NCBI GenBank assembly: GCA_964442985.1
Contig: CAYUBH010000001.1
Span: 7,311-44,979, forward strand
From: an uncultured Gammaproteobacteria bacterium
GTDB lineage: Bacteria; Patescibacteriota; Patescibacteriia; Magasanikbacterales; GWA2-37-8
Length of the DNA: 37,669 nt
Reading direction: 5' to 3'
The first letter of the stretch is position 1; each line of letters starts with the position of its first letter. The notes under the pieces were generated by a model. It worked only from the letters and a program-made list of their open reading frames with translations. It did no database searches and was not told the DNA's origin. The position numbers and the translations under genes were made by a program. This document shows positions 1 through 37,669 of the stretch, piece by piece.

Positions 1-83
1 GGTGGTACGTAAATAAACAAACCCTTGAGCACGTCATCAACGACGAACGAATACATCAATTTGTCTAAAGATTCAGCAGCCAT
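1..83 (-). CDS. 5' end of an unidentified ORF running off the window (MAAESLDKLMYSFVVDDVLKGLFIYVPP...)
   Basis: ATG at 81-83 (minus), 19 nt after the yidC stop. The frame stays open to position 1 (27 codons). Too short to identify. Confidence 0.25.
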   Translation of the reverse strand, partial: MAAESLDKLMYSFVVDDVLKGLFIYVP

Positions 84-102
84 AGATAAAGACAGTTAAA
101 AA

Positions 103-825
103 TTAATGGTGACCTGATCCGTGTGCTTCGGCCGGCGCTTTCTTTTTAAAGAAAGCATGACGAAGCAAACTAATCACGTCAGAAAAAATCATGGTGGTCA
201 AGATAAACAGCGATTTGACCATTGGCAAGTACCAGAGCAAGGCAAACGTCGCGAGCGGAAAGAAAATAAAATAATACATCTCTGATTTATTCCACGATTT
301 CTTGGCACGAGTTTCAACAATAATAGAAACGAGCAGATAGACTGCCACAATCCCCGCCCACGTATAATCATGGGTGTGACCAATATCAAAACCATAGAAA
401 CTAACGTTGACCCGACCAGGAAAATCGATCGATGGGTACAAATTTTTCATCATCTTATCGCCGGTAATACCACCAACGAACACTTGATACAAAAGCAAGA
501 AGATAACTGCCTGCACCGCCACCGAAGAAGCTTTGGCCCATGGTGAGACTTTGTATTTTTTCATGATTTTGCGCACCACTTCTTGTTGAGCGATACGATC
601 ATTTTTGTAGGCTTTGATAGCGAGTGCAGCTTCGGCTTCGGCTGTTTCACGACGCTGATCGTTGGATTCAGACAAGATAGTGAGCGGCAAAAGCACGATA
701 CGCAAAAAGACAGTTAACCAAATAACTGCCCAACCAAGATTTTGATCGGCAATGTTCGAGTAAATCCAAATCAACGCGTTAAACAACGGCTGATAGAAAA
801 ACGTGAACCAAAGCATTGAAAACAT
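103..825 (-). CDS. yidC: YidC/Oxa1-family membrane protein insertase (short form, 240 aa)
   Basis: Multi-pass hydrophobic protein with a YidC-like layout: TM1 followed by LRIVLLPLT, a basic amphipathic loop (KIMKKYKVSPW), further TM helices and a basic C-tail. ATG at 823-825. Confidence 0.8.
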   Translation of the reverse strand: MFSMLWFTFFYQPLFNALIWIYSNIADQNLGWAVIWLTVFLRIVLLPLTILSESNDQRRETAEAEAALAIKAYKNDRIAQQEVVRKIMKKYKVSPWAKASSVAVQAVIFLLLYQVFVGGITGDKMMKNLYPSIDFPGRVNVSFYGFDIGHTHDYTWAGIVAVYLLVSIIVETRAKKSWNKSEMYYFIFFPLATFALLWYLPMVKSLFILTTMIFSDVISLLRHAFFKKKAPAEAHGSGHH

Positions 826-835
826 AGATATATTC

Positions 836-908
836 AGTATACCAGCTCTGACCCTAAAAAACTATAGGGAACCGTACACAGCATACCATAAAACAAGCTT
901 TTTGTCAA
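836..908 (-). promoter_or_regulatory. Two tandem sigma70-type promoters upstream of yidC
   Basis: Minus strand: TTGACA (903-908), 17-nt spacer ending in TGG (886-888), then TATGCT (880-885). A second TGG-TATACT (836-844) lies only 10 nt before the ATG at 825. Confidence 0.5.
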
Positions 909-955
909 CGCTTCTAAGCACCAAAAAATGGCTTAAATTAGATGAAAAATAGCCA

Positions 956-2122
956 TTAGACGATCATGTCCCAGACATACTGGGCCACATTGTTGGTTTT
1001 GCCGATAAGCGGCATGTGATGCAGATTGATAAACGGCACCCCGTTACACTCAATAATCCCCCATTTTTGCCCGACTGGGTCTTTGGCAACGTCGGCAATA
1101 ATGAAATCAAAACCAAGGAGCGGATCGCCAACCACCTTGGCCGCCGCTTCGAGCGCCTCTTTGATAGCCGGGTGCGTTTCATCGGTTATTTCATAACTCG
1201 ACCCGCCGTAGGACACCCCAATTTTTTCAGTCATATCAATAGTCACCCCGGCTGGCAAAACTGTTTCCAAGGTATAACCACGACGCGCCAAAAAATCAAG
1301 CGTCACCGAAGTGATTGGAATATCTTTGACCGGAGGAACCTTGAGAGCGTTCTTTGTCGCCACTAATTCGGCAATAGTTTTGACACCGTCACCCGTCACT
1401 CGAGGCGGATCGCCACCCAACACACCGCGCAACTTACCACCAATCATCGTCCCACGATAAACACTCCCCACCAAATGCTCCTCAACTACCACCCAACGAC
1501 ACAACTGCTTAGCAACAGCAAACGCCTCACGAAGCTGATCTTCGGTATAAATAAAAGTGGTGGTATGGCGCCCACGCGAACCCAAACGAGGTTTCACAAT
1601 CACCGGCTTTGAAGCCGTGCTAAAAAAAGCTCGCGCTGTTTCAAAATCAGAAAATCCCCCACCCTTCGGGGTCGGCAAACCAGCTTCATGCAAACGAATT
1701 TTCAAAATTGCTTTATCATCCATCCAGACAAGTGCTCGGTTGTCAGCCATTTTTGGCCGAGGCAGACCATTGAAATACAGTGTTTTACCAAGCACCTTGG
1801 CCCGATAAAAATCTATCGGTCGCCCCATAAACTCAGCGCCTTCCATAGCTATCCCCCGACGCTCCGCATCTTCCCAAAGCACACTCGCTCGAGCAATCGT
1901 ACATTTTTTTCTATCAGTATAAAAACGCACCAAGCCAATCAACCGAAAGGTATGGAGCATGCCATACAGCACAAGATCGGTCAGCCAATTAAAAAATCGC
2001 CCAAACAACGAAGTGGCGAGAAAATAATTAAATGGAGTCATGATAACGACCAAAGTAGAATTCACCCACGTCAAAGTGTGTGGCACGGGGTTATTTCCAC
2101 AATAGAGACATTTAGCTGGCAT
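956..2122 (-). CDS. Membrane-anchored ATP-grasp ligase resembling the N-terminal ATP-grasp module of cyanophycin synthetase
   Basis: ATP-grasp motifs VIVKPRLGSRGRH, PRVTGDGVKTIAELV and IIECNGVPFINLHHMPLIGKTNNVAQYVWDMI. N-terminus has CLYCGNN plus two hydrophobic helices. First ATG is at 2120-2122; the ORF-track start at 2128 is TTG. It overlaps the upstream ORF by 11 nt. Confidence 0.7.
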   Translation of the reverse strand: MPAKCLYCGNNPVPHTLTWVNSTLVVIMTPFNYFLATSLFGRFFNWLTDLVLYGMLHTFRLIGLVRFYTDRKKCTIARASVLWEDAERRGIAMEGAEFMGRPIDFYRAKVLGKTLYFNGLPRPKMADNRALVWMDDKAILKIRLHEAGLPTPKGGGFSDFETARAFFSTASKPVIVKPRLGSRGRHTTTFIYTEDQLREAFAVAKQLCRWVVVEEHLVGSVYRGTMIGGKLRGVLGGDPPRVTGDGVKTIAELVATKNALKVPPVKDIPITSVTLDFLARRGYTLETVLPAGVTIDMTEKIGVSYGGSSYEITDETHPAIKEALEAAAKVVGDPLLGFDFIIADVAKDPVGQKWGIIECNGVPFINLHHMPLIGKTNNVAQYVWDMIV

Positions 2123-3515
2123 AAACAATCGGTGTCATAGATTCAAAAGGCTGTGCTGGCAAAACCGGTTTGTCCCCTTGAACGATAGTATAGAACTCAG
2201 GCATTAAATTGTCGAGCGCTGCAGAAAGAGGTATCTCACGAAGAGTGTCGGCCATCACTCGAGCGGTCGCTTCGTCGCTGTAGAGCATCAGATCAATCGC
2301 TGTTGCGAGCGTACGCTCTTCAGTCTTTGCCCCCACTATGTAGCAGGCCACGTCAGAGCTCAAAAAATCCGCTCGCACACTGGTAGCCACTGTATCAAAC
2401 CGCCCCATTTCAGCCAGAAGTGCCGACCAAGCGTCACGAAGTTCTGGTAAATAATCAACCTGACTAAACCCACCACCACAGGTGAGACCATAATAAAAAC
2501 TAAGGACAATAAAAGACAGCGCCATACTTGGCATGAGCACACCTGTTTCAAGCGCGTCGCCGACAGCTTCGGGTGTGAGTGCCACCGCGACCGTGCCATC
2601 ATGCGACACCAGCTGACCGTCTTTAATAATCAAAGGAATACGGAGCGTCTTATAGAGCCCCCAAAACAAATACGTCCCTCGCTGAGTGAGCGATGTAAAC
2701 GAGCCAACCAAACCATCGAAGTGACGCACAAAAGCATCGCGCCACAACGGATTAAACAACAATTCAAAAATAACCGTTGGTGTTTCTAGATGATACGAAA
2801 CAATCAGATCAGCTACCATTCGCTCCTGCGGAATATAGAGCATGTTAGTGGATTGCTCACCTGGTAGCTGTTTCCACAAAATGTAATTAGCCAAACTTAG
2901 CTGATCAGCAAACGATCCTTGCATCATCACCGCTGGAGAAGCAAACACTCGCTCGAGCGCATACGACGGTGTCGACGGAAGGAGAGCTTCACACTCGAGA
3001 GTAAATCGCTCCAAATCATCAAGTGTATAGGGAAACAAACCATACACCGACCCGGCACGGTATTTCCACGGCAACACATGCGCCCGAGCTTCTTCAAGTG
3101 TCGCGGTGTGCCAAAAAATACCTCGTGGGAATGAAGAATTATTCAAAGAAATACTAGCACACGAAAAAACGATGACATTATTACAACCACGCGACCGATT
3201 TACCAGTGCTTGTGCCACTGATCCGGTCACCACAAAGGGGTGACACACTGGAGCATGGTGTTCGGCTGTAGAAACATACCACTGCTCTTCGAGCTGCAGT
3301 GTTGCTTCGCGCGCCACCGAAGAACCAAACAAACGCGACGCTTCACTCTCAAACACTGTTAACACTTCTTGTTTTCGTTCTTCAGGAACAACCGTCGGCG
3401 CCGACCAAGCACTATCAAAATACGAAAAAACACTGGTATCACCAAGTTCTCGAATAATCTTTTTAAGCCCCGGCTTATGTACCAAGACCACACGCCGTAG
3501 TTCGTCGAGTGTCAT
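2112..3515 (-). CDS. Hypothetical protein, 467 aa, no family recognised
   Basis: Long uninterrupted ORF with ATG at 3513-3515. The stop at 2112-2114 overlaps the ATP-grasp start. One hydrophobic segment (MPSMALSFIVLSFYYGLTCGGGF). Confidence 0.65.
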   Translation of the reverse strand: MTLDELRRVVLVHKPGLKKIIRELGDTSVFSYFDSAWSAPTVVPEERKQEVLTVFESEASRLFGSSVAREATLQLEEQWYVSTAEHHAPVCHPFVVTGSVAQALVNRSRGCNNVIVFSCASISLNNSSFPRGIFWHTATLEEARAHVLPWKYRAGSVYGLFPYTLDDLERFTLECEALLPSTPSYALERVFASPAVMMQGSFADQLSLANYILWKQLPGEQSTNMLYIPQERMVADLIVSYHLETPTVIFELLFNPLWRDAFVRHFDGLVGSFTSLTQRGTYLFWGLYKTLRIPLIIKDGQLVSHDGTVAVALTPEAVGDALETGVLMPSMALSFIVLSFYYGLTCGGGFSQVDYLPELRDAWSALLAEMGRFDTVATSVRADFLSSDVACYIVGAKTEERTLATAIDLMLYSDEATARVMADTLREIPLSAALDNLMPEFYTIVQGDKPVLPAQPFESMTPIVYAS

Positions 3516-3529
3516 AGGCTACGCTAGTA

Positions 3530-4876
3530 TTATCTAAACGAAGAGATAAACTCATGTACACGGGTATCGAGCCAAACATGTTCTGGGCCAACGGGGCGTT
3601 TGAGCACCAACCCCTCAAGCGAGGTGGCGCGAGATAACGCAACATACAATTGCCCTGGAGAAAATGTTCCTCGACCAATATCCACAATCACATTATCAAA
3701 GGTTTTTCCCTGACTTTTATGAATCGTAATCGCCCAAGCCAAACGCATCGGATATTGTGTAAACGATCCCACCGACTCTGACTCAATCTTACCAAGATCG
3801 CGATTAAAACTAAACGAATAAATATCCCACTGATGACGCGTCACCCGCACGGTCTCCCCCGTTTCTAATTCCACCGACAAAATTTGTGGTGCTCGCTTAT
3901 CTGTTGGGTCGTCCTCCACACTTTTAATCACCCCAACAGTGCCATTAATCCAACGACCCGACACATCATTGTTGAGCATCATCACCTGCGCCCCCACTTT
4001 GAGACGAAGTTCGCTTTCTGTCGGTAAATATTTAGCATCAAACGTCCCTTGCGTATCTCCACGATACACCAACTCCTGGCCTTTGAGTCGAGCCAGCGCT
4101 TCATAATTAATTTCATCCGCCGCCTTGTTGGTGGTGGTGAGTGTCACATAGACATTATTTTTTGGCGGGATAAACGAACGATCCAGGCGTTTGTTGAGAG
4201 CTGTGTAGACACTTTGGTCAGCCGTGTTAGTGCGCACCGCATTTAAAAGAGAAATAAACTCAGCATCGCGTTGACGATACACTTTTTGAAGCTCCACACA
4301 TTCCATTTTAAGCGGATCAGCTGCAAACAAATCACGTTTTTTTGGACTAATCGCATGCGCCGAGAAAAAATATGGACTCTCATAGTGCTCGCGAAACGCC
4401 GACGATTCGTCATTGGTGGTTACTGGTGGAAGTTGGTATAAGTCGCCAATAAAAATCATCTGCACACCACCAAATACCATCCCTTTGCGCGGGCCATGGA
4501 GACGCAAAAAAGTATCTACGCAATCAAGCACGTCAGCCCGCACCATAGAAATTTCATCAATCACAATCGCCTGCAATTTTCGATAGAGCTCATCGCGCCC
4601 ACCCACTTTAATCTTGCGTACTTTTTCCACCGTAATATCTGGCTTGAAACGAAAAAACGAGTGGATGGTTTGTCCAGCAATATTCACTGCCGCCACTCCG
4701 GTTGGGGCCAGGAGAACGACATTTTTTACCGTATGTTTTTTAAAATGATTGAGTAGCGTGGATTTCCCTGTGCCTGCTCGCCCTGTGACAAACACGTGTT
4801 TACTCGTGTTTTCCATGAGATGCAATGCTTCTTGGAAGGCCTCGTTCAGATCAACGGTCGTTTTGAGTCGTGCCAT
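3530..4876 (-). CDS. PIF1/RecD-like SF1B ATP-dependent DNA helicase
   Basis: Walker A VTGRAGTGKSTLL, Walker B VIDEISMV, PIF1-type GDLYQLPPV, and C-terminal ITIHKSQGKTFDNVIVD. Confidence 0.8.
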   Translation of the reverse strand: MARLKTTVDLNEAFQEALHLMENTSKHVFVTGRAGTGKSTLLNHFKKHTVKNVVLLAPTGVAAVNIAGQTIHSFFRFKPDITVEKVRKIKVGGRDELYRKLQAIVIDEISMVRADVLDCVDTFLRLHGPRKGMVFGGVQMIFIGDLYQLPPVTTNDESSAFREHYESPYFFSAHAISPKKRDLFAADPLKMECVELQKVYRQRDAEFISLLNAVRTNTADQSVYTALNKRLDRSFIPPKNNVYVTLTTTNKAADEINYEALARLKGQELVYRGDTQGTFDAKYLPTESELRLKVGAQVMMLNNDVSGRWINGTVGVIKSVEDDPTDKRAPQILSVELETGETVRVTRHQWDIYSFSFNRDLGKIESESVGSFTQYPMRLAWAITIHKSQGKTFDNVIVDIGRGTFSPGQLYVALSRATSLEGLVLKRPVGPEHVWLDTRVHEFISSFR

Positions 4877-4902
4877 ATCGTTTCACTATACACTAAGTAT
4901 CC

Positions 4903-5157
4903 TTAATCGCCAAACAAGGCTTCTTTTTTCGCTCGGCTCAGACGTTTAATAGCTATTTCCCGCTTCAAAGCTCCTGAGCGAGATGCGAATTTCTCAGAAT
5001 AGACCAATGCGACCGGGCGACGGGCGCGAGTATATTTTGCTCCTCTTGGCGAAGTATTGTGAGCGACAATCCGACTAGTCACATCGGTGGTAAATCCAGT
5101 ATATAGCGTGCCGTCACAACAGCGCACGATATACACAAAAAAAGATTTTTTTGACAT
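4903..5157 (-). CDS. Stand-alone GIY-YIG nuclease-domain protein (84 aa)
   Basis: FVYIVRCCDGTLYTGFTTDVTSRIVAHN is the GIY-x10-YTG...R...HN pattern. Size is typical of UPF0213/YhbQ-like proteins. Confidence 0.8.
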   Translation of the reverse strand: MSKKSFFVYIVRCCDGTLYTGFTTDVTSRIVAHNTSPRGAKYTRARRPVALVYSEKFASRSGALKREIAIKRLSRAKKEALFGD

Positions 5158-5163
5158 ACCGTA

Positions 5164-8100
5164 TTAGCGCTTCAACAACTCCAAAATAAATGCTCGCGTG
5201 CCAGCAGCAAACTTACCCGTTCCTTTGGTAAGGCCAAGCGGGGTAAGAATTGATTTAGCGTTAGCTTCTTGGAAGCGGATGAGGGCGAGGCGTGTGGCGG
5301 GACCGAAGTAATTAGTTTCTTTACCAGGTGAGCCGGCGCCAGATTTAGCAATCGTAAAACCAAGAGCATTAAGGGCACGTTGGAGAAGGCGAACTTGGGA
5401 ATCAAACACACCCATTTGAAGTACTTTGGTGAGACGAGCAGTGCCCAGGGCTTGTTTGAGAGCGAGAATTGGCAAGGTTGTAGCTGGCGGTGCCGGAGGG
5501 GTCAGTGGAGCTGACGGCTCAGCAGGGGTTGGATCGGGTGGAATAATCGGCTCGGTGGTCGTAGAGGCTACGGGTAGTGTTGAGGTGGTAGTAGTAACGA
5601 CAGACACGGTCGTTGTCGTCGCTGGGGTCAGCGCTTCCAAATCTGAATAGCCAATCAAGGCCGGACTCGAACCACCATAGACTGGCGCTGAAGTATTAGG
5701 AGGAACAAATGATAAAGTAACACTGCTCAAAAACGGGCTTGTGGCTCCGCTCGAAGAGAACAACGTTTTGTATTGCACATATTGATCACCCGACCCATCA
5801 GTGAAAGCAGAATTAAGCGTTTCACTGCCGGAGGTTGAGAAATACGTCGACGAAGTATTATCAGGGCCAACCCACTCGGCTGAGTCGAGTGTGGTAGTAC
5901 TACTCCCCGTGCGAATCTGAAAACGAAGGGTGGCACTCGCGCTCGTGGTGCCGGTCCATTCCAGGCTAGAGATTTTACTTCCCGAGTCATTGCTGTTGTA
6001 GACAGAAGAAACCAACGTTCCACTTGCCGAGAAAGAAGAATAATTCAAAGTAACATTTTCTAAACGAGGAGAAAAATCTGTATTAGCCGTTGCTAAATAT
6101 GCTTTATACTTCAAATACTGTGCACCTGTAGTAAGTGTCCCGGTAAAAGTTGATGAGCCAGCAGCAAAATACGTACTGGCGGTACCGTCGGGGCCAACAT
6201 AGGTGGAATACGTACTATTATCAGATGATGTGGCAATTTGTAAACGCAACGAATCACTACCAACAGTGACGGGGGTGGACGATGACCAACTAAGACTATC
6301 CAAACGTGCCGCACCGAGAGATAACGGCGCCGAGGTGAAATCACCAGACGATGGATAACTAATATCATTAACAATAAATTTATAAATTAAATTAGTCGTA
6401 CCACCACAAACCAGATAGATAACATCTTTATCTTGAGAAAAGGTAATACCACCGCCATTGGTCACACTGCATGGCTGGGCTTGCAAGACTTCCCAGGCTG
6501 TCGAAGTGCTTGCCAAAGTATGACGCCAAAAACCAAGATTACTACTATTTCCCTGCAACACATAGGCGTACGTATCTGACAACAATACGGTGGTTCGAGA
6601 ACCAACACTACCAGGCATAGCAGTAAACGATTCCCAAGCAGTCGATGTCGCATCATTAATTCCTCGACGATAAAAACCAGTAAGACCACCCCCTACCACA
6701 TACAAATGGGTGTCATTTATTGCCATAAGAGAATTTGAGCCGGCTGCTGTAGAAACATTTCCTGGCAAATTAGCTAGTGCTTCCCAAGAAGTAGAGGTGG
6801 AACTAAGCACGTGGCGATAGGTACTCGAAGTGGTTCCACCACGCACCACGTACACATAGGTATCATCAAAAATAAATGAGGCTCCCCCGCCCATGGTAGC
6901 CGGTAGTGCTGTAAATGTTTCCCACGAAGTAGACGTAATGCCTTTTAGATGACGGTATAGCCCTGTTTTTTCGGCAGTATTTCCTTGTAAAAAATAAATG
7001 TAATCACCATAAACAGTGAGCGAACCGGTTGTTCCGGTTGAGGTTGGGGCAGCTGTGTACGATTCCCACGACGATGTCGGGGTCGCCAAAAGAGACCGGC
7101 GATAAAAACTAGTCCCCGAACCAAGCATCGCATAGGCATAGTCATCATCAACTACCATAGAAGTACCGTTAGCGATAGAGCCTGGTATAGTAGAAGACAC
7201 CCAGGCTGATGAGGTGCTAGTCAAATCATGGCGAAGAAACCCTGCAGCAGCTAATACATACAAATAATTTTTACTCAATGAAAAAACTGGCAACGCACCA
7301 CCACCAACAGTGGACGGCATCACCGTAAATTGAGAAGAGTTTGAGCCAATCCACGGACTTGATGTATCAGACAATGTATGACGATGTAAACTGGTCGGCC
7401 AAGCAAAGACATGCAAAAAATTATTATCTATCGCTGTGCCTCCACTCGTGCTTGAAAAAGCCGGTGTTGAAGTTATTGCTTCCCAGGCAGTTGATGTTGT
7501 GGTCTTGTCACGACGATAAGCGGCTGCCGACTGTCCACGGGTAAAATATAGATAACTTGCATCAACTTCTAAACCACCACCCGTCCCTAAGGTAGTTGGC
7601 ATGGCTGTGTACGCTTCCCAAGCCGTCGAAGTGTTAGACAGGGTATGACGAAACGTCGTTGTGTTTGCTCCACCAGTTGCGGTACTAGCAATAATATAGA
7701 GATAATCAGCATCGATCGTCGCTGTTGAACCACTAGTAACAACGTACGGAAGATTAGCAAAAGGATCCCAAGCCGAAGAGGTTGAAGATTTATCATGACG
7801 ATACGAGGTACTAGCGCTACTTCCGGGGAAAACATAAATATAATTAGCGTCCTGCAATAGCTGAGAACCGCTTCCTGCACTACTAGGAAGGACGGTGAAG
7901 GTGTCCCAGGCTGAAGAGGTGTTGGACAATGTATGACGATAAAAACTCGTTGCCCCACCTCGCAACACATACATGTAGCTCTCATCTACCATAAGATTCG
8001 AACCACTACTTGCCGAAGCCGGAAGGGTAGTAAAACTTTCCCAACCAGCCGAAGTGTTGGTAATAGAGTGACGATAGGTATTAGTGCTACTACTGCGAAG

Positions 8101-8778
8101 AAAATAAATATAATTAGCGTCAATGGCAATTCTTGAATCGTCAGTATTTACAGCAGCTGATAGTTGAGAATAAGTAACCATTGTTCCGAGAGAATAATCA
8201 AAACGATGAACTTTTGGAAAATCAGTAGTGCTTGTTGCTTGGAGAATATAGACATACGTACCGGTGGCAATGATCATTTCAGCAACACCCATCTGCCCAG
8301 GAATAAATGGATTGAGTGTATCAAAAGCGTTGACTGCAACTTCTGTGGTAGTGGCAAGCCCAATGTAGCCAAGCGAGTTTAACCTGGAAAGCTGTAATTG
8401 CGTTTGATTCAGCGTCCCATTCAAAAATCCGCCACCCGAGGCGAGACCTGAATACGTAGAGGTGACATCGTCAACAAACGAATAGGTAGATGATGTCAGA
8501 CGAAGAGCGGTAGTGACAGTAAAATCAAGATAAGTTGAAGTGGAATAGCCGTTCCAGCCAGTACGATTAGTTGGATCGTTTGCGACAGTGGAAGTAACTC
8601 CCCCACTCCAACTCTCCTGATAAAACGCAACTGAGGTGGCTGCCAAAGCAATCTGCTGGGCTACAAAAACAAAACCAAAGACAGTTACCAAACCAAACAA
8701 CAGGCTGTTTTTAACAGTCTGCAAAGATAGGTTATGGCGAGAAAAAAAGGTAGCAATGCTAGATAGAAAGGATTTCAT
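5164..8778 (-). CDS. Giant secreted cell-wall-associated protein (1204 aa): Kelch-like beta-propeller repeats, two beta-sandwich modules, Thr/Pro linker, PG-binding domain
   Basis: N-terminal hydrophobic signal/anchor (LLFGLVTVFGFVFVAQQIALA). About 13 repeats of Y-x-Y-hh...(F)YRHxLxxTSxAWExFTxxP with a period of about 46 aa. C-terminal PG_binding_1-like sequence. Confidence 0.85.
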   Translation of the reverse strand: MKSFLSSIATFFSRHNLSLQTVKNSLLFGLVTVFGFVFVAQQIALAATSVAFYQESWSGGVTSTVANDPTNRTGWNGYSTSTYLDFTVTTALRLTSSTYSFVDDVTSTYSGLASGGGFLNGTLNQTQLQLSRLNSLGYIGLATTTEVAVNAFDTLNPFIPGQMGVAEMIIATGTYVYILQATSTTDFPKVHRFDYSLGTMVTYSQLSAAVNTDDSRIAIDANYIYFLRSSSTNTYRHSITNTSAGWESFTTLPASASSGSNLMVDESYMYVLRGGATSFYRHTLSNTSSAWDTFTVLPSSAGSGSQLLQDANYIYVFPGSSASTSYRHDKSSTSSAWDPFANLPYVVTSGSTATIDADYLYIIASTATGGANTTTFRHTLSNTSTAWEAYTAMPTTLGTGGGLEVDASYLYFTRGQSAAAYRRDKTTTSTAWEAITSTPAFSSTSGGTAIDNNFLHVFAWPTSLHRHTLSDTSSPWIGSNSSQFTVMPSTVGGGALPVFSLSKNYLYVLAAAGFLRHDLTSTSSAWVSSTIPGSIANGTSMVVDDDYAYAMLGSGTSFYRRSLLATPTSSWESYTAAPTSTGTTGSLTVYGDYIYFLQGNTAEKTGLYRHLKGITSTSWETFTALPATMGGGASFIFDDTYVYVVRGGTTSSTYRHVLSSTSTSWEALANLPGNVSTAAGSNSLMAINDTHLYVVGGGLTGFYRRGINDATSTAWESFTAMPGSVGSRTTVLLSDTYAYVLQGNSSNLGFWRHTLASTSTAWEVLQAQPCSVTNGGGITFSQDKDVIYLVCGGTTNLIYKFIVNDISYPSSGDFTSAPLSLGAARLDSLSWSSSTPVTVGSDSLRLQIATSSDNSTYSTYVGPDGTASTYFAAGSSTFTGTLTTGAQYLKYKAYLATANTDFSPRLENVTLNYSSFSASGTLVSSVYNSNDSGSKISSLEWTGTTSASATLRFQIRTGSSTTTLDSAEWVGPDNTSSTYFSTSGSETLNSAFTDGSGDQYVQYKTLFSSSGATSPFLSSVTLSFVPPNTSAPVYGGSSPALIGYSDLEALTPATTTTVSVVTTTTSTLPVASTTTEPIIPPDPTPAEPSAPLTPPAPPATTLPILALKQALGTARLTKVLQMGVFDSQVRLLQRALNALGFTIAKSGAGSPGKETNYFGPATRLALIRFQEANAKSILTPLGLTKGTGKFAAGTRAFILELLKR
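5167..5427 (-). other. PG_binding_1-like peptidoglycan-binding domain (C-terminus of the 1204-aa protein)
   Basis: GVFDSQVRLLQRALNALGFTIAKSGAGSPGKETNYFGPATRLALIRFQEANAKSILTPLGL matches the three-helix V..LQ..L...G......G.FG..T..A...FQ pattern. Confidence 0.7.
6364..8286 (-). repeat. Coding tandem repeat: about 13 Kelch-like propeller blades (enough for two 6-7-bladed propellers)
   Basis: Periodic YIYFLRSSSTNTYRHSITNTSAGWESFTTLP, YMYVLRGGATSFYRHTLSNTSSAWDTFTVLP, YVYVVRGGTTSSTYRHVLSSTSTSWEALANLP and similar units across aa 165-805. Confidence 0.6.
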
Positions 8779-8802
8779 TAAAACAGAACTTTAATTAGTG
8801 CT

Positions 8803-8831
8803 AGTATAGCAAAAAACGAGGTACCAAACAA
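8803..8831 (-). promoter_or_regulatory. Extended -10 promoter for the 1204-aa surface protein gene
   Basis: Minus strand: TTGTTT (8826-8831), 17-nt spacer ending in TGC (8809-8811), then TATACT (8803-8808). ATG at 8778. Confidence 0.45.
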
Positions 8832-8844
8832 TGGGAAAAATGGG

Positions 8845-8877
8845 GATAAAAAACACCTCTCGCCAAAAGAGAGGTGT
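8845..8877 (-). terminator. Rho-independent terminator after the small membrane protein gene
   Basis: Stem ACACCTCTC / GAGAGGTGT (8853-8861 / 8869-8877), followed on the minus strand by TTTTTTAT. Confidence 0.65.
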
Positions 8878-8911
8878 GTACTAGCTAACCAGAAGTCTGC
8901 CTAAAAAAGTC

Positions 8912-9322
8912 TTAGGAAACAGCGTCTTTTTTAAGCAAAAGTGGCAAAAGGCGATTCTTGCCCTGCCACAAGAAATAGATATTGAGAAGCAGCATCACAT
9001 TGCCCATAACCGCCCCACCGGTGAGGAGCCCGCCGTCCAGGAAAGCATGGAAGCCGACAATATTAAGCGTGATTGGCAGGAGCAAAAAAGCTGCCAAAGC
9101 TGTGCGATCTACCCAAATAAGCACCAAGCTGATTGCAAAGACCAGAGACATGAGGTAATTAATGTATTTACCTTGCATAAGAGCTTCGATAAAGGCAAAC
9201 GCTTCTTTTGAAGAATACATCTCAGCGGTTGGTGGCGGGAAAATTCCTAGCACTCCAAGTAACGGCATAATTAAAATCAGACTCAAAAGAACCTTGAGAA
9301 AGATAGTCAGATATTTTTTCAT
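8912..9322 (-). CDS. Small 4-TM membrane protein (136 aa), function unknown
   Basis: MKKYLTIFLKVLLSLILIMPLLGVLG... with four hydrophobic segments. ATG at 9320-9322 is preferred over the ORF-track start at 9379, which only adds a non-hydrophobic extension. Confidence 0.6.
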   Translation of the reverse strand: MKKYLTIFLKVLLSLILIMPLLGVLGIFPPPTAEMYSSKEAFAFIEALMQGKYINYLMSLVFAISLVLIWVDRTALAAFLLLPITLNIVGFHAFLDGGLLTGGAVMGNVMLLLNIYFLWQGKNRLLPLLLKKDAVS

Positions 9323-9381
9323 AGGGTATATAAAATAATTAACACGTATACTGTACAGGACAGAGGGGCGGTTGGGCAAGT

Positions 9382-9500
9382 GAGAGTGAGAGATTCGGCT
9401 TCGCCTCTCGTCGACTTCCGTCTCCTCGGGCTAGCCACCGCCTCGCGGTCGCGCTCGCCCAACTGCGTCGCGCGACATCGCTCCGGCGTTCGAATCTCTC
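9382..9500 (-). ncRNA. Unclassified GC-rich structured element bounded by tRNA-Ser-derived repeats (candidate ncRNA, decayed tRNA copy or att-site scar)
   Basis: 57 of 80 nt are G+C in 9401-9480 by hand count. The ends pair over 10 bp (9388-9397 with 9491-9500). Internal hairpin at 9448-9476 and GAC-GGAA-GTC at 9413-9422. A 16-nt direct repeat of the tRNA-Ser 3' end (9382-9397 = 9553-9568). No credible ORF. Confidence 0.3.
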
Positions 9501-9512
9501 CTCTTTCTTCTA

Positions 9513-9550
9513 CAAAACAAATGACACCCACTAGGGTGTCATTTGTTTTG
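9513..9550 (-). terminator. Perfect 17-bp hairpin abutting the tRNA-Ser 3' end (bidirectional terminator-like)
   Basis: CAAAACAAATGACACCC-ACTA-GGGTGTCATTTGTTTTG, with A/T runs inside the stem ends. Confidence 0.65.
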
Positions 9551-9636
9551 CGGAGAGTGAGAGATTCGAACTCTCGATACCTTTCGGTATACACGCTTTC
9601 CAAGCGTGCGCACTAGACCAACTATGCGAACTCTCC
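9551..9636 (-). tRNA. tRNA-Ser (anticodon GGA), class II with long variable arm; CCA not encoded
   Basis: Minus strand reads GGAGAGT..CACGC-TTGGAAA-GCGTG..ATACC-GAAA-GGTAT..GAGAG-TTCGAAT-CTCTC-ACTCTCC-G. 86 nt, 7-bp acceptor stem, U33 and A37 in place. Confidence 0.9.
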
Positions 9637-9658
9637 AGGTCTGTCTAAAAGTGGGCGT

Positions 9659-9687
9659 AGTATAGCAAAAGCTCGCTAAATCGTCAA
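9659..9687 (-). promoter_or_regulatory. Consensus-like promoter for tRNA-Ser
   Basis: Minus strand: TTGACG (9682-9687), 17-nt spacer ending in TGC (9665-9667), then TATACT (9659-9664). The tRNA 5' end is at 9636. Confidence 0.6.
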
Positions 9688-9695
9688 TGAAATGG

Positions 9696-10478
9696 CTAAA
9701 CAGCTGGTTTTTTGCCAAAAAAACTCGTCGTAAGGACGCTGAGCGACGCCAGTACCAACACCATCATCCCCCACTGAGCCGGGGTCAGGTGCGCGTAGCG
9801 AGCGTCCGCCATCGTAATGTCGGTCGCTCGTAAAAAATCCAAGAAAAATCGGGCAACAGCGTAAAGCGTCACCGACATGAGTGTCACGAGCCCCCAACGA
9901 CGGCGCACTAAGCGCTTAAATAATAACGCTGAAAATAGAAACAACACAAACCCGACGATCGATTCATACAACCCTAAATCATGACGCGCCCCACCAGGAA
10001 ACTGCACCCCACCCACAAAATGGGTCAGCGTGCCCGGATGATCATGAATAAGGAAACAACCAATGCGTCCAATCCCCCACCCGAGCCACAAACTCACTGC
10101 AGCAACATCCATGTATGGTACAAATTGTTGGAACGTAAAGCCTCGTTTTTTCGCGAACAACCACAAAGCGAGACCAGCGCCAAAAAACCCACCCGTTGAC
10201 GACGCTCCCCCCTGCCAAATTTTGAAAACGTCAGCGGGGTTGAGGAGATAAAAATCTAAATTATAAAATAAAATATGGAACAGTCGCGCAAAGACAAACG
10301 AGGACACCAGCACCCACACCGCCATATCATAGAGGACTTCTTCCGAAAGAAAATACCGCTTAGCAAAACTACGCATCACAAAAAGCGAGGCAATAATCCC
10401 GAGCGCTACCAAGAGACCCCACACCTGAATAGTGACTGGCCCGAGCAAAATGGTATTGTACTGAAAATACGGAATCAT
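9696..10478 (-). CDS. lgt: Prolipoprotein diacylglyceryl transferase
   Basis: Polytopic membrane protein with Lgt signatures: IWQGGASSTGGFFGAG, GRIGCFLIHDHPG, and an Arg-rich C-terminal part. Confidence 0.85.
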   Translation of the reverse strand: MIPYFQYNTILLGPVTIQVWGLLVALGIIASLFVMRSFAKRYFLSEEVLYDMAVWVLVSSFVFARLFHILFYNLDFYLLNPADVFKIWQGGASSTGGFFGAGLALWLFAKKRGFTFQQFVPYMDVAAVSLWLGWGIGRIGCFLIHDHPGTLTHFVGGVQFPGGARHDLGLYESIVGFVLFLFSALLFKRLVRRRWGLVTLMSVTLYAVARFFLDFLRATDITMADARYAHLTPAQWGMMVLVLASLSVLTTSFFGKKPAV

Positions 10479-10481
10479 AGA

Positions 10482-11855
10482 TTATCCTTTCAAAAAATTC
10501 AGCACATCACCCGGCGAGTCAATAACCTGCACAAAGGTGGTGTCATCTTGGCTGATTGTTTTAAAATCAGCATACAGCAAATGAATGTAGCTCAAGAGTG
10601 GTTGCCAAAAATCTTTACCGTACAAAATAATTGGCAAACGCTCCATCTTTTTGGTTTCAATAAGGGTCAGAAGCTCAAACAGCTGATGCATTGTCCCAAA
10701 CCCGCCTGGGAAAAAGACAAACGCTTCGCTTGGCGCCGTCAAAATAAGTTTACGCACAAACGGAAAGAAAAAATTGGTTGATTTAGTGAGCGCGTTATTG
10801 TGACGATCAATATTACGCACTTTCATACAAATACCAACACTTTCTCCGCCGTTATCAAAAGCTCCTTTGTTGGCTGCTTCCATAATCCCCGGACCACCAC
10901 CAGTAATCACGGTGTGTTTTTGTTTGGCGAGTAAGGCACCAATATCATAGGCTGCCTTGTAATACGGCGACCCCGGGAGCAAGCTCTTGGTGCCAAGCAC
11001 AGTCACATTGTGTGAGAGCGCCGACAAAAACTCAAAGCCGTCCACCAATTCTGCCATAATACGAAACACCCGCCAGTCGGTTGTCCCTTCTTGGCAAAGC
11101 GGATTCATCGGATCGTTATTGCAAGTGTTTGGTCTATCTGGCGCATTTTTAAGAAGTTGAAACGCTTCATCGGCCGTGTCCACAATATGCCAGCTGGCAA
11201 TATCCGCTTCGCTCAGCGAATTAACCTGTTTCAATGATTTATTTCGTAAAAAATCGACGAGTGGTTGCCAAAAATCGCGCCCCACCAAAATGACTGGGGA
11301 TTTATCCATAAACCCCATTTCCATGTAGTCGACAATTTCAAAAAACTCATCGAGCGTCCCAAAACCACCTGGGAAAAAAACAAACGCATTACCCGGCGAC
11401 GTGAGCATCAGCTTGCGGGTGAAGAAATAATAAAAAGCGATAGATTTATTAACGTACGGATTGATGCGTTGTTCAAACGGCAACTGAATGTTGAGCCCCA
11501 CACTTGGCCCGCCGGTTTCGTAAGCTCCCTTGTTGGCTGCCTCCATAATCCCCGGACCACCACCAGTGATAGTAGTAAAACCATTTTTACCAAGCAATCG
11601 CCCCAGCTCAACCGCAATCTGATAAAATTTGTTATTGGCTGGCAAACGAGCCGACCCCAAAATCACCACTTCTTTTGTAAGCTCGCCCAAAAATTGGTAG
11701 CCTTCGACGATCTCGGTGATGATACGAAAAATCCGCCAGCTATCACGATGATTGACCACTGCGCCGGCAGTATCTGTAAAATGCGACTCTGGAATTGACG
11801 CAGCCGAAGACTCATCCGCTACCGGAGCTGTTTTTTTTGAGCGGCGTGGAGGCAT
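10482..11855 (-). CDS. Tandem fusion of two LOG/TIGR00730-family (nucleotide phosphoribohydrolase) domains
   Basis: GGGPGIMEAANKGA occurs twice (aa 98-111 and 319-332). PGGFGTLDE (aa 162-170) contrasts with PGGFGTMHQ (aa 383-391). Confidence 0.8.
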   Translation of the reverse strand: MPPRRSKKTAPVADESSAASIPESHFTDTAGAVVNHRDSWRIFRIITEIVEGYQFLGELTKEVVILGSARLPANNKFYQIAVELGRLLGKNGFTTITGGGPGIMEAANKGAYETGGPSVGLNIQLPFEQRINPYVNKSIAFYYFFTRKLMLTSPGNAFVFFPGGFGTLDEFFEIVDYMEMGFMDKSPVILVGRDFWQPLVDFLRNKSLKQVNSLSEADIASWHIVDTADEAFQLLKNAPDRPNTCNNDPMNPLCQEGTTDWRVFRIMAELVDGFEFLSALSHNVTVLGTKSLLPGSPYYKAAYDIGALLAKQKHTVITGGGPGIMEAANKGAFDNGGESVGICMKVRNIDRHNNALTKSTNFFFPFVRKLILTAPSEAFVFFPGGFGTMHQLFELLTLIETKKMERLPIILYGKDFWQPLLSYIHLLYADFKTISQDDTTFVQVIDSPGDVLNFLKG

Positions 11856-11890
11856 AGTGACAAGCTAGCTATGTTTATAAATAGAGTGTT

Positions 11891-13312
11891 TTACGACAGA
11901 GCGTGGCCCAAGCGAAGAATCGTGCTTTCGGCCAAACGAGCGCCAATAAGCTGAACACCGACTGGCAAACCAGCCGACGTTTCACCAGCAGGAATAGACA
12001 GGGCTGGCATACCAGCCACAGCTGCTGGCGACACCATCACGTCAGCAAGATAGAGCGCCATTGGGTCGTTGGCCTTCTCCCCCACCCCAAATGCTGGGAA
12101 TGGCGAGGTTGGCGTAATCAAGACATCAACTTTTTTAAACACTTCATCAAAATCACGACGAATCAGCGTGCGCACTTGTTGCGCTTTTTTGTAATACGCA
12201 TCGTAATAACCAGCCGACAGCGCATACGTACCGATCAAAATACGACGTTTTACTTCTTCAGGGAAACCAGTGGCACGAGAATCAGCATAGAGGTCATACA
12301 GTGTTTTGTCAGACGCCCGCACACCATAGCGCACGCCATCAAGCCGACCAAGATTGGAACTGTCTTCACTTGGGACAATAATATAGTACACCGCAATAGA
12401 ATATTTGGTGTGTGGCAAGCTAACTTCTTCTACTGTACAACCCAATTTTTTGAGTGCTTCAATTTTGGCTTCAGTTATTTTCAAAACTTCTGGATCAATC
12501 CCCGGAACATTAAAATATTCTTTCGGAACACCGACGCGCAAACCTTTGACCGATTTTGTTAATTCTTTGGTGTATGAAGGAACTGGTTCTGGGACAGTCG
12601 TTGCGTCGCGCGGATCAACACCAGCAATCGCTTCCATCACAATGGCCGTATCTTCGACTGTCTTGGTAATTGGGCCGACAGTATCCAAGGACGAGGCCAT
12701 CGGCATAATGCCATAGCGAGAATTGCGACCATAGCTTGGACGAAGCCCCACTACACCACAAAAACTTGCTGGCTGGCGAATCGAGCCACCAGTATCTTCG
12801 GCAATAGAAAAAATACATTGGTCATCGGCCACTGCTGCCCCGCTCCCACCCGATGATCCACCAGCCACTTTGCTCGTGTCATGTGGGTTGCGCACTGGGC
12901 CATACATGCTGTTTTCATTGCTGGCTCCATGCCCAAAAGCGTCACAGTTATTTTTACCAAGCAACACCCCGCCTTGTTCACGAATTTTATGAATCACTGT
13001 CGCTTCAAATGGCGGGACATAGTTATCTAAAATCTTCGCCGAACCAGTCGAGCGAACATCAGCAGTGTTAATAGCGTCTTTCACCGCAAATGGAATACCG
13101 GTGAGCGGGTGAGCTGTCCCAAAAGCAAATCGCTTGTCAGCTTCGCGAGCTTCGGCCAACGCCTGCTCCTCGGAGACGGTGATAAACGCATTAATTTCTT
13201 TGTTGCGTTCTTTGATGCGTGCCAAACACGCTTTGGTCAGATCAACTGAGGTAAATTTTTTTGCCCAAAGCCCCGCCTGTGCTTCCGCAAGAGTAAGTTC
13301 ATTAAGATTCAT
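11891..13312 (-). CDS. gatA: Asp/Glu-tRNA(Asn/Gln) amidotransferase subunit A
   Basis: Amidase signature GGSSGGSGAAVA..EDTGGSIRQPASFCGVVGLRPSYG. Lies immediately after gatC. Confidence 0.95.
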   Translation of the reverse strand: MNLNELTLAEAQAGLWAKKFTSVDLTKACLARIKERNKEINAFITVSEEQALAEAREADKRFAFGTAHPLTGIPFAVKDAINTADVRSTGSAKILDNYVPPFEATVIHKIREQGGVLLGKNNCDAFGHGASNENSMYGPVRNPHDTSKVAGGSSGGSGAAVADDQCIFSIAEDTGGSIRQPASFCGVVGLRPSYGRNSRYGIMPMASSLDTVGPITKTVEDTAIVMEAIAGVDPRDATTVPEPVPSYTKELTKSVKGLRVGVPKEYFNVPGIDPEVLKITEAKIEALKKLGCTVEEVSLPHTKYSIAVYYIIVPSEDSSNLGRLDGVRYGVRASDKTLYDLYADSRATGFPEEVKRRILIGTYALSAGYYDAYYKKAQQVRTLIRRDFDEVFKKVDVLITPTSPFPAFGVGEKANDPMALYLADVMVSPAAVAGMPALSIPAGETSAGLPVGVQLIGARLAESTILRLGHALS

Positions 13313-13317
13313 AGCAA

Positions 13318-13605
13318 TTATTCAAAAACACCAGGAACTGGTAATTCTTCAGCGGTGACTCGCGGCATAGTCGCCATGAGTTTGTCGCGAAGTGGGCTCA
13401 CAACCACTTCGTCGGAGCGAGTGACGTTGTGTAAGCCGGTCACCTGAGCTGTCGGCTCGACACCAGCTGTATCGACTTCATTTAAAATGGTCATGTAGTC
13501 TAAGACCGCCGAAATAGTTTCGGCATAGCGTTTTTCTTCGTCTGGGGTGAGCTTCAAACGTGATAGCTCAGCGATTTTTTGGACTTCTTGTAAGGATAAA
13601 GACAT
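13318..13605 (-). CDS. gatC: Asp/Glu-tRNA(Asn/Gln) amidotransferase subunit C
   Basis: 95 aa, IAELSRLKLTPDEEKRY...LDYMTILNEVDTAGVEPT. Lies 5 nt upstream of gatA. Confidence 0.9.
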   Translation of the reverse strand: MSLSLQEVQKIAELSRLKLTPDEEKRYAETISAVLDYMTILNEVDTAGVEPTAQVTGLHNVTRSDEVVVSPLRDKLMATMPRVTAEELPVPGVFE

Positions 13606-13614
13606 AGTGGCTGT

Positions 13615-13643
13615 AGTATACTAAAGCGCCTAAAGAATTGCAA
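13615..13643 (-). promoter_or_regulatory. gatC promoter positioned for a leaderless mRNA
   Basis: Minus strand: TTGCAA (13638-13643), 17 nt, TATACT (13615-13620), then only 9 nt to the ATG at 13605. Confidence 0.5.
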
Positions 13644-13655
13644 CAACAAAACCGG

Positions 13656-13683
13656 TTGACTTTTGCGGTAAAAAGGCTACTAT
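13656..13683 (+). promoter_or_regulatory. tsaE promoter (divergent from gatC)
   Basis: TTGACT (13656-13661), 16 nt, TACTAT (13678-13683). ATG at 13702. Confidence 0.45.
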
Positions 13684-13701
13684 AGAGAGCACACTTTTCT
13701 T

Positions 13702-14130
13702 ATGGAAATTATCTCAATTGGACCAGACACTACCAAACAAGCTGGAGCTGAGCTCGCCCGCAAAATAATCGGCGGAGCGATTATTTGCTTACACGGTGAT
13801 TTGGGCGCTGGCAAAACCACCTTTACCAAAGGCTTTGCCGAGGGCTTAGGGCTTCAACACGATATGACCAGCCCGACATTTACCCTGATGAATGTCTATC
13901 GCCTGCCACACACTGCCCCAGCTCGCGAATTGGTCCACATCGACACCTATCGTCTCGAGAGCGAAGCTGAGCTTGTCGGTATTGGTGTTGAGGATTATCT
14001 TGGTCAACCACACACTATCACCCTCATTGAGTGGCCAGAAAAAATCTCTTCCCTACTCCACAATAAAAAAGTGGTCAATGTTACCATTGACCACCTTGAA
14101 GAAACGACTCGAAAAATTACTGTTCAATAG
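13702..14130 (+). CDS. tsaE: tRNA t6A37 biosynthesis ATPase TsaE
   Basis: LHGDLGAGKTTFTKG P-loop, SPTFTLMNVY, HIDTYRL, 142 aa. Confidence 0.85.
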   Translation: MEIISIGPDTTKQAGAELARKIIGGAIICLHGDLGAGKTTFTKGFAEGLGLQHDMTSPTFTLMNVYRLPHTAPARELVHIDTYRLESEAELVGIGVEDYLGQPHTITLIEWPEKISSLLHNKKVVNVTIDHLEETTRKITVQ

Positions 14131-14563
14131 ATGGACACAGATCCATCGCTGCTTGAAGCTTCACATCACATTCTTCGTTGGCTTTGACACATTTTGGTGT
14201 CTCACTCCATGATGGACAACCGGCAGCAATTTTTTTACAAAACTTATTCGCTTCTTGAATAGCTTTGTTACACTTCTGAGTGAGGCTCGTCACCGCGCTG
14301 GTTGAGACAGCGACAATAGAACCAGCTGGAAGTGGTTTGGCTGGGACTGTCGAGGTAGTTACTTCTTCACTCACTTCAACTTTTTTTACCACTGGTTTAA
14401 CAGTTGGCTTGGTAGTGGTTTTAGCCACTACTTTTTTAGTTGGGGCAGCTTTGACAACAGTCGCTTGGGAAACCGGTAATTTTTCAACCTCCGCCAAAGA
14501 CATAGCTGGGAGGCCAAGAATGGCCACCGCCAAGGCTGTGATAAAGATAGCAATCTTTTGCAT
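14117..14563 (-). CDS. Secreted Lys/Thr/Val-rich protein with Cys-rich C-terminal domain (148 aa)
   Basis: Signal peptide MQKIAIFITALAVAILGLPAMSLA, a KPTVKPVVKK low-complexity region, and six Cys in the last 50 aa. Its 3' end overlaps the tsaE 3' end by 14 nt (convergent). Confidence 0.6.
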   Translation of the reverse strand: MQKIAIFITALAVAILGLPAMSLAEVEKLPVSQATVVKAAPTKKVVAKTTTKPTVKPVVKKVEVSEEVTTSTVPAKPLPAGSIVAVSTSAVTSLTQKCNKAIQEANKFCKKIAAGCPSWSETPKCVKANEECDVKLQAAMDLCPSIEQ

Positions 14564-14591
14564 AGATATAGGTCAGTTATTCAGAGGGTGT

Positions 14592-14620
14592 ACCCTACCA
14601 GAAAACCAGCTTTTTGTCAA
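14592..14620 (-). promoter_or_regulatory. Promoter of the 148-aa secreted protein gene; near-copy of the yidC P1 cassette
   Basis: Minus strand: TTGACA (14615-14620), 17-nt spacer AAAAGCTGGTTTTCTGG ending in TGG, then TAGGGT (14592-14597). Confidence 0.5.
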
Positions 14621-14650
14621 TAAAAAAGACCAGATAATAGCTAAAATAAG

Positions 14651-15895
14651 CTATTTTTTGGGCTTTTGAGGAGATCCACCGACGTACTGTCGCCCGCTGA
14701 GCTCGGGCGGGAGATACTCTTGCTCCACCGGGCCGTCAAAATCCGGGTTATACTTATACCCCTTCCCATAACCGATTTCTTTCATAAATCCAGTCGGCGC
14801 ATTACGCAAATGAAGCGGAACGCCGAGATGCGAGGTGGCTTTGGCATCACTCGCTGCCGCCTGGTAGCCGGTATACAGCAGATTAGACTTGGTAGACTTG
14901 GCGCAATACACCACCGCCTGAGCCAGATGAACCGCACATTCGGGCATACCAAGCTTGTGGCAGGCGTCGTAGGCGGTATTAGCCTGTACCATTGCCTCGC
15001 TGTTAGCCATCCCAATATCCTCACTCGCGAATCGAAGCACACGCCGAGCGACATAAAGCGGATCAGCCCCACCCTCGAGCATCCGGGCGAGCCAATACAA
15101 ACTTGCATTAGCATCCGACCCACGCATAGATTTGTGGAGAGCTGAGATAAGGTTATAAAACTCTTCACCGCGTTTATCGAAAATCAAGTGTGTGCGCTGG
15201 AGTGCTTCTTTAATTCCTTCAGAGGTAAGAACGATTGTTTCTTTATTGGATTGAGATTTAATTGCGAGCTCCAGGCCATTGAGCGCCGAACGAGCATCAC
15301 CACCAGACAATTCAGCTAACAGTTCGAGCACCTCGTCGGGCACGGTTATCTTCAAAGCGCCATAGCCATGCTCAGTATCACGAAGCGCTCGTTTCAAAAC
15401 AGTGGTGATGTCCGCTACTGTCAGATGCTTCAAAATAAACACCCGCGAACGACTGAGAAGCGCGCCGTTAATCTCAAACGAGGGATTTTCGGTGGTAGCA
15501 CCAATGAGTGTGAGTATCCCCTGCTCTACAAATGGCAGGAGCGCATCTTGTTGCGCTTTGTTCCAACGGTGAATTTCATCAATAAACAAAATAGTGCGCT
15601 CACCGTCTGCCCGATGTTTCTCGGCTTCGGCCACCACTTTGCGCAGTTCATCTTTGCCACTCGCCACCGCCGACATCACCACAAACCGAGACTTAGTTTG
15701 CTCAGCAATAATATGCGCCAAGGTAGTTTTGCCCACCCCCGGCGGACCCCAAAAAATAATCGATGAAAGCTGATCGGTGTCTACGAGCTGGCGGAGTAGT
15801 TTTCCCGGTGCCACACTATCTGTTTGACCGACAAAGTCGTCAAACGAGCGCGGACGAAGACGCTCGGCCAAAGGAATTGAAGAAATTTTAGACAT
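14651..15895 (-). CDS. rarA: Replication-associated recombination protein A (MgsA/RarA AAA+ ATPase)
   Basis: LAERLRPRSFDDFVGQ, GPPGVGKTTLA, LFIDEIHRWNKAQQD, and C-terminal MgsA helical domain (YDACHKLGMPE). Confidence 0.9.
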   Translation of the reverse strand: MSKISSIPLAERLRPRSFDDFVGQTDSVAPGKLLRQLVDTDQLSSIIFWGPPGVGKTTLAHIIAEQTKSRFVVMSAVASGKDELRKVVAEAEKHRADGERTILFIDEIHRWNKAQQDALLPFVEQGILTLIGATTENPSFEINGALLSRSRVFILKHLTVADITTVLKRALRDTEHGYGALKITVPDEVLELLAELSGGDARSALNGLELAIKSQSNKETIVLTSEGIKEALQRTHLIFDKRGEEFYNLISALHKSMRGSDANASLYWLARMLEGGADPLYVARRVLRFASEDIGMANSEAMVQANTAYDACHKLGMPECAVHLAQAVVYCAKSTKSNLLYTGYQAAASDAKATSHLGVPLHLRNAPTGFMKEIGYGKGYKYNPDFDGPVEQEYLPPELSGRQYVGGSPQKPKK

Positions 15896-16997
15896 ATCGT
15901 TCGAGTAGTGTCGCGAGCCACTCCTTGAAACGCATGAATAATGTACTTCGTTTAATCATCGCTTCATCCACCGACTTCGCGCTCGCCTTATAGGTATTAA
16001 ACAGAGCGTTAAGCTCAGCCACCATTTTGGTATCACTAAAATAAACACCACTTTCTTCGTTCATTCCATAACTCCGGGGGGTCATGTTGGCGCTCCCCAC
16101 CATTCCAGTAGAATCATCGATCGTCACCGCTTTACCATGATTCATTTTCGGCAGTAAATACAAATTAGCACCAGCTTTGAGGGTCAGCCGGAAATAGGCT
16201 CGTGCAATCAACTCCATCAATTTGGTATCGGTACGAAGTGGCATGAAAATATTAATTTTCACCCCACGTTTTTTGGCAGCGGTCACTGCTTTGAGAAATG
16301 CCTTATCCGGCGCGTAATACGGCGTCAAAAAATTAACACTTTCTTTGGCCATCGCGAGCGCCTTAATATACAATTTGCGCGTAATTTTATCTTGGCGAAG
16401 TTTTGGCGAGTGCGCAATAAACTTCAACTTGTTGGTAAAATCTTTCCAGCTTTCACGATCGTTTGGTTTGAGCAAATGCCACACAGCGCTTTTTTTGCCA
16501 CCCGAAGAAATATAGCTTTTGGCAAACCCGCGCAGTAGCGGTCGAGGCACTAAGCCTTGAATTTTGAGGTAAATATCATCCCACTCATTATAACTTGCCT
16601 TAATATTCACCCCACCCAAAAAGACCGTGGTTTCATCCACCACCAACACTTTGCGATGATTGCGAAACCACAAACGAGAAAACCAGCGCCACAAACGAAT
16701 TTCTGGATAAATACGGTTATAAAAATGTAAATCCACTCCAGCGTCAATCAACCGACGAACAGCAGTTTGCGACATTTGAAATCCACCAATCGCATCAATC
16801 ACCATTTTCACTTCCACCCCAGCTTTAGCTTTGGCGCACAATAATTCCACAAAGGTGTCCCCTACTTTGTCATCGACGAAAATAAATACTTCCCAATAAA
16901 TAGATTTTTGGGCAGTAGACAAAGCCTGGTACATAGCATCCCAGGCTTCAGAGGTCGTAGCGTAAAATCGGTAGGTATATTTTTCTGCTAATTCCAT
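15888..16997 (-). CDS. cls: Phospholipase D-family protein with two HKD motifs (ClsB-like cardiolipin synthase; no TM segment)
   Basis: HRKVLVVDETTVFLGGVNI and HGKAVTIDDSTGMVGSANM. Overlaps rarA by 8 nt and the upstream 666-aa ORF by 10 nt. Confidence 0.75.
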   Translation of the reverse strand: MELAEKYTYRFYATTSEAWDAMYQALSTAQKSIYWEVFIFVDDKVGDTFVELLCAKAKAGVEVKMVIDAIGGFQMSQTAVRRLIDAGVDLHFYNRIYPEIRLWRWFSRLWFRNHRKVLVVDETTVFLGGVNIKASYNEWDDIYLKIQGLVPRPLLRGFAKSYISSGGKKSAVWHLLKPNDRESWKDFTNKLKFIAHSPKLRQDKITRKLYIKALAMAKESVNFLTPYYAPDKAFLKAVTAAKKRGVKINIFMPLRTDTKLMELIARAYFRLTLKAGANLYLLPKMNHGKAVTIDDSTGMVGSANMTPRSYGMNEESGVYFSDTKMVAELNALFNTYKASAKSVDEAMIKRSTLFMRFKEWLATLLERYV

Positions 16998-18988
16998 AAA
17001 TATACCACTAAAAATAACATAGCCAGCGCGCTATAAATAAGCATTTTTTTCGAGCCGGCATCAACAGCGACTGTTCCTTGATCCACCGCCAGCGGATACC
17101 GTTTTTCTTTGGTCAGGAGCATAAACACACCCTGCTCTTCGGACACCACAAACCCCGAGCGAATTTCACCAAACAACCGGGTAACCGATTCATCCACTTC
17201 GCCCACTCCTGGGACAGCGTGATGCCGTCCATACGATGATAGCGCTTCTTCAATCTTTTTGGCAACACCTACCGCTGTTTCCGCCTCTTTGAGCGCCAAG
17301 GAATGCTGTTTGTAGAGCTCTTCTTCGGTGTAGGTGGCAGATTTCGCCCGCTCTACCTCACTCGCCACCACCCGAGCCCCAGTGGCCGAGCGAAGACCAA
17401 ACAAGAAGTCGGAAGTAACCACCTCAGACGGCAAAGCTAAAGTAATTTCGTCGCCACCAATCAAAAGTGGGATAGACGACCGCTGAAGTGCCTCTTCACA
17501 AAACAAACGAACATTTTCACGAATAGTTCGTAGTCGCGAGGTCATTTCATCACCAGCCGAGAGTGATTCAAAAAACAACGTAGTATCTTTTTGATCTTCG
17601 GGCGCTTTGGCAATTTTTTGAAACGACTGCTCATAGCTCAAAAGCAAATCCACCCCAACATCGAGCACGTCAATACAGATATAGGTACACTGCGGTGTAG
17701 CCAGCGCCTCACGATGAAACACTGCTGGCGACGTACACGAAGCATCTTTTTGATCACGACGCAAAATTTCACCGGCCATTTTGAGAGTTTTTTTGTCAGC
17801 TGGAAAAAAAGTGTTGCGTAAATCATCAACAGTATGCATTTCCTGATCAAGCAAACGACTCACATACACTCCCGGAGCGCCTTCTTCTACCGGATGCCCA
17901 GAAATTTCTCCATGAGTGAAAGGTTTGACGACATCCAAAATATTAATTCGCTGACGATAGGTATCAAGCAAAGCGATTATTTTCTTGTCATGCTCGCCTT
18001 TTGGCTGAAACGTTCCTTTGCGAAGCAGGCGAAGCAAGTCACGGTTGAGTTGGTACGTTTTAGTCACTTGGTCAAAGAAGAAAATAACATGCGGACCCAA
18101 GTGTTTATCCACCACTACTTCACCGAGCGAACGAATTTCTTCGCGCAATTGTTCTGTTTCATCCACCACTGCCAAAATATCCTGCGACTGGTAGGCGCGT
18201 CCATACTCTTGCCCGCGGTTTTTTTGGGCCACTTTGGCCGCTTGCAAACTTTGAAGCACCGTTAATTCGATATGCGAATAATCTCGCACACCGTAATACG
18301 GGTCGCCCACCTCACTCATCCCAAACGACAGTTTGTAGCCACTCTCTCGCGTACGCTCTTCAAATTTTTTGAGAAATTCCGTGGATTGTCCTTTTTTGGC
18401 GAGTTCAGATCGTCGAGCGCGAATCTTTTCGGCCACAAACGTATCCATTGCCGCTCGGACGGTTTCACAAATCTGGGTCAAAATCTCTGGTGTTGCTTCG
18501 TTGGCTTTAAAAATACCCGTTTTATAATCTTGGCGGAGCGGTTCAAACCCATACGACAACATCACCTCACGAAGCACGGTCTTTTGGTGCTCAATAATGT
18601 CGTCGGTGCCTTGCGGACCAAAAATATCATCGTTGAGGTGTTTAATAGAAAACTCGGCCCCTGGCACCAAAAAAGTCACCAGTTGGTCACCAGTTTCAAG
18701 ATGAGCGAACAGCGTATTCCAACCACGCCCATCAATCATCGCCGCTGCTTTGAGGCGCTGCTCATCAGACACTGTTTCGCCGGCTTCAAAGATATCTATC
18801 AAATTACCCACTTCCAAATGGCGTTTGAGGCGTTGCACGGTGAGATCAAGCTCAAAATCTTTTTCAGGGGTATGCGAAACAGGCGTCTCAAAGAACGCCT
18901 GGGGAATTTTTTCCATTTCAGCCATTGGTCGGTGAAATTTTTCGGACATATAACACCCATAGTATACCATTTTTGGCGTGGGCATCAA
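16988..18988 (-). CDS. Large uncharacterised protein with GGDEF-like palm signature (GGDE intact), a degenerate second half-motif and a C-terminal TM anchor
   Basis: aa 436-585: ICIDVLDVGVDLL...SAGDEMTSRL...LLIGGDEITLALP...LKEAETAVGVAKK. aa 111-134: AEFSIKHLNDDIFGPQGTDDIIEH. Tail is MLIYSALAMLFLVVYLW. Start is uncertain: TTG 18988, ATG 18985/18970, or ATG 18949 if the internal promoter (TTGATG 18983-18988, TGGTATACT 18961-18969) is real. Confidence 0.7.
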   Translation of the reverse strand: MMPTPKMVYYGCYMSEKFHRPMAEMEKIPQAFFETPVSHTPEKDFELDLTVQRLKRHLEVGNLIDIFEAGETVSDEQRLKAAAMIDGRGWNTLFAHLETGDQLVTFLVPGAEFSIKHLNDDIFGPQGTDDIIEHQKTVLREVMLSYGFEPLRQDYKTGIFKANEATPEILTQICETVRAAMDTFVAEKIRARRSELAKKGQSTEFLKKFEERTRESGYKLSFGMSEVGDPYYGVRDYSHIELTVLQSLQAAKVAQKNRGQEYGRAYQSQDILAVVDETEQLREEIRSLGEVVVDKHLGPHVIFFFDQVTKTYQLNRDLLRLLRKGTFQPKGEHDKKIIALLDTYRQRINILDVVKPFTHGEISGHPVEEGAPGVYVSRLLDQEMHTVDDLRNTFFPADKKTLKMAGEILRRDQKDASCTSPAVFHREALATPQCTYICIDVLDVGVDLLLSYEQSFQKIAKAPEDQKDTTLFFESLSAGDEMTSRLRTIRENVRLFCEEALQRSSIPLLIGGDEITLALPSEVVTSDFLFGLRSATGARVVASEVERAKSATYTEEELYKQHSLALKEAETAVGVAKKIEEALSSYGRHHAVPGVGEVDESVTRLFGEIRSGFVVSEEQGVFMLLTKEKRYPLAVDQGTVAVDAGSKKMLIYSALAMLFLVVYLWN

Positions 18989-18998
18989 AGTACTTTAT

Positions 18999-21900
18999 TT
19001 ACTCAGAGGCCAAAAGTTGAAGAAGTAATTTTTGCGTACGCAACGCAACAACACCAGTTGCACGCTTGAGACCAAGCGGAGTTAATAATTCTTTCTTGTA
19101 TTTCTCTTGAAACCGTTTCACAGCAGCCTCCGTAGCTATACCAAATAAATTAGTTTCATTCCCAATCGACCCAGGACCATTTTTTGCAATAATAAACCCG
19201 AGACTGTTAAGAGCACGCTGAAGAGCCAGAACATCTAAACCGCGCAAACCTCGTTTAAGCGAGCGAGTAAACGCCAAAAATATCTTAGGGGTGGTCGTTG
19301 CCACAGACACAACAGTTGTCGGAGTGGTCGTCGCTTGCTCAACAACAGTATCCAACGTCGAAGATACTGCGCTCGGCAGCGTCGACGATGCTATTACTAA
19401 AGGTGCGGTCGAGGTCGTATCAAAATTAGGAGAAGATACTAGCGCAGGCGAGGACCCGCCATATACCGGTGTAGGCTGGGTAGTAGCAGCATCATTGTCA
19501 GAAATAGTGACAGTCACCGTAGACGAAGCACTATACGGGACAAGAGCGCCAGCAAAGTTAGAGATGGAAAAAACGGCTGTTTCTGAGCTTTCACTGGTCG
19601 AATCGTCAGTCAAAGCAAACTGCACCGAAGTAGTAGTCGAACCAGCAGCAATAGTCGCTGTTGCCGCAGTGTAAATAAAATCACTACCTGACGAAGCAGT
19701 ACCACCGGTAACACTCACATAGACATCAACCGGGTCGGTGGAGGTGGCGTTAATACCAACAACCAACGTGGTTGTTCCGCCAGCCTCAGAAACAGTTTGA
19801 TCAGCTGTAAGAAACGACAGAAGACTCGCATCAAACTCTACCAAACCATCTGCTAAACGATTAGAGATGGTAGAACAAAAAGCACCACATGAGGCCACCA
19901 AACGAAACTTATTAAAACCATACACACCATTCGGGGCGGACGCTCGAGCTGGTGGTGCCCAATTTTGCAACGTACCAGTCGAAATATTAATTGCCACAAA
20001 CCGATCTCGAGTGGAGCTGTTGACCATAGTAAAGCTACCCGAGGCAAAAAGTGTATTTGTTGTGATAAAAAAAGTTTCAACAGTGCTATTAGCATTCGGA
20101 TTCCAGTGTGTTGCCACACCATTAATATCGATTGCTGCCAAACGATTACGTGAAGTACTCGTATTAACAGTTGTAAAGGAGCCTGAGATAAATAAACTTG
20201 ACGTTGTCATCGTTGGATCAAACTGCATCCATTCAATAGTACTACCAATGTTCGGATCAAAGTGGGTCAAAACACCATTACGATCGAAGGCCGCCATACG
20301 GTTACGTGTTTGACCAGCTGCTTTAGTAAAGCTCCCACCAATAAAAATACTACTTGTAGCGCCTGTCTTATCAAATGCTATAAAGCTAACTGTACTACTC
20401 GCCCCCATCGGGTTCCAGTCACCAATCAAAACACCATTAGTATCAACAGCGGCCAAACGATTACGAGTTGAGCTATTAATATCGACAAAATCACCGCCAA
20501 TAAACAATGAGCTCGTCGCCCCTGTTGGATCACCAGCAATAACACTCACTGCCGCATTTGACCCAGGATTCCAGGCGAGCACATTGCCACTTCTGTCAAG
20601 TGCTGCCAAATTATTACGTGGCGTACCATTTACCGCCTGAAAAGTACCACCAATATACACCGCGTCAGTATTTTTATCGTAATAAACAGCGTTGACATCA
20701 CCACCACCAAGAGTATTAGAAAGCGAGCTTGATACCCGAGGAAAACCGAAGGTCATATTTAAACCCCCGTCTGGATTCATACTATACAAATCGTATGCTC
20801 GATACGCGTTTTCATAAAGATCATAGGCAGCAACAAATATTTGACCACCGGAAATTGCAAAATCATTAACCTGAACAACCACGGGGATCTGAAAACTCGT
20901 AAAATCACCGTTATAATCAACTCCTGCCATATACAAACGATCAATCGCTCCAGTCGCATTTGTCGAAGTTACCTTATAAAAATTACCACTCATATAGACC
21001 GTCGACGACATCACCATAATGTCGCTCGCACTTGAATTAAACATAGGTCGCCACGAGGTGACCAGATTACCACTGCGATCAATCGCCACCGCCCGACTCA
21101 TCGTTGTTGAGGGAACAGAGTTGGTAGAACTCACAATAGTAAACGACCCGCCAATAAAAAGAGACGAGGTATTGCCTTGAGCATCAAACGCCATTTCACT
21201 CACGGTGTTATCAAAGCTCGGCGACCAATCACCAATTAACGAACCGTTCCGATCGTAAGCAGCCAAACGATTACGGGTATAATTTGTCGTTGACGATGCA
21301 GTGGTGGTGGTGAAGGCACCACCAACAAAAATACTAGAGGTAACCGACGTTGGGTCAAAGGCAATAGCACTTACCGTATTATTAACATCAGGATTCCAGC
21401 TAGTCAGGGCTCCATTTGGATCCCAAGCAGCGACTCGACGACGAGTTATATTACCAGTTGTTGTTGTAAATGCTCCACCAACAAAAATTGTCGTTGTAGC
21501 CCCAGTCGGGTCAAGCGTGATAACAGAAACACTATTATTAACATCAGGATTCCAAGCAAGAAGAGCTCCGGTGGTTGCGTTAAGCGCCGCCAAACGATTC
21601 CGCGGTGTACCATTCACCATTACAAATGACCCACCAATATACAATGTGGATGTGCGCAGAGCCATAGCGTTAATAGTTGTCGTAATAACAGTGGTAAACG
21701 ACGAATCAACTGAGCCGTCTGACAAGATGTGAAAAAGAAGGGTCGTCGCCGGAACTTCATTGATAGTTGAGGTTGACCCACCGGCAACATACCACCCGCC
21801 AGCGTTATCAGAAATTACCACCGAAGCACTCAGAGGAATACGTGGATAATTCGCATACGCAGGAGCTCCAGTTGTGAGATTAAAAACTCTACCACCAGTC

Positions 21901-22130
21901 GAACCAAGCGTACTTGTCCCTGCTGTCTCAAACGAATTACCAGACCACCAACTTGTTCCATCCGGAGCAAAGGTGGCGTTAGCTACCGCACCATTATTAG
22001 TAGCCGTTTCACCAATTCGGATAACATCCCGAATTGCTAGCGCTGAACCAGAAAAAAACCAAGAAAAGACAAAAAAGAGGAGAAAGGATGCAAAAAAAGG
22101 CATTACACCGGAGAAAAAACGACGAAACAT
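18999..22130 (-). CDS. Giant secreted cell-wall-associated protein (about 1043 aa): beta-propeller repeats (DUF5122/delta-60-like), Calx-beta-like domain, Thr-rich linker, PG-binding domain
   Basis: Signal peptide MFRRFFSGVMPFFASFLLFFVFSWFFSGSALA from ATG 22128-22130; the ORF-track start at 22151 is GTG. Repeats of NRLAAxDxxGxLxxWNPxxNxxVxxIAFDPTGxxSSIFIGGxFT. Confidence 0.85.
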   Translation of the reverse strand: MFRRFFSGVMPFFASFLLFFVFSWFFSGSALAIRDVIRIGETATNNGAVANATFAPDGTSWWSGNSFETAGTSTLGSTGGRVFNLTTGAPAYANYPRIPLSASVVISDNAGGWYVAGGSTSTINEVPATTLLFHILSDGSVDSSFTTVITTTINAMALRTSTLYIGGSFVMVNGTPRNRLAALNATTGALLAWNPDVNNSVSVITLDPTGATTTIFVGGAFTTTTGNITRRRVAAWDPNGALTSWNPDVNNTVSAIAFDPTSVTSSIFVGGAFTTTTASSTTNYTRNRLAAYDRNGSLIGDWSPSFDNTVSEMAFDAQGNTSSLFIGGSFTIVSSTNSVPSTTMSRAVAIDRSGNLVTSWRPMFNSSASDIMVMSSTVYMSGNFYKVTSTNATGAIDRLYMAGVDYNGDFTSFQIPVVVQVNDFAISGGQIFVAAYDLYENAYRAYDLYSMNPDGGLNMTFGFPRVSSSLSNTLGGGDVNAVYYDKNTDAVYIGGTFQAVNGTPRNNLAALDRSGNVLAWNPGSNAAVSVIAGDPTGATSSLFIGGDFVDINSSTRNRLAAVDTNGVLIGDWNPMGASSTVSFIAFDKTGATSSIFIGGSFTKAAGQTRNRMAAFDRNGVLTHFDPNIGSTIEWMQFDPTMTTSSLFISGSFTTVNTSTSRNRLAAIDINGVATHWNPNANSTVETFFITTNTLFASGSFTMVNSSTRDRFVAINISTGTLQNWAPPARASAPNGVYGFNKFRLVASCGAFCSTISNRLADGLVEFDASLLSFLTADQTVSEAGGTTTLVVGINATSTDPVDVYVSVTGGTASSGSDFIYTAATATIAAGSTTTSVQFALTDDSTSESSETAVFSISNFAGALVPYSASSTVTVTISDNDAATTQPTPVYGGSSPALVSSPNFDTTSTAPLVIASSTLPSAVSSTLDTVVEQATTTPTTVVSVATTTPKIFLAFTRSLKRGLRGLDVLALQRALNSLGFIIAKNGPGSIGNETNLFGIATEAAVKRFQEKYKKELLTPLGLKRATGVVALRTQKLLLQLLASE
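19002..19259 (-). other. PG_binding_1-like peptidoglycan-binding domain (C-terminus of the second giant protein)
   Basis: GLRGLDVLALQRALNSLGFIIAKNGPGSIGNETNLFGIATEAAVKRFQEKYKKELLTPLGL, parallel to 5167-5427. Confidence 0.7.
19497..19829 (-). other. Calx-beta-like domain
   Basis: FLTADQTVSEAGGTTTLVVGINATSTDPVDVYVSVTGGTASSGSDFIYTAATATIAAGSTTTSVQFALTDDSTSESSETAVFSISN fits the pattern (E..G...v.V.R.G......V.y.T.dGTA..G.DY.......F..Ge....i.i.i.dD...E..E.F). Confidence 0.55.
19947..21734 (-). repeat. Coding tandem repeat: about 12 beta-propeller blades of about 50 aa
   Basis: Examples: RNRLAALNATTGALLAWNPDVNNSVSVITLDPTGATTTIFVGGAFTT; RRRVAAWDPNGALTSWNPDVNNTVSAIAFDPTSVTSSIFVGGAFTT; RNRLAAVDTNGVLIGDWNPMGASSTVSFIAFDKTGATSSIFIGGSFT. 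Confidence 0.6.
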
Positions 22131-22196
22131 AACAAAAAAATTACAATACACAGAAATTATAGTATACCATAAAAATGGTATAAAAGAAGTAAACTG

Positions 22197-22225
22197 TTGA
22201 TAAAATCAGCAAACTGTGCTAGACT
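22197..22225 (+). promoter_or_regulatory. Promoter of the high-GC 126-aa ORF
   Basis: TTGATA (22197-22202), 17-nt spacer ending in TGC, then TAGACT (22220-22225). AAGGAG (22255-22260) lies 6 nt before the ATG at 22267. Confidence 0.5.
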
Positions 22226-22266
22226 CTCGGTAGTTTTACAAGCCCTCCCACCACAAGGAGACTCCC

Positions 22267-22647
22267 ATGAGTCATAAGAAGGAACGGAAAAGTATCACCG
22301 AACTTGTCGGGCAGGATCTGAGCGGGTACCAGCTTCTCGAGGCAACAACGCTCGAAATCGTCCCGTCGGGCAGCCAGATGCCGCCGCTTCGCCTGTTTAC
22401 CAGCAAGGGCGGAGAGCTGGTCTGGTGCACCGACACGAAAGTGCTCGATGACATCGAGCGGAGCTTCGGCTACAAGACACCCCTGCTTCGCCCCACGCGC
22501 CTGCTCCTGGTCAACGTTCGTGACAACTACGGCTTCCCCGTGGATTGCCCGCGCGACGACCTCGGCCGTGCCGTGTCGATCATGACCCGCGAGGTCTTCA
22601 GCGACCTCACGGCAGGAACCAGCAAGAACACTTTCTGCTTCAGGTGA
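22267..22647 (+). CDS. Hypothetical 126-aa protein with foreign (high GC3) composition
   Basis: ATG with the strongest SD I noticed in the window. About 100 of 126 codons end in G/C by hand count, against about 27 of the first 56 in tsaE. No family recognised. Confidence 0.55.
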   Translation: MSHKKERKSITELVGQDLSGYQLLEATTLEIVPSGSQMPPLRLFTSKGGELVWCTDTKVLDDIERSFGYKTPLLRPTRLLLVNVRDNYGFPVDCPRDDLGRAVSIMTREVFSDLTAGTSKNTFCFR

Positions 22648-22693
22648 TTCGTGAGCCAGCAACCTTGTTTGGCGAGACCGTGGGCACCCAACT

Positions 22694-22747
22694 CCACCTG
22701 CGATCTCGTTATACCCATAATCATTTGTAGGTATAACGAGCAGGTGG
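22694..22747 (+). repeat. Long imperfect inverted repeat (18-bp stem with a 4-nt GATC bulge and a 14-nt AT-rich loop)
   Basis: CCACCTGC[GATC]TCGTTATACC-CATAATCATTTGTA-GGTATAACGAGCAGGTGG, between the ORF stop and the terminator. Confidence 0.6.
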
Positions 22748-22783
22748 AAAAAAAGACACTCTGATGAAGAGTGTCTTTTTTGT
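22748..22783. terminator. Bidirectional rho-independent terminator
   Basis: AAAAAAAGACACTC-TGATGAA-GAGTGTCTTTTTTG: 9-bp stem flanked by an A-run and a T-run. Confidence 0.7.
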
Positions 22784-22932
22784 TGTAGCCCGTACGAGAA
22801 CCTTGCTACGCAAGGAATCTCACTCGCTCACTTCGTTCGCTCTCACGAAAACCTTCGGGTTTTCGTGGACTTTCCTCCACAAGAGAAACCTACTGGTTTC
22901 TCCCTTCCCCGTTCGATTCCCTCGGACAGAGT
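22784..22932 (-). ncRNA. Unclassified structured element bounded by tRNA-Glu-derived repeats (candidate ncRNA, decayed tRNA copy or att-site scar)
   Basis: A 13-nt direct repeat TGTAGCCCGTACG (22784-22796 = 22971-22983). An antisense T-arm copy (22911-22921 is the reverse complement of 22983-22993). Consecutive hairpins: GAGAAACC/GGTTTCTC, CACGAAAACC/GGTTTTCGTG and CCTTGC/GCAAGG. No credible ORF. Confidence 0.3.
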
Positions 22933-22972
22933 ACAAACAACAACACCGCCATTTTGGCGGTGTTGTTGTTTG
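22933..22972 (-). terminator. Perfect 18-bp hairpin abutting the tRNA-Glu 3' end
   Basis: ACAAACAACAACACCGCC-ATTTT-GGCGGTGTTGTTGTTTGT. Confidence 0.6.
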
Positions 22973-23044
22973 TAGCCCGTACGGGAATCGAACCCGTATT
23001 TATACCGTGAGAGGGTACTGTCCTAGCCATTAGACGAACGGGCC
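22973..23044 (-). tRNA. tRNA-Glu (anticodon CUC); CCA not encoded
   Basis: Minus strand reads GGCCCGT-TC-GTCT-AATGGCT-AGGAC-A-GTACC-CTCTCAC-GGTAT-AAAT-ACGGG-TTCGATT-CCCGT-ACGGGCT-A. 72 nt, with a G1-U72 wobble. Confidence 0.9.
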
Positions 23045-23090
23045 ATAGAATCTATAGCGAAGCCTAGTTTAGCAACAAAAAGCCCTCTGG

Positions 23091-23609
23091 TCAAGGTCGG
23101 TTGTCGTCCGCTCGGTAGACAAAAATCCCCTGATCTTTAGCATGAAGCTTGGCTCCCGGGATAGCAAAGGTATACGACACCAACAGTGACCCCGGCTTCA
23201 TCGCCTGAAAAAGCTGTGGCGCTAAGCGCTCCATCGGCCCCGGAAACAGAAAGGTAAAAATAACGTCCGCCTCCCCAACCTTGGCTGAATAAATAGACGC
23301 TCGACGCGCTGTCACTCGCCCGCTTAAACCTCGCACCTTGGCAACCAATCGCGTCCACCACACCAAAAAAGGATTGAGCTCATACCCCTCGGCCACCGCC
23401 CCACGACGCGCTGCCAAAAAAAGTAGTCTCCCCGCCCCCGAGCCAAGGTCAATCACTCGCGACCCTCTGCCCACTCCCCCGAGCTCCATCATTTTCATCG
23501 CTTGGCGCCGGTGCGTGGGCAAAAACGGCACCCCGATGCAGACAGAAATAACCGAAACCGTCATGAGGATAATCACGACGGCCGAAAAAAGATACAAAAA
23601 AGTAAACAT
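23091..23609 (-). CDS. Class I SAM-dependent methyltransferase with N-terminal TM helix
   Basis: Motif I VIDLGSGAGRLLFLAARRG, 172 aa, and a hydrophobic N-terminus FLYLFSAVVIILMTVSVISVCIG. Confidence 0.65.
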   Translation of the reverse strand: MFTFLYLFSAVVIILMTVSVISVCIGVPFLPTHRRQAMKMMELGGVGRGSRVIDLGSGAGRLLFLAARRGAVAEGYELNPFLVWWTRLVAKVRGLSGRVTARRASIYSAKVGEADVIFTFLFPGPMERLAPQLFQAMKPGSLLVSYTFAIPGAKLHAKDQGIFVYRADDNRP

Positions 23610-23612
23610 ACC

Positions 23613-24911
23613 TTAACGAAGCCAAGTGGCTTCTTGGCGCACCAGTAATTCCCCTGCTCTAAGTGGCTCGGCCATAATTTCTTTGACAATTTTTTCCATT
23701 CGCGACCCTTGCGAACCTTTGATAAGCACCACGTCACCAGTTTGAATTTTTTGTTGCATATATTTCCCCGCCTCGACACTGTCATCGAAACAAACCACTC
23801 GTTCAGCTGGTAATCCCGCTTCAATCGCCGCTTCAGCAGTAATTTTAGACGCAGCGCCAACAGTAATTAAATTATGAATACCAAGCTCCGCTACCAAATG
23901 CCCAATTTCTCGGTGCGCCGACTCTGTCTCGCCACCAAGCTCGAGCATATCTCCAAGCACCGCGTAATATTCCGCCCCAGCTTCTTTGAGTGCCACACCA
24001 GACAAGGTGGTGAGCGCAGATTTAGCCGCTGCTGGCGAAGAATTATACGTGTCATCAATAAGCAGTGTCTTTTTAATCCCACTCAGCGCCCGCATATGTC
24101 CCGGCAACGGCTTAAGTGAACGAAGCGCTTCCACCGCTTGCAGTAAATTAATCCCAAACGTCTGCCCCACAGCGACAGCGGCGAGTGTCGCTGGTATCAC
24201 ACTACTGCTAATAATGTCTGGTAAAAAAACCGGGACACTACTCCCCTGAAAATTAATTTTAAAATTAAAACCAATCGGCCGCGAGCCGTCGTCGCTCGTC
24301 AGCACCTGCAAATCTGTCGCGCGGAGATCGGCTCCTTCTTTGAAGCCGTAAGTGATCACCTGGGCTTTGGTTTTTTTGACTTGCTCCATCACATACGAAT
24401 TGTCGTAGTTGAGAATAGCAAAACCACTTGGTTTCAAATGCGAAATAATCACCTGCTTTTCAAGAGCAATGTTTTGAATTGTTTTAAAAAATTCCGTGTG
24501 CGCGTGAGAGATAAACGTGAGCACCCCCACCTGACACGGCGCTAATTTGGTGAGGTACGCAATATCCCCCGGCTTGTCAGCACCCATTTCCAACACCAAC
24601 GTGGCGGGATAGCGAACATCGCGCAAGATAAGGAGGCGCAAACCTTTCAAAAAAACAGCCAGCCAGCCGAGGAGGGACGAGCCCGGGCTTTTATCGACAC
24701 CAATAATAGTGAGCGGAACACCAATTTCATTATTATAATTCTTTTTGCTTTCACGAACATTAAAATGTTTGCCGAGCACCAAGGCCACCGCCTCTTTGGT
24801 AGAGGTTTTACCGACCGAGCCAGTGATACCCACTACCTGCGGGCGGTATTTCCGCATAATCCGACTAGCCAACCAGTATAAAACTTTTTGTAGAATAGTG
24901 TTCATAGGCAA
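23613..24911 (-). CDS. murF: UDP-N-acetylmuramoyl-tripeptide--D-alanyl-D-alanine ligase
   Basis: Mur ligase P-loop GITGSVGKTSTKE, LEMGADKPGDI, and C-terminal DDTYNSSPAAAKSAL. Directly follows the PBP gene. Confidence 0.85.
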   Translation of the reverse strand: MPMNTILQKVLYWLASRIMRKYRPQVVGITGSVGKTSTKEAVALVLGKHFNVRESKKNYNNEIGVPLTIIGVDKSPGSSLLGWLAVFLKGLRLLILRDVRYPATLVLEMGADKPGDIAYLTKLAPCQVGVLTFISHAHTEFFKTIQNIALEKQVIISHLKPSGFAILNYDNSYVMEQVKKTKAQVITYGFKEGADLRATDLQVLTSDDGSRPIGFNFKINFQGSSVPVFLPDIISSSVIPATLAAVAVGQTFGINLLQAVEALRSLKPLPGHMRALSGIKKTLLIDDTYNSSPAAAKSALTTLSGVALKEAGAEYYAVLGDMLELGGETESAHREIGHLVAELGIHNLITVGAASKITAEAAIEAGLPAERVVCFDDSVEAGKYMQQKIQTGDVVLIKGSQGSRMEKIVKEIMAEPLRAGELLVRQEATWLR

Positions 24912-26642
24912 TTATTTTTTATCTCCAGCAATACCGTAATACTGGAGCGCAAATTCCATAATATCTCGAAACACTGGAATCGTCGTATTTTCGGCCCATT
25001 TTAATTCCGGCTCTTCAAATTTTACAATCATCACAATTTCTGGGTCATTGGCCGGAGCAAAACCAGCAAAGGTGTGGTTGGTACGTGTCTCACTATATTT
25101 CCCCGCTTCGGCAATCTGCGCTGTCCCGGTTTTTCCAGCAATATAGTACTGCTTTATTTGCGCCGAACGATAATGGTTCTCCACCACCGAGGTGAGCATG
25201 CCACTCAAAAGCTTGGCTGCTCGCTCACTAATCACCCGCTCGGTGATTACTCCTGTTTTTTCTTTTTGACCATTCGGATAACGCACTTCTTCCACCACAT
25301 AGGGTGTTGGAAGTAATCCGTTATTAGCAATTGCCGAATATGCTGCCGCGAGTTGAAGCACCGTCACAGTAAGCCCTTGGCCGAATGAGCCATTGGCTCC
25401 AAAAATCTCCCCTTTACGCGACAAAGACGAAATATCTCCAGCCACTTCAGTATTGAGAGCCACGCCAGTTTTTTCACCAAAACCAAAATGCTTAATATAT
25501 TCTTGAAACCGCGAACTACCAATGCGCCCTTCGAGCCACACATGAGTGGTGTTAATAGAATTCTCCAATGCTTCGGTCATCGTGTGGCGACCGTAGCATT
25601 TTTGAAGAGCGTTACGCACAGTGAAGCCGTCTATAATAAGTTTACACGGGTCAGTATAGGGTGTCGAGGGTGAAACAAGGCCAAGATCAAGAGCCGACGC
25701 CATGGTAAATGCTTTAAAAACCGAACCAGGCTCATATGGTGTAAAAACCGCAGTATTATTAAAAACAGCAATATCATCGACTTTAGAAAAAGCATTTGGA
25801 TCAAAATCTGGCACGCTACACATCGCCAAAACTGCCCCCGTATGCGGGTTCATCATGACAAGCGACCCAGATTTGGCTTTATACTCGATCATCCCCTGGC
25901 GCAGACGCTCGCAGGCCTTAAATTGAAGAGTGCGATCAATCGTCAGAAGCAAATCAGCTCCATTTTGCGCTTCCACCGCTGTTCGGTCACCAAGCGTAAT
26001 CCAACCACCGCCAACCCCCCGCTCAGCCATAAGAAATCCACCCTGGCCAGCTAGTTTTTTCTCCCAATAACCTTCGACGCCGTATTTTCCCACCAATCGC
26101 CCCTCGTCATTCGGCGACGCAAAGCCGATCACCGGCGCAGCTAGCACTTCTTCGGGATAAAACCGATACGTTTGAGGCGAAATATATACTCCGCGCACAT
26201 TCCACGATTCAATCATTTTAGCCGTTTCTTCGGGGACTTTTTTGGCAACCACTGCATAACTCCCCCGCTTAGCTATTTTTTCACTAAGCGATTTCTGATC
26301 GCCCGATGACAGGCCAAGGACTCTGACCAGAGCGTCGGTGGTGGAAGCGGTCACCTCTTCGGGAATATCCTTAGGAACAGCGTAGATAAGATAGAAATCT
26401 TTATTAATCGCCACCGGATATTCTTGTTTGGAACGACTGTCCTGCACAAAAATCTGCCCGCGCACGGGGTGTAATTTTTTGTATATTTCATGCGTATTGA
26501 GGGCGAAGAGCGAATAGTAATCGTGGCGCATTACTTGAAGATAAAACAACCGAGCCACCACCCAGGTAGCAAGGAGAAACACCAAAAGAGCGACAAACCG
26601 CAGGCGTCGCTCATCAATAAGTTGTTTCCGAAAAGTGGTCAT
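24912..26642 (-). CDS. ftsI: Class B penicillin-binding protein (FtsI/PBP2-type transpeptidase)
   Basis: N-terminal TM segment, then SxxK (GSVFKAF), SxN (NSINT) and KTG (GKTGTAQ). The ATG at 26640-26642 is preceded by GGGGGAG; the ORF-track start at 26666 is GTG inside the -10 box. Confidence 0.8.
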   Translation of the reverse strand: MTTFRKQLIDERRLRFVALLVFLLATWVVARLFYLQVMRHDYYSLFALNTHEIYKKLHPVRGQIFVQDSRSKQEYPVAINKDFYLIYAVPKDIPEEVTASTTDALVRVLGLSSGDQKSLSEKIAKRGSYAVVAKKVPEETAKMIESWNVRGVYISPQTYRFYPEEVLAAPVIGFASPNDEGRLVGKYGVEGYWEKKLAGQGGFLMAERGVGGGWITLGDRTAVEAQNGADLLLTIDRTLQFKACERLRQGMIEYKAKSGSLVMMNPHTGAVLAMCSVPDFDPNAFSKVDDIAVFNNTAVFTPYEPGSVFKAFTMASALDLGLVSPSTPYTDPCKLIIDGFTVRNALQKCYGRHTMTEALENSINTTHVWLEGRIGSSRFQEYIKHFGFGEKTGVALNTEVAGDISSLSRKGEIFGANGSFGQGLTVTVLQLAAAYSAIANNGLLPTPYVVEEVRYPNGQKEKTGVITERVISERAAKLLSGMLTSVVENHYRSAQIKQYYIAGKTGTAQIAEAGKYSETRTNHTFAGFAPANDPEIVMIVKFEEPELKWAENTTIPVFRDIMEFALQYYGIAGDKK

Positions 26643-26674
26643 ATTCTCCCCCATAGTATACACCAAAAAGACAG

Positions 26675-26711
26675 CTAAAAACAGAACAGAGGCCGGAAGG
26701 GCCTCTGTTCT
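26675..26711 (-). terminator. Rho-independent terminator after typA
   Basis: Stem AGAACAGAGGCC / GGCCTCTGTTCT (26683-26694 / 26700-26711), followed on the minus strand by GTTTTTAG. Confidence 0.7.
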
Positions 26712-26723
26712 AATAACCTATAG

Positions 26724-28535
26724 TTATTTGATACCGCGAGCAATGCGTTTAGCCTCAGACTCGCTAAGCACCATTTTACGGATGCGGATGTTCTCAGGGG
26801 TAACTTCTACCAACTCATCTTCGCCGATATATTCAAGCGCCTCTTCCAATCCCATCGTCTTTGGTGTATTGAAATGCTCAGCGCCACCATCACCTTTAGA
26901 GCGCATGTTAGACAATTGTTTCATACGGCAAACGTTCACGCGCATATCTTCGCCACGAGCGTTCTGACCAACCACTTGACCTTCGTAGACTTCCACACCT
27001 GGGCCATAGAAGAGTACACCGCGATCTTGCACGTTGACCAAGCCATAAAGGTTGGTGGTACCAGTTTCGTGTGCCACCAAGGAGCCTTGGTCGCGATCGC
27101 CCCATCCACCCGGATCAACATCATACCCATGGAACATGGTATTGATAATACCCAAACCTTTAGTGTCGGTTAAAAACTCAGTGCGGTAGCCAAACAAACC
27201 ACGAGTTGGGATAATGAACTCTAAGAAAGTTACGCCATTTTCAGAATACATATTCTGGAGCAAACCACGGCGAGTACCGAGCTTTTGGATAACGACACCG
27301 GAATAGGTGTCTGGCACTTCCACAAACACTTGTTCGTGCGGAGTTAATTTTTTGCCATTTTCTTCTTTATTAATAACTTGAGGCTGAGACACTTGGAATT
27401 CAAAACCTTCACGGCGCATGCGTTCGATCAAAATAGCAAGGTGAAGCTCACCACGACCAGACACAATCCAATCACCAGATGGGCCGTCAATCACGCGAAG
27501 CGCAACATCAGTTTCCAATTCTTTGAACAAACGTTCACGAATTTGGCGAGAGGTAGAAAATTTACCTTCTTTACCAGCAAATGGCGAATCGTTCACCGCA
27601 AAGTTCATTTTCACGGTTGGCTCATCAATCGTAATTGTTGGAAGAGCAATCGGAGTGGTCACGTCAGCAATCGTTTCGCCGATAGTCACTTCCGCAATAC
27701 CAGCAATCGTACAGATGTCCCCTGCCAAAATCGGCTCTTTGGTTTCTACTTTTTCAAGACCAACGTTGGTAAATACTGCAGTGAGGCGGAATTTCTTCAT
27801 CACCCCAGCACGGTCAATATGCATAATATCCTGACCAGCTTTGAGTTGGCCGTTATACACGCGACCTGTTGCCATACGGCCTTTAAAGTTGTCAGCCGAG
27901 ATAGACACGGTGAGCATCTGGAGTGGAGCGTTCACGTCGCCAGTTGGCGCTGGAACATATTTCAAAATCGCATCAAACAATGGCATGATGTCAGTCATCG
28001 AGGAAAGATCTGGTGTAAGACCAGCTTTACCATCGCGAGCAGCCGCGTAAATTACTGGGAAATCGGCCACTTCATCGTTGGCACCAAGTTCCAAGAAAAG
28101 TTCAAAGGTTTTATCAAGGGCAAATTGTGGGCGAGCATCTGGCTTGTCGATTTTGTTGACCACCACAATGATTTTGTGGCCCATTGCCAAAGCTTTTTTG
28201 AGCACGAAACGAGTTTGTGGCATCGGACCTTCTTTCGCATCCACGAGAAGCAAACAACCGTCAGCCATTTTGAGTACGCGTTCTACTTCACCACCAAAAT
28301 CAGCGTGGCCAGGAGTATCAATAATGTTAATTTTGGTATCACCAAGCTGAACTGAGGCGTTCTTCGAAAAAATAGTAATACCACGCTCACGTTCCAAGTC
28401 GTTACTATCCATAATAGCCGCCTGATTTGCCTGGTCTTTATCGAGCTTAGTCTTGGATTGACGAAGCAAGGCATCCACGAGCGTGGTTTTGCCGTGGTCA
28501 ACGTGGGCGATAATAGCGACGTTACGGATATTCAT
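26724..28535 (-). CDS. typA: Translational GTPase TypA/BipA
   Basis: [40 protein letters not shown]. 603 aa with EF-G-like domain order. Confidence 0.95.
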
Positions 28536-28598
28536 ACAAACAGTTAAAGCGTGGAATAAAAAATCTGCCTAAAAACAGCAGACACGCTATCGGGCGCT

Positions 28599-28627
28599 AG
28601 TATAGCACAAAAGACCGGCTAAAGCAA
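28599..28627 (-). promoter_or_regulatory. typA promoter (extended -10)
   Basis: Minus strand: TTGCTT (28622-28627), 17-nt spacer ending in TGC (28605-28607), then TATACT (28599-28604). Leader is about 60 nt. Confidence 0.5.
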
Positions 28628-28667
28628 GGTCCAAGGGGTCGCCTGGGGCGAAAGATGAAAAAACCGC

Positions 28668-30362
28668 TTATAAATCAACAATTTTAGCATCTTGAAGCTC
28701 TTGAATAGCCCCGGAATCGCCTTCGTTAGCCAACTCAATCACCTTCTTAATACCTGGAATACCACTCTTTGCCGGATCAAGCAGATGCACTCGGTACGAT
28801 GCATCAATTTCTATTAAACCACCGTAGTCTTTGGCAATCTTCTCGCGCTTCGTATCAATAAAATCTTTAATCGGACTTAAATCCATTCCTTCATAGAAAG
28901 ACAGGGATAGTCTCTCAAAGGTCGCTCCTTCGAGCGTGGCTAAATCAACATCAAACGATTGCTTAAGGTTAAGGGATTTTAATTTTTTACCTTTCAAAAA
29001 ACTAAGATCGGTCACTGAGGTAGCGTTGAGCGTTACCTCGGTAAGCGGTGCACTGGCAAAGTTTTTCACCACTTCATCGGTGATAGCTAAACCGCTCAAC
29101 CACAACTTGGCGACTTCTTTGCCACGAAAAACTTCCCAGCCAACAACTTTTTTCACATCAGCAAAGACAGCGATGGTAGTACTAGTAATTGAATAAGGTG
29201 CGATAGGTGACAAATCAACCGAGGACTGTCTTAAAAACAAAGTCACCTCACCACTCAGAGCTACACTGGTCACCACTTCGGCAGACAACGGTGCAGCTTC
29301 TTCAGCTTTCTCAGCTTTTTTTGTCACAGATTTTTTAGAAAAAACATCATTACCAAAACGAGCGGCAATTTGTTCTGGCCTCAACAATTCCACCTGCAAA
29401 CGCTTAGAAGACTGTCTTCGTTCAATTTGTCCGGCGCGAGCCTCATCAATCGTCATTGCCTGTCGAGTGGTAAAATCTTTTTGCGATTCTAACTTAGCAT
29501 CCCCACCTTCATACACGCGTGTCGGAGCATGCGCCAAAGTAATCGCTGTCTTCGCTTTGGAATCTAACGGCATTGAAAATGGTTGTGCTGACGATTCTTT
29601 AGGGTCAGCGAAACTTTTTTCATCAAACGAAGTCGCTGTAGAATCACCAAACAACACTCGACTATCTGTGACCACCGTACCAGCAAGATCATCTGGTGCT
29701 ATGACAACCGGCAAACCCGCCTCAAAAGCCTGCCAACCTGCTCCAGTATCCCTAAACAACGCTCGAACATGGGGCGGTTTTTGCTCATCACCAGCAAACC
29801 ACTGTAATTGTACGCCGGTTTCATTAGAGGCTGTCCCCGACACCGATGGCAGAACACTGGCATAGAATTTAGCCCGCGCTACGCAATTGCCCTGCTTCTT
29901 ATTCAACAAATCAGTAAGGGAGGTGCTATCCGGATCGTAGCGGCCAACTTCTTTTGAAAGATTAAAACCGGTCTGCTCTAAATCAAGACCAGTCTTTATC
30001 CGATCATATTCTTCACGAATACGCGACAATTCGCGAATCGCTTGTTCTGTTTCTGCCTCCGAAAAACCATGCAGACTTTCCATTTTGAGCAGTGCTGCCC
30101 CAACATCAACTTTTTCCAACTCTAACAACTGTTTTTTAAATTCTTCTTCGCTCTGTCCTGACTCAAAAGCATTTTGCCATTTTTCGCGGATGGTGCGAGA
30201 AATCTCCGCAGTTTCATTTTCCAAACTATGGCGCGCTTTTTCATTAAACGCCAAATACGCCCCGGCATGCGCTGCCAAGGATACAAAAGCTGCTGCCAAC
30301 ACCCCTTTTTTCTCTTTAACAAATTTTTTGACTATCCCCTCCCCGCCAGATCGTTCACGCAT
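28668..30362 (-). CDS. Hypothetical membrane-anchored protein with possible transglutaminase-like Cys-His core and LRR-like C-terminus
   Basis: TM segment GVLAAAFVSLAAHAGAYLAF. KKQGNCVARAKFYASVL ... PPHVRALFRDTGAGWQAFE resembles the G-x-C...H-x-W-x-E...GW..FD pattern. C-terminal L-x-x-L-x-L repeats (LTEVTLNATSVTDLSFLKGKKLKSLNLKQS). ATG at 30362 is preferred over GTG at 30407. Confidence 0.6.
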   Translation of the reverse strand: MRERSGGEGIVKKFVKEKKGVLAAAFVSLAAHAGAYLAFNEKARHSLENETAEISRTIREKWQNAFESGQSEEEFKKQLLELEKVDVGAALLKMESLHGFSEAETEQAIRELSRIREEYDRIKTGLDLEQTGFNLSKEVGRYDPDSTSLTDLLNKKQGNCVARAKFYASVLPSVSGTASNETGVQLQWFAGDEQKPPHVRALFRDTGAGWQAFEAGLPVVIAPDDLAGTVVTDSRVLFGDSTATSFDEKSFADPKESSAQPFSMPLDSKAKTAITLAHAPTRVYEGGDAKLESQKDFTTRQAMTIDEARAGQIERRQSSKRLQVELLRPEQIAARFGNDVFSKKSVTKKAEKAEEAAPLSAEVVTSVALSGEVTLFLRQSSVDLSPIAPYSITSTTIAVFADVKKVVGWEVFRGKEVAKLWLSGLAITDEVVKNFASAPLTEVTLNATSVTDLSFLKGKKLKSLNLKQSFDVDLATLEGATFERLSLSFYEGMDLSPIKDFIDTKREKIAKDYGGLIEIDASYRVHLLDPAKSGIPGIKKVIELANEGDSGAIQELQDAKIVDL

Positions 30363-30422
30363 ACACACTAGAGCTATATATAAAGTATAGCTAGTGTAGC
30401 ATACCACCTTAAAAAAACAATC

Positions 30423-30451
30423 AAAAAAACTATCCCACGTGGGATAGTTTT
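30423..30451. terminator. Perfect palindrome / bidirectional terminator
   Basis: AAAAAAACTATCCCACGTGGGATAGTTTT. Confidence 0.6.
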
Positions 30452-30553
30452 GCTATTTGCAGCCACAACCAGAAAAACCGATTATGAAGACAAATGGATT
30501 GGGAAGGGACAGCCGAAGCTACCCCCTCCGTCACCATCAGAACAGAAGTGGGA

Positions 30554-31045
30554 TCACGTCTTTTCGAAGTGGAAGGTTCCCCCGCCACCACGAACGACAT
30601 CGACCCCGGTCGTATGCAGGACAAAACCGGGAGCAATGACAAACGAGAACCCCTCAAAGAGATTGAGCTGAATCATCGGTCCAATCAGGAGCGTTGCCCC
30701 CGGCACCACAGGATGCAGGTTGAGCGCGCCGGACAGACCGAGAAACACCTTCTCATTGAGTTCAAAAACAATGCCAGCACCAATGGGGACGAACGGATCC
30801 GCTCGATTGGTGATGCCGACACCAGCCTCGAGATAAAAATCGAGACTGTCTGCGAGAGGGCAGTTGAGAACACCAATCGCTTCAAAATCAAACGACTGAT
30901 ACATCTCTCCGCCGTGGAGATGCGGCTCCTCGACGACCGAAAAGCCAACTCCGAGAGACCACGTCGGGTGACAGTGGTGCTCTTCGGAGGCAAAAGATGG
31001 AACCGAAAAACACACAACGGCCACGAACACGATGAACGCACGCAC
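30554..31045 (-). CDS. Secreted beta-strand-rich 163-aa protein in a moderately GC-enriched patch
   Basis: GTG at 31043-31045 lies 6 nt after GGGAGAGG and opens a signal peptide (V)RAFIVFVAVVCFSVPSFA-SEE. An EEHHCH motif follows, then about 8 alternating hydrophobic strands. The ORF-track start at 31159 is TTG and adds 38 non-signal residues. Confidence 0.55.
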   Translation of the reverse strand: MRAFIVFVAVVCFSVPSFASEEHHCHPTWSLGVGFSVVEEPHLHGGEMYQSFDFEAIGVLNCPLADSLDFYLEAGVGITNRADPFVPIGAGIVFELNEKVFLGLSGALNLHPVVPGATLLIGPMIQLNLFEGFSFVIAPGFVLHTTGVDVVRGGGGTFHFEKT

Positions 31046-31263
31046 GGAGCACCTCTCCCTCTGTCTGAGGGTGATGAAGGATGAAAGAAGAAGGCAGGGC
31101 GATCGGACTGTTTCCGATACTAATTCCTTTGGTAAGGAATCCCCCACGAAACGAGACAATCAACAGACGAATCTATTGCCTATCTCTTTTCTTAGGAGAA
31201 GCTCATGCCCCAGGAACCCTGTCTTCGACTACATCCGGTAAAAAGAACGACTAATCCGCACAA

Positions 31264-31292
31264 AGTATACAACGATTTTGGCCAAAAGTCAA
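31264..31292 (-). promoter_or_regulatory. Promoter driving an approximately 215-nt leader in front of the 163-aa protein gene
   Basis: Minus strand: TTGACT (31287-31292), 17 nt, TATACT (31264-31269). Confidence 0.5.
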
Positions 31293-31313
31293 CCCCTCCG
31301 CGCTGTGGATAAC

Positions 31314-32000
31314 CTAGAAAATTTCAAAATGAAGCACTTTTGGAGAAACCCCTTTTTCGAGAAGAATCGTTCGCACTTCTTTGACCATTTCGACATTACC
31401 ACAAATATAGTACTCCCCTGCGGTATCAGCCAACACATGCTCGGTCACTCGCCCGCGCAAAGCATCAAACGGCTCTTCTGGTTGAGATAATGTTGTCTGA
31501 TAGGTAAACGACGGATTATTTTTGGCAACTTCAGCCAAACGATCAACCCAAAAAACATCGGCTTGGTGACGCACCCCAAACAACACTTCACTTTTTTGAG
31601 CAGTGTCGTTCGGTAACGTTTCTACCATACTCATAATCGGCGCCAAACCTGTTCCGGTGGCCACAAAATATTTTTTTGGCTGATGGTCTGGCTTCACCAC
31701 AAACATGCCTTTGGCCGAGCTAATCCACGCTTCGCCGTCGATAGGGAGTGCGTCAAAAAAAGCTGAGGCTTTGCCACCAGGCAACACTTTCACACATAAT
31801 TCCAAATACTCTTTGTCAGGCGTGGAAGAAATAGAGTAACTGCGGAGCACGTATTTGTCACTATCAGGGATACGACACTGCACAAATTGCCCTGGGGCAA
31901 ACAAAAAACCTTCCGGCTTAGTAAATCGGAGTTCGATAACATTTCGGGCAATAGTTTTCTTGGTCAAAAGACGAATGGTGTAAAAAACCTGTTCAGGCAT
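31314..32000 (-). CDS. Ferredoxin-NADP reductase-like FAD/NAD(P)-binding oxidoreductase
   Basis: RSYSISS (the R-x-Y-S FAD motif), GGKASAFF, and the NAD(P) motif VATGTGLAPIMSM. 228 aa. Confidence 0.75.
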   Translation of the reverse strand: MPEQVFYTIRLLTKKTIARNVIELRFTKPEGFLFAPGQFVQCRIPDSDKYVLRSYSISSTPDKEYLELCVKVLPGGKASAFFDALPIDGEAWISSAKGMFVVKPDHQPKKYFVATGTGLAPIMSMVETLPNDTAQKSEVLFGVRHQADVFWVDRLAEVAKNNPSFTYQTTLSQPEEPFDALRGRVTEHVLADTAGEYYICGNVEMVKEVRTILLEKGVSPKVLHFEIF

Positions 32001-32007
32001 AGTATTA

Positions 32008-32036
32008 TTGACAAATTAGCCATTTTTTGGTATACT
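32008..32036 (+). promoter_or_regulatory. Near-consensus promoter of the suf operon
   Basis: TTGACA (32008-32013), 17-nt spacer ending in TGG, then TATACT (32031-32036). About 140-nt leader before sufB. Confidence 0.6.
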
Positions 32037-32182
32037 CACGGTATTCAAAAGGGCTGTAGATACGACTCACTCTAGCACACCGACCCGCCTTTGGCAACGA
32101 ACAATCTATTCATTAACCTCCTCTTTTTGAGAACATAAGAGGACCCCCTCGCCCCTTTATAGGGCTTTAAGCAGGGCATACT

Positions 32183-33601
32183 ATGAAAAAAACCTCCAAA
32201 AACTTCCAAAGCCTTACTGCGGAAAAACATGCTGTCTACGGGACAGCCAACAAAGAAAACAACCGCTATAAGGCCACCCCCGGTATTACCGAACAAGTCG
32301 TTCGCGAAATTAGTGCGCAAAAAAACGAGCCAGCTTGGATGTTGAACAAGCGCCTTGAAGCCTTCAAATTATTTCAACAAGCTCCACTCCCTGCTTGGGG
32401 CCCCGATCTCACCAAACTCGATTTACAAAAAATCGTGTATTTTGTTCGCCCTGATACCAAGGAAGCGACTGACTGGAAAGATGTTCCCAAAGATATTAAA
32501 AAAACCTTTGACCGCTTAGGTATTCCCGAAGCCGAGCATAAAGCCCTCGCTGGTGTTGGTGCGCAATACGACTCAGATATTGTCTATCATAATTTAAAAG
32601 CCAGCTGGGAAAAACAAGGAGTGATTTTTGAAAACATGGACACAGCTGTCCAAAAATACCCAGAGCTCATCAAAAAATATTTCATGACGCAATGTGTGCC
32701 GATTAACGACCACAAATTCGCCATGTTGCACGCCGCTGTCTGGAGTGGTGGTACTTTTATTTATGTACCAAAAAATGTTTCTATCGATTTACCGCTCCAA
32801 GCCTACTTCCGCATGAACGCTAAATCAGGCGGACAGTTTGAACATACCCTGATTATTGCCGACGAAGGCGCCAACATTCATTATATCGAAGGCTGTAGTG
32901 CCCCTCGCTATGGCGTAAATTCGCTCCATGCTGGTTGCGTAGAATTATTTGTACACAAAGGCGCCCGTCTCCGTTACTCCTCTATTGAAAACTGGTCCAA
33001 AGATACCTACAACCTCAACACCAAACGCGCCCTCGTCGATGAAGACGGGGTAATTGAGTGGGTCAACGGCAACATGGGATCGGGTACGACCATGTTATAT
33101 CCTTGCTCTATTCTTCGCGGTCGTGGCGCTCGCTCCGATAGTTTGGGTATTGCTTTTGCGGGCAAGGGTCAGAATCAAGACACTGGCGCCAAAGCGATTC
33201 ACACCGCTCCGAACACCAGTTCCACCATTATTTCCAAATCTATCTCGGTAGACGGCGGTATTAACACCTTCCGTGGTTTGATTAAAATCATGCCACTAGC
33301 TACGCAGGTCAACGCCTCTATGGTTTGTGACGCTTTGCTTATCGGCAAAAACGCCATTGCCAACACTATTCCCGAATTAAAAATTAAAAATGATCAAGTC
33401 AATGTGGCGCACGAAGCGCGCGTTGGCCGAATTGGTGAAGAAGAAATTTTCTTTTTACAATCTCGTGGTTTATCCGAAGAAGAAGCGACTCGCCTGGTAG
33501 TGTCTGGTTTTATTGAACCAATTGTCAAAGCGCTTCCGGTGGAATACGCGCTTGAACTCAACAAGCTGATTGAAATGGAAATGGAAGACGCTGTTGGTTA
33601 A
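32183..33601 (+). CDS. sufB: Fe-S cluster assembly scaffold SufB
   Basis: 472 aa. C-terminal beta-helix region with FRGLIKI, CDALLIG, VAHEARVGRIGEEEIFFLQSRGLSEEEA. Confidence 0.9.
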   Translation: MKKTSKNFQSLTAEKHAVYGTANKENNRYKATPGITEQVVREISAQKNEPAWMLNKRLEAFKLFQQAPLPAWGPDLTKLDLQKIVYFVRPDTKEATDWKDVPKDIKKTFDRLGIPEAEHKALAGVGAQYDSDIVYHNLKASWEKQGVIFENMDTAVQKYPELIKKYFMTQCVPINDHKFAMLHAAVWSGGTFIYVPKNVSIDLPLQAYFRMNAKSGGQFEHTLIIADEGANIHYIEGCSAPRYGVNSLHAGCVELFVHKGARLRYSSIENWSKDTYNLNTKRALVDEDGVIEWVNGNMGSGTTMLYPCSILRGRGARSDSLGIAFAGKGQNQDTGAKAIHTAPNTSSTIISKSISVDGGINTFRGLIKIMPLATQVNASMVCDALLIGKNAIANTIPELKIKNDQVNVAHEARVGRIGEEEIFFLQSRGLSEEEATRLVVSGFIEPIVKALPVEYALELNKLIEMEMEDAVG

Positions 33602-33609
33602 AATACTCT

Positions 33610-34800
33610 ATGAAAAATTTCACCAAACACTTTCCGTCACTTTCTGCCGACCACTCCCTGGTCTATCTTGATAGTGCCGCTTCTTCGCAGACCTGTGCAC
33701 TAGCACTTCAAGCGATGAACGAGTATTATACGAAGTACCGCTCTAATATTCACCGCGGTCTCTACCCAAGCGCTGTCAAAGCCTCCGAAGCGTATGAACA
33801 AGCTCGTGGAGAGACAGCTCGTTTTATCGGCGCCAAACCAGAAGAAATTATTTTTACCTCTGGCACCACCCACGCTCTGAATCAACTCGCCTATTCCCTC
33901 TCCCCTCGCCTATCACATCGGGACAACGTCGTGCTGACCCGCCTGGAACACCACGCCAATCTCGTGCCCTGGCAACAAATGGCCAAGCATTATGGTTTTA
34001 GCCTGCGTTTTATTGAGCTAACAAAAAATGGCGACTTAGATATCGCTTCGGCCAAAAAACTTATTGATGCCAATACTAAAATTGTTAGTTTCTCGCTTGT
34101 TTCCAATGTGCTCGGCTCGGCAGCTCCCGCTCAAAAAATTATCGCTTTGGCCAAAGCCAAACGCGCCCTCACCATCATTGATGCGGCACAAGCTGTCGCC
34201 CACCTGCCAATCAACGTCAAAAAACTCGACGTGGATTTTCTCGTTTTCTCTGGCCACAAAGTCTACGGCCCGACAGGTGTCGGTGTACTCTATGGCAAAA
34301 AAACCCTACTCGAGGAATCGCTTGAGCCATTTTTCTTTGGCGGAGATATGGTCAAAGAAGTTTCCTATACTTCAAGCACTTGGCAGGAAGCTCCTACCAA
34401 ATTTGAAGCTGGCACACCCAACATTGCTGGCGCTATCGGCCTTGGGTCAGCCCTCGCCCTTCTCACCAAAATTGGTTTCAAAACAATACAACAGCACGAA
34501 AAAGCTCTCATGGACTACGCTTTAAAAAAATTATCTTCCGAGACAACTATTATTGGCCGACCAAAAAACCGCGTTGGTGTAATCTCGTTTACTATTCCGG
34601 GCGTTCACCCGCACGACATCGCTGATATTCTCGGATCAATGAATATTTGTATTCGCGCTGGCCACCATTGCGCCGAGCCACTTCACCAGCATCTTGGCCT
34701 CACCGCTACTGCCCGCGCTTCAATCGGCCTCTATACCACCAAAAAAGATATTGACGCTTTGGTCAAAGGCTTGGTGAAAATCAAAAAAATGTTTGCCTAA
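33610..34800 (+). CDS. sufS: Cysteine desulfurase SufS (group II)
   Basis: PLP-lysine motif FSGHKVYGPTGVGVLYG and catalytic RAGHHCAEPL. Confidence 0.9.
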   Translation: MKNFTKHFPSLSADHSLVYLDSAASSQTCALALQAMNEYYTKYRSNIHRGLYPSAVKASEAYEQARGETARFIGAKPEEIIFTSGTTHALNQLAYSLSPRLSHRDNVVLTRLEHHANLVPWQQMAKHYGFSLRFIELTKNGDLDIASAKKLIDANTKIVSFSLVSNVLGSAAPAQKIIALAKAKRALTIIDAAQAVAHLPINVKKLDVDFLVFSGHKVYGPTGVGVLYGKKTLLEESLEPFFFGGDMVKEVSYTSSTWQEAPTKFEAGTPNIAGAIGLGSALALLTKIGFKTIQQHEKALMDYALKKLSSETTIIGRPKNRVGVISFTIPGVHPHDIADILGSMNICIRAGHHCAEPLHQHLGLTATARASIGLYTTKKDIDALVKGLVKIKKMFA

Positions 34801-34801
34801 T

Positions 34802-35164
34802 ATGGACACGCTCTACCACGAAATGTTACTTGATCTCTACAAACACCCACTCAACAAACAAGTGTTGAAGAGTTTTGATATTCGCCACCAAGAACACAAT
34901 CCCGTTTGTGGTGATGTGGTGGAGTTATTTATTAAGACAAACAAACAAGGAAAACTTACTGACATTAGCTGGCAGGGTGACGGTTGTGCGATCTCGCAGT
35001 CGGGGGCATCACTTCTCACCGACGAGGTCAAAGGAAAAAGTAAAAAAGAAGCTAAGGCTATAACCAACGACGCCATGCTCGCCCTCCTCGGTCTTGAAAA
35101 ACTAAACCCTACCCGTTTACGCTGCGCCACACTAGCTCTCGAAGCACTTAAAAAAGCTCTCTAA
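34802..35164 (+). CDS. sufU: Sulfur-transfer protein SufU (IscU/NifU-N-like, Zn type)
   Basis: NPVCGD, GDGCAISQSGASLL, RLRCATLA. ATG at 34802; the ORF-track start at 34793 is TTG and overlaps the sufS stop. Confidence 0.85.
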   Translation: MDTLYHEMLLDLYKHPLNKQVLKSFDIRHQEHNPVCGDVVELFIKTNKQGKLTDISWQGDGCAISQSGASLLTDEVKGKSKKEAKAITNDAMLALLGLEKLNPTRLRCATLALEALKKAL

Positions 35165-35168
35165 TCCT

Positions 35169-35900
35169 ATGTCACTTGAACTCAAAAATATTCACATCTC
35201 CGTTGGTGACAAAGCGATTGTCACTGGTTTGGATATCATAATCAAGCCGGGCGAAGTGCATGTTATCATGGGCCCAAACGGCTCTGGTAAATCTACCCTC
35301 GCGAACGCTGTGATGGGTCACCCTAAGTATACTATCACCAAAGGAAAAATTATCGTTGATAAAAAAGATGTCACCAAAGAATCGCCCGACAAAAAATCCA
35401 AAGCAGGGTTATTTTTATCCATGCAATATCCGCCAGAAATCCCCGGTGTCACCGTAGCCAATTTTTTACGCCTTGCCACCAAATCGCACACTGGAAAAAA
35501 CATCAATCCAGTACTTTTTCATAAGGAACTCGTCGCTAAGCTAGCTGAATTCAAAATGAATCCGGATTTTGCCAAGCGCTATCTCAACACTGGGTTTTCT
35601 GGTGGCGAAAAAAAGCGTCTCGAGGTTGTCCAGCTGGCTATGCTTAATCCAAAATACGCTCTACTTGATGAAACCGATTCCGGTCTCGATGTCGATGCTC
35701 TGCGCATTGTCGCCGAAGGTATCAACAGCTTTCACACCAAAAAGAACGGTGTTCTCCTTATCACCCACTACAACCGCATTCTTGAATACGTTGAGCCAGA
35801 TTTTGTCCATATCATGTATAACGGAAAAATTATAAAAAGTGGTGGAAAAGAGCTGGCCAAAGAGATTGAAAAAAACGGCTACGCCAAGTATACTGCCTAA
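35169..35900 (+). CDS. sufC: Fe-S cluster assembly ATPase SufC
   Basis: GPNGSGKSTL, FSGGEKKR, ALLDETDSGLD, LITHY. Confidence 0.9.
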   Translation: MSLELKNIHISVGDKAIVTGLDIIIKPGEVHVIMGPNGSGKSTLANAVMGHPKYTITKGKIIVDKKDVTKESPDKKSKAGLFLSMQYPPEIPGVTVANFLRLATKSHTGKNINPVLFHKELVAKLAEFKMNPDFAKRYLNTGFSGGEKKRLEVVQLAMLNPKYALLDETDSGLDVDALRIVAEGINSFHTKKNGVLLITHYNRILEYVEPDFVHIMYNGKIIKSGGKELAKEIEKNGYAKYTA

Positions 35901-35905
35901 ACACT

Positions 35906-36193
35906 ATGTTCACCAAAGATGACGTCATTGATGTCTTAAAAACAATTAACGACCCAGAAATTCACCTCGACATTTGGACCATGGGGCTGATTTACGGTAT
36001 TGAAATTGTCGGCAAAACCATCAATATCACCATGACTTACACCACCCCCTTCTGCCCATGGGGCCCACAATTGAACGATGAAATTATCACCACGCTCAAA
36101 AGTAGTCTTGGTGCCGACAATGTAGATATTACCCTCACCTTTGACCCACCCTACACGATGCCTGACGAACTCCGTGCGACGCTTGGTATATAA
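35906..36193 (+). CDS. sufT: DUF59/MIP18-family Fe-S assembly protein (SufT-like)
   Basis: VIDVLKTINDPEIHLDIWTMGLIYGIEI ... TPFCPWGPQL. 95 aa. Confidence 0.75.
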   Translation: MFTKDDVIDVLKTINDPEIHLDIWTMGLIYGIEIVGKTINITMTYTTPFCPWGPQLNDEIITTLKSSLGADNVDITLTFDPPYTMPDELRATLGI

Positions 36194-36194
36194 T

Positions 36195-36476
36195 ATGGAA
36201 AAAAGAAAACAAATCAAAGTATGCCAAGGACGAGTGTGCCGAGACAATCACGAGCCACTTCTTGAGCATATTACCAACAATTACAAAAACACCGCCGACG
36301 TTACCACCTGCCAGTGCCGAGATAATTGTGACAATGGCCCAAATGTAATCGCTGACGGCAAGATCTACGAACACAGCCGTATCAAAGATATTATTGATAG
36401 AATCGAAGCAGAGAGCGGCCTACCCTTGCCAGAATTAGATGAGGAGTCTATACTAAACGAATTATTAGAGTTTTAA
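36195..36476 (+). CDS. Thioredoxin-like [2Fe-2S] ferredoxin (NuoE-like fold)
   Basis: Cx4C (VCQGRVC) and Cx3C followed by GP (CRDNCDNGPNV). ATG at 36195 lies 1 nt after the sufT stop. Confidence 0.6.
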   Translation: MEKRKQIKVCQGRVCRDNHEPLLEHITNNYKNTADVTTCQCRDNCDNGPNVIADGKIYEHSRIKDIIDRIEAESGLPLPELDEESILNELLEF

Positions 36477-36480
36477 TTGT

Positions 36481-36768
36481 ATGTCCGAGATCACTCTCCC
36501 AACTGATTTACCAGCCAACATCTCTCAAAAAATCCGCGCTGGCGGACGTATTCGTCGCATTGTTGTCGACCGCATAAAATGTATCGGCGCCAACTCTTGT
36601 GTCGCTGTCGCTCCTGGTGTTTTTCAGCTTGACGACGAAAATCTGGCCTACGTCGTTGACCCAGATTCTACCGACGAAGATACCATTATGCTCGCGGCGC
36701 AATCCTGCCCAGTATTAGCAGTTCTTCTCTACGACGACCAAGGCAAAAAAATCTTCCCCGAAGAGTAA
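36481..36768 (+). CDS. Small single-cluster [3Fe-4S]/[4Fe-4S] ferredoxin
   Basis: VDRIKCIGANSCVAVAPGVFQLDDE...AAQSCPVLAV (the CxxxxxC...CP ferredoxin pattern). Confidence 0.65.
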   Translation: MSEITLPTDLPANISQKIRAGGRIRRIVVDRIKCIGANSCVAVAPGVFQLDDENLAYVVDPDSTDEDTIMLAAQSCPVLAVLLYDDQGKKIFPEE

Positions 36769-36783
36769 AAATTACCACAAAAC

Positions 36784-36814
36784 AAAAACCTCTATCGCAG
36801 TGATAGAGGTTTTT
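36784..36814. terminator. Bidirectional terminator between the suf operon and the convergent surface-protein gene
   Basis: AAAAACCTCTATC-GCAGT-GATAGAGGTTTTTTT. Confidence 0.7.
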
Positions 36815-37669
36815 TTATGGCGCCGGAGCAGGGGTTGGTACTGGCTCAGGAGCTGGAGCAGGCGCTGGCTCAGGCGCTGGAGCTGGGTCAACTGCTGGTG
36901 TTGGCTCAGGCGCTGGAGCCGGAGCAGGTTCAGTGGCCGGTGGAGTGGTAGTTTCAGTTCCACCTCCACTTGGTGTAGAGCTTGGTGTTTCTATAATCGG
37001 ATTAGTCGATGAGGTGGCAGTATCAAGCGTTGAAGTGGTTGGATCAGTTGGCATCGGCTCGCCCACTGGCAATGTCGAAGTTGGGATAGTCGACGAAGAT
37101 GTTGTTGAAACGTTATTTTTATCCAACAAATCTTTGAACTGATCGCTGGTGATACAGACACCATCAACACATAATTTCTTGGTATCAACCTGGTCACTAG
37201 TAATGGTTGCTGAGATAAATCCGGTGGCTCGGACAATGCCGTTTTGAATAAAGACACCAATCGATTCAAGTGTTTGAATAACACTCGATACCATAACGCT
37301 AAGTGTTGACGAAGGTGTTTCGGCAATAGTTGGCGCGGAGATAGATAACGGTGCCCACCACCCCATTTTAACAAACGCCAACACTGTTCCGTCCTGAACA
37401 TCAGAATAATCAGCTAGAGCCACACCGATAGTCGGGCCGCTAGCTGTTGCTTTGATAGCAACACCGGCAACGTCTGAAGTAGTGAGTTTATCGCCAACAG
37501 CGATAGCACCGTTCTTAGTAGAAATCTTGAGCGGAACACGACCGGCGAGAGCTACTTTACGAGTAGATGCGTCACCTGCTCCACCAAGAGTGAACCCTGG
37601 ATTAGTAGATACGATACCAATTGCTTTATCACTGTATGGCGAAGAACATTTTTGAATAGTTGCAACAGC
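36815..37669 (-). CDS. 3' part of a secreted/surface protein gene (5' end outside the window) with Thr/Ser-rich and Pro/Ala-rich tail
   Basis: My translation shows the frame open from 37669 down to the stop at 36815-36817; the ORF track starts only at the internal GTG at 37423. Sequence runs ...AIGIVSTNPGFTLGG..VALAGRVPLKISTKNGAIAVGDKLTTSDVAGVAIKA... then a PAPAPEP tail. Confidence 0.6.
   Translation of the reverse strand, partial: AVATIQKCSSPYSDKAIGIVSTNPGFTLGGAGDASTRKVALAGRVPLKISTKNGAIAVGDKLTTSDVAGVAIKATASGPTIGVALADYSDVQDGTVLAFVKMGWWAPLSISAPTIAETPSSTLSVMVSSVIQTLESIGVFIQNGIVRATGFISATITSDQVDTKKLCVDGVCITSDQFKDLLDKNNVSTTSSSTIPTSTLPVGEPMPTDPTTSTLDTATSSTNPIIETPSSTPSGGGTETTTPPATEPAPAPAPEPTPAVDPAPAPEPAPAPAPEPVPTPAPAP
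36818..36943 (-). repeat. Low-complexity Pro/Ala/Glu coding repeat
   Basis: PPATEPAPAPAPEPTPAVDPAPAPEPAPAPAPEPVPTPAPAP, encoded by imperfect GGAGCWGGMGCTGG-type DNA repeats. Confidence 0.7.

Follow-up and report, generated by a model that had tools for sequence, protein, structure and literature searches.

A stand-alone CPR protein with two predicted palm units represents an undescribed family that recurs in eCIS-linked giant proteins

A minus-strand gene in the 37,669-nucleotide stretch of DNA analysed here (the window) encodes a stand-alone member of an undescribed palm-enzyme family, for which neither Pfam nor NCBIfam holds a model. In its AF2 model two palm-type units are present in one chain, and the motif set known from GGDEF domains is split between them in the style of Cas10. 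Based on fold, motif register and conservation, we lean towards a single-chain, pseudo-heterodimeric nucleotidyltransferase or cyclase that would use NTPs and that is not tied to the adjacent phospholipase D-type (PLD) gene. The family occurs in two contrasting settings, namely in ultra-small CPR bacteria, where it is a conserved resident protein, and in giant eCIS/DUF4157 proteins, where it forms a payload-type domain accompanied by an immunity-like partner.

The program-made ORF list gives a 666-aa ORF (16988 to 18988) with a TTG start, and direct translation showed that the ORF, the motifs and both gene overlaps described in the original prediction are all real. Because the homologues P0001-P0005 start at an MSE.. 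sequence aligned with M14 (MSEKF), the true start is probably M14 (ATG 18949, giving 653 aa). The features are listed in Table 1, with residues in ORF numbering. The sigma-70-like promoter match stops 11 nt upstream of this ATG, so the leader would be very short or absent. Residues 1-45 have a pLDDT below 50 in the AF2 model, and this segment is variable and poorly aligned across the family. At the other end, the most hydrophobic 19-residue segment (mean Kyte-Doolittle 1.6) lies at the extreme C-terminus (residues 646-666). The predicted C-terminal anchor is thus present in the window protein, but as a property of its closest clade (P0001-P0005) and not of the family, the rest of which lacks the tail in the alignment.

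Table 1 Coordinates of the palm gene, its predicted parts and the adjoining PLD gene in the window
Feature	Position	Strand	Basis
Probable true CDS (ATG = M14, 653 aa)	16988..18949	-	homologue alignment
Sigma-70-like promoter, TTGATG-N16-TATACT with TG extension	18961..18988	-	consensus match only
N-terminal segment, probably disordered (residues 14-45)	18854..18949	-	low-confidence
Palm 1, degenerate unit (residues ~100-265)	18194..18691	-	DSSP of AF2 model; hhalign vs GGDEF
K116-H-L-N119-D120 in palm 1, counterpart of the GGDEF 'FKxIND' base-binding motif	18629..18643	-	hhalign, conservation
QDYKT, palm-1 hairpin turn at the GGDEF position	18518..18532	-	AF2 model, hhalign, conservation
Inter-palm region (residues ~266-430), four-stranded sheet and helices	17699..18193	-	AF2 model, conservation
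Palm 2, intact unit (residues ~431-590)	17219..17698	-	AF2 model; domain-only Foldseek; hhalign
D440-V-L-D443-V-G445 in palm 2; D440 ends strand 1	17654..17671	-	AF2 model, conservation
A478-G479-D480, counterpart of GGDEF 'GHxxGD'	17549..17557	-	hhalign, conservation
G511-G512-D513-E514, beta2-beta3 hairpin of palm 2	17447..17458	-	translation, AF2 model, hhalign
K577...E580, long helix after palm 2	17249..17260	-	hhalign, conservation
C-terminal small beta domain (residues ~600-653) and hydrophobic tail (646-666)	16991..17191	-	AF2 model, translation, alignment
PLD-family protein with two HKD motifs, ClsB-like phosphatidyltransferase, 369 aa, no extra domain; neighbour, not part of the system	15888..16997	-	domain search

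The AF2 model of the full-length protein (pLDDT 82, pTM 0.80) contains two palm-type beta-alpha-alpha-beta-beta-alpha-beta units. Palm 1 comprises, according to DSSP, a strand (102-107), helices (115-145), a hairpin (149-153/157-161), a helix (167-198) and a strand (221-226), and palm 2 a strand (433-440), three helices (444-501), a hairpin (508-510/514-520), a helix (526-536), a strand (539-546) and a long helix (555-589); no sequence similarity of the two palms to each other was found. When the full-length model was compared with the PDB by Foldseek, Cmr2/Cas10 3w2w ranked first (E 7e-5, prob 0.99), Cmr2/Cas10 chains spanned E 7e-5 to 1e-3, and a type III-D Cas10 was among the matches. Human soluble adenylyl cyclase (4cly, E 6e-4, TM 0.2-0.27) made up the second-best full-length group, and GTP cyclohydrolase III (2qv6, also a tandem palm, E 1e-2, prob 0.95) and the GGDEF structure 6eib (TM 0.55 on target) were matched as well. 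Global TM-scores against two-palm proteins are low, about 0.17-0.20. Matches of palm 2 alone were weak, with nothing below E 1e-3: mCpol OptS (9pd0, E 1e-2, prob 0.91) came first, followed by GGDEF and class III cyclases, with a Thg1-like protein, a Y-family polymerase, AbiP2 and DRT9 low in the list. Hhalign placed palm 2 in register with GGDEF (P 1.9e-4), with AGD, GGDEITLALP and H..A.K.AE..AK facing GHxxGD, GGDEFAILLP and RADKALYQAK, and palm 1 with P 0.003, with IKxLND opposite FKrIND and QDYKT opposite GGDEF. On the strength of the AF2 model, Foldseek, hhalign and motif conservation, the claim of one intact and one degraded palm in a Cas10-like chain holds at the level of predicted fold and motifs.

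Direct translation located AEFSIKHLNDDIFGPQGTDDIIEH at residues 111-134 and YICIDVLDVGVDLL, SAGDEMT, IPLLIGGDEITLALP and LALKEAETAVGVAKK all inside residues 436-585, with GGDE exactly where the original prediction had placed it. Conservation was scored in 137 full-length family representatives clustered at 50% identity. The four GGDE residues are kept in 132-135 of the 137 (96-99%) and the upstream Asp, D440, in 136, as orthologues were expected to show; the hairpin is predicted to be the catalytic loop and D440 the first metal ligand. Further palm-2 positions follow closely, with G445 in 134/137, D443 in 116/137, D480 in 125/137 (a helical insertion of ~35 residues lies between D440 and AGD), K577, which aligns with the Lys of GGDEF 'ALYxAK', in 132/137 and E580 in 130/137. 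Palm 1 shows a different pattern: K116 (135/137), N119 (136/137) and D120 (118/137) are retained, the acidic metal ligands are lost in QDYKT, where Y155 (Y/F in 128/137) and K156 (K in 117/137) are found, and no conserved acid ends strand 1. The ~270 residues between the motifs, left unassigned in the original prediction, carry near-invariant residues of their own, namely R323 (99% conserved among the 137), K324, Y344, N349, D352, S420 and F424, and the inter-palm region may serve in phosphate or substrate binding. As GGDE, D440 and K116/N119 are kept in 96-99% of the 137 representatives, the motifs are not due to chance, and they also hold in the giant distant proteins. Both palm halves and the linker are conserved family-wide as one module of ~540 residues, and the family counts 261 representatives at 50% identity.

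The window protein has no sequence match in Pfam, NCBIfam or the PDB, models of GGDEF, cyclases and Cas10 stayed unmatched at sequence level with the threshold relaxed to E<=10, and 39 family members (28 CPR and 11 distant) gave no Pfam match at that threshold either. This includes PF00990 (GGDEF), for the window protein and all 39 members, and PF00211 (class III cyclase), so that membership of the GGDEF family, as judged by sequence, was not borne out. An ordinary, very divergent GGDEF diguanylate cyclase, which would work as a palm-2 dimer and produce c-di-GMP, nevertheless has to be weighed. The GGDE hairpin, the Asp that ends strand 433-440, and GD and AK in register with GGDEF all fit such an enzyme, as do the GGDEF domains among the Foldseek matches. 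We consider it improbable. Besides the missing PF00990 match, palm 2 lacks the FKxxND base-binding motif, having DVLDVGVDLL in its place, and the corresponding KxLND lies in palm 1, 395 residues upstream of the GGDE. The fifth residue of the GG[DE][DE] motif is I/L/V and not F, an RxxD I-site is absent, with RSSI (503-506) in its position, and no PAS, GAF or REC domain is present, the latter two points in agreement with the original prediction. Moreover, the two halves and linker form a single conserved module, and the full-length model is matched best by enzymes with two palms in a single chain. Looking beyond GGDEF, the Cas10 likeness holds at fold level (two palms in one chain, the second with an acidic GGDD-type loop, at low global TM), and the protein, the 20 neighbouring window ORFs and the related loci inspected yielded no cas-type or HD domain. 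A length of 653 aa with two palms, no conserved effector neighbour and a structural match at E 1e-2 do not suit mCpol. Membership of the GGDEF, Cas10, mCpol or class III cyclase families was accordingly rejected by domain, context and profile tests.

Cas10 has its active site where Palm1 and Palm2 meet, the GGDD loop coming from Palm2 and a second ATP being held by Palm1 residues (PMC11734703). By analogy, the active site of the window protein would lie between its palms, which presumably face each other. Palm 2 would provide a two-metal catalytic centre through D440, which closes strand 1, and through D513/E514 in the GGDE hairpin, with D480 and K577 as candidate phosphate contacts, and palm 1, having lost its metal ligands, would still bind a nucleotide through its K-x-x-N-D motif. 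One NTP would be placed on the palm-2 metals and its alpha-phosphate attacked by the 3'-OH of the nucleotide held by palm 1, probably yielding a dinucleotide or oligonucleotide in linear or cyclic form; intramolecular cyclisation of the kind catalysed by soluble adenylyl cyclase seems less likely. In the clade of the window protein the putative enzyme carries the hydrophobic C-terminal tail.

Palm folds are also common to polymerases, Thg1 and reverse transcriptases. The protein might therefore perform a different palm chemistry, either as a template-independent polymerase or Thg1-like nucleotidyltransferase with a nucleic acid or protein acceptor, or as a hydrolase resembling GTP cyclohydrolase III. 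The tandem-palm match to the latter enzyme and the Thg1-like, polymerase, AbiP2 and DRT9 entries in the palm-2 list point in this direction, GGDEF, Cas10 and Thg1 palms share a common origin (PMC2904730), and toxin-type relatives need not make a signal. These matches are weak, however, and Cas10, soluble adenylyl cyclase, GGDEF and mCpol all rank above them, the register of GD, GGDE and AK is specific to the GGDEF/Cas10 lineage, and profile searches detected no nucleic-acid-binding domain in the protein or in family members, which makes this chemistry unlikely next to the NTP-using two-palm synthase proposed here.

The original prediction went further in proposing that the palm protein makes a second messenger for which the translationally coupled, downstream PLD would be the output enzyme. 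The palm-gene stop (TAG 16988-16990) and the PLD start (ATG 16995-16997) overlap by 10 nt, the PALM-PLD order is retained in 5/5 clade-A genomes seen at a palm identity of 42-46%, and the hydrophobic tail and a lipid-type PLD co-occur in this clade. Yet PLD adjoins the palm gene in merely 2/17 species-level loci; in 10/17 an MT21-DUF6938-p107 arrangement is found upstream instead, and in 3/17 QueH-like and TsaE genes lie downstream. Conversely, a PLD-RarA-x-TsaE-GatC-GatA block without any palm gene is present in 3/3 other Patescibacteria genomes checked. PLD-RarA-TsaE-GatCA is a conserved Patescibacteria housekeeping block in which PLD is a bystander. Since PLD also overlaps RarA, by 8 nt (PLD end 15888, RarA start 15895), the overlaps reflect genome compaction, and since two PLDc_2 domains fill the 369-aa PLD, which has no sensor domain, there is no room for a nucleotide sensor. 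In the distant relatives the module is accompanied by DUF4157 and a ~190-aa partner and never by PLD, and no gene for a receptor or effector of a nucleotide product was detected among the window ORFs close to the palm gene, the context being housekeeping. As a non-conserved PLD neighbour had been named as refuting the idea, PLD coupling fails; synteny largely refutes it, we regard it as highly improbable, and a tempting but wrong operon inference is removed.

In Myxococcota and soil metagenomes, the module has distant relatives inside giant DUF4157/eCIS_core proteins, with eCIS_core fused or adjacent in P0119, P0120, P0132, P0139, L030, L031, L032, L035, L036, L038 and L040. The L032 locus is an eCIS cluster in which a baseplate-J-like protein, a double AAA+ ATPase, the module and its partner are followed by an eCIS_core protein, and in 13/17 distant loci a conserved, immunity-like ORF of ~190 aa lies directly 3' of the module. 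Outside CPR the module takes the form of a payload-type toxin domain belonging to extracellular contractile injection systems, and since relatives are of this payload type, a harmful or signalling nucleotide product is the favoured output. The original prediction had missed both the large family size and these eCIS-linked, toxin-type giant proteins. A separate observation concerns an Omnitrophota protein (P0149), in which a cNMP-binding domain is fused directly ahead of the module; it was counted in support of the nucleotide-synthase reading.

These relatives raise the question of role, irrespective of the enzymology proposed. The source organism is an episymbiotic CPR bacterium, and its protein might be an offensive effector against host or competitor cells instead of an endogenous signalling enzyme. 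The eCIS_core fusions and neighbours, the L032 cluster, the published toxin architecture (PMC8213781) and the immunity-like downstream ORF are consistent with this role, and the palm gene and that of a large secreted protein form a variable insertion in a conserved backbone. We nonetheless judge it rather unlikely, as eCIS_core was found neither in the window protein nor in CPR loci, the window holds no eCIS genes, and no signal peptide or immunity-like partner was found for CPR members. Moreover, collections of viral, phage and plasmid sequences yielded no relatives, and a resident function fits the broad vertical distribution of the family across Magasanikbacteria and Uhrbacteria, where it has >100 representatives at 50% identity.

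Signal synthases built on palm domains (GGDEF, Cas10, mCpol) play a central part in how bacteria signal and defend themselves, and to our knowledge each branch newly characterised to date has revealed a novel nucleotide or a novel logic. We tentatively suggest, as a possibility, that the family comprises CRISPR-independent, Cas10-like two-palm synthases of a new toxic or signalling (cyclic) oligonucleotide, used as an eCIS toxin with a ~190-aa immunity protein or partner in myxobacteria and soil bacteria and as a resident, sometimes membrane-anchored enzyme in CPR (Magasanikbacteria, Uhrbacteria). If true, it would be the first case of a nucleotide-synthesising effector of the palm/GGDEF type being passed from one cell to another; if active, the family would add a new enzyme class to the injected toxins and provide a rare candidate nucleotide-signalling enzyme for CPR bacteria.

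[quoted passage not shown] Distant family members share this DUF4157 architecture or adjacency, one of them at the payload end of an eCIS cluster, whereas DUF4157, eCIS genes and the downstream partner are missing from the window protein and from every CPR member; the eCIS toxin surveys compared mention no palm or cyclase-type toxin. With soluble adenylyl cyclase and other pseudo-heterodimeric class III enzymes the protein would have in common that one chain holds two related catalytic domains, one with an active and one with a degenerate site, but it differs in matching no PF00211 model, in the low TM-scores and in a motif register that follows GGDEF/Cas10. The mCpol enzymes are single palms of ~120 aa that oligomerise, largely lack a GGDEF motif and belong to a defence operon in which a membrane effector is their partner. 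As palm enzymes outside CRISPR complexes that make cyclic dinucleotides (PMC12657218), they resemble the window protein through the top match of the isolated palm 2 to Panoptes OptS, in contrast to its 653-aa two-palm chain and housekeeping context.

GGDEF proteins (PF00990; PleD, WspR) share its palm topology as well as GD, GG[DE]E and ..AK of palm 2 and KxxND of palm 1 in register, but the window protein divides this set between two domains of one chain, has an insertion of ~35 residues and lacks the Pfam match, the I-site and the Phe of the motif. Cas10 (Csm1/Cmr2), the best full-length Foldseek match, is one chain with two RRM-like palms, the first catalytically degenerate but nucleotide-binding and the second with an acidic GG(D/E)(D/E) hairpin, and works within the effector complex of type III systems, whose csm/cmr genes and CRISPR array lie close by; an HD domain is usually present. 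The window protein departs from it in lacking an HD domain, detectable sequence similarity and any neighbouring cas genes or CRISPR array, in its GGDE instead of GGDD motif, in its inter-palm and C-terminal domains and in a global TM-score of 0.17-0.19, and resembles it in the single chain with a degenerate first palm and an acidic hairpin in the second. In both GGDEF and Cas10, an Asn or a Ser at the base-recognition position reads guanine or adenine, respectively (PMC12657218).

Direct translation of the minus-strand ORF of the palm protein confirmed the boundaries and motif positions given in the original prediction, of which the 666-aa residue numbering is kept here (see table). AlphaFold2, given an alignment of 28 sequences, returned a confident model (mean pLDDT 82, pTM 0.80) with two palm-type beta-alpha-alpha-beta-beta-alpha-beta units, one (palm 1) in the N-terminal half and one (palm 2) around the GGDE motif. 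In palm 2, D440 is located at the end of strand 1 and GGDE on the hairpin, the same two sites at which GGDEF, Cas10 and polymerase palms carry their metal ligands. The hairpin of palm 1 carries QDYKT and its strand-1 end is G, A or D across the family, so that the metal ligands of this unit have been lost.

Foldseek comparison of the whole model with the PDB ranked Cmr2/Cas10 chains first (3w2w_A, E 7e-5, prob 0.99; 4w8y, 9l7d, 8s9v), followed by human soluble adenylyl cyclase (4cly, 6e-4), GGDEF domains (6eib, TM 0.55 on target; LapD; WspR) and GTP cyclohydrolase III (2qv6). In Cas10, soluble adenylyl cyclase and GTP cyclohydrolase III alike, one chain carries two domains of the palm or cyclase type. 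The global TM-scores of these matches are low (0.17-0.20) and the relative placement of the domains therefore differs. When residues 395-600 were modelled separately (pLDDT 80), the Panoptes OptS mCpol came out on top (9pd0, E 1e-2, prob 0.91), followed by GGDEF domains, class III cyclases, a Thg1-like protein and reverse transcriptases, a coherent ranking in which no match fell below E 1e-3 and which does not separate GGDEF, Cas10 and class III from each other. A long helical insertion separates D440 from AGD and probably lowers these palm-2 scores.

Pfam and NCBIfam searches with the palm protein gave nothing credible, and a search of all PDB chains with its sequence and the 28-sequence profile gave nothing relevant. 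Pfam searches at E<=10 with each member of the alignments of 28 members from the candidate phyla radiation (CPR) and of 11 distant members returned isolated spurious matches, none of them to GGDEF, cyclase or Cas10 models; a DUF6285 match (E 0.0099), weaker than the cutoff, was disregarded. By hhalign, profiles from 137 representatives were compared with a small GGDEF alignment consisting of an approximated Pfam consensus, PleD and PA0575. Palm 2 matched this alignment with P 1.9e-4 (prob 47%), pairing AGD with GHxxGD, GGDEITLALP with GGDEFAILLP and H..A.K.AE.G...AK with RADKALYQAK, while palm 1 matched it with P 0.003 (prob 10%), pairing IKxLNDxxfGpQxtDxiI with FKrINDtyGHavGDevL and QDYKT with GGDEF. 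Both scores are modest, yet both alignments are in the register predicted by the fold. Since KxxND aligns in palm 1 and GD, GGDE and ..AK in palm 2, the GGDEF motif set is split, with the base-binding KxxND in palm 1 and the metal- and phosphate-binding D, GD, GGDE and ..AK in palm 2. Palm 1 and palm 2 do not significantly match each other (hhalign prob 0.4%), so an internal duplication is not demonstrable by sequence; this absence of mutual similarity is usual in Cas10. Together, the two-palm model, the Foldseek matches, the in-register alignments and the split motifs support the earlier proposal of one intact and one degraded palm in a Cas10-like chain, in which we infer that the palms face each other.

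Positions of the features discussed (nucleotides of the window unless indicated otherwise)
Feature	Position or loci	Strand	Remarks
Palm-protein ORF	16988..18988	-	TTG start, 666 aa
Palm 1	residues ~100-265		strand 102-107, helices 115-145, hairpin 149-153/157-161, helix 167-198, strand 221-226 (AlphaFold2)
Palm 2	residues ~431-590		strand 433-440, helices 444-501, hairpin 508-510/514-520, helix 526-536, strand 539-546, long helix 555-589 (AlphaFold2)
AEFSIKHLNDDIFGPQGTDDIIEH	residues 111-134		N-terminal half
DVLDVG / AGD / GGDE / KEAE..AKK series	inside residues 436-585
GGDE	17447-17458	-	residues 511-514
Promoter-like site, TTGATG-N16-TATACT	18961-18988	-
PLD gene	15888..16997	-	two HKD motifs
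PLD-RarA-small ORF-TsaE-GatC-GatA block	11891-16997		TsaE on opposite strand; compared with loci L047, L048, L049
Secreted protein, 1204 aa	5164-8778	-	giant, predicted; beta-propeller or Kelch-like repeats, Calx-beta
Secreted protein, 1050 aa	18999-22151	-	giant, predicted; beta-propeller or Kelch-like repeats, Calx-beta
457-aa protein	10482-11855	-	tandem LOG/'lysine decarboxylase'-like and SLOG cluster-4 domains (nucleotide-processing folds)
ORF, 390 aa	956-2128	-	no Pfam match at E<=1e-5
ORF, 467 aa	2112-3515	-	no Pfam match at E<=1e-5
ORF, 579 aa	28668-30407	-	no Pfam match at E<=1e-5
FkbM-type methyltransferase, DUF6938, mostly 107-aa protein, then palm gene	L001, L009, L011, L016-L019, L024, L025, L028, L029		clade B, the largest CPR clade
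eCIS_core-fused modules (Pfam)	P0119, P0120, P0132, P0139		P0119, Vitiosangium sp., WP_108074819.1; P0139, Deltaproteobacteria MAG
Module fused to eCIS_core or beside an eCIS_core gene	L030, L031, L032, L035, L036, L038, L040
~190-aa partner ORF	L032-L041, L044, L046, L030		e.g. L035:11926-12504, L041:4635-5243

A word-indexed search yielded 27 homologues, the named ones all from Candidatus Magasanikbacteria, in the alignment of which D440, V441, D443, G445, G479, D480, G511-G512-D513-E514, H562, E570, K577 and E580 are invariant; K116, N119 and D120 of the N-terminal half are invariant too. When 1.84 billion cluster representatives were searched exhaustively with an HMM, 261 relatives came up at E<=1e-3, 117 of them at E<=1e-30; the word-indexed search with the distant-module alignment gave at least three proteins. 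Counted on 137 full-length representatives aligned to the family profile, N119, D352 and D440 are each kept in 136, K116 and R323 in 135, F424 and G445 in 134, K577 in 132 and G511-G512-D513-E514 in 132-135; the same key residues are also present in the 34 most distant members. GGDE is thus conserved, and on this point the reading as a palm enzyme stands. No relatives were found among IMG/VR viral contigs, GenBank phages and PLSDB plasmids, leaving a mobile-element origin unsupported.

Because M14 (MSEKF) aligns with the first Met of the homologues and the promoter-like site ends 11 nt upstream of the ATG at 18949, the true product is probably a 653-aa protein starting at M14, preceded by a very short leader, and its mRNA likely starts a few bases upstream of this ATG, which would make it near-leaderless. 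The TTG listed as the ORF start doubles as the -35-like hexamer. The last ~20 residues are the sole strongly hydrophobic stretch, in agreement with the single C-terminal anchor originally described. This tail is found only in the five closest genomes (the window and the related loci L013, L003/L014, L005 and L007) and would, in this clade, keep the enzyme at the membrane.

The original prediction also coupled the enzyme to the downstream PLD gene as its possible output. The PLD protein (369 aa) has two PLDc_2 domains with both HKD motifs and is closest to cardiolipin synthases, with scores beneath their cutoffs; the domain search found no additional domain able to sense a nucleotide. Translation and ORF coordinates bear out the reported overlaps of 10 nt between the palm-gene stop codon and the PLD start and of 8 nt between PLD and RarA, but as PLD overlaps the unrelated RarA gene too, these overlaps reflect compact packing. 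The order palm gene-PLD-RarA-x-TsaE is present in the same five closest genomes. Ten of the 17 species-level GTDB loci have an FkbM-type methyltransferase, DUF6938 and a 107-aa protein upstream of the palm gene and no PLD, and three others present a large secreted protein, the palm gene, a QueH-like gene and TsaE at the same chromosomal place as in the window, without PLD and RarA. The PLD family itself counts >230 close relatives across Patescibacteria, and PLD-RarA-x-TsaE-GatC-GatA is intact without an upstream palm gene in all three genomes inspected. This is a housekeeping synteny block and not an operon of related function. Since it is intact without the palm gene and the palm neighbours vary, the palm gene and the 1050-aa secreted beta-propeller protein are a variable insertion beside it. 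The PLD neighbour is not conserved, and the idea of PLD as output is therefore to be dropped. The genes of the block often overlap or abut, and the block is kept across distant Patescibacteria. L047 additionally retains the PBP, Mur ligase and small-ORF run present at 23091-26666 of the window.

DUF6938 was considered as a partner and rejected: genomes whose palm proteins share ~30% identity have DUF6938 proteins that are 80-86% identical, and the adjacency of the two genes in clade B is on that account probably inherited synteny. Across this clade DUF6938 (443 aa) is 78-86% identical between genomes. The 107-aa all-helical protein, upstream of the palm gene in most clade-B loci, is 38-62% identical; it has diverged as fast as the palm protein and may be a true partner. 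It belongs to no Pfam family, and no protein of the window is homologous to it. The L013 protein is 91% identical to that of the window, with identical gene order, and six further TPA assemblies titled 'uncultured Gammaproteobacteria bacterium' (L015, L019, L022, L024, L028, L029) carry the palm gene as L013 does. This gene being CPR-specific, the organism names on these records look wrong.

Elsewhere in the window, the 1204-aa and 1050-aa secreted proteins have a common C-terminal PG_binding_1 region (54% identity over ~80 aa); the large secreted proteins upstream of the palm gene in L020, L021 and L023 are without detectable homology to those of the window. The 457-aa LOG/SLOG protein belongs to the conserved backbone, and L005 has it too.

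Among the weaker third of the family are proteins 1.8-4.1 thousand residues long, which carry a ~540-residue two-palm module close to the C-terminus. The only Pfam domain in them is an N-terminal eCIS_core (DUF4157), named after extracellular contractile injection systems (eCIS), which occurs in P0119, P0120, P0132 and P0139. In locus L032 the module gene comes after genes for a baseplate-J-like protein (9gtp_1K, 8.7e-26) and a double AAA+ ATPase, and before a small ORF and then an eCIS_core gene; this is where an eCIS cluster has its payload end. Published eCIS-associated toxins are built as DUF4157 at the N-terminus, then a long linker, then the toxin at the C-terminus (PMC8213781), a layout matched by these giant relatives, and the DUF4157 proteins of AlgoCIS are tube-lumen cargo (PMC8894135). 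Neither the PMC8213781 survey nor a 2024 machine-learning survey of eCIS toxins mentions a GGDEF, cyclase or palm toxin. Directly downstream of the module, 13 of the 17 distant loci have a conserved ~190-aa ORF, with a 4-nt overlap in several, characterized by the motifs LxRYFVG, WREE, RPYCP, GTW and W.HR. No CPR locus contains this ORF, it matches no Pfam family and it has no homologue in the window. Toxin-immunity pairs are typically laid out in this way, and the ORF product is a putative immunity or partner protein. In one relative, P0149 (Omnitrophota MAG, MFH1459322.1; 1697 aa), a cNMP-binding domain (PF00027, E 2.5e-8, residues 963-1043) is fused immediately ahead of the module (1036-1579), a single, circumstantial link of the module to cyclic nucleotides. 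Another, P0162, has a DOT1-like methyltransferase match after the module.

What the family conserves is a two-palm module with the strand-1 Asp and GGDE hairpin in palm 2, KxxND in palm 1 and the basic R323 and K324 in the linker. In Cas10 the active site is located between the palms, with the GGDD loop coming from Palm2 and a second ATP held by Palm1 (PMC11734703), and in GGDEF and Cas10 enzymes an Asn or Ser at the base-recognition position reads guanine or adenine (PMC12657218). The two palms of the present protein may likewise form one asymmetric active site, in which palm 2 would bind NTP-Mg2+ and a second nucleotide, held by palm 1, would attack it. The product would be a di- or oligonucleotide, linear or cyclic, and the invariant palm-1 Asn may indicate a guanine-type contact. 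Alternatively, the enzyme may cyclise its substrate intramolecularly, as soluble adenylyl cyclase does, or carry out a non-signalling nucleotidyl transfer. No input domain and no receptor were found for the palm protein. Given the toxin-type relatives, a harmful or signalling nucleotide product is our more economical guess, and in CPR bacteria the protein might serve either resident signalling or use against a host.

The palm protein differs from each of the known families with which it was compared: it has no HMM match to GGDEF domains and splits their motif set over two palms, it lacks the HD domain and cas context of Cas10, it deviates from mCpol in size and in having two palms, and it has no HMM match to class III cyclases. 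It is best described as a new family inside the GGDEF/Cas10 palm superfamily, predicted to function as the Cas10 cyclase core or a pseudo-heterodimeric cyclase does. What makes the family interesting is how large it is, that domain databases lack it, its dual distribution over CPR bacteria and eCIS toxins, and a Cas10-like asymmetry outside CRISPR.
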